From positions 160,001 to 224,000 of the forward strand of contig CAVSBO010000016.1 of NCBI GenBank assembly GCA_963726195.1: a stretch of 64,000 bases of DNA, in the 5' to 3' direction. The notes beneath the pieces were generated by a model, which saw only the letters and a list, made by a program, of their open reading frames with translations, did not search any database and had not been told where the DNA came from. Both the position numbers and the translations under genes were made by a program. The stretch comes from Candidatus Thorarchaeota archaeon. Lineage in GTDB: Archaea; Asgardarchaeota; Thorarchaeia; Thorarchaeales; Thorarchaeaceae. Shown piece by piece: positions 1 through 64,000 of the stretch (position 1 is its first letter; the number at the start of each line of letters is the position of its first letter).

Positions 1-2343
1 CTGCGTCAAAGCTCGCAAGCGACTTCTCGATTGAAGATAGGCTGCCGTCCATCGCGATGGATGTCAAGTTGCCAAACTTTGGTGCCCAAGTAGCCTGTGT
101 CTTGTTGACATACTGATTGTACATAGTGTAGTCGATATCGTAAATCTTCACAAGACCATAGTCAGAGCTGACGTAGGGGTTCTTGAAAGCACCGTGCAAA
201 TCCACCGGCATGTGGCCCACCCAGCGAGTGTCCGACATGTATCCACCCGAAATCTCGTCGACGGATAGTCGGGTCGAGCTCAGACCCATTGCGGAGCCTT
301 CATCGGCAGTCGCCGGCTCTCCGTAGGACAGCAGCTTGAACAATGTGGATGAGTAGAACGGGTCGAGCGTATAATCAGTCTCGTGAACGTTCAGGGTAGA
401 TGGATCGTCACCTAGGTATGTGGCATCGGTTATCACCTTGCTCCCAAGGTAGTCCTCTGCAATGCGAACCATCCACGGCCACTTGCCTTCATCTCCACCG
501 AATCCAGCATATTCGTGCCCCCAGTACACGAGGACCTGCGTTGCATTCCACATCTTGAAAATTCTAAGAGATTCTGTGAGATTGAGAGCCATCAGGGCGT
601 AGCCCATCAGAGCTATCTGTGTGCCATTAATGGTTGCGTTGTCATCGATTGTCTTGGCGCCGCCTGCTCCGTTAATCCAGTATCCGTAATCCCACCAAGC
701 TGCAACCGTAGCTCCCGCCGGCATAACGCTGCGCAAGTGCGTCATCGCAGTCTGCCAGTCTCTTATCTGGTTATTGTTGTAGATACTGACAGGCGCAAAC
801 TCGGGACCAGTCATACTCACACCGTACTGGACGCCCAAGTAGACATTGACTGACAGCAGGAGGCCTAAGAATGTGAATGCTGCCAGGGCATGTTCTGACG
901 TCAAGGATGTGCTAATCCTGAAACGCCGACGCTCGAATACCGATCTCTGGGCAACTACCTTGGCAAATGGTGCAAGGATGGAGTCTGTTGCGACTGCCGC
1001 CAGCAAAGCTGCCGCTGGCGCCAGAATGAGAGCTGAGACGAATCATACTGCCTGTGAAGTATACAGCGGTCAGTCCGAACAGGACGATGAGCCAGTCTTC
1101 ATCACGGCCTCTCTTGAACAGAAAGTACATACCTAGTGGGAATAGGAATATCAGGACGGATAATGTCTGATAGAAGCTTGCCCAAGGAGTAGGGAGATGT
1201 TCAGCGACCGAATTGAAAATCCGCTCCTGTAACCGGAAGAACGGATTGATAACAGCTGAGGAACTTTCCCCCAACGAATGTTATCGGATTGGACCCCAGC
1301 GTTTCTATCGCTAGGTTCTGACCTGTTGCATAAATGAAATACGCAGTCGCTCCGATAGTGGGGGCTATCAAGCCTAGCAGCAGTGGTTTTGTGTGGGGAG
1401 CAAGAGCGCCTGCCGTGGCTTTGCGGTACTTGGTTATCCGCAACCAAATCTCATAGCATGCAAGCAGCACGCCCATGCCAGCAGGAGCGAGGAATGTAAT
1501 AGACGACAGAGTACCGGCATTTGCAAAACTGCTTCTTGGCAGCATGCCGCCTATGAAAAGTCCAATGCTGAGAGTGACCAGATAGCTGGTGAGCAAGCGT
1601 TTACTGTATCGACCGGTAAGTAGCATGAGCATTCCAAAAAGAGCAAATAAATCAGTTAGGAAATCAGAGGCACCCCATGAAACCTGAAGATAGCCTAAGC
1701 AAAGACCTGCAGCTACTGCTGATGGCAGAGATCCTCTCTTCAGCGCCCGGACAAAGAACAGAAGCGTAATAACAATCGCAAAGATTCCGACAGCCTCGTT
1801 ATCAAAGAACCCGGCAGTGGTTCTCTCTAGGTAAGCCGGCATGAATGCCATGAATAGCGCACTTAGTAGACCTACTGCTTTGTTCGACAGTTCCTTGCCC
1901 AAGAAATAGGCAATTATCGTTGTACATGCACCCATGAACGTACCCATAGCTATGGTGACGGACAACACACTCACGCTGATGCCGAGACCATTCACAAGGA
2001 AGTAGAGCGTCGCTGCCGTGAATGGAATACCAATGTAAGTCGAAGCAGGAATACTGCGACCGAATGGCACCCAACTAGTATAGTCATACCAAGTGAAGAA
2101 TGATGCATAACCATTTTGGGTGACATACTGTGTCACTTTGAGCTGGTACCAACAGTCGAATTCGTGGAGTATCGGCTGCGTGGCTAACGTAGGAGCCAGA
2201 CGGACCGCCCATGCCGCAAAGAACAGGATTGCAAGCGTAACAACTAACAGAATGGAGCCTCTAGATATCTTAGCCTTCGGTTTGTGGAACACCTGTCGGA
2301 ACAATCTTCCGATTGACTTCTTGAAGCTTCTCAGACTCGGCAT
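1..2343 (-). CDS. aglB: Oligosaccharyltransferase AglB/STT3 (3' end runs off window; apparent frameshifts near 1270 and ~1000)
   Basis: Multi-TM ORF with HEFDCW and GFFDNE motifs; downstream frames give AWWDYGYWI (~677-700), DNATIN and DEGKWPWMVRI, which are STT3-like motifs. Confidence 0.92.
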
Positions 2344-2532
2344 ACGGTGCTCTCCGTTCGAAGCTGCATTCGACCGACGCAAACTTGGATGCGCTAAAAA
2401 GGTTGCTGTTGGTGGAGCCATCGTACACATGTGTGCTCAATGAGAGTTAGTTCAAAGCAACGAAACGGTCTATGTCTTCCCCAGAGGATTATCCCGCGAG
2501 ATTCTGTTGTCGGAATACGAGTACTGCTTGTT

Positions 2533-2940
2533 CTATTTTGAAACAGTGAAAGCAGAATAGGCTTTGCTGTCCATCAGCTTCTTCAAATCCTGCTTCAGTG
2601 TCGAGGACTTGATTTTGCACATCCAGCCCTTGCCATAAGGATCCGCATTCACGATTTCGGGGGCATCATCCAGGGCCGTGTTTACCTCTGTGATTTGTCC
2701 ACTCACTGGCGAGAATACATCGGAGGATGCTTTCATGGACTCAACAAGACCGCATTCCTCGCCTGCAGTCACAGCAGTACCAGGTTCCTTAATCTCGACG
2801 AAAGTGATTTCATGAAGAGCGTTTTGTGCGTAATCGGTTATCCCAACGATAACCAAGTCACCTTGCACCTTTGCCCATTCGTGTTCCTTGGTATAATACA
2901 GCCCATCGACAACTTTCGTGCCTTTTGCACCCTTGGACAT
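2533..2940 (-). CDS. gcvH: Glycine cleavage system H protein
   Basis: YTKEHEW, GITDYAQ, lipoyl-lysine motif VESMKASSD, VNADPYGKGW. Confidence 0.97.
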   Translation of the reverse strand: MSKGAKGTKVVDGLYYTKEHEWAKVQGDLVIVGITDYAQNALHEITFVEIKEPGTAVTAGEECGLVESMKASSDVFSPVSGQITEVNTALDDAPEIVNADPYGKGWMCKIKSSTLKQDLKKLMDSKAYSAFTVSK

Positions 2941-2996
2941 CCAAACTCGCCTTCGTTCTTGACTGCAAATGAGACCGCTTTAAATCACTTTGCATT

Positions 2997-4143
2997 CTAT
3001 CGAGCCCGATTTTCACCATACACCTGAGAGTCGTAGAAAGGCCAGCCGGTCACTCGTGCTTTTCGTACTCTGCCCTTGATGTCAATATCTACTGCATCGC
3101 CTTCTTTTGCGCTGTCTGGCCTGACATATGCCATCGCAATGCCACAATCTAGCACGGGAGACATGCCGCCACTTGTGACTGTTCCTATCTTCTCACCGTT
3201 GACCAAAACTGGGTATTGTTCACGAGGAATTCCCTTGTCTATCATTATCAGTCCAATGCGCGTCTTTGTGACACCAGTCTCCTTCTGCTTTGCAAGAGCA
3301 TCATACCCAATGTAGTGAGGGTCTACCTTGAATTTGACTGCATAAGAAATACGAGCCTCGAGTGGGGTTGTGTTCTCGTCGAGCTCGTGACCGTAGAGCA
3401 CTAATCCAGCTTCAAGACGCGTTGAGTCTCTCGCACCAAGTCCACACGGCTTGACCCCGAAGTCCTTGCCCTGCGTAAGTATCTCCTCCCAGAAAGCAAT
3501 GGCCTTCTTCTTTCCCGCTTCATTGAAGGGGGTATCTAGCAGCAGTATCTCGCCTCCCTCTTCGCCTGTGTATCCGGTTCTGCATAGGTAGCAATCCCGT
3601 CCAGCAATCTTTACGGAATTGCAGCTGAACCGTGGCAGCCCCCTCATGTCTGTCCGTGCCATCTTTGAAAGCAAATCTAGCGCCTTTGGCCCTTGCACTG
3701 CAATCATGACCACGTCCTTGGACCGGTCCTCGACGACAACTTTGAAGCGCTTGGCATTTGCCATCAGATGAGACTTGATCTTCGGGCCATTGGACGCATT
3801 GGTTATCCATATGAATCTCTGTTCGCCAATCCTGTAAATCATTAGGTCGTCATGGATCCCGCCATTCTCATTGAGACACGTAGCATAGTGACCCTCATTG
3901 AGCCCAAGCTTAGCAACGTTATTCGTCGTCAGAGTCTGCAGGAAATCAGCAACCTGTGGGCCACTGATGAAAAATCGTGACATATGTGTTGTATCAAATA
4001 CGCCGACTGCTTCCCTGACCGCCATGTGCTCTTCACGGATATCAGTGAACCGCACCGGCATCTCCCATCCTGCAAAAGGAACAACATCGCCATGGGATTT
4101 GTGCCACTCATAAAGGTGAGTTCTTTCTAAGCTTCTCGCTCAA
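2997..4143 (-). CDS. gcvT: Glycine cleavage system T protein (aminomethyltransferase)
   Basis: FAGWEMP upstream in frame, RTGYTGE, GLGARDSTRLEAG; start uncertain (indel near 5' end). Confidence 0.95.
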
Positions 4144-4293
4144 TGATATCACCGCATTTCCTGCTGGGGGTGTCAAACCCTCTAGGTTTTATGTTCTTCC
4201 ATATACCTCCGTCAAACGAGGCGAAGAATCATCGGCCGCTATAGTACCAGCATATGCGGAATTGAAATTGGTGCGGGACGGCGGACTAGGGTC

Positions 4294-5445
4294 ATGGGAG
4301 TGCTCAACCTTTCGCCAGAGTCGTTCTACCGTGGTTCGGTTGTGAGCGACCCCGATGAGATTCATGAGGCGGTGGAAGGCATGGAGAAGGATGGAGCGGA
4401 TTTCATCGATGTGGGAGCGGCCTCGACAGCGCCCAAGAACGTCTATGGTACAACAGATGTGAGCGAGACGGAAGAACTGAGAAGAATCAGGGACCTGCTA
4501 GGATTAGTTGTTGAGCGCACAAGACTACCGATATCGATTGATACAAGGTCGGCCTCAGTTGCAGAAGCGGCTCTAGATATGGGCGCCTCTTTGGTCAATG
4601 ATACTTCCGGCCTTCGTGAAGACACCCGCATGGCGAAGCTTGTTGCTGACAGGGCAGTCCCCATTGTATTAATGGCCAATTGCGGAGAGCCGTGCGCAAA
4701 TCCTGAGGCCGCCTTGGATTCTCTTGTTCTCAGTATCAAGAATGCAACAGACGCGGGGGTGGGCTCGGATCAGATAATCATAGATCCAGGAGTTGGGTTT
4801 GGTAAGCCCGTAGAGACGGATTGTGCTATCTTGAAGAACCTGAGGATCTTCTCGCTACTTGGACGGCCGCTTCTTGTCGGCGTATCTAGAAAAGCATTCA
4901 TTGGCGAATTGCTTGGTTTGCCGGATCCAGCACAACGACTTACTGGAACCATTGCTGCTACCTCAATCGCCGTTCTGAATGGTGCCGATATCATACGCGC
5001 ACATGACGTAAGAGAAGCGCGTGCGGCTGCTACGATTGGAGAAGCATTGAGAATGCCTGTTTCATGGTGTGGGAATGGCATAGAGATACTCGCTCCGTGC
5101 AATGAAAAAGAGGCAGAGCTGCTGATACAGCAGGTTGGTACCAGTGCAGAAATCACGAGACAGCTTGCCAGCAAGGCCTCAATGCTCAGCATCTTGGTCA
5201 GAGATGTTCAGACGCCGGCAGCCCTAATACTGAAACAGGAAATGCTTGCAGTCGGAGGAGACGCCGCTTATCATCGTGATGTGATAGACCACAAAACTGA
5301 TCGCACAGACGTATTGGTAATAGGGACTCCTCTTCACCTCAACAAACTGGTAAAGAGAATAACGACAATGCGAGACTTCGGGCTCGCTGACATTGGCTCC
5401 GGAATTCAGGACGTTATGAGCAAGCGCAACTTAGACTCAGGGTGA
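4294..5445 (+). CDS. folP: Dihydropteroate synthase with extra C-terminal domain
   Basis: MGVLNLSPESF, ISIDT, DPGVGFGK, GVSRK, IIRAHDV; true start probably slightly upstream. Confidence 0.93.
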   Translation: MGVLNLSPESFYRGSVVSDPDEIHEAVEGMEKDGADFIDVGAASTAPKNVYGTTDVSETEELRRIRDLLGLVVERTRLPISIDTRSASVAEAALDMGASLVNDTSGLREDTRMAKLVADRAVPIVLMANCGEPCANPEAALDSLVLSIKNATDAGVGSDQIIIDPGVGFGKPVETDCAILKNLRIFSLLGRPLLVGVSRKAFIGELLGLPDPAQRLTGTIAATSIAVLNGADIIRAHDVREARAAATIGEALRMPVSWCGNGIEILAPCNEKEAELLIQQVGTSAEITRQLASKASMLSILVRDVQTPAALILKQEMLAVGGDAAYHRDVIDHKTDRTDVLVIGTPLHLNKLVKRITTMRDFGLADIGSGIQDVMSKRNLDSG

Positions 5446-5451
5446 TCGTGG

Positions 5452-6165
5452 ATGGATTGGTCAGAATGGCAGCCGGCCTATCTTGCTATAGCGAGGAGAC
5501 TCGGTCTGAGTATTGATGCTGACAGGAAGGCCACAGCTCTGCTTACCACGTTGCTCAAGGACGTTAATCCGGTCCCCCTTCTCGAGCAGCTCGAGAACAA
5601 GATTCAGAACCGTACTGTGGTGGTATGTGGCGCAGGTCCATCTTTGGGACGACAGCTGGATGAAGCGATATCAGGACAAGGAACAGCAGATGCAGTCTAT
5701 GTGGCCGCGGATGGCGCCGCATCTGCATTCTTGGAACTAGGCAGAGAGTGCGATATCCTCGTGACCGACCTTGATGGGAATAATGATGACCTGAAAACCG
5801 TGATAGACCATGGAGCTCTGCCGATAATACATGCACATGGCGACAACATGAATAGAATAGAACGATTCGTGCCCCGACTCACGAAGACACTTGGCAGCAC
5901 CCAAGTGGAACCGACTGATAGGGCCCTTCTGTGGGGAGGATTCACGGACGGAGACAGGGCGTGCCACATAGTTCTTCATTATGCTCCCAAACGCCTGATA
6001 CTTGTCGGCATGGACTTTGGAAACGTGGTAGGACGCTGGTCGAAGCCAAACAGACCCTCGCATTTCGAAGCAGACAGGAGAAAGCGAATCAAGTTGGAAA
6101 TCGCAGAACAGCTGATTTCGGGTCTGTTGACAAGAACAAGCGTTCCATGTGCTTTCATGGTCTGA
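5452..6165 (+). CDS. mptE: 6-hydroxymethyl-7,8-dihydropterin pyrophosphokinase (MptE/DUF115)
   Basis: GAGPSL, AADGA, VTDLDG, HAHGDN, GGFTDGDRA, GMDFG; adjacent to folP. Confidence 0.92.
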   Translation: MDWSEWQPAYLAIARRLGLSIDADRKATALLTTLLKDVNPVPLLEQLENKIQNRTVVVCGAGPSLGRQLDEAISGQGTADAVYVAADGAASAFLELGRECDILVTDLDGNNDDLKTVIDHGALPIIHAHGDNMNRIERFVPRLTKTLGSTQVEPTDRALLWGGFTDGDRACHIVLHYAPKRLILVGMDFGNVVGRWSKPNRPSHFEADRRKRIKLEIAEQLISGLLTRTSVPCAFMV

Positions 6166-6217
6166 TGCTCACAAATCTGGCACGGATAATCTCTGTCAGC
6201 AGTCTGATGTTTGGTAT

Positions 6218-6628
6218 CTACTTCAGGCTGTAGAGGTAGCTCATGATTAGGAACGCAGTTCCACCCAGCACTGCACCAAGAATCATCAGACGGGTTGCAT
6301 AGCCCGGCTGAAATACATACTTGGAAGCGAGGTAGAAGAGCCCGACGCCAACTGTACCGATGAATATGACAGCCGATGCTACAATTCCCTCCAGTCCAAG
6401 CTGAACATCAATGCTGGGTGCAATCAGAATGGGTGTGCTCAAGGAATTGGCAGCAATTGCAGGAGGTGTCTTGACAAGAGTGTAGATGTTGCCACCAAGA
6501 ATGAATAGCACTGCCAGAAACATAGCTCCAAAGATGATTATGTCAGGGGGACGTGCTGGCATACGGAACCGGGGTCTCGAAAGCCGGACTCTTGGTTTGA
6601 CAATGAATTTCGGCCACCATACTGGCAA
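6218..6628 (-). CDS. OSTC/DC2 (OST3/OST6-family)-like membrane protein
   Basis: Three TM segments with GxIY..V..PP and Q..LEG..AS pattern resembling eukaryotic OSTC/DC2. Confidence 0.7.
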   Translation of the reverse strand: MPVWWPKFIVKPRVRLSRPRFRMPARPPDIIIFGAMFLAVLFILGGNIYTLVKTPPAIAANSLSTPILIAPSIDVQLGLEGIVASAVIFIGTVGVGLFYLASKYVFQPGYATRLMILGAVLGGTAFLIMSYLYSLK

Positions 6629-6778
6629 CTGGCGAACCTCGCAGGCAGAGTCCAGCAGTCTGCTTTTAAGAATATCGTGAAATGCAGTCTTGTACTATGA
6701 CACGAGCATATCTTCTGAGGCACTGTTTAATATTGTAGGTGCATCAGCACTAGAACGAACAAGGAAAGGCGACTAGGA

Positions 6779-8911
6779 GTGTCTCGTGTTCTTGTGATTT
6801 CTGAGAAGCCAAATGCAGCCAAGAGAATAGCCGAAGCCCTCGACGAGAACGAGAATCCTCACGAAATCAAGGTTGGCAGTGTTTCTTATTATGAGTGCAC
6901 CAGAGGTGAGGATACGATATGGGTTGCTTATGCTCTTGGTCATCTCTACGAACTCCGCCAGACGGAAAGGGGGTGGAGCTATCCGAGACTCGAGACTGAA
7001 TGGGTTCCGAAGTACGAAGTGGAGAAGAAAAGTGCGAAGACTCGGCCTCTTGTTGCTCTCTTCAAGCGACTTGCAGGACAAGCAGATAGATTCGTGGTGG
7101 CCACTGACTACGATATCGAAGGTAGCCTGATTGGTTACTTGGTATTGAAGCTCGCCTGCGAGGTTAACACAGCAACGGCCCAAAGGATGGTGTTCTCATC
7201 GCTCACCAAATCGGATCTTGTGGAGGCATATCAGAACGTAAGGTCGAATCTTGATTTTCCAATGATAGAATCTGGTTGCGTGCGGCACCAAGTAGACTGG
7301 CTCTATGGAATCAATCTCACGCGAGCCTTCACTCTCTCGATTAGGAAGGCTAGTGGATGGTTCAGAATAGTCTCAACGGGTAGGGTGCAGGGACCGACAC
7401 TGGCATTCGTGGCCCTACGTGACAAGGAAATCAACTTGTTCGTGCCCACACCATTCTGGGACATCACCATCCAAGGTACCCATGACGGCCACGAGCTGGA
7501 AATCGAGTACAGCGGTGGTCATATTGACACGAAGACCGGGGCATACGCATTGGCTGAAGAAATCGGGGGAAGGACAGCCTATGTGGATTCAGTCAAACAG
7601 AGGTCCGTCGTGCAGCCTGCGCCAGCTCCGTTCAACCTGAGCGATTTGCAGACTGAGGCGTACAGGCAGTTCGGATTCAGGCCAAGCAGGACTCTTGCCC
7701 TAGCACAGAAGCTTTACCTTGAAGCTCTGATTTCCTATCCCAGAACGAGCAGCCAGAAGATTCCGCCAAGTCTTGATATCAAAGCCATTCTGAACGGTCT
7801 CCAACAACTGACAAGATTCGGTCCTCTTGTGAGACGCCTGCTTCAACAGCCACAGCTGACTCCGGCACAGGGTGAGAAAGACGACCCTGCTCACCCTGCA
7901 ATACATCCAACAGGGGCCCGAGCGAGCGAAGAACTGACACCAAGCGAAAAGAAGGTCTTCGACCTCGTTGTGCACAGATTCCTTGCATCATTTGGAGAAG
8001 CAGCGGTCAAGAAGACCGTCAGAGTGGAGATTTCATGTGGCGAGCACTCATTCTACATGAGAGGAGCAAAGGTACTGAAGGCAGGATGGATGGAGTTCTA
8101 TGGTCCCTTTGCACGATCAGAAGAGAGACCCGTGCCGTCACTTAGCAAGGGAGGTGAAATCTATCTTGCATCAGCGAGAGTCGATGAGAAGTATACGTCA
8201 CCGCCATCCAGGTTTAACCCATCGAGTTTGCTGAGGCTACTTGAGGAAGAGAACCTAGGTACGAAGGCCACCCGGTCCGAAATCGTTGATTCGATTGGCT
8301 CACGAGGATACACCGCGGGAGATAGATTCGAGCTGTCATCGCTCGGTTACGCTGCCTATGAGACCCTTCAACAGCACGTTCCGACACTGCTATCCGCTGA
8401 CATGACTCGCACGTTGGAAGAGAAGATGGAAGAGATACAACAGGGCTCACTTCACAGGGAGAGCGTGCTTTCAGAAGCCAAGAACAATCTTATCGGTCTA
8501 CTCGAGAACATCAGGTCTCAAGAAGATACGATTGGTCAGGCCCTAGTGAAAGGTTTGCAGAGGTATTGGAGAGAGGAACAAGAAATCGGACCATGTCCTG
8601 TTTGCAAGGACGGAACTCTCGTTGTGGTCTATTCACCAAGGAGTGGAAAGAGATTCATCGGATGCTCGAACTACCGCAAGGGCACATGTGGTACGACTTT
8701 CCCGTTGCCTCAGAAGGGGAAAATCGTTTCCCTAGACAAAGTGTGTCCTCATTGTGGTTACAGAATGATCAGAATACTGTCAGGCAGAAGAGGATGGGAA
8801 ACGTGCATCAACTGGGCGAACTGCCCGGGTCGACAAGAGGAACTCAAGACTATTGCGGAGAGGAGAGCAGGCAAAGGGAGAATCAAGCCAGTCGAGGATG
8901 GAGATACATGA
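6779..8911 (+). CDS. topA: DNA topoisomerase type IA with C-terminal zinc ribbons
   Basis: ISEKP, ATDYDIEG, STGRVQGPTL, catalytic ISYPRT, AHPAIHPT, LGTKATR. Confidence 0.97.
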   Translation: MSRVLVISEKPNAAKRIAEALDENENPHEIKVGSVSYYECTRGEDTIWVAYALGHLYELRQTERGWSYPRLETEWVPKYEVEKKSAKTRPLVALFKRLAGQADRFVVATDYDIEGSLIGYLVLKLACEVNTATAQRMVFSSLTKSDLVEAYQNVRSNLDFPMIESGCVRHQVDWLYGINLTRAFTLSIRKASGWFRIVSTGRVQGPTLAFVALRDKEINLFVPTPFWDITIQGTHDGHELEIEYSGGHIDTKTGAYALAEEIGGRTAYVDSVKQRSVVQPAPAPFNLSDLQTEAYRQFGFRPSRTLALAQKLYLEALISYPRTSSQKIPPSLDIKAILNGLQQLTRFGPLVRRLLQQPQLTPAQGEKDDPAHPAIHPTGARASEELTPSEKKVFDLVVHRFLASFGEAAVKKTVRVEISCGEHSFYMRGAKVLKAGWMEFYGPFARSEERPVPSLSKGGEIYLASARVDEKYTSPPSRFNPSSLLRLLEEENLGTKATRSEIVDSIGSRGYTAGDRFELSSLGYAAYETLQQHVPTLLSADMTRTLEEKMEEIQQGSLHRESVLSEAKNNLIGLLENIRSQEDTIGQALVKGLQRYWREEQEIGPCPVCKDGTLVVVYSPRSGKRFIGCSNYRKGTCGTTFPLPQKGKIVSLDKVCPHCGYRMIRILSGRRGWETCINWANCPGRQEELKTIAERRAGKGRIKPVEDGDT

Positions 8912-9141
8912 CCGACTGCCCCATTTGCTCTCGCGAGTCCACAAGCGGCACGGACCTTTGTGAATACCATGAGGAAGCGCTGATTAGACTTCGTGATGCT
9001 TTCAAAAAATGGGAGAGAGCCATGGGTATTGGGTGGGACGAGTATCTGTCCAAAATTGCCCGTGTTGAAGGCTTAGGAGCTTGGGTTCGGGAAATTGTCG
9101 CATATCTCACTTCGAGAGATGCTGTCTCAACGCCTTCGTAA
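8908..9141 (+). CDS. Small putative Zn-binding protein (CxxC...CxxH)
   Basis: ATG overlaps the topA stop (ATGA); MTDCPICS...LCEYH. Confidence 0.65.
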   Translation: MTDCPICSRESTSGTDLCEYHEEALIRLRDAFKKWERAMGIGWDEYLSKIARVEGLGAWVREIVAYLTSRDAVSTPS

Positions 9142-9451
9142 TGTCAATCATGAGAGCCCTAGTTAGATCCTTCACAGCAATTATCATCATACACATCTGA
9201 CCAGTGCTTTTTGCAACATTCTCTGCCAAAATGCGCACTTGCATGGCGTCATCACCGACAGACAGAAGCCCAGTGGAGGTCGGTTCAACTCGGCCTTGGC
9301 CTGCAGGGATTGCCACTGCTGATAGGCCCAAGCGAAAACGTTCAGAGTCGGATATCAATACTAGTAGGCCGTTCTCAAGGCCCATCACTCTAATCTTGAG
9401 CCGGCCATGCTCACTTTCGTACTCAAAATCGCGGACACCGTCGAGCGCCAT
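9107..9451 (-). CDS. Hypothetical protein, possibly proteasome assembly chaperone (PAC3/4)-like fold
   Basis: 114-aa alpha/beta ORF; family assignment by pattern only. Confidence 0.45.
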   Translation of the reverse strand: MALDGVRDFEYESEHGRLKIRVMGLENGLLVLISDSERFRLGLSAVAIPAGQGRVEPTSTGLLSVGDDAMQVRILAENVAKSTGQMCMMIIAVKDLTRALMIDITKALRQHLSK

Positions 9452-9574
9452 GTGACAATCCCGATTTATACTGTAAGCAATTGGCCATAAATCAGTAACT
9501 AGCGGACTGAGGAATGTGCTGGTCTTGTTGTTCGAAGGTAGAAAACAACACTGTTATGTATCGAGAGGAACCTG

Positions 9575-11521
9575 TTGACGTTGGAAAGGACAATGAGTGG
9601 CAGATTCTCCCACATGGACTTCTTCCCTTACTCCGAAATCCGGAAAGGGCAGGAAGACATGATGCAACTCATTGAGAACTCAGTCAGGGAAGGAAGAGAC
9701 ACATGTCTGGAGGCGCCGAATGGTTTTGGAAAGACATGTGCGGCGCTCTGTGGTGTCTTGCCTTGGGTCAAAGAGAACAGGGGAAAGAGCCTCTATTGTG
9801 CTAGGACACACAGGCAGCTCGACCGGGTAATAGAGGAACTTGATGTCATATCCAAACGCATGGACGTGACGGGTGTTTCTTTCAGAGGAAGGCAACACAT
9901 GTGCCTGAATGAGTTCATCACGAAAACCACGGACCTCATCGCACCAGTCAGCGAGGTGTGTGGGCAGCTCAAGGCGGCACATAGCTGTTCATACTACGAG
10001 CATTTCAAGACCTTGGTCATGTCAGACGACCCTTTTGAGGACATGCCAAAGAAAGCAATGAACGCGGTGGAAATCATATCCGTTGCGAAACAATGGAGGG
10101 TATGCCCGTACGAGATGGCCAAGACATTGGCTAAAGCAGCTGACATTATCGCTCTTTCGTATCTCTACGTGTTCGATCCGTTCATCCTTGAGTCCTTTGC
10201 ACCAGAAATTGGAACTCCAATGTCGATGGCTGTACTCGTGCAAGACGAGGCGCACAACGTTCCATTTACAGCCCTCGATTCGGCCAGTGATTCACTGCCC
10301 CTCGGGACCATCAGACAGGCAATGAGAGAAGCCGAAACATACAACGATCACACAACAAGGGACTTCTGTCGTGAGTTGGCTAAGAAGCTAATAGAACTAT
10401 CCAGCGGAATGGGAGAGAACGAAGAGACGGGCATAGATCCAAAGGAACTCTATAAGTCAGTTGTTGGTGCATCAGGCCTAAGCCCGGAAATCCAGCCTCT
10501 GCCCTACATGAGTAGCTTCGGTTCCAAAATCAGAATGGGGCTCCTGAGAGCGGGCAAGTTCCCCAAATCAGCAATCTACAGGGTTGCAGAGTTTCTTCTG
10601 AAATGGGTGCGATGCAGCCAACGTGACGACTATGGCTTCATACTGACTTCAAGACATGAAAGCGGGCAAAGCAAGAGAATCTCCATTGACCTTGTCGCAT
10701 TGGACCCGACGAATGTAACTGGTCCGGTACTAAAGCAGGTGCACTGTTCTGTTGCGATGTCAGGCACACTCTCTCCACTAGATGCTTATTCAGAAATGCT
10801 GGGACTCGAAAAGGACAACATGAAAGCCGCATTTCGCAGTCCATTTGGGCCACGCAACAGGCTTGGCATAATCGTGGAAGGCTTGGACACCTCGTACGAA
10901 GGCAGAAGCGCAACCCTGTTTCAAAGAATGGTTGACCACTGCGTTGCTGTCACTAACGCGACACATGGTAACACAGGGATATTCGCAGTCAGCTACTCGG
11001 TCGCAGATTCTTTGATCAAGGCAGGACTGGAAAAGAGGCTCAAGAAGAAACTGTTCATTGAAAGGCAAGGGTCGAAAGCAAACGAAAACGACGTCATGAT
11101 AGAGGATTTCAAGGGAAGAGGAGAGGGTGGAGGAGCGGTCCTGTTGGGCGTTCAGGGCGGACGAAACTCTGAAGGAGGGGATTTCCCCGGTCCGGCCATG
11201 GAGAGTGTCGTGGTTGTGGGCGTTCCTTATGCGAGGCCAAGCCCACGAATTGAGGCGCTGATACAGTATTTCGACAAGCGCTTCTCGGGTAAGGGAAGAG
11301 AGTATGCTTATGTCCTGCCTTCAATGACAAGAGCGATTCAGGCCGCTGGTAGGCCGGTGAGACGCCTGTCTGACAAAGGTGCGATTGTATTCTTGGACCA
11401 GCGTTTTGCATCACCATATCTTCGGAAGTACTTGCCTTCTTGGCTTGATGAAGTGACAGGAACAATAGCAGATGATCCCACCGCGGTCGCAGAAAGAATT
11501 GAGGCGTTCTTCTCAAGCTAA
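9575..11521 (+). CDS. xpd: XPD/Rad3-family Fe-S DNA helicase
   Basis: APNGFGKT, RTHxQ, Fe-S cysteines including CPY, DEAHN, SGTL, QAAGRPVR. Confidence 0.95.
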   Translation: MTLERTMSGRFSHMDFFPYSEIRKGQEDMMQLIENSVREGRDTCLEAPNGFGKTCAALCGVLPWVKENRGKSLYCARTHRQLDRVIEELDVISKRMDVTGVSFRGRQHMCLNEFITKTTDLIAPVSEVCGQLKAAHSCSYYEHFKTLVMSDDPFEDMPKKAMNAVEIISVAKQWRVCPYEMAKTLAKAADIIALSYLYVFDPFILESFAPEIGTPMSMAVLVQDEAHNVPFTALDSASDSLPLGTIRQAMREAETYNDHTTRDFCRELAKKLIELSSGMGENEETGIDPKELYKSVVGASGLSPEIQPLPYMSSFGSKIRMGLLRAGKFPKSAIYRVAEFLLKWVRCSQRDDYGFILTSRHESGQSKRISIDLVALDPTNVTGPVLKQVHCSVAMSGTLSPLDAYSEMLGLEKDNMKAAFRSPFGPRNRLGIIVEGLDTSYEGRSATLFQRMVDHCVAVTNATHGNTGIFAVSYSVADSLIKAGLEKRLKKKLFIERQGSKANENDVMIEDFKGRGEGGGAVLLGVQGGRNSEGGDFPGPAMESVVVVGVPYARPSPRIEALIQYFDKRFSGKGREYAYVLPSMTRAIQAAGRPVRRLSDKGAIVFLDQRFASPYLRKYLPSWLDEVTGTIADDPTAVAERIEAFFSS

Positions 11522-12321
11522 CTCGAATCATCTAGAAGATTCTCCAACGAGAGGCTCCCAGAAATCACCAAACGTGCCTTGGCACTCGTCAATGACCTCT
11601 TTCCCTCAGTCATACGAAGAAACAGCTGCTTTATGGACTTCACATACTCCTCTTTGGGTTCGAGACGGACATCCGAGCTCTTGGGAGCGCGTCCGTGCCG
11701 AGATGCGATTATTGTCGCGGAAGACTGGTCGGAACCTGCACCACCCGCTATCGTCGTATGATGTTCGTCCACTAGTTCTATCGTGGTGCCAGCCGTCTTG
11801 TCAACAATGCCCCGTAGGTACAACACGGCGTACAAAGGTGATCCTATTCCTATCCTTAGTACCATGTCACACTCAGGATATTTCGTTGTAACATGAAGCA
11901 GCCAAACCAGAGTATTCCTTGCAGCCTCAATTGGTGACGAGAGTGCCTTAGTGTGGATCGGAATACCATCCATCGTTATCGCTAGTCCGATGTGCATTCC
12001 AGGATCCACGCCGATAGTGACAACCGAAGGCCGCTCTATTCTGAGTAGTCTCATCTTGATTTCAATCGCTGTCAGGTCTGGGTCTGGATCAAGTCCTACT
12101 CTGACTATGCGGTCGTCTTCCGTGAGCCATGCCTCATCCTCCGTTGTAATTACAACGTTTGCGAGATTGCATTCTGAGTCACCGGGATTGCAGATGCTGA
12201 ATCCAAGTTCGAGACTCTTGAGAAGCTTCACGGTGTTATAGAGCGCCTTTGGATTACGGATTGCAACTGCAACTTTAGTCTGGCCCATGTCAGAGGCCTT
12301 CTCGGTAGACTTATGACTCAT
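11518..12321 (-). CDS. Conserved hypothetical protein with RNase H-like (GVDPG) domain
   Basis: IGVDPGMHIGLA...VDEHHTT pattern. Confidence 0.6.
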   Translation of the reverse strand: MSHKSTEKASDMGQTKVAVAIRNPKALYNTVKLLKSLELGFSICNPGDSECNLANVVITTEDEAWLTEDDRIVRVGLDPDPDLTAIEIKMRLLRIERPSVVTIGVDPGMHIGLAITMDGIPIHTKALSSPIEAARNTLVWLLHVTTKYPECDMVLRIGIGSPLYAVLYLRGIVDKTAGTTIELVDEHHTTIAGGAGSDQSSATIIASRHGRAPKSSDVRLEPKEEYVKSIKQLFLRMTEGKRSLTSAKARLVISGSLSLENLLDDSS

Positions 12322-12326
12322 CAGAT

Positions 12327-13070
12327 GTGTTAATGATGGCGATGGCTCCGGATTTGATTCTTCCGTCTGGTGTCTTGCCTTTGGACCATGTCCTGAACGG
12401 CGGTCTACACACGGGTCTGGTCACGCATGTCTATGGCGAGGCCGCATCAGGCAAGACAACATTGGGCCTTCAATTTGTGAATGCCGCCTGCAAATTCGGA
12501 GCACGGGTAATGTATGTCAACTCTGAAAGCTCTTCAATAATAGAGAGACTAGAACAAATCGCGGGCAGGCCGTTCAACGAGATTGAAGACATGGTCAGAG
12601 TTCTAGCGCCTAAGGCTTTTGCAGATCAGGGCGTACTCATTGACGAACTAGAACTCTACGTAAGGGATGGAACGAAACTTGTTGTCGTTGATACTCTTAC
12701 TCGCCTCTATAGAACAGTGCTTGAAAACAAGGATGCTACTTATGCAGCTCACCGTGAACTCAATCGACAGGTGGGTTTCTTGAAGGGACTTGCGAAACAA
12801 AGAGACATGGCTATTTTGATACTAAATCAGGTGAGAGGAGTCCCAGGCAGCCATGATGCCCTTGAGCCTGTGGCTAAGAGCATCTTAGACTACTGGGCAG
12901 ACTGCGTACTTTGGATGCGTCTGGGACAGGCCAGAGGAGAGAGATTAGTGGATTTGGTTAGGCCCAATGAGAATCACCGGACCGCCGTCTTGTACGTCAC
13001 GGGTACTGGTCTCGCGGGCGCACCAGACCAAAAAGAAACAGTGAAATGGGGGTACCAAGAAACCAACTGA
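12327..13070 (+). CDS. radB: DNA repair protein RadB
   Basis: LDHVLNGG, YGEAASGKT, VVVDT, LNQV; short RecA core without N-terminal domain. Confidence 0.88.
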   Translation: MLMMAMAPDLILPSGVLPLDHVLNGGLHTGLVTHVYGEAASGKTTLGLQFVNAACKFGARVMYVNSESSSIIERLEQIAGRPFNEIEDMVRVLAPKAFADQGVLIDELELYVRDGTKLVVVDTLTRLYRTVLENKDATYAAHRELNRQVGFLKGLAKQRDMAILILNQVRGVPGSHDALEPVAKSILDYWADCVLWMRLGQARGERLVDLVRPNENHRTAVLYVTGTGLAGAPDQKETVKWGYQETN

Positions 13071-13084
13071 AAGGAGTAGTCCCA

Positions 13085-13645
13085 ATGTATGAGACTCTCG
13101 CCTTGATTGAACTGGCAGTCTGGCTTGGATTGCCAGCTTGGGTTGCGAACTCGACGCCGGTTATTTTCGGAGGCGGAATGCCGATAGATCGGGGAAGAGT
13201 CCTTCGTGATGGGCACAGGCTTTTTGGAGACGGCAAGACGGTGAGAGGATTCGTTGTTGGGGTAGTGTTTGGTACGTTAACTGGAGCGGCTCAGACCCTT
13301 GTGGCACCGTACTTGGAGCCTATCCTTGGGTTGTTCGTGACAGTCACGCCCGACATGGAAGCAGTCTTGTTGATGAACCTGCCCGCAGTGTTTCTTATGT
13401 CGGTTGGTGCCCTTACAGGTGACCTCGTAGGATCTTTCATCAAGAGAAGGGCTGATATCAAGAGCGGAAATCCTTCACCGATGCTAGATCAGCTTGGCTT
13501 CGTCATCATCGGCCTTATTGCAGCATCATTCTTCATGCTGCCAGCCCCAGTGTATGCCCAGCTGCTCATACTCATCACTCTCGGTGTGCATTGGCTGAGC
13601 AATGCATTGGGCTACCTAATGGGTCTAAAGAAGCACCCTTGGTAG
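13085..13645 (+). CDS. carS: CDP-archaeol synthase
   Basis: PAWVAN..PV, PIDxG, GDGKTVRG, GDLxGSFIKRR, LDQL, KKHPW C-terminus. Confidence 0.95.
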   Translation: MYETLALIELAVWLGLPAWVANSTPVIFGGGMPIDRGRVLRDGHRLFGDGKTVRGFVVGVVFGTLTGAAQTLVAPYLEPILGLFVTVTPDMEAVLLMNLPAVFLMSVGALTGDLVGSFIKRRADIKSGNPSPMLDQLGFVIIGLIAASFFMLPAPVYAQLLILITLGVHWLSNALGYLMGLKKHPW

Positions 13646-13851
13646 CGCCCAGAACCTGGACGCACAGGTCTCCAAGCTATGGGACGCTGTCATGAACATG
13701 TGCAGGCATCAATTGCGCAAATAACCAAAGATAGACATAAAAGGCGCAAGACGTTTTCACTGTTGCTCTGGTTGGAACACCGATTAACTCAATCAGTGGA
13801 GAACTCAATCAGAATCTAGCACTATTCTATTATTGTTGGAGTTGTCAAACG

Positions 13852-14677
13852 ATGAAGGTATCCGAATGCATGCGGTCAAATGTTCCATACTTGACAGTGC
13901 CAGGTACCCGAGAAGATGTCTTGCAACTGATGACGGAAACACAAGCTGAGCGGCTTCCCAGTCTGCAAGAAAGGCACAAAGACAATCGTAGGAATGATTA
14001 CCAGAAATGACCTCCTTCGCAAGCCTGACGAGAATCAGGTAGGTATGTTGATGGTAAGAGACCCCGTCGTCGTGAGCCCTGATGCAGATGTCAAGAAAGC
14101 AGTGGACCTTATGCTCGAAAAGGGCTTCAGAAGGTTTCCAGTGGTAAAGAGTGGCGATATGGTCGGTGTCATATCCATTCCAGATATACTTGGGTACGTC
14201 CTAGAGGATGACAAGGAGTATCAATCAGCCAGCATAGCAGACTACGTGGATAGAACTGTGGTTGCGGCATGGCAAGAAACACCTCTATCTCTGTCTTACA
14301 TGATCATGGAGATGGCTGGGAGGAACGCAATCATAGTCGTGGATGACAGAGGGGGACTGGCTGGAATGATTTCAGTCAGTGATTTCATTCGCCTATCGGA
14401 AGTGAGTGTTGAGGATAACGTGTCCAAAACCTATAGCGGCACTGAACATTCAGTCGAATGGGGTTGGACCTCCAAGGACTATCTGATGGTGACCAAGAAG
14501 CTTCTCAGACTCCCAAATATCCCTGTTAGGCAGGCAATGACCAAGAACATAATCAGTGTCAGCGAAGTGTCAAGTGTCTCTGATTGTGTGAAGACGCTCA
14601 GGAAGAACGAGATAGATGAGGCGCCTGTGCTTTCGGCCGCCGGATCTCTCACAGGAATCATTGAAGATAGAGAGTGA
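13852..14677 (+). CDS. Tandem CBS-domain protein (apparent frameshift ~13940)
   Basis: Four CBS repeats (..RRFPVV..MVGVIS); N-terminus MKVSECM lies in another frame. Confidence 0.85.
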
Positions 14678-14775
14678 CTTAGGCTTGCGGCGAAACGATT
14701 GACGCCTGTACAAAGAACGGAAAGGTAGGAAGACGGACAACTGAACGGACTAGTGAGCGGAAGAAGCTTACCAGT

Positions 14776-17700
14776 CTAAAGAAAGTCTGTGAGAGACGTC
14801 TGGTCTGAGAGAAACAGCGAGTCTATTGCTGAATTGATTAATCTGAGCCCGTCCTTCATGTACTGGCCTAGATTGTGTTCTTCGATAATTCTCTGAGCAA
14901 TTGGCAAGTACTTCGATATGTTCTTGCGCCTTACGGTTAGCGACAGCCCAAAACCACATTCACATTTACCCGAAAGAGGAATTCGGCGGTATATCCTGTG
15001 GCATTTTCCGCACTGTATTTTCTGAGTGGAGTAGGCCCTGAGATTCCCCTTTATGTCACGAATGAAATGATGAGAAAGAACTCGCTCGGCAACATCACGT
15101 GCGTCAACTGCATCTATCAAGGCTGCCAGACGCAACTGTGCGTCAAGCTTCTCGTCCATGCTTCCCAGTGCCTTGTACCTTGTGTTTCGTGGACCCGCAT
15201 CAATAGACGACGTTCCATGCGTGAAACCAAACCCTTCGTACTGGGCTTCTGTGTTGAGCCGTGATGCAACTATGTCCACCAAGTGCTCTGCTTCCTTGGG
15301 ATGCCGCGCTTGGGCTACGATTTCGAAAAACTGTGCAGGATAGCGAGTGCACACGTCTAGGTTGTGAGCCTCACTATCCACTTCAGAGGGATTGAGAATA
15401 ACTGACAGGACCAGAGGAGCGTCCATGAAACCCCCTCTACCTGCTGGAAGATACGACCTTGAGAAGTTGATTAGAGCATCCATAACAAGAAGGAGAGCAT
15501 CCTCGTCCCCGTCACAGTTCCTGCGTTTTGCGGCATGATAGTAGGGGTGCGCGTAACATACACTTGCATTAGTGAAACCAATTATCCTTCCGATTATCCC
15601 TGCAGACGTGTGTGGTGCAAGCCCGATCACAAGATGCCCAACAACGTCGTCTTGTGACTCGAACTTGTAGAACCGGTCTAGACCGTATATCTTCTCAAGA
15701 CAATCGTCAACAAAACAACCGACCCTGTACAGGTACTCAACACAGTTTTCCGAAACAACCAAGTCCTGTACTTTTAGTTCGACCACTTGGTCGTCAGATT
15801 CAAGGGGCTCGCTCCGGCAGTCTGTCAGGTAACCCATTTGGCGCAGACGTGCAACTGACACGCCTATTTCCCTCGGGGTAAAATGTGTGAGAGGAGCATC
15901 GGTTGCATCAAAGCGGGCAGTACCATCTCTGTAGCAGTATACTGAATGCTTTGCTCGAAGAATGCCTTTCCCAAGATACTCGGGAATCTTGAGCTCATTT
16001 GTCAGTCCGAGGACGCCGCGTAGACCATAAGACTGAGGCTCATTGATTTCCACCCTGACGCGATCAAGGAACTTTCGGATGTCTACTCTAACCTTCTTCG
16101 TAGCACGTATCATGTTGACGTCGTGACTCAAGGGGCACATGCCGGTAGCATTGTCTATTGTGCGGCCGCAGCCCTCTTGGGAGCACCACCTACGTATTTC
16201 GGTGTGGGAGAGGCACTTTGGGCAGCGAGACTCGAATGTCTCAGACTGGCAGTGAGGACATACACGGAGCACCAACTCAATCTCAGGACCAGACGCTTTT
16301 GCAGGTTGGCTGTCAAGGTATGTCTCATCGTCAGAGAAGCCCAGAGTAGAAATATGCTGTGCAGATCCTGCGACCTTCTCAATGCGTCTTTCGCTGGCGA
16401 GTGTTCTGCCGACGGGAAACAGTACATGGACAGGCGGATGCATTTTCCGTTCTTCTGCCTTCTCCGGTCGGCCCATTCGCGCCCCAATTGAAAAGCCGAG
16501 CTTGTCACGGAGTGGAACATCCGCGACGGAAGCCAGGAGCTCCATGGATTCTTTTCCGCTCGGCGATTTGCTGCTTGCCCCCAATTGTGCCAGTATTGTC
16601 TGCGAGCTGTCGGTCAGTTCTAGGAGTTTGTTATCGCTGCTAACTCTGTGTGGTAGACCAATTCGCTCCAGAAGCGTTTTGTATTCTCTTTCATTTGGAA
16701 CTAGCATTAGCTCCCCTTCAGAAGAACTCACTCTGCTCTTCTTTGAGAGAAGCCAGTTTCTTAGTCTGATGAGCTCCTCCGGGGAGAGAACAGACCATCT
16801 GTATTGATACTTTGGGTGTAGCGGCACATCGAATTGCTTGGAGAGCTGAAGAGCTTGGTGTGGCGTGGGAATCCTCGATAGAGGTAGGTCTATAAATGCA
16901 GTGAGTTCCTCTTGAAGAATCCCCGAATCTGACAGGTGCTTCTTTAGCAGTTTGTCCCCAAGCCTCGAGCAGGCCCTCTCCAAATCATGTGACCACCATT
17001 CCTCACAGTATCCCGAAGGTACGAGAGGGTGGTTGTTCTCGAGGAACTCGCCCATTGCAACGAGAATATCACCCAAGAACATTATCCTCTCAATCTTGCC
17101 CTGAAGACGCTTGGCCTCCTCAATATCACTGACCTGCTTGAGAGTACCATCCTTGAGCAAGACGATTGGCCCTTCAATGGTATCGACAGGTGCCACGATG
17201 GCGCCTTTTCCGGGACGCTCAGTTCTGATGTGAGTGCCAGTGGCAAGAAACTCGTCCACTACATACATCGTAGCAGGATGGATACCAACGCCCGCAAGTC
17301 CTGTATTCCTTGATCGTCCGTATCTCAGTCTGAAACCGCCCACACGGGATGGATGAGCAAAAACTGGTCGTCCACCTATCACATCTGCTAGGTACTCAGG
17401 TTTTGGAGCCAGCTTCTTGGAAATCGACTCCTCACCCTCTGATGATCTGGCTTTCGAGGTTTTGGTTGCGAGTTCGGTTAGCCAATCCCAACCAGTTATG
17501 TGGAGCCTGCTCACAATCTTAGCAAGCTTGGGCGACCTGCCAACGACCCCATCGCTTAGGACTAGGACGAAACCACTTCGAACTCGATTTGTTTCGATTC
17601 GCTCAAGGTCGCGGCCGCCAGAGACTTCATACTCCTCTGTGGGCTCGCCTGTCAGCATGATAGGCAATCTTGAGGATGCAAAGCGGATTAGGTCGGGATA

Positions 17701-18321
17701 TACTGGATACTGAAGATGCGATGCTCTTGAGTAGAGCTCAACCTCTTCTACGGCGCGCTCCACCTCATTTGGAGTAGCCTTGAGAGAAGGTATGCCAAGC
17801 ACCTGTCGAACCTGATCTGCAACCAAGACCGTCATGGCGGCATCTGTGCCGCCTGCAGCACGAATTGGACCTGCAAGATATAGCGCGAGGTATCGATCCT
17901 CTCCGGACCCCCTGATTCGTACTTTTGCAATGCCTTCCAAAGGAGCAGCAGTGATACTCTCGGTCAATATGGCTAGTGCCACACGGACAGCCTTGTCAGC
18001 CGCTTTTTCGGGGTCTGTAATTCCTCCAAGCTCACCTGCAGCTATCTCTTGTGCAACTGAGAAAGCGACCTGCTCCCTTGGCAGTGTCAGCTCAAGTTCT
18101 CGTATCCGTTTAGCAACCCCGACAGGCCCGTCCAGAGTGGCTTCCACCCTTGCTGCCACATCATGTGCAGGCGGAATCTCGACCTTAGTGCTGGGATCGA
18201 GACCTTTTGCACGCGCCTGTTCTGCCACGTCGTAGATTCTCTTGAGTTCTTCACTGAGAACGGCGAAATACTGACCATAGCTGATACTGTGTTTCGGTAG
18301 GCTTGGTTCCGAGTCGCTCAC
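14776..18321 (-). CDS. polC: DNA polymerase D large subunit DP2
   Basis: AAPLEG, AGPIRAAGGT, GFRLRYGRSR, RMGRPEK, KRRNCDGDED, C-terminal PIP-like QTSLTDFL; no intein evident. Confidence 0.98.
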   Translation of the reverse strand: MSDSEPSLPKHSISYGQYFAVLSEELKRIYDVAEQARAKGLDPSTKVEIPPAHDVAARVEATLDGPVGVAKRIRELELTLPREQVAFSVAQEIAAGELGGITDPEKAADKAVRVALAILTESITAAPLEGIAKVRIRGSGEDRYLALYLAGPIRAAGGTDAAMTVLVADQVRQVLGIPSLKATPNEVERAVEEVELYSRASHLQYPVYPDLIRFASSRLPIMLTGEPTEEYEVSGGRDLERIETNRVRSGFVLVLSDGVVGRSPKLAKIVSRLHITGWDWLTELATKTSKARSSEGEESISKKLAPKPEYLADVIGGRPVFAHPSRVGGFRLRYGRSRNTGLAGVGIHPATMYVVDEFLATGTHIRTERPGKGAIVAPVDTIEGPIVLLKDGTLKQVSDIEEAKRLQGKIERIMFLGDILVAMGEFLENNHPLVPSGYCEEWWSHDLERACSRLGDKLLKKHLSDSGILQEELTAFIDLPLSRIPTPHQALQLSKQFDVPLHPKYQYRWSVLSPEELIRLRNWLLSKKSRVSSSEGELMLVPNEREYKTLLERIGLPHRVSSDNKLLELTDSSQTILAQLGASSKSPSGKESMELLASVADVPLRDKLGFSIGARMGRPEKAEERKMHPPVHVLFPVGRTLASERRIEKVAGSAQHISTLGFSDDETYLDSQPAKASGPEIELVLRVCPHCQSETFESRCPKCLSHTEIRRWCSQEGCGRTIDNATGMCPLSHDVNMIRATKKVRVDIRKFLDRVRVEINEPQSYGLRGVLGLTNELKIPEYLGKGILRAKHSVYCYRDGTARFDATDAPLTHFTPREIGVSVARLRQMGYLTDCRSEPLESDDQVVELKVQDLVVSENCVEYLYRVGCFVDDCLEKIYGLDRFYKFESQDDVVGHLVIGLAPHTSAGIIGRIIGFTNASVCYAHPYYHAAKRRNCDGDEDALLLVMDALINFSRSYLPAGRGGFMDAPLVLSVILNPSEVDSEAHNLDVCTRYPAQFFEIVAQARHPKEAEHLVDIVASRLNTEAQYEGFGFTHGTSSIDAGPRNTRYKALGSMDEKLDAQLRLAALIDAVDARDVAERVLSHHFIRDIKGNLRAYSTQKIQCGKCHRIYRRIPLSGKCECGFGLSLTVRRKNISKYLPIAQRIIEEHNLGQYMKDGLRLINSAIDSLFLSDQTSLTDFL

Positions 18322-18483
18322 TGACGTTCGGTCCTCTCTTGCTAGGTGCGGCCTTTTCTGCTTTCTCTAAGGCCACATGCTGTCTACTGTAATCCGGAGT
18401 AGCGTGAGTGATTATCAGAGCCCTTTAAAGGAGTACACACAGACAATCCCGCGGTATATCTAGGAATCGGGACGGTATACATC

Positions 18484-20253
18484 GTGCTCACACTCGAAGA
18501 GACCATAGAGCTGATTCTGAAGAATTCATCGGAGTATGATCGGAAGGATATACTCAAACTCATCGAAGATAAACGCAAGGAACTCGGACCGGAAGTCGTC
18601 AATGAAGAGTCAGCTGCCATGATTGTGGCCCGCGAGCTCGGGATAGACCTGCAGCAAGTTTCTCCGAAGGCACGTCTGAGAATAGAGGATATAACGGAGG
18701 AGAATAGAAGCGTTACATTGACCGGCAAGGTTGTCAGTGTAGGTACAGTTAGAACCTTCTCAAGGTCAGGAGCTGGTGAAGGCAAAGTTGCAAGCATAAT
18801 CGTGGGCGATGAGACTGGCCAAATCAGGGTTGCTCTCTGGGATGAGGTCACTTCCGCGATAACCGAGGGAGCTATTAACGTGGGTTCTGTTATTCAGATT
18901 AGGGGCGCGTATGTGAAGAAGGGACTGCGAAACGCCCTTGAACTGAATCTGGGGAGAATGGGGGGAATCAGAGTGCTTGAGGACGACGAAGCGAAAGAGC
19001 TCGAAATCAAAACCGCTGAGGGCGGAACAGCCCACGTAGGTGACCTTCATGACAGGATGTTCGACGTAACACTTACAGTAAGGCTAGACAGACTCCAGAA
19101 TCTTTCCACATTCACGCGCAAGAACGATGGCGCAGAAGGCAAGGTGATGAGCGCTGTTGGAGTGGACGAGACCGGCAGCGTTAGGGTTGTCTTTTGGGAT
19201 GACCACGCAGAGCAGATGCAGGATGCAAAAGAGGGCGAGGTAATCAAGCTGACCGGAGCTTACACCAAGACCGGACGCAATGGTGAGATAGAAGTCCATG
19301 CAGGGAAATCTGCAAAGATAGAACGAAGGGTCAAACAGAAAATCGCGGCCCCCAAGACAGCGGCGACTCTAACCACCGCGCAGGTCATTGGAAGAAAGAA
19401 CATCAGTGAACTCTCGGTCGAGATGAAGGATGTTGATATTGAAGGAAAAGTCGCCAAGGTGTTTCCCCCGACAGCTTTTGAGAGAGAAGGAAGGGCTGGA
19501 AAGGTCCAAAACGTACTTGTCGCTGACGAGTCGGGGACCGCCAGGGTCACATTCTGGACGGAACAAGTGGATTTCATCAAGGATCTGCAGCAGGGTGATG
19601 TAATCAGAATAAGTCATGGCTACGTGAAGGAAGGGCTTCGTGGGGCAATCGAGTATCATGTAGGCCGCCGATCTGAGATTGAGATCAATCCTGAGGATAC
19701 TGACCTCGCTCAGCTCGATCTCTCAGAGATAGCTCAGAGACCGGCTGTACAAGCAGGTAGAGTGATGATAGGTCAAATTGAGGACGAGACGGAGGGCAAG
19801 ACTGTCGAGTTGTGCGGTATCATTGTCGCTGTCGCTCGCACGAGCCCTGTTTATGCCTCATGTCCCAACTGCCGAAAGAAGACTGAAGAACGGGACGGAA
19901 AGTTCTACTGTGCTGTGTGTGGCAAAGTAGACAAGCCAGAGTACAGAATGCTTTACAAAGTCACGGTTGACGACGGGTCAGGTTCAATACGAGCAACTCT
20001 GTTTGGAAAGACGGGAGAGGACCTTCTTCAGATGACAGCGCAGCAAGCCCAAGACCTAATCGTAAAAGCAGGCAACAAAAGCTTCCCCATGGAACAGAAT
20101 TCTAACAAGATGCTCGGGCGATATGTTGCCATTCGCGGACGAGTAAGCAAGTTCAGAGATAGTCTTGAAGTTTCAGCCTCGGACCTTCTTGTTGTGGATC
20201 CTCTCGAAGAGATAAGGCGCACTCGAGAAGATGTGGTCAGGTTGGCTGGGTAA
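18484..20253 (+). CDS. rpa: Replication protein A (multi-OB fold with Zn finger)
   Basis: Repeated GDETG/DESG/DDGSG OB motifs; CPNC...CAVC. Confidence 0.93.
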   Translation: MLTLEETIELILKNSSEYDRKDILKLIEDKRKELGPEVVNEESAAMIVARELGIDLQQVSPKARLRIEDITEENRSVTLTGKVVSVGTVRTFSRSGAGEGKVASIIVGDETGQIRVALWDEVTSAITEGAINVGSVIQIRGAYVKKGLRNALELNLGRMGGIRVLEDDEAKELEIKTAEGGTAHVGDLHDRMFDVTLTVRLDRLQNLSTFTRKNDGAEGKVMSAVGVDETGSVRVVFWDDHAEQMQDAKEGEVIKLTGAYTKTGRNGEIEVHAGKSAKIERRVKQKIAAPKTAATLTTAQVIGRKNISELSVEMKDVDIEGKVAKVFPPTAFEREGRAGKVQNVLVADESGTARVTFWTEQVDFIKDLQQGDVIRISHGYVKEGLRGAIEYHVGRRSEIEINPEDTDLAQLDLSEIAQRPAVQAGRVMIGQIEDETEGKTVELCGIIVAVARTSPVYASCPNCRKKTEERDGKFYCAVCGKVDKPEYRMLYKVTVDDGSGSIRATLFGKTGEDLLQMTAQQAQDLIVKAGNKSFPMEQNSNKMLGRYVAIRGRVSKFRDSLEVSASDLLVVDPLEEIRRTREDVVRLAG

Positions 20254-20272
20254 CATGGACAACTCCGTACCA

Positions 20273-21520
20273 TTAGGAAGTCTGCTCAATAAGGCTTTGA
20301 AGTCCTGTCAGAAGGATGTTGATATCGGCCCGGTTGTTGTAAATGTATATTGAAGCTCGTGCCGTCCCCTTGGATGGTGGAATTCCCACTTGATAGTGGA
20401 AAGGTCCCGCACAATGCCATCCACTCCTAATCATGACGGCGTACTTGTCGTTCAGGAAAGTTGCGATGTCATGTGCAGACTCAACTGTGTCAACAACGAA
20501 AGTAACAAGCCCTGTTCTCAGATTCACGTCATCCGGCCCGAGGAAGTGCACTTGACTCAGTTGCTTGAGCCCTTCCAAAGCGGCTCGAAGAAGCTCCCTT
20601 TCATGCGCTTCAATCTCATGCATTCCGATAGATTGCAGGTAATCTGCTGCGGCCCCGGCACCTATTGCGCCTGCGTAGTTCTGCAGTCCAGCCTCAAACT
20701 TCTGAGGAGGCGGGAGATAGGTGGGCACGATGCGGCCATCCTCAAATCTCACGTCGCTGACCGTGTTTCCTCCAACCAGAAACATGTCCATCGATTCTAG
20801 GAGATTCATCTTGCCATAGAGCACACCCATTCCTGTTGGACCGCACATCTTATGAACTGAGATGGCTGAGAAGTCCACATCTAGGTCCCGAACATCTAGC
20901 GGATGATGTGGAGCGTATTGTGCATCATCTGAGACCACTAACGCACCCCTATCATGCGCAATCTCGATTATCTCTCTTAGCGGCGCTATTGTGCCTGTCA
21001 CATTGGAAGAGTGTACTACTGAAACCATCTTTGTACTGCTGTCTATTGCTTTCTTCCAATCCTCAATGTCGAAAGTTCCATCGTTGCGGGCCTTGACCAC
21101 TTCCAACTTCAAGCCAGTTCTCTTTGCCCTCTCTACGAAGGGCAGCGAACCGCTATGGTGCTCCAAGCTTGTCGTCACTATCTTGGACCCTCTTTCGATT
21201 CGCACCGAATTAGCCACCAAGTTGAGTGACTCGGTGGCATTTCGGGTCCAGATACACTCGCCCGGTTGTGCTGCGTTTATGAATCTCGCAAACTTGTCTC
21301 TGGCTTTCGAATAAGCATCAGATGCCTCTTCACCAAGTGTATGGATGCTCCGACCCGCGCAGGCAGGAAAACGCTCGTAGTACTCATTCATGGCGCTTAT
21401 GACCTGACGAGGCTTCAGGGCCATACATGCACTATCAAGATACACAATGGGGCGACCATTGATCTTCCGCCCGAGAACAGGAAAATCGGATCTTATTCGG
21501 GACCAAGATTTGTCGTTCAT
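20273..21520 (-). CDS. sufS: Cysteine desulfurase, SufS-like
   Basis: YLDSA, EHHS, SNVTG, HKMCGPTG, EAG, RSGWHCA. Confidence 0.92.
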   Translation of the reverse strand: MNDKSWSRIRSDFPVLGRKINGRPIVYLDSACMALKPRQVISAMNEYYERFPACAGRSIHTLGEEASDAYSKARDKFARFINAAQPGECIWTRNATESLNLVANSVRIERGSKIVTTSLEHHSGSLPFVERAKRTGLKLEVVKARNDGTFDIEDWKKAIDSSTKMVSVVHSSNVTGTIAPLREIIEIAHDRGALVVSDDAQYAPHHPLDVRDLDVDFSAISVHKMCGPTGMGVLYGKMNLLESMDMFLVGGNTVSDVRFEDGRIVPTYLPPPQKFEAGLQNYAGAIGAGAAADYLQSIGMHEIEAHERELLRAALEGLKQLSQVHFLGPDDVNLRTGLVTFVVDTVESAHDIATFLNDKYAVMIRSGWHCAGPFHYQVGIPPSKGTARASIYIYNNRADINILLTGLQSLIEQTS

Positions 21521-21522
21521 TC

Positions 21523-21756
21523 TCAGTTCCTCACGATTTGCCAGCGGTATCCACCTTTTCCGAGTTTTCTAGTGACAAGACCCCGCTCCACCAGCTGATT
21601 GGCAGCGACAACGAATGTGTCACCCCCGGCACAGTCGCTGCATATCTCTGCATATTCAGCCCTCCGTGCAAGGTCTAGAACCTCGGAAGTAGTGAGTGAG
21701 ACGCCTGCTTCCAAGATCTTCAGTACGCATTGGGCATTTCTTGATAGCGTGGACAC
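21523..21756 (-). CDS. Small winged-helix-like protein with CxxC
   Basis: 77 aa ending 2 nt before the sufS start; helix-turn-helix and wing (LVERGLV..GYRW) pattern. Confidence 0.55.
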   Translation of the reverse strand: MSTLSRNAQCVLKILEAGVSLTTSEVLDLARRAEYAEICSDCAGGDTFVVAANQLVERGLVTRKLGKGGYRWQIVRN

Positions 21757-21915
21757 TGTCCATTCGGTCCAGAGCGCGGAATAAGAAACCTTCGAAGATA
21801 GGACATACTGAGTAACTTAACATAATGCTTAAATGACGCCAATCGGGGCCTATAGTTGTTCTATTTCTTTCCGTGCCTAGTAGCTCGGTCTGTGTGAAAT
21901 AGGCGAAGGTGTACG

Positions 21916-22170
21916 GTGATGGGAAGAAGAAGAAGGCAGAAAATCCGGACAAGACCTCAGAAGCGAATTCCAGACATCTATCAATGTCCGGACTGTGGCA
22001 ACGCCGCAATCAAGATAGAACTCTTAAGGGACAAGAGTATCGCGACAGTCAAGTGTGGGTCATGCGGCCTAGAAATGACCATTGATGAAGTGAGTTCACT
22101 CACTGAACCAGTAGATGTCTATGGCAGCTTCATAGACAAATTCTATGAAGGAGACAAAGCAGCGAGATAG
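21916..22170 (+). CDS. elf1: Transcription elongation factor Elf1
   Basis: MGRRRR, CPDC..CGSC, EPVDVY..FID. Confidence 0.92.
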   Translation: MMGRRRRQKIRTRPQKRIPDIYQCPDCGNAAIKIELLRDKSIATVKCGSCGLEMTIDEVSSLTEPVDVYGSFIDKFYEGDKAAR

Positions 22171-22236
22171 GCTATTTGTTTCTCTGCACTCAGCAACGAT
22201 TATAAGTATGGCTCAGTCAGAAGGAGCCCGACGCCT

Positions 22237-22347
22237 ATGCAGCAAAGCCTCATCCCAATCGTTGACATTCTCCTGAGCATCCTGGGTATTGTGGCCCTTC
22301 TGCTTGTGTTGGGTTATATTGCCTACGGTGAAGAGGAAGAGGAATAG
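22237..22347 (+). CDS. 36-aa single-pass membrane microprotein (not in ORF track)
   Basis: MQQSLIPIVDILLSILGIVALLLVLGYIAYGEEEEE; TATA-like TTATAA ~30 nt upstream and GGAG upstream. Confidence 0.6.
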   Translation: MQQSLIPIVDILLSILGIVALLLVLGYIAYGEEEEE

Positions 22348-22372
22348 CATCCCTTGTATTGAGCGCAGTCAT

Positions 22373-22612
22373 ATGAATGCCCTAGAGTCAGTGCTTCGCT
22401 TAGCATTCGACAATTCTGCGCCCTATATTACCAACTTGGACGCAGTGCGATTGCTGATTCAGCAGGCCGTGGCGCATACTGTCTCGGTCGACGACGCAAT
22501 TGCCTACATCGAGAACAGGCCTCCTGATGCAGAGGTCACGCTCAAGACTGACATCCGTATCTTGGTTGCAGCAATTCGCCATGCCGCCCGACAAAGGAAG
22601 TTGTCTGGATGA
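22373..22612 (+). CDS. Hypothetical helical protein
   Basis: ATG at 22373; stop overlaps the lhr start (ATGA). Confidence 0.6.
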   Translation: MNALESVLRLAFDNSAPYITNLDAVRLLIQQAVAHTVSVDDAIAYIENRPPDAEVTLKTDIRILVAAIRHAARQRKLSG

Positions 22613-25449
22613 GTGTCTTTGAGTCGCTGGGACCAGAAATCACTGGGTTCCTATCCGACCAAGGCATTCAGTCGCCAACTCCAATTCAGGAACTGGCTAT
22701 TCCCAAGATTCTTTATGATCGTAGCGATGCATTGCTCTTGGCTCCCACGGGCAGTGGCAAGACAGAAGCGGCACTCTTGCCCCTGTTGAGAATCCTGAAA
22801 GAAAAACAGCTCAAGAGCGAGTTGTACGGAATCTACATTCTGTACATAACACCGCTCAGGGCATTGAATCGAGATGTACTTGCCCGCATAGAGACCCTAT
22901 GCAATCGTCTGGGTCTGAGTGTAGCGGTACGCCACGGCGATACGACACAGTATGTGCGTAGACAACAAGCCCTGAATCCCCCCAATCTTTTGATAACAAC
23001 ACCGGAATCGCTTCAGGCAATCTTGCCAGCCCAGAGACTCAGATATCATCTGAGAACTGTCTTTGCAGTCGTTGTCGACGAAATCCACGAAATGGCAGAC
23101 AGCAAAAGAGGCACACAGCTGAGCCTTGGTCTCGAACGACTCAATCGCATTGTGGGCTCACGGGTCCAACGGATTGGGTTGTCTGCCACGGTCGGAAATC
23201 CGAAAGATGTCGCTGCCCTGTTGGGTGGAACCGGGCGGCAAGTTGGAGTTCTGTGGGCTGGATATGAAATGCGCAAGATGAATCTCAAGGTGGAGATGCC
23301 TGTCCCAAATGCGGACGATCAGAGATTTCGAGGAGAATCTCATATCCAATGAACTCTACAGCACGGCTTCGCAGGATAGTTGAACTGATTTTATCACACA
23401 ACTCAACAATAGTATTCACAAATACGAGGTCGTTTGCAGAAGTCTTGGGCGCCAAGATGCACGCACTCAAGCCGCCGTTTGACTTTGATGTGCACCATGG
23501 GTCACTGTCGAAAGATGCTCGGATGTTGGCCGAGACACGACTCAAGCAGGGTTTGTCAAGAGCCGTAATTGCGACCTCCAGCCTGGAGCTCGGCATAGAC
23601 ATAGGCCACGCGGACCTCGTTCTACAGTATTCTTCCCCGAGAGAAGTATCGCGCGCTCTGCAGCGGGCTGGGCGAGCAGGTCATCGCCTAGATAAGGTAG
23701 CAGAAGGTGTCTTTCTAGCCACGGTCAATTTGGATGATGTCACAGAATCGGCAGTCATACTCAAACGAGCTCATGCGAACAAGGTTGAAGATGCCAGAAT
23801 CCCGGTGAAGGCATGGGATGTTCTGTGCCATCAGGTTGCCGGGATTCTCCTCGATGTCGGTGAAGTTGATTTCGACAGTCTTCTGAGGTTTGTGCGCTCG
23901 GCCCTCCCGTATGCAGAAATGACCTCTGAGGAGCTGGCTTCACTTCTTGATTTCATGAGTGGTAAGAGAATTGTCAGTATCAAAGGGCTTAGGATCAGTG
24001 GGACACGAGCGACCCGCCTTTTCTACTACGACCACCTAAGTACGATTCCGGATGTCAGGCAAGTGAGTGCCTTAGATATGACTACACGCACTTCAATTGG
24101 TGTGTTGGACGAAGACTATGTGACGGAAAACATACAGGCTGGCTCTCTCTTCGTGATCCGGGGCAGACCTTGGACTGTTGTTAGTGTGGATGAGGACGAG
24201 GTTATCTGTGCCCCAGCTGGTAGTACTGACTCTGAAGCACCACATTGGATTGGAGAGATGATTCCCGTACCCTACGAGGTTGCTTCAGAGGTTTCAGAGT
24301 TGTGGCAGCATGTGCTCGAAGGAACTGATAGCGAAGTCAAGTCATGGCTGCACACTCGGTATGGTATCTCTGGACCCCCTCAGGAGTTCATTATCCGAAC
24401 CGTAAGAGAGAGCAATGATGCCTTAGGTTTCCTTCCGTCTCCTGAGTCTCTTCTGGTTGAGGATTTTGGCACAGGTCTGGTAATCCACGCCCCGTTAGGA
24501 ACCAGAGCAAATGAAACACTAGGGATTGTAGTCGCAGCGCTGCTCACGACACGCATTGGAATAGATGTTGGCGTTGAAAGAGACCCGTATAGAATCCTCC
24601 TGACCTCGACTAGTCGTTTGGATCCTGAACGGGTTGTAGACATTCTGAAAGGATACAACGGAATCCAAGTGTCGTCGATTCTCAGATTAGCAGTCAAGCA
24701 CACGCAGAGCTTCTCCTCTCGCTTCGTACATGTCGCCCGTAGAATGGGAGTGATACGCAGGGATGCAAGAACCAAGGATGTCCCGGTTAGGCGACTCATA
24801 GCCAACCTCGAGGACGGGCCTGTTTTCGAAGAGGCAATGAGGGAAATCTTGCAAGAGAAGCTTGATGAAAAGCGAGTGATTGCCTTATTCGACAACATTT
24901 CCAAGGGACTGGTCGAAATACGTGTTGTCACTACCACAAAGCCTTCTCCTCTTGCTCGGTTAATAGTCGAGGAGAAGACACGCTTTGAGATACTAGGAGA
25001 AATCACTGATGAGAGCGAAATCCTTAGGCTTGTTGAAAGCAGGCTGACCGCTAGGCAGTTCAGGCTGGTATGCATGGCAAACGGTGATTGGGACTCGGTC
25101 CGGACCATATCTACGTTGGGCGATACAATAGAATGCCCAAACTGCGGCTCGCGTATGATAGCGGTCATGTCGCCCAGTGACTCGACACTCATGACAATAA
25201 TGAAGATGAGACGAGATGGCAAGTCTCTTTCGAGCGAAGAAATGATGGAGTATTCAGCTGCAGTTCTAACAGCAGAGCTTGTATCAACATATGGAAAGAA
25301 AGCTCTCGATGGTGCTGGCTGCACATGGGATTGGACCAAGGACAGCCTCTCGGGTTCTGCAATCTGCGACTACCGATAGGCTTACCCTCCTTAGAGAGAT
25401 TGTGAGAGCGGAACGGGAATATGCAAGGACAAGACCATTCTGGCAGTGA
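22609..25449 (+). CDS. lhr: Lhr-family SF2 helicase (apparent frameshifts ~23330 and ~25310)
   Basis: APTGSGKT, DEIH, GLSAT, HHGS, QRAGRAGH; C-terminal GIGPRTA...RTRPFWQ in shifted frame. Confidence 0.93.
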
Positions 25450-26035
25450 GAGAAAGAAACCTCTCGTGGTGGTTGCAGGGCGAAGTAATGTCGGCAAGAG
25501 CAGTATAGTCAGAGCTCTCACTGGCAGGAGAGTCAGAATCGGAAAACGTCCCGGCACAACGGCTCACGAGGAGTTCATTGATCTCGACACTGTGGTCCTC
25601 GTTGATATGCCCGGATTCGGCTATGCTGCAGGAAAGAACAGAGCAGCCATAGAACGAATAAAGACCGAGATAGTACGAAAACTCGAAGAATGGGAGAACC
25701 GTTTGCTCTTGGCTGTCTTGGTCATAGATGTTTCTCTATTCAGAGAGATTGTGGAGCGATGGGAGAGTAGAAACGAAATCCCAGTTGACATCGAGTTCTA
25801 CGGTTTCTTGTCCGAGATATCCAAACACATTGTCGTCATCGCAAACAAGATTGACAAGATAACGAATAGGGAGAGGCAGGAGGAGATTGATTTCCTCCGT
25901 GCGAGACTCGCAGAGTCCGGTGAAACACCAGACATCATTCCTGTTTCAGCCAAGGAAAAAGATAGCATCAGAGATCTTAGAACAAGAATCGAATACATCC
26001 TGAAACAGGAGGGCTTGGAACTCCCCAAATGGTGA
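25421..26035 (+). CDS. engB: GTP-binding protein EngB/YihA
   Basis: GRSNVGKSS, RPGTT, DMPGFG, NKID, VSAK. Confidence 0.93.
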   Translation: MQGQDHSGSERKKPLVVVAGRSNVGKSSIVRALTGRRVRIGKRPGTTAHEEFIDLDTVVLVDMPGFGYAAGKNRAAIERIKTEIVRKLEEWENRLLLAVLVIDVSLFREIVERWESRNEIPVDIEFYGFLSEISKHIVVIANKIDKITNRERQEEIDFLRARLAESGETPDIIPVSAKEKDSIRDLRTRIEYILKQEGLELPKW

Positions 26036-26043
26036 CACAGGTA

Positions 26044-27127
26044 TCATTGTTTTCCTTTCCGGAATACGTAGACTATGACGCCGATGCCGAACAAAGCACA
26101 GGATATTGCGAGCATGGGGAGAACGGCCGAATCAGGGATAACGCGACCAGCTGTCAGCCAGCTCAACATATTCATGAATAGGCGAGCATTGTCAGCCATA
26201 TAGTACCATTTCGAGGTGGCTTTGGCAATGTCGATTGCGCGACCAGTAAACATGATTGTTGAACCTGAGATTATGATTCTGCTTCCATTGTATTCGAAGG
26301 CAGAAAGCCACGGTGGCAGTGTTCCATTGATGGCGGAGTAGTTAAGTGGCCACTTGTTCAGTTCGTCCAATGTCATATTGGGGAACGAGAAGTTTCCCCA
26401 TGTATTCGGTCCCTTCCGAAACTGGGCAAACGACGTCTTGTATCCTCGTGCAACTGAGCTCGAGAGGGGCAAAGGTTTGAGTGTCGCCGTCATCAGTACG
26501 AGCCCGTTGATATCTTTGAAGATAGGATGGTTCGTGTCCCAAGTCGTGGGATCCATCTGTATGACCCACGGGTAGGATTTGTTCACCGCCTGCTTGTAAT
26601 CAAACATGGTGTCTGCATAGGATGTGTCCGTCGTATTGATGCTGAATCGAACACCTGTTATGTTCATCATGTCCAGAAGTCCGTTTATGACAATGTTGTC
26701 ACCCAGACTCTGAAGGGCTGAGTCAGTCCAATACGTGGAGTTTTGAGAGATAGTGGGGTCGCCGAGGATTAACAGTGAACTACCGTTGTTCAGAAACCTG
26801 TGAATCGACACCGCCTCGGAACTGCTGAACGATGAACCCGGAGAAGCGATAACAAGAACATCCGCACCCTGCAGTACGCTATCATTCAGAGGCGAGCCAC
26901 TATGAACGCGGACTATGTACCTCGTTGATGCATTGACCATGTCGAGTACGAGCTTCAGGCCTTTGTCTGCATCGTCAGTGGCGAAATGCGGCGAGTGGCT
27001 GGCGTCGACTAATATGACTATTGGGTTCAAGGGAGCCTGAGCACTAGCGGGACACTGCAGAAATGACATAGAAAGAGCTGACTATGAGAAGTGTGGTGCC
27101 GATTTGAGTCCTACTCAGCCGCGTCAT
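26044..27127 (-). CDS. Type I membrane protein with GIFT/DUF4350-like (IFT52/WBP1-related) extracellular domain
   Basis: ILVDASH, ADVLVIASP, GSSLLILGD, DNARLFMNMLSWL; many N-X-S/T sequons; C-terminal TM; signal peptide in shifted frame. Confidence 0.65.
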
Positions 27128-27218
27128 GGATTGTTTCAACCTTCAGGCTCAGACTGGAAGCCTGACGGGAGGGCGTTTTTTAAACTTATCCTCATAGCGA
27201 GGGAGTTCATCCGGTCAG

Positions 27219-27605
27219 CTAGTCGGTTCTTCTCCAGTTGACGAAGAGGCTTCGCCTGTCAGCATCAGTTGACTCTATTGTCTCGTAAGAGTTACGGATT
27301 TCCGCAATTCTCTGGGCAAGGAGGTGGTAGCATGCGTCCACTTTCCTTGCTACGACCACTGACTGATAGAAGCTCCTGCAACTGCAATAGACCTCAGGAA
27401 TGACGAGATACTCTCGTCTGAGCCCTTTGATAATCCATGCAGTTGAGCCGCTCGGTTTGAAATGGTATATAGCGACTCGGCCCTCCTCAACAGCTCTTAA
27501 CGCTCTGACGAATCTTAGCCCATACTTTCCCCTGAAATACTCGATATCAGCCTGTCTTAATTCGTCTTGAGACAGGAGGGCGACCTCATGGGCTGTAAAT
27601 GTCAT
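27219..27605 (-). CDS. SWIM zinc finger protein
   Basis: CSC..F...CYH motif. Confidence 0.8.
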   Translation of the reverse strand: MTFTAHEVALLSQDELRQADIEYFRGKYGLRFVRALRAVEEGRVAIYHFKPSGSTAWIIKGLRREYLVIPEVYCSCRSFYQSVVVARKVDACYHLLAQRIAEIRNSYETIESTDADRRSLFVNWRRTD

Positions 27606-27668
27606 TTCTCATCACGCGATTATCTGTATGACTATGCTAAAATGCTCCGGGCTTCCTTCTTGCAAGCG

Positions 27669-28502
27669 ATGGAGATAATCCTTGACAACAGCTGCCTCGT
27701 TGTGCGCTCTAATGTGCTGAATGCGCTTCTGGTGTCCGATATACATTTGGGTTATCATATCGAACTAGAACGCAATACAGGCGTTCACTTTCCGTCAGAC
27801 TATCCGTCATTGTTGAACCAGCTTCAGGCTATGATCAGGAAGCACTCTGTTTCTTCGCTATACATCATTGGGGACCTAAAGCACACAATTGTCCCTGACA
27901 TCTCATATGATTGGGAGATTGTCCCAGAATTCATGAAACGAATTTCAAAGGACGTTGAGACCACAATCATACCGGGCAATCATGACGGAGCAATAGAGGC
28001 GCTTCTTCCAAGGAAAGTGAAAGTTGCAGATGTTCATGGGTTGGTTATTGGAGAAGAGAATGACTCAATTGGGTTAGTTCATGGTCACGCATGGCCATCC
28101 GCAGACCTTCTGCGTTCTTCTGTCATTGTGGTCGGACACAACCACCCAAGCTTGAATCGTATCAGGACTGTGTCGACGAGCATTGATGGCAGACAAATCC
28201 GAAGAAGATCAGTTGGATCTATGCCAGTATCGCTCCGTTCGAGATTGAACAAGAACTGTGTCCGCAGGAATATCGGAGTACCGGAAGACCCAGACGACCC
28301 CGAAGGCATCCTGATAACCCTGCCAAGCTTTAACGCCCTAATCTCCGGGATTCAAGTCAATCTATCCGGCTCGAATCTGCAGGGGCCAGTATTCGAAAGC
28401 GGATGTGCAGAGTTTGGTAGCTCCGAAGTCTATAGTGCCGATGGAGTATTCCTGGGGACTGTAGACGCACTACGAGCGTCAGCGGACGAAACCATTAAAT
28501 GA
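27669..28502 (+). CDS. Calcineurin-like metallophosphoesterase
   Basis: SDIHLG, GDLKH, GNHD, HGH, GHNHP, LPSFN. Confidence 0.9.
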   Translation: MEIILDNSCLVVRSNVLNALLVSDIHLGYHIELERNTGVHFPSDYPSLLNQLQAMIRKHSVSSLYIIGDLKHTIVPDISYDWEIVPEFMKRISKDVETTIIPGNHDGAIEALLPRKVKVADVHGLVIGEENDSIGLVHGHAWPSADLLRSSVIVVGHNHPSLNRIRTVSTSIDGRQIRRRSVGSMPVSLRSRLNKNCVRRNIGVPEDPDDPEGILITLPSFNALISGIQVNLSGSNLQGPVFESGCAEFGSSEVYSADGVFLGTVDALRASADETIK

Positions 28503-28527
28503 CTCCTGCCACGAGTCGTGAGTGCAT

Positions 28528-28635
28528 GGGTCGGTGGTCTAGCTTGGCTATGATTCTTGGTTCGGGACTCAAGAACTGATATCCAGATCTTGCCCGAGCA
28601 AGAGGTCGCCGGTTCAAATCCGGCCCGGCCCACCA
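28528..28635 (+). tRNA. tRNA-Pro(CGG) with 30-nt intron (28569-28598) at position 39/40
   Basis: Acceptor GGGTCGG/CCGGCCC+ACCA; T-arm GCCGG-TTCAAAT-CCGGC; removing the BHB-bounded intron restores CTTGG-TTCGGGA-CCAAG. Confidence 0.9.
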
Positions 28636-28807
28636 CAATTCCGTCGTTGCAGGACCCACTCGTTTGAGACGCGATTGTGTTTCTAGTCAGTAATCCACAG
28701 ACAAACACTGCCCGGGCGCCCGGTGACATCGCATGGCATAATGCCGAAGAAAACCTTCAAAAGTACCGAAAGGCATTTGCGGGAACTCAGACAGCAGGGA
28801 GAGAGAA

Positions 28808-29749
28808 TTGGGTCAAGGGTCTGGCAAAGGGAAAGTCATTCTGTTTGGCGAACACTTCGTAGTGTATGGGCTTCCTGCACTTGCAGCAGGCATCGCCGCA
28901 GAAACGACCGCAAAAGTGACTAGGACAAAGGCAAGTGGCTGGACCATTGATGATCGCAGGCCAGAGACACCCGGCTACAAGGTGGAAAAAGCAGATGAGC
29001 AGAAGATGTCAACGGAGAACGTCATACGCCACTTGGGTTTGGACCTTTCCAAACAAGGCATCCACATTGAGCTCGGAGGAGACCTAGTAGCCGCATCTGG
29101 AATCGGAGCAAGCGCTGCGAACTGTGTCGCTTTGGCCCGGGCACTGAACGAGGAGTTTCGACTCGGCTTAAATAACGATCAGATTAACGAAGCCGCTTAC
29201 GAAGGTGAGAAGGGCTATCATGGTACGCCCTCAGGAATAGACAACACAGCATCCACATTTGGTGGTCTGATATGGTATGTAAGAGAACCAAGCAGTACAA
29301 CTCCTGTGTTCGAGAAGTTGAAACTCAAGAAACTGGTTGGGCTTGTCATTGCCTCCACTGGACTGACAGCTAGCACAAAGAAAGTCGTCGATGATGTGGC
29401 AGCAAAGAAGAAAGCGGATCCAAAATGGTTTGATTCCATTGTTGACGAATACAGAAGTCTTGTCAAGGACGGGCGTGAGTCCTTGCTCAGGATTGATCTC
29501 AAGAAGGTTGGACAGCTCATGAATAGGAACCATGAGCTGTTGCGATCATTGACTGTTTCCTGCCCGGAGCTAGACGGCCTCGTGGAACAGGCAATGGGAA
29601 ACGGCGCGCTGGGCGCGAAACTGACCGGGACGGGGAGAGGAGGCCTAATGATAGCCCTTGTTTCGGATCAGCGTGGAATGAATCGTGTGGCAGACTCTCT
29701 ACAGAAAGCAGGTGCGGCTGCAGTCTGGAAGACAAACTTCGGACAGTAA
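28808..29749 (+). CDS. mvk: Mevalonate kinase
   Basis: GKVILFGEHFVVYG, GIGASAA, HGTPSGID, GAKLTGTGRGG. Confidence 0.95.
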   Translation: MGQGSGKGKVILFGEHFVVYGLPALAAGIAAETTAKVTRTKASGWTIDDRRPETPGYKVEKADEQKMSTENVIRHLGLDLSKQGIHIELGGDLVAASGIGASAANCVALARALNEEFRLGLNNDQINEAAYEGEKGYHGTPSGIDNTASTFGGLIWYVREPSSTTPVFEKLKLKKLVGLVIASTGLTASTKKVVDDVAAKKKADPKWFDSIVDEYRSLVKDGRESLLRIDLKKVGQLMNRNHELLRSLTVSCPELDGLVEQAMGNGALGAKLTGTGRGGLMIALVSDQRGMNRVADSLQKAGAAAVWKTNFGQ

Positions 29750-29765
29750 TGAAGAGTGCATGATT

Positions 29766-31076
29766 ATGATACTGGAAGACTACATCAAGAAACTGTCTGC
29801 GCAAGGCGCACTGAAGACAGTACGCAAGCCTATCTCGAAGAACTTGGAAATAGCTGGAGTCCTTAAGGCTCTGGAACCGACACCCGTGCTCTTTGAAAGC
29901 GTGAAGGAATCCGGGTTCCGTGTCGCTGGCAACCTCTTCTGTAACAAGACGCAGATTGCAGACTACTTCGGCATCAAGCCCGAAGAAATGATTCCGACTT
30001 TAGCAAAAGCAATCGAACGTAAGAGCCCTCCAGAGAAGACCAAGAGTGCTCCGTGCCAGGAGGTTGTTGAGACCAGTGTGGACTTGGACAAGCTGCCAAT
30101 CCTTGTTCATAACAAGATTGATGGAGGCCCTTACATATCGGCCGGCGTTGTTGTTTCTGTTGACCCCGAGTATGGACAAAACTTGGACTTTCATAGAGCA
30201 ATGCAATTCGAGAAGAACCGGATGGCTGTCAGAGTTGTAAGCGGACGCGACTTCCATAAGTTTCTGGAAAGGAACGGAGAAGTCGATGTTGCCTTCTGTG
30301 TCGGCACGACGGCCGAAGTGCTTGTCGCCGCGGCAACATCCGTGGAGACCGGAGTGGACGAATTGCAGATAGCCAACGCGCTTAGACCGATTAGGGTCAC
30401 GCGGGCCAAGACTGTTGACTTGAGTATACCAGCAGACTCTGAGTTTGTGCTCGAAGGCCGTGTGTTCAATCAGGAAAGACATGCCGAGGGCCCATTCATA
30501 GATCTCACCGAGACTGTTGATGTGGTGCGGCAAGAACCTGTGTTTGAAGTGAAGAAAATCACCCACAGGAAAACGGCCATCTGGCAGGCTCTACTTCCGG
30601 GACGTTTGGAACACAAGATACTGATGGGAATGCCTCGCGAACCAACGGTTTACCGCAAAATCAAGGAACGCGGTGTGGATGTGATAGACGTGAGCATTAC
30701 CCCGGGCGGTGCAAGCTGGCTACACGTAGCGGCGAAAATCCGGAAGAAGGATGCAGACGATGGGCAGAAGGCAATCGAGGGCGCGTTTGCGGGGCACACG
30801 AGCGCGAAACACGTCTGGGTTTACGACGAGGATATCGACATCTACAATGAGCAAGAACGAGAATGGGCTATGGCCACTCGTTTTCAGGGCGACAAGAACA
30901 TGCATGTCAAAGCAAGGGAACCAGGGAGTTCTCTTGATCCAAGCGCTGAACCTGGTACGAAGATGACTACGAAAATCGGCTTTGATTGCACAAAGTCGCT
31001 CGACACGAAAGGCAAGAGCTACGATCGTGCCGAGTTTCCGAAAGTTGACCTGAAACGTTTCTTGGAGAGCGCGTGA
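29766..31076 (+). CDS. UbiD-family decarboxylase (probable anhydromevalonate phosphate decarboxylase)
   Basis: DGGPYI, EGPF, WAMATR, GSSLDPS; located in mvk operon. Confidence 0.88.
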   Translation: MILEDYIKKLSAQGALKTVRKPISKNLEIAGVLKALEPTPVLFESVKESGFRVAGNLFCNKTQIADYFGIKPEEMIPTLAKAIERKSPPEKTKSAPCQEVVETSVDLDKLPILVHNKIDGGPYISAGVVVSVDPEYGQNLDFHRAMQFEKNRMAVRVVSGRDFHKFLERNGEVDVAFCVGTTAEVLVAAATSVETGVDELQIANALRPIRVTRAKTVDLSIPADSEFVLEGRVFNQERHAEGPFIDLTETVDVVRQEPVFEVKKITHRKTAIWQALLPGRLEHKILMGMPREPTVYRKIKERGVDVIDVSITPGGASWLHVAAKIRKKDADDGQKAIEGAFAGHTSAKHVWVYDEDIDIYNEQEREWAMATRFQGDKNMHVKAREPGSSLDPSAEPGTKMTTKIGFDCTKSLDTKGKSYDRAEFPKVDLKRFLESA

Positions 31077-31080
31077 TTAA

Positions 31081-32265
31081 ATGCTCGAACTGAAACCTGA
31101 AGAGAAAGCCATGCTTGAGGGACGGCAGGGCAAGGCGACCCGAAAGGCGATGGAGATAATCACATCGCTTGGAGAGATTTACGGTGCGAAAAGGCTGATT
31201 CCTGTTTCCAGCGTACAGATTGCAGGGGTCTCCTATGACAATCTTGGAGAACCCGGTCTGGAGTTCCTTTCGGACATGGCAGTCGATGGCAAAGCACGAG
31301 TGTTGACAACACTCAATCCTGCTGGAATGGACCTAGAGGAATGGCAGAAACATGGAATCTCTGCTGACTTCGCCAAGAATCAACAGAGAGTGATAGATGC
31401 CTTCGCAAAGATGGGGGTCATGACAACCTGCACTTGTACGCCCTATCTCGTTGGCAATCTGCCTCACTTTGGTGAACATATCGCTTGGGCAGAATCATCA
31501 GCAGTCTGTTTTGCCAATTCGGTCATAGGCGCACGGACTAACAGAGAGGGCGGGCCGAGCGCTCTTGCTGCAGCACTCACGGGCGTGACAGCCGAATATG
31601 GGCTTCACCTCGACGAGAACAGGGCAGCTGAAGTCAAATATGATTTGCAGACGAACCTGAAGACTACCGATGACTTCGGCTTGCTGGGCCAAGTGATTGG
31701 CGCAAGAACAAAGCAGGCTATACCCTACATAACCGGAATCTCGCACGCCACAACAGAGGACCTCATGTCATTCTCTGCCTCAGTCGCAACCTACGGCGGG
31801 GTTGCCATGTTCTACATGGAAAGCATCACCCCAAGCAGGACAAAGGTGCCAGAGAAGACAGAGACAGTCACGCAAGATGACCTGAGCAATGCTCGAGGGT
31901 CGCTTGATGACAAGGACGCAGTCATTGATTTCATCAGCATTGGTTGCCCCCATGCCAGCATAGATCAGATATCTCGTATTGCCAGCATGTTGGATGGCAA
32001 GAGAGTGAAGAAAGGAAAGACTGTGTGGATTACAACGGCCCGGCCGACGAAGGACCTAGCGATTAGAATGGGCTACTATGACAAAATAGAGAAGGCCGGC
32101 GCATTCCTCGTGAGCGACGCATGCTGTGCAGTCGCACCCTTGAAAGGACGCTTTACGGGTTTGATGACTGACTCCGCAAAGGCCTGCTTCTATGCGCGCG
32201 GCAAAAACAAGTTCAAGACGGAAATACGGACAATCGACGAGTGCATCAAGGAGGCGGTAGTGTGA
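31081..32265 (+). CDS. Aconitase X large subunit (phosphomevalonate dehydratase large subunit)
   Basis: TCTPY, AWAESSA, GARTNREG, GCPH. Confidence 0.9.
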   Translation: MLELKPEEKAMLEGRQGKATRKAMEIITSLGEIYGAKRLIPVSSVQIAGVSYDNLGEPGLEFLSDMAVDGKARVLTTLNPAGMDLEEWQKHGISADFAKNQQRVIDAFAKMGVMTTCTCTPYLVGNLPHFGEHIAWAESSAVCFANSVIGARTNREGGPSALAAALTGVTAEYGLHLDENRAAEVKYDLQTNLKTTDDFGLLGQVIGARTKQAIPYITGISHATTEDLMSFSASVATYGGVAMFYMESITPSRTKVPEKTETVTQDDLSNARGSLDDKDAVIDFISIGCPHASIDQISRIASMLDGKRVKKGKTVWITTARPTKDLAIRMGYYDKIEKAGAFLVSDACCAVAPLKGRFTGLMTDSAKACFYARGKNKFKTEIRTIDECIKEAVV

Positions 32266-32655
32266 AACTCCAAGGGAGAAAGGTCTTCAGGGGAAAGGTT
32301 GCGGGCGAAGTCTCTGGTGACCACTCAGGATATCTCGTTCTACGGAGGATGCGATCCGCAAACAGGGCAAATCGTGGAGAAGGGGCACGAGCTTGAAGGA
32401 AAATCCGTCGCTGGCAAGGTCCTTGTTTTTCCAACTGGCAAGGGTTCAACTGTGGGTTCATACGTACTCTATGCCCTCCGCAAGAACGGAAAAGCGCCCC
32501 TTGCGATTGTAAACAAGACAGTGGACCCTGTCATCGCTGTGGGTTGTATAATATCCGAGATTCCCGCGGTTGACCAAGTGCAGATTGACAAGCTGCGCTC
32601 AGGTCAGAAAGTTGAGGTAGACGCCGATCACGGCGTCGTGTCAACTTCTGGCTAG
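32262..32655 (+). CDS. Aconitase X small subunit DUF126 (phosphomevalonate dehydratase small subunit; frameshift ~32310)
   Basis: ISFYGG.DP.TG, GKGSTVGSY; GTG start overlaps the upstream stop. Confidence 0.9.
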
Positions 32656-32664
32656 TGAGAGCTG

Positions 32665-33300
32665 CTAGAACCGTTGGACCTGAGGTTCAAAGTCCTCGGG
32701 TGTGAATGAGGGTTCAGCATCAGCGGCTAGGTCGCCTTTTTCCCTGAGAACTTGCCTTGTGACGAGGTAATAAACGAGAGCAAGTGCCTTCCTTCCACGG
32801 TTGTTGGAAGGAATGACGAGGTCGATGTTCGTGGTGACATTATCTGTGTCACAAAGAGCAATGACGGGAATGCCAATCCTCGCGGCTTCAGACAGCGCTT
32901 GTTGGTCAGTACGAGGATCGGTCAATATCAGGAGTTCGGGCTCCACGTAGCTCCTCGGGCCAGCAATGTTGGGATTTGTGAGTGTGCCAGGAACAAAGCG
33001 CTCAGTGAATGCATGTGCTCCGATATATCCTGCAAACGACTCAACGGGTCTCTTTCCGTACACACGGCCGGAGACAGCAACTACCCGCTCAGCGTTGAAT
33101 CTGTTTATGAACTTGCCAGCAGTCCTGATTCTTTCGTCAGTCTTTCTCACATCTAGGACGTAGAGACCGATTGGGCGTTGTCTGTAGACAAATGGTTCCA
33201 TATCCTGTGTCTTGACCTGTGTCCCAATATGGCAACCTGCTGCAAGATACTTGTCCATCGGGGTCAGAAGCTCGACCTCAGATACTTCAGCATCGCTCAC
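32665..33300 (-). CDS. rps2: 30S ribosomal protein uS2
   Basis: YLAAGCHIGT, RFVPGTLTN, IPSNNRG. Confidence 0.97.
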   Translation of the reverse strand: MSDAEVSEVELLTPMDKYLAAGCHIGTQVKTQDMEPFVYRQRPIGLYVLDVRKTDERIRTAGKFINRFNAERVVAVSGRVYGKRPVESFAGYIGAHAFTERFVPGTLTNPNIAGPRSYVEPELLILTDPRTDQQALSEAARIGIPVIALCDTDNVTTNIDLVIPSNNRGRKALALVYYLVTRQVLREKGDLAADAEPSFTPEDFEPQVQRF

Positions 33301-33321
33301 GACTGCTTAGCCTCCGGAGTT

Positions 33322-33519
33322 TCAGATGTTGAAAACGCCATGAAGTCTGTCTATCACATCCACGTGTGAGAGCAACATTCTCCTGCAACAATATCTATGC
33401 AGGCCTAGTCTGTCCAATACTACAGCGGGATCCTCGCCTTGGCGAACCTCGCGCTTGAACTGCTCGTACTTGTCCGCCACAACTTTCCCACATGTGAAGC
33501 ATCTTACCGGAATTATCAT
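33322..33519 (-). CDS. rpoN: RNA polymerase subunit Rpo10
   Basis: [11 protein letters not shown]...RYCCRRM. Confidence 0.98.
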
Positions 33520-33531
33520 CTTATGATCACA

Positions 33532-33930
33532 TCACCTGTATGATTTCTGGAAACGGCTTCTCGCCGACGGGCCACCAAACTTCTTTGGCTCGGTGCGCCT
33601 AGGATCGCCCACAAGCATGGTCCTGTCATGCTCAAGCATTCGAGAACGTGCTTCGAAATCTTGACTCATCTCGATGAGACCGGTGGCTATTGCCATTCTG
33701 GCAGCGTCTGCTTGGCCCATGAAGCCACCGCCTCGAACAATAACCCTTATGTCATACTTGGCCCAACCATCGCCAAACAGCAGAAGCGGTTCTTGTATTC
33801 TCAGTCGTGCAATATCTGGTTGCACGATTTCAAGTGGCTGTCCGTTGATTCGGATTCTTCCATTGCCTTCTCTAACGGTTGCCTTTGCCAAGGATGTCTT
33901 TCTCTTACCGGCAGTCACGACAATGCGCAC
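33532..33930 (-). CDS. rps9: 30S ribosomal protein uS9
   Basis: GKRKT, GGG..GQA, KKFGG..AR..QKSYR. Confidence 0.98.
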   Translation of the reverse strand: MRIVVTAGKRKTSLAKATVREGNGRIRINGQPLEIVQPDIARLRIQEPLLLFGDGWAKYDIRVIVRGGGFMGQADAARMAIATGLIEMSQDFEARSRMLEHDRTMLVGDPRRTEPKKFGGPSARSRFQKSYR

Positions 33931-33931
33931 T

Positions 33932-34399
33932 TCATTTCACCTCCAGCATCCTCCAACCAAGCTCATGGCTGAGGTCTCCAATGGTCACGCGCTTACGCCG
34001 AGGACTGTTGTAACGCGACTTCTCGACCACTATCTTCTCGTTTTCGGCATACTCTTTGGGAATGCCCATGAAAACTTTGACACGCCTATACGCGTCCATA
34101 GCCCGTGATGTGGGCCAAGGAAGCATCCCGCGCACCATTCTGCGAAACATCTTGTCGGGACGCTTCTGATGAAGCGGGCCCTTCTCTGGTTTTGTTGAAG
34201 TCTTAATCTTGCGTCTCTGTTTGTAAGCGTTGATTACCGTTTTCCTGTCACCAGTGATTACGGCCTTCTCCACATTGACAACCACAACCCGCTCTCCCTT
34301 CAGAGCAGCCTTTGCCACAATCGCTCCGAGTCTCCCAGCGATCATGTTCTCGGCATCAAAAACCTTCAATCTCTGCTCGCTCATAGTAACCGCCTTCAT
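33932..34399 (-). CDS. rpl13: 50S ribosomal protein uL13
   Basis: DAENMIAGRL, RGMLP. Confidence 0.97.
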   Translation of the reverse strand: MKAVTMSEQRLKVFDAENMIAGRLGAIVAKAALKGERVVVVNVEKAVITGDRKTVINAYKQRRKIKTSTKPEKGPLHQKRPDKMFRRMVRGMLPWPTSRAMDAYRRVKVFMGIPKEYAENEKIVVEKSRYNSPRRKRVTIGDLSHELGWRMLEVK

Positions 34400-34758
34400 G
34401 TGATTATCAATACTCCTGTTCCCTTGGGAACTCTATCAAGCAGCTCATCAATTGAAATCAGTGCGCCGCCCGCGTCGACTATCACCGACCGTGCCGAGAC
34501 TGAGGCGTTCAGAGCAGCAACGGTAACCTTGTGCGTAAGACTACCTGAGCCCAAAACCTTGCCCGGTACGACCACTACGTCACCATCACTCGTATAGCGA
34601 CCAATCTTGCCGACGTTCACCGCCGCACGCATCCGAGCTGGGCGAGATATCAACTCAGCGACTCGCTTCCATATTCCGGCATCATTCTTGTTGGATGTAG
34701 TTCTGAGCGCATTAATGAGCGCGCGCGTATTGGGGTCTGTTGGTCCAGTTCTAACCAC
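34396..34758 (-). CDS. rpl18e: 50S ribosomal protein eL18
   Basis: VNVGKI, VVVPGKVLGSG. Confidence 0.96.
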   Translation of the reverse strand: MVRTGPTDPNTRALINALRTTSNKNDAGIWKRVAELISRPARMRAAVNVGKIGRYTSDGDVVVVPGKVLGSGSLTHKVTVAALNASVSARSVIVDAGGALISIDELLDRVPKGTGVLIIT

Positions 34759-34769
34759 CTATAGCCACC

Positions 34770-35570
34770 TCACAGTGTGCCTGCAAACTCAAGGGCCTCC
34801 CGAACTCGTTCCTTAAGCATATCAGCTGCTCTCTCTACTATCTCATCGGGAGGGAGTGCCCCTGACGACTCCACCTTGAATAGAAAACTGTCCTTCTTGG
34901 AATCAATTGTAATGGCGCCTGACTCGCACTCCTGAACACACGCTTCGCACATACTACAGTCTAAAGTGTTCTGAGTGGAGACTTTGTCGCCGTCAAGCTT
35001 GAGTATATTCTTCGGGCAGATTTCCACACATGCGCCGCAGCGGTCGCACTTCGTCTTGTCTATGCTGACAACTGGCACATATTTGTACGCCACCGTTGCG
35101 ACGGGCTGGAACTTGGCGTTCTCTATGCCAGTCCCAAGACGTGCATATGCTTCCACTATCAGCCTCTGATGTGGAGCCAACTTCACAATGGGTATGTCTC
35201 CTGAAGCCGGGACCACTTTCGGATCCTGTGATGAGAGGTCTCGGGAGTAAACAACTGTCTCTTGGTCACCAGCCTCTTTCTCAAGAGTGAGTGTGCATTG
35301 GCACAGACTACAGCCCTTTCCCTCGCAGTCGCATTCCTGAGGGAGATTGTAGTCGTCGAGCCTAGTTACTAGCGGTATGAGCCCGAGTCTATGAGCCAAC
35401 ATCTCATCGTACATCACGCTCGTGTTTTCGATTACAATTACTTCATCGATGGCCATCGCAGGTAACCGTATGAGCATAGTGCGCCGGAGCGCATTCGCAA
35501 ACGCGATATCCACGCCTTCCACTAGGAAATGGATTGCATCACTTTGCTTATGGATAATCGTGATTTCCAT
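34770..35570 (-). CDS. rpoD: RNA polymerase subunit Rpo3 with ferredoxin-like Fe-S domain
   Basis: ANALRR, DEMLAHRLGLIP, CxxCxxCxxxCP motifs. Confidence 0.96.
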   Translation of the reverse strand: MEITIIHKQSDAIHFLVEGVDIAFANALRRTMLIRLPAMAIDEVIVIENTSVMYDEMLAHRLGLIPLVTRLDDYNLPQECDCEGKGCSLCQCTLTLEKEAGDQETVVYSRDLSSQDPKVVPASGDIPIVKLAPHQRLIVEAYARLGTGIENAKFQPVATVAYKYVPVVSIDKTKCDRCGACVEICPKNILKLDGDKVSTQNTLDCSMCEACVQECESGAITIDSKKDSFLFKVESSGALPPDEIVERAADMLKERVREALEFAGTL

Positions 35571-35584
35571 CTTCTCACCTGAGA

Positions 35585-35700
35585 GCGGAGGCCTTCCGTT
35601 ACCCAAAAGACACTGTTCCCGGACGGACTCGCTTGAGAACCTCAAGGATCCTCTAGCTCACTCGCCCGTGCCTTGGGTGTCCAAAACGGGAATTGGCTTC
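35585..35700 (-). promoter_or_regulatory. Structured leader upstream of rpoD operon
   Basis: Nested stems GACAC/GTGTC, ACGGGC/GTCCGT and CTTGAG/CTCAAG; TATA-like TTTTATA at ~35702-35708. Confidence 0.4.
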
Positions 35701-35737
35701 GTATAAAAGTGTTGCTCTAAAGCCGCAGGACAACTTC

Positions 35738-36236
35738 TCAGGAAGCGACACGGCACATATTCCTGAGCTCGTTGATTATCATTCTGTAACCATTGACCCT
35801 TTGCTTGGGATCAATTGCAACCATTCCATACGTCGGTGAGCCCAGCAGGTCCTGTACCGACTCGGGTTTCATGGCGCCGGGTAGGTCTTGCTTGTTTGCA
35901 ATGATAATAATCTGCATCCCCGCGAGGAGATCTTTATACTTCTCAAGGAGTCTGTCGCGTCCGCAGGACTTCCTTGGGCGTACTATCGGTCACCACTACA
36001 ACCATCGTGCTGCCTTTCAAGAGGTCAGGCCACAGGAATTCGAAATGCGACTGACCAGCCATCTCAACGAGTGATACCTTAGTCGTGCTATCGATGGTTA
36101 TTGTGCCGCAGTCCATTCCTGCGGTAGGCACATAATTGGAGTCCAGTATCGCCGTTTTGTCGGTGAGCAACTTTATCAGAGTGGACTTGCCAGCGTACCC
36201 CGATCCAATTAGAGCAACCTTCACATACTGAGTCAT
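35738..36236 (-). CDS. Small Ras-superfamily (Arf/Rab-like) GTPase (frameshift ~35950)
   Basis: GSGYAGKST, PT, EMAGQ, then NKQD in shifted frame. Confidence 0.88.
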
Positions 36237-36432
36237 CCGACGCGGCTCCGATTAGTCTTAAGTCAAACAGGCTTCGTTTGACATATCAGCTGTCGTGTTA
36301 CTGTTGTATCACTCGCAGTGCAGCCTCTTAGCACCCTCTTAACCTGAGTGGTGAGGGTGAGTTCCGGGCTGGTCTAACCTCGACAGAAGCGCTTAACTAT
36401 GAGGAATAGGTCCCCCCTGGAGAGCTAGCGAA

Positions 36433-37423
36433 ATGACGCTCTTGTGCCCCTCTACGGTCATTGTGGCGAAGAATGCAATAGAGAGGCTCAGCGAGCTCTT
36501 TGCGCCCGTATCAGCACATAATCTGTGTAACGGACGAGGTCATTCAGTCGGACTATGGCGAGAAGCTGAGGGGAATCATAGGCTTTGACCCGCAATGGGT
36601 GATGGCATCAACCTACCAAGATAGTACACCCGTCAAAGAGAGTGCCCAAATCATAGTAGGATTCGGGGGAGGACGAAGCCTAGATGTTGCGAAACTCATA
36701 GCCGCTCGGATAGGACTTGACTGGATCTCTGTGCCCACTGCCGCATCACACGATGGCATCGCAAGCGATGTGGCATCTGTCACTCAAGACGGTTATAGGT
36801 ATTCCAAGAGATGCAGAAGACCTAGTGCAATCGTTGCGGACTTGTCCATCATGTCACGGGCACCACCTAGGCTGAAGCTCGCAGGAACTGGCGACATCCT
36901 CTCCAAGGCATCGAGCCTAGCAGAATGGCGATTGGGCAATCAGAAGAACGGCGAACCGCTTAACGAAGAAGCCTTCGCTCTGGTCAGTTCCGCCCTAGAG
37001 TCGGTTCTGAAGAATAGCAGCCTAGAAACTCTGGTAAAGGCTGAGATAGATGCAGGAAAGGCAATGTGTATTGTGGGTAACTCAAGGCCCTGCTCTGGAA
37101 CTGAACATGCGATTTCCCACGCCATGGAAAGGCGATGCCAAGAACTGCACGGACTTCAGGTGGCTTTTGCAACGCCGCTTTGTCTTCACTACCTAAGGGA
37201 ACTTGGGTACACAAAACATAGGCCGATTGATTTGCTTCGCATAATGCAAAAGAGAGGCCTGCCTACCACCCTTGGCGGAATGAATGCAACCGCCGACTTG
37301 CTCATTGATGATATCCATCATGCTTTGGAGATAATGAAGAAGAGAGACAGGTATTCTGTCTTGAAGGGCATTGACGACAAGGATCTCATGAAGGTTATCA
37401 CTGAGTTGTATGAAGTGCCTTAG
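36433..37423 (+). CDS. egsA: sn-glycerol-1-phosphate dehydrogenase (frameshift near 5' end)
   Basis: GGGRSLDVAK, PTAASHDGIAS, SRPCSGTEH.ISH, LHGLQV. Confidence 0.92.
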
Positions 37424-37534
37424 ACTCCGAGACTGGTTCGACAGTTTTAAAAGAGGTCGTCATGACAACGACCGGGACGGCCTAGGAAAGGGGTCGTCTG
37501 GATTACCAATGAAGTGCTAACAGAGGTATACTGG

Positions 37535-37906
37535 ATGCCAAAACCAAGTTTCGTAGAATGGGAAGCTACTGAAGAGCTTCAGAAGAAAGCCCTAGAAGCC
37601 GTAGAGATCGCGAAGGACAGTGGCAGAATCAAGAAGGGAATCAATGAAACCACAAAATCCATTGAACGCGGCATAGCGCGCTTGGTGCTTGTCGCCGAGG
37701 ACGTTGAGCCGCCCGAAGTGATCATGTATCTGCCCGGTCTGTGCGATGACAAGAAGACTCCTTACATCTTTGTGAAGAGCAAGAAAGATCTTGGCAATGC
37801 AGCAGGCATTGAACGTCCCACTGCCGCAATAGCAATCGTCGTCGAAGGAAAGTCAAAAGACCTAGTCACGGACATTGTCGGGAAGATTGCCGCCCTGCGA
37901 AAGTAG
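37535..37906 (+). CDS. rpl7ae: Ribosomal protein eL8/L7Ae
   Basis: IKKGINETTK.IERG, AEDVEP. Confidence 0.97.
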   Translation: MPKPSFVEWEATEELQKKALEAVEIAKDSGRIKKGINETTKSIERGIARLVLVAEDVEPPEVIMYLPGLCDDKKTPYIFVKSKKDLGNAAGIERPTAAIAIVVEGKSKDLVTDIVGKIAALRK

Positions 37907-37928
37907 ACCTGCAAGGTGATATCGTTCA

Positions 37929-38150
37929 ATGAGCAAAGAAGAGGAAGCTCTATCGATTCCTGCCGAGGTTATTCAACTACTGGGCAGGACTGGCGTAACC
38001 GGAGAGATAACTCAAGTAAGAGTCAAGATACTTGAGGGTCGTGACAAAGGGCGAGTTCTGACCCGAAACGTCAAGGGTCCGGTTCGTATGGGAGATGTCC
38101 TGATTCTCCGTGAGACCGAACGCGAAGCTCGTAAGATGAGGAGGCGTTAG
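37929..38150 (+). CDS. rps28e: Ribosomal protein eS28
   Basis: [21 protein letters not shown]. Confidence 0.97.
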
Positions 38151-38152
38151 CC

Positions 38153-38350
38153 GTGGTCGGCATACAGAAATGCGTGTTCTGTGGAAAGGACATTGAGCCG
38201 GGCACAGGCATGGCCTATGTGCAGACAAAAGACGGAACTGTTCTGTGGTTCTGTTCAAACAAATGCAAGGTCAGTCGGATTCGGCGAAAGATGAAGCCAA
38301 GACAGACCAAGTGGACCGCAGGCTACGAAAAAGGCGGAAAGCCGAAGTAG
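38153..38350 (+). CDS. rpl24e: Ribosomal protein eL24
   Basis: CxFCG..IEPGTG, FCSNKC, KWT. Confidence 0.97.
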   Translation: MVGIQKCVFCGKDIEPGTGMAYVQTKDGTVLWFCSNKCKVSRIRRKMKPRQTKWTAGYEKGGKPK

Positions 38351-38580
38351 GTGACGTGTAGAGTCTTTGTCTTGCCAACCACGCCATACTCTAAAGAATC
38401 ATCAGGTAGAGCTCGTTTTGCAGCGACCTAGGTGATGAGTTCAAACATGAGGGGCAGCGGCTTTTAACGAACTGCGGCCTGCTCCTCTCTGCTAATTCCT
38501 TGAGACTATCCCATCCAGTTCATAGAGACGTTCTGTGCTAACAGTCCCGCCACCTATGCACGAGCCAAGGGCTGCGAACT

Positions 38581-39252
38581 CTAAGCTTTCGCTATTTCGT
38601 CCTGAATGAAGCTTTGAATAGATCGCGCAAGAGCAGATATCTCACTCTGGCGAACACCCTCTGCGTCCTTCGAAAGCAGCTTTTCCAGCGATGGGACAAT
38701 GTTGGGCGAAGAACGCTTCTGTTCAATCGCAGTTCGTACAAGCTTTCGAAGATCTGCAGTGTAGTCGGCGTCGCCGGCCTTGTATTTCGTGATGTAAGCT
38801 CTCGCTTTGGCTTCTGCATCTGCCGACTGGACGAGACCGCCTTCCTTGGTCCAGAGTGCAATCTCAGCGGCAGCCGTATCAGGAGCATCGGACGCATGTG
38901 CAACATTGATACCGGCCCAGATTCCGTAGCGGCCTCTCAAAGAATCTGGTGTGGCCTTTTGCACGAAGGTGGCGCCCAGCGCATCACGAATTCCTTGAAT
39001 CACGTTGTCTCCTCCGAACACCATTGCCAAGACACGGGCAGAAGTTATGAAGTCGACAAGCCAACCGAAGAACGGTTTGTCTTTGTGAACTGTATAGTGC
39101 TTCTTTGCTAGGGGAACCGGGACTTTCATTTCCCGGAAGGCTTCAATCTTGTAGCCCTTTGCCAGAAGAGCATCTAAGACAAGTGCGCTGACTCTTCTTC
39201 GGATTGCGCTATCGGGCTTAATCAGCACGAGGGACTGCTCCAATTCGTACAC
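38581..39252 (-). CDS. ndk: Nucleoside diphosphate kinase with ~85-aa C-terminal extension
   Basis: IKPD, HY..H..KPFF, SLRG, N..HASD. Confidence 0.92.
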   Translation of the reverse strand: MYELEQSLVLIKPDSAIRRRVSALVLDALLAKGYKIEAFREMKVPVPLAKKHYTVHKDKPFFGWLVDFITSARVLAMVFGGDNVIQGIRDALGATFVQKATPDSLRGRYGIWAGINVAHASDAPDTAAAEIALWTKEGGLVQSADAEAKARAYITKYKAGDADYTADLRKLVRTAIEQKRSSPNIVPSLEKLLSKDAEGVRQSEISALARSIQSFIQDEIAKA

Positions 39253-39438
39253 CGGTCCTTTTGTAATCTGAAGATGAGGACATCTTCAGTTCGTTCTCGT
39301 TTCTCAGGCAGGAGGAGGTTATTTTAGTGTTTTGAAAACGGAGACTGCCGCTTGGACAGAAGATTAAGCTTGAAACAAACGACAGTTTCATAAACACAGC
39401 TCAGGTGTTCGCGGGAAGTCTTCTGTGAGGTGTCGCCA

Positions 39439-41236
39439 ATGGCACAGGCTGAATCAGGAGGGAAAACTCGACTTCGCTCCCCCATCGTAACTGTCCTCGG
39501 TCACATCGACCACGGCAAGACCTCTTTGCTTGACAAGATGCGTGGAACTGCCGTCCAAGAACGAGAGACAGGGGGAATGACTCAGCATATTGGTGCATCA
39601 TTCTTTCCAACAGAGACCATCCTCTCAATATGCGGGGACCTCCTGAAGACTGTGAAGACGGACCTCACAATAGACGGTCTCCTGTTCATAGACACCCCCG
39701 GGCACGAAGCATACCTGAATCTCAGAAGAAGGGGCGGTGCGGTTGCTGATATTGCAGTACTTGTCATTGATATCAACGAAGGAGCCATGTCCCAAACTTA
39801 CGAATCCCTGAATATCCTGCGAACAGGACGAACTCCGTTCGTAGTCGCAGCAAACAAGCTAGACAAGGTGCCGGGTTGGAAAACGAAACCGGGATTCACA
39901 CTGGTTCAGACAATCAAAGCGCAGAAGGCGAGTACCCAAACTGAGATTGACAAGCGCCTGTACGACATCGTTGGTGCGCTCTCGGCCAACGGCATCGACT
40001 CTGAACGTTTTGACCGTGTGACGGACTTCACCAAGACCGTCACAATCGTGCCCACGAGCGCTAAGACGGGCGAAGGCATTCCGGAACTCCTCATGGTCCT
40101 CGCCGGCCTCACCCAGCAATTCATGAAAGACAGGTTGAAGATTGTGACGGGGCCTGCAAAGGGGACTGTCTTGGAGGTCAGAGAGGAGACGGGTCTCGGC
40201 TTGACTCTTGACACAATCATCTACGAAGGTACGCTGAAGAAGACCGACACAATCGTGGTCGGCGGTCTCGATGATGTCATTGTGGCCAAAATCAGAGCAC
40301 TGCTTTTGCCCAAACCGCTTGATGAGATTCGTGATCCTAGAGAAAAATTCAGCAGCGTTTCAGAGGTCAGTGCTGCAGCCGGAATCAAGATAGTCGCTCC
40401 AGATATTGCGGGCGCCATGTCCGGAGCCCCGCTCTACGCCTTGGACAAGCCCGAGAATCTGGAGGCTTACAAGAACAAAGTGCGCGAGGAACTCAGGTCG
40501 ATTCGAATCCAGAAGGACTCTTCAGGGATTGTACTGAAGGCTGACACACTGGGGTCACTAGAGGCTGTTACGCAGTACCTGCAGGAACGCAAGGTTCCAG
40601 TTAGGATGGCAGATGTCGGACCGATAGTCAAGCGCGATATTCTGGAGGCAAGAGCTGCTGGGGAGACAGAACTTCTGAACGCAGTGGTACTCGGGTTCAA
40701 CGTAAAGACTGCACCTGAGATTCCCGATTTGGCTGCAGAGTACGGGGTTGAGGTCTTCCAGAACGATGTTATCTACCGCCTCTTCGATGAATACAACGCA
40801 TGGCTAATCGTTAAGAGAGAACAAGCCAAGGCAGAGTCGCTCAGCTCAATAATCAGACCCGGAAAGGTCGAAGTCATGCCTGAGTACATTTTCAGACGAA
40901 GCAATCCGGCAGTTGTTGGTGTGAAAGTCTCTGGCATAATCAGACCCAAGGTGGGCCTAATCAACTCCGCTGGCAAGCGAGTGGGATCGATTATACAGAT
41001 ACAGGATAGGAACGTGACTATAGATGAGGCCACTGACGGCATGGAGGTGGCGATATCCATCAGAGGACCCACCGTTGGTCGCCAAGTCAAGGAAGACGAT
41101 GTGCTCTACGTTGACATGCCTGACAAGCACGTTATCGTGGCCCGGACGAAGTTTGCAGGCGGACCTCTCTCGACAGGAGCTTGATGTTCTTGAAGAGATT
41201 GTTCAGGCTAAACGAGCAAGTGGTTCCTTCGTCTAG
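39439..41236 (+). CDS. infB: Translation initiation factor aIF5B (frameshift ~41160)
   Basis: GHIDHGKT, TQHIGA, DTPGH, NKLD, DTLGSLEA. Confidence 0.97.
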
Positions 41237-41350
41237 GGTGGGCTTGATAGGCGACTTGTGCACAGGTTCGCATGATCAGAGTGATAACAGTGTCAAGTTC
41301 AATCGGTGGCCATTGATAACGTTTTTAGGCGTTCCTTGAGCTTGTGACGC

Positions 41351-41663
41351 GTGCAGCGGGTAGGGCGACTCGTTTGCCGCGAGCGAGACCACATGGCAAT
41401 AGTGGCGTCAGTAACCCGGCAGAGTGTGAAACCCAACCCCCTCAGTATTCGTCGAAGGACTATGACGAGTAGTCTCTGAAGTCTATCACGGCCACAGCAA
41501 CAATCGTAGGATTGTTGTGAGTGGATTAGATTGTCGAACCGGGTCAGGCCCTGGCGGGAACAGCCCTAAGGCTAGGTGATGGAGCCTCAGAGGAAACTGC
41601 TCCGAGGAGAGCGACGAGAGACTGCCTGGGAAGGGACAGACGAAACCTAAGGAGCCGCTGCAC
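41351..41663 (+). ncRNA. ffs: Archaeal SRP (7S) RNA
   Basis: Terminal helix GTGCAGCGG/CCGCTGCAC; helix 6 with GTAG loop; helix 8 GGGT-CAGG-CCC-loop-GGG-AACA-GCCC; helix 5 GTAGTCTCT/AGAGACTGC; ~313 nt; TATA-like TTTTTA upstream and T-run downstream. Confidence 0.85.
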
Positions 41664-41688
41664 CTCCTACTGTTCTTTTTCCACCATT

Positions 41689-42160
41689 CGACAGGAATAG
41701 GCAAGTGGGCTAGCGCCGCAACCGCGACGCACACAGTCGAAAGCCCGAGGGAGAAAATCCTCTCAAGGGATATCCTTACTCCCCAAGAAGAATGCAGTAT
41801 TACATTCCCGGGAGTCTGCGGTGGTTCACGCCGCTCAAACGAGCCTTCCCGATTTCAGCGATGAAATTGGGATGAGTGATCATGACCCCACCGTGGTAAG
41901 AACTGTGGAAGGCCTCTCTGCCGTCGGGCACGATACACCGACATCACGACAGGAGAAAAAGGCCAGGTCTGTAGGAGGGATTCCATCTCAGTGATTACAG
42001 ACGAAGCCTCTGCTAACCCCGCGCCATCAGCAGTCGGGGGGCGGCGACGCCAGACAGAGGAAGGGCAGAACACAGAAGTTTCTTGCAGTTGAGCTTCACT
42101 CACATCAGAGAAACAGCGTCAGAGCAGGCTGGCTCCTTGCGCGCCGGCCTGTTTCCTTCG
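41689..42160 (+). ncRNA. Unidentified ~470-nt multi-stem structured RNA
   Basis: Long end-to-end closing stem, about 10 hairpins, two GCGA tetraloops, G-U pairs favouring + strand, no credible ORF. Confidence 0.75.
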
Positions 42161-42206
42161 CAATGTTTATGAGAACACCTGTACGCTCTTGTTTCTCGCT
42201 AGAACA

Positions 42207-42381
42207 GCCGGGGTTTCCTAGACCGGTCGGGGCGCCTTTTTTGACGCCACGGGGCGCTATGGAGCCAGCCTGCTAACATTTGAGCATTATGTGTGCTTGC
42301 AGATAGTTGGTGTCGAAAGACTCGAGGGTTCAAAGGGTCTCACGGTTTTCGTGAGGCCGGAAAGTCCCTCCCCCGGCGCCA
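42207..42381 (+). tRNA. tRNA-Ser(GCT) with three introns (D-loop 42227-42257, 37/38 42276-42304, 59/60 42335-42364)
   Basis: GCCGGGG/CCCCGGC+G+CCA; CCAGC/GTTGG anticodon stem; variable arm GTC-GAAA-GAC; GAGGG/CCCTC T-stem; BHB-like motifs at each insertion. Confidence 0.88.
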
Positions 42382-42445
42382 CTTCTTTTCCATTACGCGA
42401 GCAAGCGACTAACACTGAAGCCTGTAGTCATAATCCTAGGCTAAT

Positions 42446-42877
42446 TCATCCTACGAACAATCGAGTCCTGCAGCTCGGGCAAAGCACGACCTCATCCTCG
42501 ACCGGCGTCGCATTCGTGATTTCAAATGAGAACCCGCACTGCGGGCATCGGAGCGTGTCCAGACCGGCCACGTGCTCGGCCGGAAGTGCATGGCGTGTCA
42601 TCGAGTCGAATATCCTCCTCTCGCTGCTCTCGTCGACGGGAGAGATGGGGCGGCCCTGTGCCCAGCGAAATGCTGCAAACAGCATAAGAAGAACCATCGG
42701 CACAATCAGAAACGTTGAGAGCAGACCGGAATCGGAAGTGGAGTAGAGCAGAGTGCCGTAGGTTATAAGAATCGCGAGAATGGCAAGGACAGAGAAGACA
42801 ATCCAACGGCCAGTGTTGCTGCTTTGAGAGGATTCTGGTGCCATCATAGCGATTCGTTCACTGCGAAGTTGGATCAT
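42446..42877 (-). CDS. Two-TM membrane protein with C-terminal zinc ribbon
   Basis: Two hydrophobic segments; CPQCG...CPSC. Confidence 0.7.
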   Translation of the reverse strand: MIQLRSERIAMMAPESSQSSNTGRWIVFSVLAILAILITYGTLLYSTSDSGLLSTFLIVPMVLLMLFAAFRWAQGRPISPVDESSERRIFDSMTRHALPAEHVAGLDTLRCPQCGFSFEITNATPVEDEVVLCPSCRTRLFVG

Positions 42878-42936
42878 GATAATCAGTCTTGCGTCTGAGG
42901 CTATTCGTGCTGTGGTCTAGACTAGTAAAGGCGAAC

Positions 42937-42975
42937 GCAAAAAGAGAGAAAAGAACGCGGGCCGTGCGGCCCGGT
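42937..42975 (-). terminator. Putative terminator after EF-1alpha
   Basis: GC hairpin GGGCCG..GGCCC followed by pyrimidine/T run on the minus strand. Confidence 0.45.
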
Positions 42976-42994
42976 TCAATCGACTGTTGTTCGA

Positions 42995-44431
42995 CTACTT
43001 GACAGTGCTCATGTCTCTTGGGGTGACATCAAGAACGATTCCGACAGCCACCGTGATGCCCATGTCACGCACTGCGAATCTTCCCAGCTGCGGGATGTCT
43101 TTGTACTTCTCGATTGCTAGGGGCTTGAGTGGAACGAGTTTAGCAATCATGCTCTCACCCCTCTTCACGAACTCGGGGTTCTCCTGAATGACCTGGTTTG
43201 TACGCTGGTCGATTTTCTTCGTGATCTCGTCGAATCTGCAGGCTACTTGGGCCGTGTGAGCGTGCACGACGGGAGTGTAACCCACTGTGATTGCCGTCGG
43301 ATGCTGGATGACCATCACCTGGCCTTGGAAGTCCTGTGCGACAGTAGGTGGTTTCTCAGCTGGTCCAGCAACATCTCCTCGGGTCAAATCCTTCCTTTCG
43401 ATGCCTCGGACGTTGAATCCTATGTTATCACCTGGCACTGCCTGTGTGAGCTGCTCGTGGTGCATCTCAATCGTCTTCACCTCACCGGTCTTGTTGGCGG
43501 GCATGAAGCTGATCTTTTGCCCCGGCTTCATAACTCCGGTCTCGACACGACCAACCGGCACAGTGCCAACTCCCTTAATCGAATAGACGTCGTTGATTGG
43601 CACTCTCAACGGCTTGTCTAATGGCTTTGGTGGAAGTGTGACGGCGTCCAGAGCCTCAAGCAAGCATGGCCCAGTGTACCATGGGGTCTTGGCCGGAGTC
43701 TTCGTCTTCAGATTGACAGCCTCAAGTGCGGATGTTGGAATGAATGGGATCTGATCGACCTTGTAGCCAATGCTCTTAAGGAAGTCAGCGAGTTCTTCCT
43801 TAACTTCCTTGTATCGAGCTTCACTGTACTTGACTTCATCCATTTTGTTGATGCAGACAATAAGAGTCGGAACGCCCAGAGTCATCGCAAGGTATGCATG
43901 CTCCTTTGTCTGACCGCCTACACCAACGCCTGCCTCGAACTCACCGGTCTTAGCAGACACGACTAGCATCGCGACATCGGCTTGCGACGCGCCTGTAATC
44001 ATGTTCTTGACGAAGTCCCTGTGGCCCGGTGCGTCAATGACTGTGTAGTAGTACTTTGGTGTCATGAACTTGAAGAACGCGATATCGATTGTGATGCCAC
44101 GCTCTCGCTCTTCTTTCAGACGGTCCAGTGCAAAGGCCCATGCCTGCTCAGGACGACCGAGTCGTTCTGCTTCGGCCCTGTTGGCTGCGACTGTCCTCTC
44201 GTCAAGGGCACCGGCCTCGTAGAGAAGTCGCCCCGTGAGAGTGCTCTTCCCGTGATCTATGTGTCCAATCACAACGAGGTTGAGGTGCTCCTTTCCCTTT
44301 TCTTTACCCGCTGCAGGAGCGGCCGCCGGTGCGGGTGCTGCTCCAGCCTTTGGCTTTTCAGCTGCAGGCTTCGGCTTTTCAGCTGCAGGCTTTGCCTTTT
44401 CTGCTGCGGGCTTTGTTTCTTTCTTACTCAA
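42995..44431 (-). CDS. tuf: Elongation factor 1-alpha with N-terminal K/P/A-rich extension
   Basis: [38 protein letters not shown]. Confidence 0.98.
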
Positions 44432-44510
44432 TGTGCTGACCTCAACTCAGACTAGGTTAAACTGAGCGCGAAAGGGCGGGTGTGTCTTTAAACCTTACGG
44501 AATCAATCAC

Positions 44511-45692
44511 TGACATACTCCTATGACCTAAGTCAAGGGGTTCTAGCGTCGGTTGCATTCATGACCGTTGCGCCTCTGGGGGTGCCAGTGCTCCCCTCCT
44601 CTGCATCCCTTTCTGCAAAGGATTGACTCACGCCCGATGATGCCTCTGCAATATTGAATGCCGCATTGGCATCGGCATGGTCAACGTGCCCGCAAACGGG
44701 ACACCTAAACTCCTTCTTGTTCCTGTCACCAATCGAGCCACACATGCTGCAAGTCTTGGACGTATATGCAGGATTGACGTATTCGACCTCTACTCCGAGC
44801 AGCCCGGCCTTGTATTCTATCATCTTTCTCAACTGATAGAACGACCAGCTGTGCAGGGAGTATCTGAACGTTCGAGTCGTTCTTGCGGTACCTCTGATAC
44901 CGCTCAGGTCTTCTAGTCGTATCCCACATCTGTGTTCGACAGCCGTATCCACGATCTTTCGGCTCATCTGGTGGTTGAGTTCTCTGACAATCATCGATTC
45001 CCTGTTCTTTATTCTCTTCAGTTTCCGGTGCTTTCCCATCCGTTGAAGTCTTCTTCTCATCTCCTTGTACTTCTTGTGAATATGATATGCCTTCCTTCCG
45101 AGTTTCAGGACCTTTCCTGTGGCAGGAATTGCGGCCACCATCGCATGGCCCGTTGCATTCAGATCGATACCGATGTATCCGTCCGGAGGGAATGGCTCTG
45201 CTTCCTTTACAGTCACGGAGACATACAGGTGTCTCCTGTCAACCTCTATCTGGTTGATCTTAGCAAAATCGCACCTGAACCCGTACGCGAACTGCACTCT
45301 TAGAGAAGGAATCCTTATTGTTCTCTTCTCGCGATTGCACTGTATGCCTTGGGACGGAATCGTTAGCTTGACAGAACGTACTTTCTTGGTCCGCCTGTTT
45401 CGTCCGTACTTCCTGAGTACCTGGTTCGCTATCACCGAGTTCAGGCCAATGTGTTTCACGATGGGAGTCGTTAATTGAACAGGCGAATTTACTGCAATCT
45501 CTGCAATTGCTTTCGCCTTTCTCAGCTCTTCGGAGAAGTCGTGGTCGTGCCGAAGCTTGTACGTCAGTATCACTGATTCTTCTCCTCCCTGATGTACTTC
45601 TTAATGCATACTATACGAATATACGCTCCTTCTGTACATCGACTGGGTGTATGGATTCATCCCACGGCTCAAGTCGTGGGCGTTCTCTCACT
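44511..45692 (-). mobile_element. Non-autonomous IS200/IS605-family element (TnpB only)
   Basis: Left-end hairpin CCCACGACTTGAGCCGTGGG (~45661-45680); right end ...GGAGTATGTCA; no tnpA. Confidence 0.8.
44533..45573 (-). CDS. tnpB: RNA-guided endonuclease TnpB (canonical RuvC D-E-D)
   Basis: GIDLN, LEDL, YTSKTCSMCG...CPVCG, HADANAA. Confidence 0.95.
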   Translation of the reverse strand: MILTYKLRHDHDFSEELRKAKAIAEIAVNSPVQLTTPIVKHIGLNSVIANQVLRKYGRNRRTKKVRSVKLTIPSQGIQCNREKRTIRIPSLRVQFAYGFRCDFAKINQIEVDRRHLYVSVTVKEAEPFPPDGYIGIDLNATGHAMVAAIPATGKVLKLGRKAYHIHKKYKEMRRRLQRMGKHRKLKRIKNRESMIVRELNHQMSRKIVDTAVEHRCGIRLEDLSGIRGTARTTRTFRYSLHSWSFYQLRKMIEYKAGLLGVEVEYVNPAYTSKTCSMCGSIGDRNKKEFRCPVCGHVDHADANAAFNIAEASSGVSQSFAERDAEEGSTGTPRGATVMNATDARTP

Positions 45693-45696
45693 TCAA

Positions 45697-46203
45697 TCAG
45701 TAGTCGAATTCGTACTCGCCAACTTGGACCTTGGTTGTTAGTCTCTCGCCTTTTCTGGGTCTGCGAATCTCGACCAGATTGAGCACATTGTAGCCCCGCT
45801 TTCGAAGGAACGGGATGATAGCGCTGTTGTTCGGATTAATCCAGTTGTAAACCGTGTCTCCACCCAAGGACTCCGCTAGACGTTCTGCCTCGGAGCACAA
45901 TAGCGAGCCTATCCCTCTCCATCGAGCACGCGGAGGCACGTAGAGTGACTCGGCCCATACTACGTCCTCATCCACCCGACAGACCATATGGCCAAGTACC
46001 TTGTTCTTGTCGTCCTCTGCAACGAAAATCGGGAATCCCTTATCCAGATACTCGTGCAGTTCTTGTCTTGCTGAATCATTGTTGGGAAGAACACCCGACT
46101 GCTTTAGAGCATTCAGTGCTAGTCTGAATTCCGCAATGAGCTGAACGACCTGATGCTCATCGTTTAACTCGTACTTCCTGACTCTCGCTGTCTGTGTCGT
46201 CAA
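45697..46203 (-). CDS. GNAT-family N-acetyltransferase
   Basis: LYV...RWRGIG, N..II.F..KRGY. Confidence 0.85.
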   Translation of the reverse strand: MTTQTARVRKYELNDEHQVVQLIAEFRLALNALKQSGVLPNNDSARQELHEYLDKGFPIFVAEDDKNKVLGHMVCRVDEDVVWAESLYVPPRARWRGIGSLLCSEAERLAESLGGDTVYNWINPNNSAIIPFLRKRGYNVLNLVEIRRPRKGERLTTKVQVGEYEFDY

Positions 46204-46341
46204 CTAACGAAACGCCTCCCTTGAGACAGAACTTGCACTTTCCTGGATTGCAGGTGCAGAGCCCTGAAGAAGCTTGCAGTCCTGATGGGAAATATGCTGA
46301 CAGGAGTTGTCACATACCAGGAGATTGATGACCAGTCTCCT

Positions 46342-47019
46342 CTACCTTGCGGATCGTGCTATTCTCTCGCGCTCTTCCTTCCTTGAAATGGCGAAGCTTC
46401 CAGCATCACCCTTGTACGCGAGCAGAATCTCGTCAACCAAACACTCTTCGAGTGACTTCGCGCTCTTGTGTGATGACCTGACGGCCCCGACGACAAGATG
46501 CCTCAGCGCGAGGTCCACCCTTCTTTGCGGACCAATGTCTACGGAACGTGGATAGGCCATGCCACCATAGGAGATACGTGTGGTCTCTTCAGAAGGAGCC
46601 GCGTTCTCTATCGCAGTCACGAGCACCTGTATCGGATTCATTCCGGTCCTGAAGTCAATCATTTCAAACACACGACGAACGAAACCGATCGCTCTGACCT
46701 TCTTGCCAGCGTTCTTGCCAGTCCGCGTCTTCTTCTCGTGTCGGTCCCCTGCATTGAGAACCTTGTTGACGAACCTTTCAACAATAGGTACGGTAGACTT
46801 GTGGAATCGCTTGCCTGCATGTCTGCCTGATGTGTGCGGTATCAGTATCGGTTTCAGGGTTATGTACCTCTGAAGACCAACGTCCTTGACTTGGACTTCT
46901 GTGGAATCCCATCTGCCAAAGAGCAACAATCTGGGGGGAGCACGAGGGACAGGAACCTCAGCTGGAGCCTCGGGTGCTGGTCCTTGTTCTGTGTTCTCTT
47001 CTTCTGTCACCGGTACCAC
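46342..47019 (-). CDS. rps7: 30S ribosomal protein uS7
   Basis: LFGRW, PHTSGRH, NPIQVL..AIENAAP.EE, ERIARSAR. Confidence 0.97.
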   Translation of the reverse strand: MVPVTEEENTEQGPAPEAPAEVPVPRAPPRLLLFGRWDSTEVQVKDVGLQRYITLKPILIPHTSGRHAGKRFHKSTVPIVERFVNKVLNAGDRHEKKTRTGKNAGKKVRAIGFVRRVFEMIDFRTGMNPIQVLVTAIENAAPSEETTRISYGGMAYPRSVDIGPQRRVDLALRHLVVGAVRSSHKSAKSLEECLVDEILLAYKGDAGSFAISRKEERERIARSAR

Positions 47020-47463
47020 CTAGCGTATTGGCTTCTCCACTCTACCATAGATGAGTGACTCAAGACAGACCCCATTGACCTTGACGACACGCCACCGCAC
47101 TCCAGGCAGGTCTCCGAAGGCCCCACCCATAGCACCACCTATGCCCTCGACAATGACTGCATCGTGCTCGTCAATGAACTTCAGCCCACCGTCACCAGGT
47201 ATGAATGCCGTGATCTGCTTTCCATTCTTGGAAAGCTGAACTCTCACTGCCTTCCTTATACCTGAGTTAGGTTGCTTGCATTCAACGCCGACCTTCTCAA
47301 GGACTATGCCACGAGCCTGAGGAGCACCTTCCAAGGGATCGGTTTTCTCCTTCAGTTTCAGCACCATGGACTTGTACGTGGATTTCTTCCACTGGAACCG
47401 CTTTCGCCTGGCCTTGAGAGGCCTAGCGGCGAACTCACCGAGTGGGGATTTGGAGTGAGTCAA
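47020..47463 (-). CDS. rps12: 30S ribosomal protein uS12
   Basis: [16 protein letters not shown]. Confidence 0.98.
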
Positions 47464-47602
47464 GTTCTCTACCTCTTACCATCAGGAAGATGACACAGAT
47501 GGTCCATCCTGAGGGAATTCAGGCCATCGGCCGAGTGTTTCCTTAAAAGCGTATCTCAAGGACAGCAGTGAATGCACATCCAAGTCTCGATACGTGAAAG
47601 GC

Positions 47603-48052
47603 TCAGGCTATCACAACGTTGTCTACGTCGAAGTGTCGTCTGACTAGTATCCTTGCGCGAGCCACATTCTTGCCGTCTCGACCTATGGCTATTCCTCTAT
47701 CCTCTGCCTTGACGGTCACACTCGCGACGAGGCTTCCATCCCTGTGCTCTACTATCTTCACATGTTCAACCCGAGCGGGAGCAAGAGCGCTCTTCACAAA
47801 ATCCTCCGCGGAGTCTGCCATCTCAACAACATCAATAGGCCGGCCAAAAGCATCCGCCGCCGTCTTGACCCTGATTCCGTCGCGACCAATTGCTTTGCCG
47901 AGCTGTTTCGCGCGCACTACGAAAATCAGGCGTTCACTCTCATCATCGCGGACAACGTCTACGGCAGAAACGCCAGTGATGCTCTCAAATGTGGCTATGA
48001 GACCCATGTCATCCATTGAGAGTTTGAACCGGGGCAAGAAATCTCTCCTCAT
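47603..48052 (-). CDS. nusA: Transcription factor NusA (archaeal, two KH domains)
   Basis: AIGRDG twice; operon position. Confidence 0.93.
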   Translation of the reverse strand: MRRDFLPRFKLSMDDMGLIATFESITGVSAVDVVRDDESERLIFVVRAKQLGKAIGRDGIRVKTAADAFGRPIDVVEMADSAEDFVKSALAPARVEHVKIVEHRDGSLVASVTVKAEDRGIAIGRDGKNVARARILVRRHFDVDNVVIA

Positions 48053-48342
48053 ACCAGTTTCAGGATGTTGGAGTCGCCGGGTTTAATCACAGCGATGGCT
48101 GAGACCATGAAAGGCTTTCCAGCAACCTCACCGAGATCCCAAGATGATCCTTCGAACTTGTGTATCTTGGTTCCGGTTAACTTAGCAAAATGCACGATAT
48201 CTTCGTAATCTTCCTTTGGGCAGTTGGCAGCTACCACGACGAGTTTTGCAATACCTGTCCGGATAGCGTTCATGGATGACTTTGCACCTATTCTGCAGTC
48301 ACCCGTGCTAACTGCACTTGCGATTGGCTGATTCAGGCTCAA
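48049..48342 (-). CDS. rpl30e: Ribosomal protein eL30
   Basis: TG...G, AANCP, LG..AGKPF. Confidence 0.95.
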   Translation of the reverse strand: MSLNQPIASAVSTGDCRIGAKSSMNAIRTGIAKLVVVAANCPKEDYEDIVHFAKLTGTKIHKFEGSSWDLGEVAGKPFMVSAIAVIKPGDSNILKLV

Positions 48343-48448
48343 TCTTGACGACCTCGTTGAATGTCATGTTGTTTGTGTTTGAGTCTTCCCAGACTATTTG
48401 TGCCATGCGCCCATCAGTTTTAATGCTTATCCCATAGGTTATGCCGGA

Positions 48449-52308
<3,860 letters not shown>

Positions 52309-52309
52309 T

Positions 52310-55300
52310 TCATATCATCTCCTTCAGTCGAAGTCTGCAGGCCAGGCCCAGAGACATCATTTCTTGTAGGAGGAGCTTGAACGCGTATGACACGACAACG
52401 GTGCTGATTTTCGCATTAGCGCCGCAAATCGGACAGTAGTAGATATCCTTGTTACGGTCATAAACACCAATCAGTCCACAGTTCTCGCAAACAAGCATGT
52501 TGCTCTTGTCGGATTCATCAAGCAGTCTGCCCTTGAGTAACATTGCTGCCCCGTGACCAATGAGCACATCCCGCTCCATTTCACCGAATCTCAGGCCACC
52601 CTCACGCGCTCTGCCCTCCGTTGGCTGTCGGGTAAGAATCTGCACAGGGCCGCGTGCACGCGCGTGTATCTTGTCAGCCACCATGTGATGCAGCTTCTGA
52701 TACATGATGCAGCCTATGAAAATGTCAGTCTTGAGCTTCTCACCCGTGATGCCTGAATACATGATCTCACGGCCGTTGTGTTTGAGACCGTGACTCTTGA
52801 GAATCTCAAACAGTTCCTCTTCCGTGACTCCACAGAAGGGAGTGGCATCCTGTTGCCGACCAACCATCGACGCGGCCTTCCCGGCAATCATCTCAAGAAT
52901 CTGACCGATTGTCATCCTACTGGGTATGGCATGCGGATTGATTACCAGGTCCGGAACAACTCCGTCCTCGGTGAAAGGTAGGTCCTGTTGGGGAGCAACG
53001 TAGCCAATGACACCTTTCTGCCCGTGACGCGATGCGTACTTGTCACCAAGTTCTGGAATCCTGAGGTCTCTGACCTTGACTTTCACTAGGCGGTTGCCAT
53101 CGATTGTTTCTGTCAATATCACACTGTCTACTACGCCCGACTCACCGTGACGGACTGCCACGGAAGTCTCACGCCTATTGGGTGACTGAATTTCGAACTC
53201 CGAGTACTCCTCAAGGAATCGCGGAGGAGAAGTGCGTCCGATGAGTACGTCTCCGCCCTGTACCTCGACCTCGGTCTCTATTATGCCATCCTCACCCAGA
53301 TTGCGGTAGGACTCGGATGCTCTGTAACCACGGACGCTTCTGTCAGGAACCTCGAACTTGTCTTCTTGCCCACCAGGGTACTTGCGTTCCTCGCTCTCAT
53401 ATACTCGCATGAAAGTGCTTCGACCCAGTCCTCTCTCGATTGACGCCTTGTTCATAATCAACGCGTCTTCTATGTTGTAACCCTCAAAAGATAGAATCGC
53501 AACGACGAAGTTCTGCCCTGCAGGACGGTCCTCATATCCTATGGAATCCATTGCGCGCGTCTTAACTAGGGGCTTCTGTGGGTAATGGAAGAAATGTCCG
53601 CGCGTGTCAGCTCTGAACTTGAAATTCGAAGAGGGCACACCCACGGATTGCTTTGCCATTCCGGCCATGTAGACATTACGTGGCGATTGGTTCCGCTCCG
53701 GAAAAGGAATGAGCGCGGCAGAGATGCCGAGTATCGTTGATGGGGCAATCTCAAGATGTGTGGTGTGGGTGCCGATCTCGCCAGCATACATGGCTATGAG
53801 GGTATTCTCTTCTTCTTCGGCGTCGAGGAACTCCACGAGACCGTTCCTCAGAAGGTCGACAAAGGTCCATTCACCATCTTTGATCATGCGAAGATGCTCG
53901 TCGGTCAATCGGCTCCGACCGTTTTCCGCCACGATTAGCGGACGCCTGACTCTTCCTGCGTCACTGTTCGCCTGAACTTCGCGAGTATCCTCATAATAAG
54001 CGATATTCACTTCGTGGTCAATCTCACCTGCACGACGCTTCTGACGTATGGTCTTCACTAACACTTGAGGCGCGGCGTGAATACCGACCAGCCGTCCATT
54101 TAGAAAGACGTCTGCGCCCTTTGTTCCACGCTTTCCCTTCAGGCGCTCAATTGGCTCGACTTCGGCCTTCAGCAAAGCCCGTTCAACAGACTCCTCGTCC
54201 GTTCCCACGGAGATGTATGCCATCATGGCGATGTTCTTGACCAGACCACAGTTCGGTCCCTCGGGAGTCTCGTTTGGACATATCTTGCCCCAGTGTGTAC
54301 AGTGAAGGTCTCGTGCTTCAAAGTGCGGCTGCGATCGTGAAAGAGGTGAAACAACTCTCCTGAGATGGGACAAGGAGGAAATGTAGTTGGTACGGTCGAG
54401 CAACTGCGATACTCCAGCCTTTCCGCCGACCCAGTTTCCAGTTGCAAGGGCATGCTTGAGTCTCTGAGTTATGACATCAGCCCTGACAGCAGTGCGAATG
54501 TTGGGCTTTCGGCCACGCACCGCGGTTCGCTCGAGCTGATACTTGATATCGCGCGTGAGAGAGTAGAGTGCCACTCTGAAGAGTGACATGAGAAGGTCTC
54601 CAGATAGCTTAAGTCTCTTGTTTGCGTAATGGTCCTTGTCATCTGCCTGGCGCTTGTACAGCACGAGCTCCAACAAACGCTCAACCATCTGCCCGAGATA
54701 GTATGCTTTCTGGAGTCTATGCTTTTCTTCAGTCCCGATATGGGGCAGTAGATATCTGTCCAATACCTTCTCGGCTCTAGCCAGACGATACTCTTTGGTC
54801 TGTCCAACCGCCACTCGTTTACCAATGAAGTCCAGTGCGTTAATCCGTGTAGATGTTTCACCTTCGTTCTGTGTAGCGTTTATCGGGGCGGACTGCTCTA
54901 TCGTGACTATGAGTTCGTTGCGGATTTCCTCGTCGTCAGAGACCACATCAGTCTATTTCCCTGTCCGACTCCAAGCCTAGCGCTTTCAGAAGTATTGCGA
55001 GGGGAATCTTGCCTGGTACCGAAGGAAACGAAACGCGTAGCTCGCCCGTACGCTTTCTCTCGATTGTGACTGGAGCTCTGAACCCACGGGAGGTTGAGAA
55101 TACCTTTGCTATGTGGGTATAGCTCGAGCTCTTGCTGGCTTCCTCGATGAGAATTCGGTTGGGGGCCAAGTCTTCCTGCGTAACTAGGACACGCTCAGAG
55201 CCATTGATAATGAAGTATCCACCAGGGTCCTTGGGATCTTCGCCGTGGAGAATGAGCCATCCATCATAACTCGTGTCAACTGTTTTGCCTGCTTCACGTT

Positions 55301-55755
55301 GTCTCTTTAGCCAGTCGTCATAGTTTGACCGGTGTAGCAGACAACTCTCGCTGCGCAACATGATAGGCAAATCGCCTATGTAAATCCTGAGAGTTTCCAT
55401 CCGTGTCGTGACGGACCCTTCTTTCCGAACAGGTGTGCATTCCAGGTACATCTTGCTGGCATAAGTCAGGTTTCTGATTCTTGCCTCGTTCGGATAGAGC
55501 GGGTGCTCACTGCCGTCAGCCTCTCTGACTGTTGGCCGCTCCACAGTAATAGCACCGAGGTCAACGAAATAGTCCTCGACCTTGGGACTCAGCCTGCCGA
55601 CGCTCTCAACAATCTCCTGTCAGCTCTTCACGTACGAATCTGTTGAATGAATCGAGATGCTGACCCACGAGCCCAAACTCAGAAAAGAAGGCCTCTATCA
55701 CTGGCCAGTACTTGTCTTTTTCTTCCGCGGCCAACTTATTACCACACCTTGACAT
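52310..55755 (-). CDS. rpoB: RNA polymerase subunit Rpo2 (B), single gene with apparent frameshifts at ~55620 and ~54950
   Basis: QHLDSFN, GGYFIINGSERV, ETPEG, GDKYASRHGQKG, GLRFGEMERD. Confidence 0.97.
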
Positions 55756-55893
55756 AGGATTCGGGGCAACCACTGTCAGCGTATGCGCTTCCCAATGCAT
55801 GAACTCAGAAAAACCGAGTTTGCCGTTGCGGTAGTCGCCCCGTGTTTTTTCTTGACTCAGCAGTTGTCAGCTGCCCACTTCTCATCATGCCCG

Positions 55894-55999
55894 TGGCGGG
55901 CTAGGCGGGATTTTCAAGCGCCACGGAATGTCTGCGCCGTTCGAACCCGCGAGCTTCAGGTTAAAAGCCTGCCGCGCTACCTGGCTGCGCTACTAGCCC
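55894..55999 (-). tRNA. tRNA-Lys(TTT) with 29-nt intron (55911-55939) at 59/60
   Basis: GGGCTAG/CTAGCCC+GCCA; GCGC D-stem; CT-TTT-AA loop; BHB TTCG|AAC|GGCGC...GCGCT|TGAA|AAT. Confidence 0.92.
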
Positions 56000-56435
56000 A
56001 TGTTGGTGTCTGTGCGCCAGATGGAACATGCTCTGCATGAAGTCTTCATGCCGGACATGATGCGCACCGAGCAACACACACGGTCATGCATTAGTGGGAA
56101 GCTGCTCTGCCTGAGCCTTCGAATCGGACTTCTGAGGCCATAAAAGCGTTTTGATAAAACACAGAATTGCCCTGCAGTGTTGTGATGATTGCCTCATCGA
56201 GCACTATGTTTCAGTAGATCTTGAACGTATCTGTATGCCTCTCTTTGAAGTCGGTCCTGTTGGGGCCTTACCTTCGCACCGCATGACCGATTAGTTGGGA
56301 CATCTCCGAAGAGATATTCATTGGCGCCGATGTGTCACTCGGAGATTTCGATGCCCTCTTTTCTGAGTGCTTCGACTGCAAACTCAATGGTTTTGCTTAC
56401 GGTATCATCACTAACATTCAGAACACTGAGAACGT

Positions 56436-59400
56436 TCAACGACCTCCCCCGCGACAGACTCGTAGTCTAAGACGTGTGCCTTCAGCTGTTTCTTTCAGTA
56501 ATTCAATCACGACAACGCCCGTGGACGGCTCCGTGTCGCCCGTTTCGCCGAAACCTGCTGTCACAGTCAACACATACCCTTTGCTCCTTGTCCCAAACTC
56601 CACGCCGAACAGTTTCAGCTCAGGCCCACTTGGTCTCTCAACCTTTGTGGTCTTCGTCAGCGGAGATTCTTCGGATGCTTCTTCGTAGCTCTCTTCGATT
56701 TCCTCAGTGATTGCATTACTGAGTCGCTCATACTCCTCAATGCCAGGCGGCAACGGGACATCCCTAAGATCCCTGACATCGATATTGAGCTGATGACGGG
56801 TCTTCATACTAATATCCACCAGCTGTTCACACTCTGCTAGGAGCGCAACATCGTATATCCCCAGAGGACTGCGTTCAATGCAATGAAGTGCTGACTTCTT
56901 GACCAGTCCGTCCAAGACTACTGTCAAGTGCTTTTTTACACCCAGTTTCTTCAATCGTTCATTGACTTTGACCACAAGTGTGACGTCGTCGGCCTCCTTA
57001 GTCTCCAGCAGCTCTCGACAGGTGGCGGGCAAGACATAGCAGCCAAGAAGAAAGAATCGCCTATGTACCAAGGGTTTGAGACAGGTTGTGCCAACCCATT
57101 CATTCTTGCCCCTCGGTCTCTTGATTACGATGTCACCGTATTCTACGTCTTTGATGGGGTCCCACCTGAGAAGCGTGCCATCATCGGTTACAGGATACTT
57201 CCCTGACATACTGGGCTCTTTCAGCCATCCGACCACTTCATCGGTGTCTGGAGTTGTTCGAACGACGAACGGCTCGACATCCGATTCTGTCGCGTCTCGA
57301 TATTCCACTCTATACACTTGTTGTTTGACATCAATAGAGAACAACACACTTGACATCTTTTGCGGTTCCCTCCCACGCCTTGACTTCTTTCAATAGTCTT
57401 TTGACTGACTCACTGAGACCCGAGGGTTCGGGACCCGGTCTCAGATGCTGAATGGCACTATAGGCTTCAGGGCTCGGCTCAGAGAGCTTGAACCAGCGAA
57501 TTGGGAATGTTCTTGCCTCCGGCGGGGCACCATACTCAAGCATACCCATGCACGACCAACCTTCTCCCTCTTCCTCTTGAGTCTTCATCCATAGGAACTC
57601 CTGTTCCTCAAGAGAAGCAACAATGATTGGCATTCTGTTCCAGCTCTTCTGTGCAGTCTCGGCCGCTTGGCTCAAACGTTCAGGGTCTATCATACATCTG
57701 TACCAACTCAGCCGAAGGTCTAATGACTCCTGTCCCATGACCAGAGCCCCGAGCAATCTCCCTGTCGTCCTTTCAGGAAAAACGAGCCATATGTTGTAGC
57801 CGTCCTCCTGCTCTTCCCATAGCGCCTGCCCATAACGCTGAATCATTTGAACCGGCTTGTGTCTTGGAAGATTCTTCATACCGTTTGCCCTCCGGAGAAG
57901 GTTTGAGTAGATTGCTTGGTAATCATATCTTGAAACGAATTTCTGCCCGGGAGTCTTCTGTGGCTTGAAACCCATCTGGTAAAGCTGCCACTCTGCTACG
58001 GCCGACCAGAGCTGTGCCATCAACTGTGAGGCCGTGCCTTCGGTGGCTTTCTCCGCGGCTGCAAATACTGCGAGGAACAGGTTGTTGCCGTACAGGGAGA
58101 GAATGTCCTGATTGGCATTCACAACTTTCCATAGCGTTTCTCGGCTTTCCGAGTCAAGCACGTCAGCCAGATTCTGCCTTCTCTGGTTGAGCATCCGCCA
58201 TGCAAATTCTCGCTCGGTGTTGCTAAGAATGAGTCTCTTGATATCTCGTAAGTCCTCAAGAAGAGTGTTTTCTCCGGCGGGTACTGAGAGTGCCTTCCGG
58301 CAACTCCTGACAATGTCATTGCAGCAAATCTGCAGGTCACTCTTTGGCGAAACGACCCTCCTGAGGAAGTCAGCTGCGGATAACAGCCTTCTCAGTTCGC
58401 TTCTTCGGGTCTGGAGGGAATCAACTGCCGATTGGTCTGTCGGACCAGTCAACGGGGGCCTGCGACTGAAGCTGCGCCAGTCTTTGGATTTCTCGCAGGG
58501 TGGTGGAACGCTCCCGTACTCCCACCCCCTTGTTGCTTTACTCAGTTCGAAGTATGCTTTTTCAGATCGGCTTGGCTGAGGAGGGGGAAGCTCGGGTCGC
58601 AGGTGAAGCCTATCGCTCATGGGCCAACCGACCCTCGGTGACATCTTGGCGCCTATGACTCGCCACGCCGGTCTCTCAGAGCCCATTGGCTCAGCCACAG
58701 CCGCCCCAGCCCTTGGCCGGCCCAGACTGGGAATGAGAGTCATTGCACCACCCAGCATATCGGCAGCCTGTTCTTTAGTGACAGAAAGCGGGCCAAGACC
58801 CGAATCGGACGACAAGCCGAGACGATTGTACATCGGTATCGAAACCATGGTGGCTTCTAGCATCTCCAGTTTTCCAACTGTCTTCTTGCCCTTGGACAGT
58901 CCTCGAAATCTGCGTGCCCAATCGCTGAGATGAGGAACTAGGATTGTTTCTGAAAAGGGCGCTGCACTCGTGGGAGTGTCGTGTATAATCGAGCCGCATA
59001 TCAGTCCTACGCGGAGACTCTCCACCCGTAACCCGGGGAGCCATCGGCAGGTTCCATATTATCTCATCAATCTGCGAGCTTCTTGGGGAATCATAAGGTA
59101 GCGGCCTGACACAGCGACACTGGTACAGTGAACTCATTCCTGTGCGAGGTGTGCTTTCGTCAGTCCATATGATGCTTGTATTGCTCTTGGGGAGAACGCC
59201 GAGGAGCGTGTCCTCCATCATTGCAGTCAGGTGTTGGCGATGTCTTGGGACAAGCTGAGCCATCTCTGCCCAGCCACCTATGACGAACACGGTCTCGCCT
59301 GTACTGGCGTTCTTCACTTCTGACTTCACTGCATCAAACTCTGGCACTTTGCCACTGAGGATACACCCTGCGACTTCCGAATCGAGCCTCACAAATACAA

Positions 59401-61448
59401 TGCTCCGCAGAAGATGTCTCATATCCTTGTACTGTATTGGAGCAATCTTCCTCTTCTTGTTCAGGGTTTCCATGCCGAATCTTGCTTTGACGAGCTCGGT
59501 CGTGGGGAAGTCGCCGAGAATATTCAGCCAGACAATCCTCGGGCTACTATGTGATGCCATTATGGAATCGTTCAGATGATTCAACAGGTGCCAGTTCATA
59601 GAGATCCATGCCGCTGCCCGCCCGAATCCTGCTGGCGATGAAACAGGTATGTAGAGTGCTAGGTGCCTATCGTCTTTGACCCTGAACTGGAACGGGTTCT
59701 CGACTGAAACGCTGTCCAGTGGTGAGACCTTGTTCGGTGAATATGATGGTCGTTTTGAAGGGCAGAGAACGACTGCGATTCTCGGTGGTCTCTCAAGGTC
59801 ATCCTGTCTAGCTTCGGGTGCATACCAGACCCACCCGGATGCTTTCGATTCAGGTGATTGCAGATTGGCTTTGAGATAATCAATCAGCTCCTCGAACGCA
59901 CGAAGGACCCTTGATTGGCTCTGATGCGTATCTATGAGGATTACCCCTTTCTGAAGGAACTCGGGAGGGGCACTGTCCTCTGGAACCAAAGCGTAGTACT
60001 CTCGGAGCAGGCCACGTTCGTATGTGTCAAGCTGATTAAGTGTCGTGTTGGGCAGGATGGAGCCGACCGCCTCGTTCCACTCCTTTTCACTGAGGGTTGT
60101 CTTCCATAAGTAGGGAACAGGCAGCATGTCCCGTTTGCTCTTGCTCTCCTGTGAATAGAAATTGAAACTGATGGATGTTCTCGTCTTGAGCTCCAGAACC
60201 GTCACAGGTGTCCATATGGCCCCCCCAGAGACTCTCCTCCTGACGAAGAATGCGAGGTCTACCTGACCACCACCTTGTGGTGTCACAAGCGGAAGCTCCG
60301 CCACCACTATGATATGACCTGGTTTCTCCAGCATCGTGTCTCCGGAGAAGACTACGGACCTGACCGACGGTGGATGGTGAAGCCCCGAGAATAGGACCCT
60401 GTGCCAGTCGTTTCCCTCTTTCTGAATAAGGGTCGTCATCTTGCCCATGAGTTTCGTAACGTCTCTCATCAACAATTATCGCTTGGTCAATCATCTTGGC
60501 GATACGGGCACACTGCTTCTTGGCTTCTTCATCGTCTGTCGCGCTGATGACTTCAGTCGCCTTGGTTTTGAGCCAGCACGCATTCTGTGGGAGGAGTGCT
60601 TCATCAAGCATTTCGGTCGCACGCTTGCGTTTTCCTATGTTGCTCCCGTAGAGCGTGCGTATCTCGCGGGCGAGCCTGCGTAGCTCCTTGTCCGCATCTG
60701 GCCAGAAGTCTTTGCGCCCCGTTCTTTCTCCCGTATATACCCAATCGAGGAACGGCTTCAGCCTGTGAACGAGAAAGCGGATATACCCGTGGGCATCTGC
60801 AGAAGGAACATTGTAGATGAAGCACTGGCGGCAGAGTTCAATGACGTGCGCACGGATCATGTCGACAAAGTCCATCTCAGGAAGCGTCGGGTGCGAGAGT
60901 AGGTATGTGGGCCGCTTGGCGCTGCCCTTGTATCCCGCACGCCAGTAGACCTTCTTGACGACGTCAAGAGGCGTTCTTTCCGCCTCAAGATGCGGCAATA
61001 TTCTGACATTGTCGTGCCGGTACTCCCGGACCTGAAAGAACACTGGCTCAGGAAACGGATATCTCGTCACGGCCAACTCGCGCAGTACCGCACCAGCGAA
61101 GTTGATCAGCTCGTTCAGGGGGCCTATCGCGCCTTGTCGCCAGCTGTAGACCCGCTTGTGCTCATGGTTGCCGTATGGTTCTGTACTGTACCATACTATG
61201 TCGAGGTACAAGTGCCTCAAGTTAGGCTCAGCGTTCTGGAGCAGGGCGACTCCCTCAGAGGTGCGCGGGCCTACTGTTTTCAGTTGCTGTCCCAGCTGGG
61301 CCCACATGCGCAGTATGGCCTCGCAAAAGAACTTGGTTCGCTCGTTCTTCCTCCTGTTGGCCAGTTTGACAAGTGCAGACAGACCTGCATACAGGGCCTT
61401 CGCTTGGACTACTGACGGGCTGAATCTCGTCCTCTTGGCGTCCATCAA
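56436..61448 (-). CDS. Giant hypothetical gene (~1,670 codons as four overlapping ORFs) with PD-(D/E)xK nuclease-like segment
   Basis: ORFs 60087-61448, 58775-60475, 57331-59025 and 56436-57356 overlap in tandem; E-LP...G.VDL...LELKT motif at ~60180-60300. Confidence 0.6.
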
Positions 61449-61570
61449 AGATGAGTTGAAAAGCAGCTTTATAAAGAAACCGACATTTTTTGGATTTCTC
61501 CGTTTGACAATCGTGGGCCTTATAATATCCCGATTGTCGGAAAACGCATGGATAATCTTGTTGGCTTAAT

Positions 61571-61678
61571 AACTTTAAATAAACTAGTAACACAGCATGA
61601 ATACGAGTTCAAAACCTCCGGTAGAGACAGAAAAGCGAGTGAACTCATCCAAGGCGCACGTCTCAACTTTAAATAAAC
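61571..61678 (+). repeat. 14-bp direct repeat AACTTTAAATAAAC (TATA-containing) at 61571 and 61665
   Basis: Exact duplicate in the divergent intergenic region. Confidence 0.7.
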
Positions 61679-61691
61679 AGGGCGGTCGGCG

Positions 61692-63383
61692 ATGAAAGAA
61701 TTCGGGCCAATCATCACGAGTGTGAAAATCCCCATACACAGGGACGACATGACACCTGTTCAGATGACGCGATTGTCACAGATTACAGGCCGTGACACTC
61801 GCGTAATCAAGGCCTACCTAGGCGTAATCGAACGCAACCAATCGCAACTGCGCACCGGCAGAAGAACTCGGCTCGACAGAGGAACACTCGACGAACTCAC
61901 ACTGACAACACGGCAATGCAAGAACAACAGAACATCAGTTCCTCATGATTTCAAAGCAAGATTTCCCAGAATGTCCACTAATGAGTTTGGACAGTGTCGT
62001 GACACAGCAATAGCGATGTGGACAAGCTATCTCGAACTCGGGGGCGCAAGGCCTCTAACCTCAAAGAACTACAAGCCCCGTAAGATCCCACGGTGCGTAT
62101 TCCCAAATTGCTTCAGTCTTGTCCGCGATTCATCGACAAGTAAGTACACACTCGAACTGCGCGATTCGCTTGACTCGACACGCAAAGGCTCCCGACAACA
62201 CGACAAGCTTTGCATACCTCTCTCTGTTTCGGATTACCATGAGACAAGACTCGGAGAGGGCGAAGTCAAGTCCGTCAGAGTAGTCAAAGACTCTCTCCAC
62301 AAGTGGTGGGCCGTCTTCTCAGTAAACCTCGAACCAGAACCACAGGATTCCCGCGGAAAGCAACCGGCAGTCTTGGCCATAGACTTGGGCATAAAGAAAG
62401 CAGCAACAACAGTGCTCCTTACGCAGAACGGCATCAAAGAAGTACGCTACTGGAAAGGAACCGAAAAGCTCCAACACATGGCCGCATATGATGCTGCAGT
62501 TGGAGCGCTCCAGAGAGCTAAAACACAGCCGTCTGACCATAACAACGTCCCGCCATCGCTAACCGAGAAGCTCTCCAAGTTGCGTCACAAGCGGGCGAAC
62601 ATCAGCAGAGAGTACGACCGGAAGCTGGTCAAAGACATATCCCAATACGCCCTTGAGCTGAACAAGACATACAATCTATACGTTGCCATAGGCCGCCTTT
62701 CTGGAATCAGGAACCGAGCTCGAAAAGGAAACTTCCAAGGGCCTCGCTTTCGAGGCATGATTCACCGATGGTCGTTTGCCAGAGTCAGTGACTCATTTGA
62801 GCATAAACTCGCAACCCTCGGACTTAGTACACGAAGATTCCGCCGCGTTGCTGAGACCTGGACCAGCCGTGTGTGTCACAGGTGCGGGCATGTCGGCTAC
62901 AGACCTAAGCAGAGTCTCTTCATATGCGGCACCTGTGGGCTCCATACCAACGCAGACCTGAATGCTGCCGTCAACATTGGACGACGGCTTATCATGCTCA
63001 TTCCCGCTCTGCGGGATGAGACCAAGGGACTAGGAATGTCGCTTCCTCCTTGGAGGAAAGCTGCGCCAAAAGCCCCAAGGGGCAGAAACCCTAAGGGGAA
63101 GTCCCTGCCCTCCCAGAGGTCGCCCGCCTCGTTCAAAGGAGGGCCCGTGGCTGCCGACCGTGCTCAAATGCATTTGATAATGCCTGAGTGCGGCGAAGAC
63201 CCCGCCATGGAAAAGACTGTGGAAAGACCGTCTGCTCCCGGATCCACCGGCGATTCCGGGACGAATCAGCAGCAGAAGGAAACCACGCACCGGGAGAGGA
63301 ACAAAGTTCCAGAAATCTCGGGCAAAGCTCACGCACAGGCATTGGGACAACTCCCATTGTCAGACTGGCGACAGCCGTCATGA
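61692..63383 (+). CDS. tnpB: TnpB-family RNA-guided nuclease with rearranged (Fanzor/TnpB2-type) RuvC and long C-terminal tail
   Basis: AIDLG (D231), VAIGRL (G334), VAETWTS (E388), CHRC..CGTC, NADLNAA (D422). Confidence 0.85.
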   Translation: MKEFGPIITSVKIPIHRDDMTPVQMTRLSQITGRDTRVIKAYLGVIERNQSQLRTGRRTRLDRGTLDELTLTTRQCKNNRTSVPHDFKARFPRMSTNEFGQCRDTAIAMWTSYLELGGARPLTSKNYKPRKIPRCVFPNCFSLVRDSSTSKYTLELRDSLDSTRKGSRQHDKLCIPLSVSDYHETRLGEGEVKSVRVVKDSLHKWWAVFSVNLEPEPQDSRGKQPAVLAIDLGIKKAATTVLLTQNGIKEVRYWKGTEKLQHMAAYDAAVGALQRAKTQPSDHNNVPPSLTEKLSKLRHKRANISREYDRKLVKDISQYALELNKTYNLYVAIGRLSGIRNRARKGNFQGPRFRGMIHRWSFARVSDSFEHKLATLGLSTRRFRRVAETWTSRVCHRCGHVGYRPKQSLFICGTCGLHTNADLNAAVNIGRRLIMLIPALRDETKGLGMSLPPWRKAAPKAPRGRNPKGKSLPSQRSPASFKGGPVAADRAQMHLIMPECGEDPAMEKTVERPSAPGSTGDSGTNQQQKETTHRERNKVPEISGKAHAQALGQLPLSDWRQPS

Positions 63384-63508
63384 GAAGGGTGGAACACAGA
63401 AGCATCTATGTTGAGTCCACTCACCCAACAAAAGCAGAGTCTTCGACAACTTTAATAGAAAACGTCCGAGGGGTCGTTTCGCGCGAGGACTACGGTGTAT
63501 GTTCGAAC

Positions 63509-63586
63509 GCCCCTGTAGTGTAGTCCGGTCTAGCATAGGCGACTGTCACTCGTCTAACCCGGGTTCAAATCCCGGCGGGGGCGCCA
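63509..63586 (+). tRNA. tRNA-Asp(GTC), intronless
   Basis: GCCCCTG/CGGGGGC+GCCA; GGCGA-CT-GTC-AC-TCGTC; CCGGG-TTCAAAT-CCCGG. Confidence 0.97.
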
Positions 63587-63646
63587 CTTCTTCTGGGCCG
63601 CAAGCGACAAGTGAGCGATGACTACGTCATTTCGGTGTGATATTCT

Positions 63647-64000
63647 GTGACTCAGTTCCTAGATGCTTGTTACCATGCGATAGCAAAACAGGCGACATCA
63701 ATACCAGATACCATTAGGGCTGTGAAAGATGACGACCTTCGGCCTCTATCTGGTAAGCAATTCGTCCTGCTGCTTGGATGTGGCGATTCCTATGCGGTCG
63801 CTGAGTATGGTAAATGGGCACTTCTAATGTCTGGATTCAACGCGGTTTCTATCTCGCCTCCCGAGCTACATAGACTCTATATGAAACCGAATTGTGCAGT
63901 CATAGGAGTGAGCGCCTCGGGCCGCAGTCTCGTGACGATTGAGGCGCTGGAGTTTGCTAGGTCATTGAGTGCTACAACCGTCGCACTGACTGATAATCCA
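63647..64000 (+). CDS. SIS-domain sugar isomerase (GlmS-like), partial
   Basis: GTG start; LLGCGDSY, GVSASGRS, ALTDNP. Confidence 0.85.
   Translation, partial: MTQFLDACYHAIAKQATSIPDTIRAVKDDDLRPLSGKQFVLLLGCGDSYAVAEYGKWALLMSGFNAVSISPPELHRLYMKPNCAVIGVSASGRSLVTIEALEFARSLSATTVALTDNP

Follow-up and report, generated by a model that had tools for sequence, protein, structure and literature searches.

A stand-alone RNA between the SRP RNA and tRNA-Ser genes of a Thorarchaeota archaeon is very probably an orphan omegaRNA of an aCas1-TnpB mobile element

The locus and its neighbours

The window, by which we mean the whole 64,000-nucleotide stretch of DNA analysed here, belongs to contig C16 of an assembly of 2.9 Mb that is 88.9% complete. 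The host is a Thorarchaeota archaeon, as the sequence-only reading had supposed in naming an Asgard-type genome. A structured RNA lies at positions 41681–42122 on the + strand, in the interval between the archaeal SRP RNA gene and the gene for tRNA-Ser(GCT). Both flanking host genes had been recognized from the letters, and they are confirmed by Rfam and by exon comparison with relatives. The SRP RNA (41353–41661, +) is diverged and matches Rfam RF01857 with 66.6 bits (E = 2.2e-14), which is below the gathering score; a U-rich run (41668–41680) follows it directly. The tRNA-Ser(GCT) unit (42161–42381, +) comprises a promoter (42161–42175) and an intron-containing gene (42207–42381), and both the promoter and the exons are as in the relatives' empty sites. 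The gene is missed by ARAGORN, and its exons, compared by eye, match the intron-less genes of relatives one by one. It apparently carries three introns, in the D arm, at position 37/38 and in the T loop, while several relatives have none, one or two. Elsewhere in the same genome (contig C13, 134005–134095), ARAGORN calls a tRNA-Sec (TCA).

Conservation of the RNA at this position among relatives, which had been envisaged as a check, was not found. Empty SRP–tRNA-Ser(GCT) sites with a spacing of ~50–150 nt and no such RNA are present in 11 relatives. In a profile search of ~60 SRP or tRNA-Ser loci, only the window's genome had the RNA at the SRP–tRNA-Ser position; three same-genus genomes, 83–93% complete, gave no match to it. 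A copy of the RNA at 99% identity was found in a freshwater-sediment run, which may be the sample of origin.

Extent and fold of the RNA

Across 41680–42170, the + strand is predicted to fold more stably than its shuffled versions (z = −3.31, 0/100 shuffles as good), compared with z = −1.71 for the minus strand, in agreement with the earlier assignment to the + strand. The 442-nt core alone gives z = −2.38. The RNA had been taken to end at 42160; homology with other copies instead starts near 41681 and stops sharply at 42122, beyond which the 3′ flank varies at every locus.

The hairpins listed from the letters are present where they had been placed, and most of the stems correspond to covarying helices of the RNA's family (41750–63, 41778–815, 41847–72, 41914–55, 41969–42000 and 42007–60). 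The hairpin at 41818–34 likewise exists at its position in the window copy, but it lies outside the consensus, in which its bases pair with 41875–96. The closing helix that had been proposed between 41689–714 and 42128–60 is predicted for the window copy, whereas in the family it is absent and the 5′ end pairs locally (41693–707 with 41732–76). The helix is thus private to this copy, and it appears in the prediction only when the private flank up to 42160 is included. It would overlap part of the putative guide and sequester the 5′ end, and may in this way disarm the guide.

Covariation among relatives, a further check suggested by the sequence-only reading, is evident. The RNAalifold consensus of 30 homologues comprises 101 pairs, 53 of them with double changes, and 95.9% of cells pair. 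None of 500 shuffles reached 53 of 101, and slid controls gave at most 21 pairs and 40–45% pairing; the counts are inflated by the relatedness of the 30 homologues, and the margin over the controls is wide. The window copy keeps 93 of the 101 consensus pairs (13 via double changes), and its helix 1 is weakened, with two of six pairs broken.

The RNA belongs to no known Rfam family, as searches at the gathering threshold and at E ≤ 10 returned nothing for it. Its earlier separation from RNase P RNA, tmRNA and introns holds, since no covariance model matched and intron motifs inspected by eye were unconvincing. Covariance models of GOLLD, ROOL, OLE, HEARO, sotRNA, group I/II introns and tmRNA gave only chance matches (E 0.87–7). 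The RNase P RNA model (RF00373) had no match at the RNA, and a full RNase P RNA gene, which the earlier reading had suggested looking for, lies on contig C11 (154.9 bits).

A family of RNAs at the 3′ end of tnpB

In a DNA search of 60 relatives, homologues of the RNA were found in 24 of the 36 genomes of the Thorarchaeota family and in none of the 24 genomes outside it. Among the matches listed, a genome often holds ~10 copies, at unrelated loci, and these either overlap the 3′ end of a gene for a ~560-aa TnpB or are gene-less. At many loci, the match spans the last ~300 nt of an ORF of 550–580 aa plus ~115 nt past its stop codon. This ORF encodes a TnpB (PF07282, PF01385), and its nearest solved structures are those of TnpB and Cas12f. 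The window scaffold, ~440 nt long (41681–42122, +), is ~75% identical to copies that overlap tnpB 3′ ends and is itself without a tnpB gene, a recognizable left end or its own TATA box. In several other gene-less copies, the left-end sequence is shared and a TATA-like box lies immediately upstream.

Under the window RNA (41693–41994, +), the reading frame of the tnpB C-terminal tail persists as a remnant, with its stop at 41992–41994 and a frameshift near 41720–41730. By tblastn, 41728–41991 is 66% identical to the TnpB tail over 88 aa, and a GKWA motif lies in a different frame. In 89 intact tnpB genes, the protein core changes at rates of 0.25/0.17/0.52 at the three codon positions. Under the RNA, the corresponding rates of 0.23/0.23/0.27 are flat, which indicates that the tail of tnpB is under RNA-level and not protein-level selection. 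Towards the right end, one strand of the 3′ stem (42076–42102, +) resembles an anti-repeat by its predicted duplex and ends in the motif CTTCACTCA. This differs by one mismatch from GTTCACTCA, the motif described for aCas1-TnpB loci by Altae-Tran et al. (2023; PMC10691335).

The overlap with the tnpB 3′ end, the sharp right end and a guide derived from the flank together make up the anatomy of an omegaRNA. Intact elements of the family have the overlap, a conserved scaffold followed by a variable guide, and a covarying multi-helix fold on the tnpB strand. In addition, the family consensus downstream of tnpB is GTTCACTCA, and a Cas1-like gene adjoins tnpB. We therefore regard it as very probable that the window RNA is a stand-alone (orphan) omegaRNA, also called reRNA, of a Thorarchaeota aCas1-TnpB mobile element. 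It originated from the 3′ end of tnpB, with the gene lost and the fold kept, and the copy ends at the right end of the element, with the 16 bases flanking that end in the guide position.

Stand-alone omegaRNAs that act in trans have been described (PMC10691335). The window RNA, if transcribed, may likewise be loaded in trans onto a TnpB. It could serve alone, as a single guide, or together with the mini-crRNA of the tnpB leader described below, to which it would be a tracrRNA-like partner. Because it has no TATA box of its own, any transcription could come only by read-through from the SRP RNA gene, and the co-transcription proposed earlier is possible. Contigs from two RNA runs cover the SRP gene only, which neither proves nor excludes expression of the RNA.

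The resident element

The window also carries an element of the same family at 56–63 kb, ~20 kb from the orphan. Its TnpB (61692–63383, +; 563 aa; PF07282, PF01385) is 43% identical to the main subfamily and is the only TnpB of the omegaRNA family in the assembly. It retains the aspartates of RuvC-I and RuvC-III; the RuvC-II glutamate is replaced by glycine, and an alternative glutamate precedes the zinc finger. The same combination is present in all aligned family members, and a RuvC-II rearrangement of this sort has been described for the RIIr clades in PMC10691335. The omegaRNA of the resident element (63027–63443, +) is strongly diverged (nhmmer E = 1e-28), and its flank corresponds to the promoter region of tRNA-Asp, as a flank comparison with locus L165 indicates. 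The element lies between the RNA polymerase operon and tRNA-Asp; relatives have insertions at this spot too (L126 and L165).

Head-to-head with this tnpB lies a giant Cas1-like partner gene in four frameshifted pieces (56436–61448, −), which may reflect either true decay or an error of the assembly. The gene is intact in relatives (1640–1880 aa) and is found head-to-head with tnpB in 75 of the 120 loci that have enough flank. The giant protein has no match in Pfam or PDB sequence searches. The predicted fold of its N-terminal domain (pLDDT 89) has Cas1 or casposase proteins as all of its top 12 structural matches (Z 9.5–12.5, rmsd ~4), with a Foldseek E of only 0.07. With this Cas1-like partner and the GTTCACTCA motif, the element fits the aCas1-TnpB loci described in PMC10691335. 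Insertion footprints include a common 6-nt TCNNGA on both sides of mini-elements in two genomes (G004 and G009) and a ~12-nt duplication at locus L194; they bear on the transposase chemistry, that is, on a two-base core as in IS607 versus a target duplication as in casposons. At another locus (L020:1–1374), cas1-, cas2- and cas4-like ORFs, recognized by eye, lie immediately upstream of an orphan omegaRNA mini-element. The window further holds an unrelated canonical IS605-type TnpB of 346 aa with an intact catalytic glutamate (44533–45573, −), of which an 84%-identical copy is present on contig C15.

The orphan shares ~75% identity with main-subfamily RNAs and hardly aligns with the resident RNA, which indicates that it derives from a different element. 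The assembly, which is 88.9% complete, holds a single TnpB of the family, and since this one is a member of a diverged subfamily, the cognate protein for the orphan may be missing.

The guide position and tRNA genes

The putative guide of the window copy (42123–42138, +), which is also its right flank, is antisense to positions 36 to 21 of tRNA-Ser(GCT), with 14/14 bases matching locally and 16/16 matching the relatives' alleles. The segment 42123–42136 is the exact reverse complement of 42261–42274 within the tRNA-Ser gene (matching site on the − strand), and the 2.9-Mb assembly has no further match of 14 nt. The local match is preceded by ATGTT instead of TTAAT, the putative TAM of the family. 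No TTAAT-like site with at least 8 seed bases for the window guide was found in the assembly, and self-cleavage of the host is unlikely because a TTAAT-flanked chromosomal target is lacking. The 16-nt guide has 7 exact matches in IMG/VR; none lies behind TTAAT and none in a tRNA context, so these candidate viral targets were taken as chance matches. The adjoining flank (42139–42160), read on the minus strand, resembles a decayed tRNA-Ser 5′ end and also the right-end motif. In a close peat relative (run X3), the interval 41668–42119 corresponds to >650 nt of other sequence, possibly a second element or a replacement; this sequence closes with a motif resembling a right end and is followed by the same guide.

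Matches to tRNAs recur across the family: of 132 distinct right flanks, 22 have a tRNA match of at least 13 nt, compared with 2 of 452 control stretches, by strict ARAGORN calls on loci that are partly kin and with a tRNA library that is incomplete. Many of the tRNA-matching flanks extend to the natural tRNA end. At L194, a tRNA-Arg(GCG) is split by the element (90–280 and 7662–7700) with the ~12-nt duplication, and the left end of the element holds an inverted, recoded and intact replacement tRNA-Arg(GCG) that has its own promoter and mismatches the guide. Flanks that reach the natural tRNA end, together with this split gene, suggest that the guide is the scar of an insertion, trimmed to roughly the length of a guide. 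At the window locus, and often elsewhere, the scar and the intact tRNA lie in opposite orientations. The distance from guide to tRNA is 90–260 nt or ~7 kb, the orientations vary, and no motif common to the upstream side of the tRNA targets was found. Casposons use a Cas1 integrase, produce ~14-nt duplications and often lie at tRNA genes. The elements described here resemble them in the predicted Cas1-fold enzyme and in insertion at tRNA genes.

Other flanks show further peculiarities. At two loci (L212 and L222), the bases in the guide position match the RNase P RNA gene in its 5′ region, and at L212 this gene lies 190 nt downstream as a direct repeat. The right flanks of L134, L140, L014 and L233 carry at least two tandem right-end-like units, several of them followed by short tRNA-Asp-derived stretches, possibly a proto-array.

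A mini-crRNA-like unit in the tnpB leader

The leader of the resident tnpB contains a unit that resembles a minimal crRNA (61566–61678, +). It consists of TTAAT (61566–70), a target (61571–84), a repeat-like part (61637–64) and a spacer (61665–78) identical to the target; the TATA-box site that the spacer repeats lies behind TTAAT, 94 nt upstream. Such mini-units are present in 93 of 131 tnpB leaders, where they resemble the 3′ end of the RNA and are followed by the tnpB TATA box. The spacer finds a 12–18-nt match 92–99 nt upstream, behind TTAAT (63), TTCAT (11) or ATAAT (6). Within loci, cognate guides and targets agree at 12.6 of 14 positions versus 8.6 for non-cognate combinations, with 80 distinct guides.

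The duplex of the mini-repeat with the 3′ stem in trans is predicted to be stronger than the cis stem in all 65 of 65 loci. Cognate repeat/anti-repeat pairs beat permuted ones (0/5000), a figure that is inflated by kin loci. For the orphan, its anti-repeat (42076–42102) with the resident mini-repeat is predicted at −20.1 kcal/mol versus −7.3 in cis; the resident RNA with its own mini-repeat is predicted at −19.1 kcal/mol. Anti-repeat pairing with a separate repeat–spacer RNA, as in split tracrRNA–crRNA systems, is thus found in silico. No CRISPR array was found in the assembly, beside the effector or elsewhere; the mini-unit stands alone, and some relatives have short right ends in tandem. On these predictions, the chances are roughly even that the large RNA has a second role as tracrRNA in self-repression at the tnpB promoter. 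A match of ~12 bp is enough for cutting by ISDra2 TnpB (PMC10097598). The 14-bp self-match would be cut by enzymes of this type, and an attenuated nuclease must therefore be assumed. Instead of a TAM, the TTAAT could also belong to the archaeal BRE.

Weighing the explanations

The sequence-only reading had proposed an undescribed housekeeping RNA or ribozyme co-transcribed with the SRP RNA, for which the strong structure, the absence of an Rfam match and the location directly behind the SRP gene would speak. The RNA is multicopy, mobile and homologous to the tnpB 3′ end, and it has no syntenic copy in the relatives searched, which argues against a housekeeping role; it was not found next to SRP or tRNA-Ser in ~60 loci from relatives or in the three same-genus genomes, the peat relative has a different sequence in the interval, and RNase P RNA is encoded elsewhere. 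This proposal has become highly improbable. Rather than serving a host function, the window copy is most likely a relic or a spare scaffold of recent, lineage-specific origin.

A spare scaffold may still work, and two readings assign it a task. In one, the orphan is kept since its anti-repeat pairs with the resident mini-crRNA, aiding the binding of TnpB to the leader TATA box and repression of the element. The breadth of the mini-unit among tnpB loci, its self-matches behind TTAAT-like 5-mers, the cognate guide–target identities and the predicted duplexes, including that of the orphan with the resident mini-repeat, are consistent with this. However, an RNA with nearly the same predicted pairing energy already belongs to the resident element, the two scaffolds are very different, the orphan has no recognizable promoter, and the relatives searched lack it at this locus; the doubts raised above by the BRE and by the attenuated nuclease (PMC10097598) apply as well. 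We consider this reading unlikely. Slightly less likely again is the reading in which the tRNA match is carried on purpose and steers TnpB and the Cas1-like integrase, in the manner of the delocalized crRNA of type V-K CASTs. It draws on the excess of tRNA-matching guides over controls, on several guides that lie 90–260 nt from a matching inverted tRNA, as in the window, and on a partner with a predicted Cas1/casposase fold. It is opposed by the lack of a common motif upstream of the tRNA targets and by the variable distances and orientations; 110 of the 132 guides have no tRNA match (with the incomplete library), and the flanks that reach the natural tRNA end and the split tRNA-Arg of L194 look like insertion scars. 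Both tasks could be joined if the RNA were a dual-use scaffold of an RNA-guided, Cas1-based Asgard transposon, serving as a tRNA-homing single guide and as a tracrRNA for self-repression, with orphans supplying guides in trans. This combination is equally improbable, and its guided-integration half is doubtful. The orphan omegaRNA of an aCas1-TnpB element, whatever its present use, is the identity that we favour.

Relation to known systems

The closest known systems are the aCas1-TnpB loci Cas1H-Asgard-1 and -2 (Altae-Tran et al., 2023; PMC10691335), which agree in the Asgard host, in TnpB with a Cas1-like gene and in GTTCACTCA downstream of tnpB. That paper considers a variable stretch upstream of the motif as a candidate guide. 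In the family described here, the stretch forms one strand of the terminal stem, the anti-repeat, and the motif is followed ~20 nt later by the guide. In the passages of the paper that were searched, no mention was found of the 440-nt fold, of orphan copies, of tRNA scars or of the mini-crRNA.

Omega- or reRNAs of the ISDra2 type in IS200/IS605-IS607 elements (PMC10097598) share the overlap with the tnpB 3′ end, the stop at the right end and the use of the flank as guide, and stand-alone omegaRNAs and the haloarchaeal sotRNAs (RF02656/7; PMC12558985) share gene-less copies. Compared with these, the RNA here measures ~440 versus 247 nt and has no Rfam or sequence similarity to them. Further, the TnpB is ~560 aa long with a rearranged RuvC-II (E to G, with an alternative E), the partner is Cas1-like and not a Y1 or serine TnpA, and no TAM is present at the target of the window copy. 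Because the orphan is nearly twice as long as the 247-nt ISDra2 RNA (PMC10097598), parts of it may serve other roles.

The split reRNA of TranC, with its tracrRNA and crRNA (as cited in 10.64898/2026.03.27.714800), is similar in the repeat:anti-repeat pairing with a separate short RNA, which is predicted here, and autorepression by the Cas9 long tracrRNA (PMC8730458) is similar in a short spacer aimed at its own promoter region. Unlike these systems, the family has a single mini-unit and no CRISPR array, is still on a mobile element, and its pairing is predicted. Short tRNA-matching guides are also known from the delocalized tRNA-homing crRNAs of type V-K and I-F CASTs (PMC8730458), whereas no Tn7 proteins, no motif at the tRNA targets and no fixed insertion distance are seen here. 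Stand-alone omegaRNAs are therefore a known class; judged from sequence, the present family would be set apart by its size, its Cas1-like partner, the tRNA scars and the mini-crRNA. No description of the mini-crRNA or of tRNA-derived guides was found in the literature searched, which was mostly without subscription papers.

Implications

For an Asgard TnpB, the family yields boundaries, a fold supported by covariation, the position of the guide and TTAAT as a candidate TAM. This TnpB combines a Fanzor-like rearranged active site with a Cas1-like partner, and the system is directly testable. If the predicted mini-crRNA pairing is true, the RNA would be a natural single-guide RNA that also serves as a tracrRNA, which would bear on the origin of type V CRISPR systems from transposons.

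Follow-up and report, generated by a model that had tools for sequence, protein, structure and literature searches.

The window analysed here, a stretch of 64,000 nt from the genome of a Candidatus Thorarchaeota archaeon, raises the question of whether 175 nt of its plus strand (42207–42381), in which tRNA finders see no tRNA when the DNA is read straight through, could be a working tRNA gene once the right pieces are taken out. Non-canonical and multiple bulge-helix-bulge (BHB) introns are textbook features of the Thermoproteales, and an earlier note on this DNA, made from the letters alone, had read the locus as a tRNA-Ser gene with three such introns. Our analysis shows that it is very probably a tRNA-Ser(GCU) gene of four exons and three short BHB introns, and the sole detectable Ser-GCU gene of this Thorarchaeota genome.

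The locus ends in complementary 7-nt acceptor halves, with a G and CCA after the 3′ half, and its parts are listed in Table 1 together with the other RNA genes mentioned below. Left unspliced, the locus gave no tRNA with ARAGORN run on the window, with ARAGORN in intron mode on the locus, or with Rfam at the gathering threshold or at E ≤ 10, just as the earlier note had predicted for standard finders. Once the three introns are removed in silico, with each cut placed after the second base of the bulge, ARAGORN calls an 85-nt tRNA-Ser(gct), and the proposed Ser-GCU anticodon and type II architecture are thereby recovered. Specifically, the spliced product has; 1) a 7-bp acceptor stem, a D-stem of 3 bp plus a U.U pair, an anticodon stem of 5–6 bp and a 5-bp T-stem; 2) the residues U8, A14, G15, G18G19 and A21; 3) a long variable arm; 4) a TTCAAAT T-loop; and, 5) G73 and an encoded CCA. 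In the ARAGORN fold it thus combines the anticodon GCU, the long variable arm and the discriminator G73 of a class II tRNA-Ser. The long variable arm and G73 are identity elements for archaeal SerRS. A different T-loop cut, at 42332/42363, lies one register off the BHB rule and was rejected, as it yields a TTCAAGT loop where the cut at 42334/42365 gives the consensus TTCAAAT. Oligo-T runs terminate transcription in archaea, and it is on this basis that the TTTT downstream of the gene is read as a likely stop.

Table 1. Parts of the tRNA-Ser(GCU) locus and other RNA genes discussed in the text (window positions unless a contig is given).
Feature	Position	Strand	Description
Promoter-like box AATGTTTATGAG	42162–42173	+	TATA-like core TTTATG starting 41 nt upstream of the gene
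Exon 1, 20 nt	42207–42226	+	Acceptor 5′ strand, U8, U9, D-stem 5′ strand, D-loop to G18 G19
Intron 1, 31 nt	42227–42257	+	D-loop, between G19 and U20; relaxed motif (HBh′-like)
Exon 2, 18 nt	42258–42275	+	D-loop end, D-stem 3′ strand, position 26, anticodon stem 5′ strand, anticodon loop to A37; anticodon GCT
Intron 2, 29 nt	42276–42304	+	Canonical 37/38 position; relaxed motif (hBH / bulge-helix-loop type)
Exon 3, 30 nt	42305–42334	+	A38, anticodon stem 3′ strand, long variable arm, T-stem 5′ strand, T-loop nucleotides 54–59
Intron 3, 30 nt	42335–42364	+	T-loop 59/60; canonical hBHBh′ motif
Exon 4, 17 nt	42365–42381	+	U60, T-stem 3′ strand, acceptor 3′ strand, discriminator G73, genome-encoded CCA
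TTTT run	42386–42389	+	5 nt past CCA; likely transcription stop
Inverted Ser-GCU gene fragment	42114–42147	−	69 nt upstream of the real gene
Archaeal SRP RNA	41353–41661	+	Full-length Rfam model match, 66.6 bits, E 1.7e-14; gathering score 96.5
tRNA-Pro(CGG)	28528–28632	+	One intron; Rfam 40.9 bits; ARAGORN intron mode Pro(cgg)
tRNA-Lys(UUU)	55894–55999	−	29-nt intron 55911–55939, T-loop 59/60, canonical motif, central helix TTCG/TGAA
tRNA-Arg(CCU)	G000:C16:242037–242147	+	18 kb beyond the window; D-arm insertion of ~35 nt

The kind of interruption can be narrowed down from this anatomy. Split and permuted tRNA genes have their pieces apart or out of order, and here the four exons follow one another in order on the same strand, in a span of 175 nt. 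Group I and group II introns have a ribozyme core and run to hundreds of nucleotides; those found here are 29–31 nt long and matched no Rfam intron family at E ≤ 10.

The position of the exon boundaries was determined by a spliced alignment that is blind to the splicing motif, with the intron-free orthologue of a related genome (G022) as the reference. It places insertions of 31, 29 and 30 nt after reference positions 20, 38 and 69, and the introns obtained in this way are exactly 42227–42257, 42276–42304 and 42335–42364, identical to those given by the rule of cutting after the second bulge base; the lengths and sites in the earlier note (D-loop, 37/38 and T-loop 59/60) therefore agree with an alignment that knows nothing of the motif. 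The D-loop cut can slide by one T, which leaves the product unchanged. Compared with the G022 gene, the spliced product is identical at 76 of 85 positions, the differences being two D-loop positions, position 22 and the variable arm. When the locus was used as a query against 40 related genomes, it returned exon-sized matches whose spacing varied from genome to genome, with the G022 gene uninterrupted, and the intron-free orthologues share the exon junctions. The D-loop junction had been held to be less certain than the other two. That caution is justified for the structure of the site, where the motif is relaxed and the outer helix displaced, but not for the junction itself, since it is set by homology.

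The three introns approach the canonical BHB motif to different degrees, as judged by checking, by reasoning, the register of each motif against the canonical 37/38 geometry. The T-loop intron is canonical, with a central helix TTCA/GGAA (3 of 4 pairs, one A.G), bulges AAG and AGT, an inner helix of 9–10 bp and the 5-bp T-stem as its outer helix. The 37/38 intron is of the hBH or bulge-helix-loop type; its central helix CTGC/GCAG is fully paired (4/4), its outer helix has 6 bp and its 3′ bulge is ATA, and the 5′ cut falls inside an 8-nt loop followed by a displaced hairpin of 5–6 bp, so that the inner helix is not adjacent and the motif is relaxed. The D-loop intron is HBh′-like, with a central helix GACC/GGGC (3 of 4 pairs, one A.G), bulges GGT and GCT, an inner helix of 7 positions with one G.A, and an outer helix, the D-stem, that is set off by 2 unpaired positions; folded without constraints, the D-loop region has a minimum-free-energy structure that is not BHB-like. 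Two structural details of the earlier note are thus reproduced, namely the A.G mismatch in the central helix of both non-canonical introns and the relaxed inner side of the CTGC/GCAG helix.

The motifs were also scored in the orthologous genes. Among the T-loop introns 12 of 15 have the canonical motif, against 141 of 3000 trials with shuffled T-site introns, and 13 of the 15 genes have the intron at 59/60, the other two at 58/59 and 55/56, with the junctions of six T-loop introns set by requiring a valid T-arm in the product. Of 18 anticodon-loop introns, 16 have the canonical motif (122 of 3600 when shuffled); the window's is the one relaxed case, and that of a metagenome contig (L145) the one with no motif. 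All 5 D-loop introns are relaxed only (shuffled sequences gave the canonical motif in 8 of 1000 trials), and 3 of these 5 were retrieved with a pattern that requires the GGGC element; in the four genes other than the window's, the site shows a 3-nt 5′ bulge and a central helix of 3–4 bp. For the T-loop motif, the one for which covariation was computed, an alignment of the T-arm and intron of 13 orthologues has 86.3% of its cells paired, as compared with 71.8 ± 2.0 in shuffled alignments, and none of 500 shuffles reaches the observed value. In these orthologues all 9 pairs of the inner helix, and 11 of the 18 pairs of the motif in total, vary in both partners. Covariation scores 0.444, as opposed to 0.200 for shuffled alignments, again with none of 500 shuffles reaching it, and every slid control is lower. 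The T-loop motif is thus conserved by compensatory change.

The occurrence of the introns across the family was followed with a 15-mer from exon 2, which at up to one mismatch matched in 36 of 86 family genomes, some of them by chance, and led to 29 genomes with a resolvable gene. Fifteen matches that scored below 40 in the spliced alignment were discarded; 14 were chance one-mismatch hits, and one (L116, in G054) was exact but ended by a contig edge. Among the 29 resolved genomes, 6 have no intron, 3 have the T-loop intron only, 10 the anticodon-loop intron only, 8 the anticodon and T introns, one (G016) the D and T introns, and one, that of the window, all three. These represent six of the eight possible combinations at the three sites, and a seventh, D plus anticodon, occurs in metagenome contigs. 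The latter come from a scan with a D-loop-intron-specific pattern, a biased sample, which yielded three contigs; L145 has all three introns, and the other two have D and anticodon introns. Counting these, the D-loop intron is present in G016 and three metagenome contigs as well as in the window. Once insertions are removed, 28 of 28 distinct orthologous genes are called Ser(gct), and the exons are common to 31 distinct orthologous genes. In this family sample the three-intron form is the first for Ser-GCU, and it is seen in one of the 29 genomes, in one metagenome contig and in one related strain, described below. Three genomes of the same genus (G001–G003) gave no Ser-GCU gene when searched with the window DNA, the exon-2 15-mer, an exon-1 pattern and an exon-4 pattern; the candidate loci in them proved to be other Ser/Leu-type tRNAs and were rejected. 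Synteny, followed through a neighbouring small protein, is broken in G001, and the protein is absent from G002 and G003. Outside the family but within the order, we also observed in one genome (G025; L007 = G025:C13, ~1480–1650) a Ser-GCU gene with an 84-nt intron at 59/60, the 12-bp inner helix of which is formed by two near-identical AT-rich arms.

The earlier note had raised the matter of whether Ser-GCU is otherwise missing. In the assembly (2.92 Mb, 88.9% complete) no other Ser-GCU gene was found; 27 tRNAs pass the Rfam cut-off and ARAGORN makes 44 calls, some of them dubious, none of which is Ser-GCU. BLAST searches of the assembly with 5 intron-free orthologues and with the spliced product found the four exons in order at this locus only. 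A look-alike of the anticodon arm, one base off, at G000:C16:242098–242115 belongs to tRNA-Arg(CCU) and was rejected as a second Ser-GCU gene. The neighbouring aIF5B and EF-1α genes contain 7 AGC/AGT codons each.

Upstream of the gene, 22 of 28 distinct orthologues have a TTTA[AT][AG] box in the context AATGTTTA(A/T)GAG with its start at −50 to −30 (at −41 in the window's gene), and in five more of the 28 it lies further upstream, at −58 to −67. It is a putative archaeal TATA box. Moreover, two peat-metagenome DNA runs from one study hold contigs of a strain ~93% identical, which are colinear with the window from 42119, one reaching 42374 and the other 42334, and which have all three introns and no joints. 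Among the differences listed against the window, this strain has 6 substitutions and one deletion in 88 upstream positions, 1 change in ~78 exon positions (at position 9, which is variable among orthologues too) and 4 changes in 90 intron positions, of which 2 are in a hairpin loop, 1 is in the enlarged bulge and 1 turns a C-G pair into U.G. The three-intron form therefore persists in a second strain. A separate short contig has G>A at 42375; at this acceptor position the genes of other genera differ too, and there the pairing partner has changed to match. Of 18 candidate runs, one recorded as RNA and one presumed to be RNA, four (X1, X2, X3 and X15) were compared with the stretch. Metatranscriptome run X15, the one RNA run compared, and run X3 contained nothing of the stretch 42207–42381, the runs that hold it all being DNA metagenomes; that the precursor is spliced is what the arrangement of exons and motifs leads us to expect.

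The host appears to be equipped for such splicing. Its genome encodes two PF01974 (EndA) proteins and an RtcB that scores 594 bits, and so has, at the gene level, a candidate endonuclease for non-canonical sites as well as a ligase. The endonuclease of broad specificity that the earlier note held to be needed for multi-intron tRNAs thus has a counterpart here in two paralogues, of which the alpha carries the broad-specificity loop. When compared with A. pernix EndA 3p1z_B (E 2.6e-45), this EndA alpha (188 aa, encoded on G000:C11) shows no gap across the Crenarchaea-specific (L1) loop; Lys stands where the A. pernix enzyme (APE) has K44 and R46, and the catalytic His of GPGIDHAPF, which is Ala in the mutant structure 3ajv_B, is retained. 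According to the published work on the Aeropyrum enzyme, K44 is an RNA-recognition residue needed for cutting at D-loop and bulge-helix-loop sites, and an EndA with this loop (CSL) cleaves a BHB intron of the D-loop in vitro (PMC3241643). The best 80 relatives of the alpha protein are all from Thorarchaeota or other Asgard MAGs, and the closest, 89% identical, is from an isolate labelled Candidatus Thorarchaeota OWC5. Both EndA Pfam domains are also found in the second paralogue (210 aa), but alignment to the M. jannaschii and M. kandleri enzymes shows Thr at the position of the catalytic His, with the Tyr and Lys kept, which fits a structural beta subunit. The gene for this His-less paralogue lies outside the window (L002:1174–1806, on G000:C16), and its acidic, Glu/Asp-rich N-terminal segment of ~35 residues is uncovered by its PDB relatives.

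We propose that transcription would start from the conserved TATA-like box ~41 nt upstream and produce a precursor of ~175 nt plus a leader. This precursor would fold into an extended cloverleaf in which each intron hairpin presents two bulges with a 4-bp helix between them. An endonuclease made of the catalytic alpha with its Crenarchaea-specific (L1) loop and the His-less beta, presumably as (alpha-beta)2, would then cut after the second nucleotide of each bulge, and RtcB would ligate the four exons into an 85-nt class II tRNA that may read both AGC and AGU. For transcription, for the cleavage sites used in vivo, for the order of intron removal and for the oligomeric state of EndA, this scheme is what we infer from the genes and their folds.

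Three other explanations of the locus were considered. One possibility is that only two of the insertions are introns and that the 31-nt D-loop hairpin either stays in the tRNA as an enlarged D-loop or leaves at other nucleotides. The relaxed motif of this site and a minimum-free-energy fold that is not BHB-like would be consistent with this, as would a report that some Asgard D-arm insertions are possibly not introns (bioRxiv 10.64898/2026.10.13.758758, main text). However, once exactly these 31 nt are taken out, the D-loop has the length and the A14, G18G19, A21 pattern found in the 24 genes, among 28 distinct orthologues, that lack the insert; the insert follows immediately on G19, at the elbow of the tRNA, a site at which 4 other genes have an insert as well, and the cutting of a D-loop BHB intron by a CSL-bearing EndA, cited above from PMC3241643, provides a precedent; we consider this explanation improbable.

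A decaying pseudogene that has collected insertions, with the working Ser-GCU gene in the unassembled 11% of the genome, is less probable still. An assembly that is 88.9% complete leaves room for it, and the inverted piece of a Ser-GCU gene just upstream testifies to a past rearrangement at the locus. Yet decay is hard to reconcile with a spliced product that is a flawless cloverleaf, with a conserved promoter box and no other copy of the gene found, and with a related strain in which 7 of 88 upstream positions are listed as changed against 1 of ~78 in the exons and 4 of 90 in the introns, where structure is kept. As to chance, any unrelated sequence might give a tRNA if three deletions could be chosen freely. 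That general risk is the one argument for a mere resemblance, and it does not apply here, because the alignment to an intron-free orthologue fixes the deletions and leaves no free choice, and 31 distinct orthologous genes share the exons; its probability is close to negligible. We therefore retain the reading of the locus as a tRNA-Ser(GCU) gene with three BHB introns.

How does this gene compare with known systems? The earlier note had placed multi-intron tRNAs mainly in the Thermoproteales, and this has to be widened, as the host here is an Asgard archaeon and multi-intron genes are now published for Asgard archaea. In three complete Asgard genomes, introns are reported in 92–95% of tRNA genes, with more than half of the genes having several (Valentin-Alvarado et al., 2024, PMC11291895), and up to five introns per tRNA gene are described in Asgard archaea (Goswami et al., 2026, bioRxiv 10.64898/2026.10.13.758758). 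As presented in these two studies, those systems are like the present one in belonging to the same phylum, in having several BHB-type introns per gene, many of them non-canonical, and in having a two-paralogue EndA; their introns were found, as here, by comparison with compact relatives. They centre, however, on Atabeyarchaeia, Freyrarchaeaceae and Jordiarchaeaceae, whereas the present lineage is Thorarchaeota, in which Ser-GCU usually has 0–2 introns. The string 'Thor' is absent from the main text of the Goswami et al. preprint, and a full-text literature search found no paper devoted to Thorarchaeota tRNA introns.

In the Thermoproteales, tRNA-Pro(UGG) of Pyrobaculum islandicum has introns at 25/26, 37/38 and 56/57 (Sugahara, 2007, as cited in the review PMC4090602), and the non-canonical sites listed in that review include 20/21 and 59/60. 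Such multi-intron genes resemble ours in having three introns, one canonical and two non-canonical in position, in being colinear and in using BHB or relaxed hBH/HBh′ motifs (PMC4090602). They differ in phylum and in that intron paralogy, indicative of transposition, is reported there, whereas the present genome has no second copies of the three introns but only chance matches of 12–16 nt. In Aeropyrum pernix an (alpha-beta)2 EndA cuts D-loop and bulge-helix-loop introns (PMC3241643); the alpha protein here is ungapped in the loop and is accompanied by a His-less paralogue, the likeness being at the level of the genes. An (alpha-beta)2 EndA with the L1 loop has been described throughout Asgard, one Thorarchaeota genome included, and the L1 loop throughout TACK too; the same study remarks that incomplete Asgard tRNA sets point to unidentified disrupted genes (Kaneta et al., 2018, PMC5829648). 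As heavily interrupted tRNA genes are thus already published for Asgard archaea, and for Thermoproteales, the phenomenon is not new, and the present gene is one more example of it.

The main value of the gene lies in annotation and as a test substrate, with the inverted upstream fragment as a thread of wider interest. Across a family, introns are present or absent at three fixed sites of one essential gene, and this pattern makes a compact test set for asking which substrates Asgard EndA accepts and how fast introns come and go.

The inverted fragment (Table 1) has 16 of 16 bases in common with exon 2 of a G022-type allele, with an alignment score of 32 against a maximum of 26 in 500 shuffles. 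It also matches the window's own gene at 22 of 25 positions, including the last 8 nt of the D-loop intron, and the L145 gene at 28 of 35, including the first bases of its anticodon-loop intron. The same bases double as the left arm of a hairpin of ~11 bp. Upstream of 42119 the contigs of the peat strain diverge completely from the window. The fragment lies at the edge of a strain-specific stretch of ~460 nt, and a search of this genome for a second copy of the upstream stretch 41600–42206 found none.

A speculative idea, which we think unlikely but worth stating, is that Ser-GCU in Thorarchaeota forms a natural series of intron gain and loss, and that this locus keeps a trace, at the DNA level, of the movement of intron alleles. 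The inverted fragment, in which exon 2 seems to be flanked by the last part of a D-loop intron and the first part of an anticodon-loop intron, both from another lineage, would be that trace, and it lies at the edge of a stretch that may be an orphan TnpB guide RNA with a guide matching this tRNA. If this were true, mobile-element traffic at tRNA genes might carry intron alleles between strains, or introns might shorten the target of the element to 14 contiguous bases, and either would bear on the question of how Asgard tRNA introns arrive.

For annotation, the consequence is that both ARAGORN and the Rfam tRNA model overlook the only tRNA detected in this genome that could read AGC and AGU. 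Because the finders miss interrupted genes, tRNA counts used as a measure of MAG quality understate Thorarchaeota genomes. Several sub-threshold Rfam tRNA matches in this genome are likewise interrupted genes. One of them is tRNA-Lys(UUU), which ARAGORN leaves blank when unspliced and calls as a 77-nt Lys(ttt) when spliced, with an Rfam score of 24.8 bits, below the cut-off. The tRNA-Pro(CGG) gene of the window also has an intron (Table 1). The tRNA-Arg(CCU) beyond the window is misread by ARAGORN as Thr(cgt) with a 29-nt intron. Upstream of the Ser-GCU gene, the archaeal SRP RNA is missed at the default threshold since its score falls below the gathering cut-off (Table 1), even with a match to the full length of the model.
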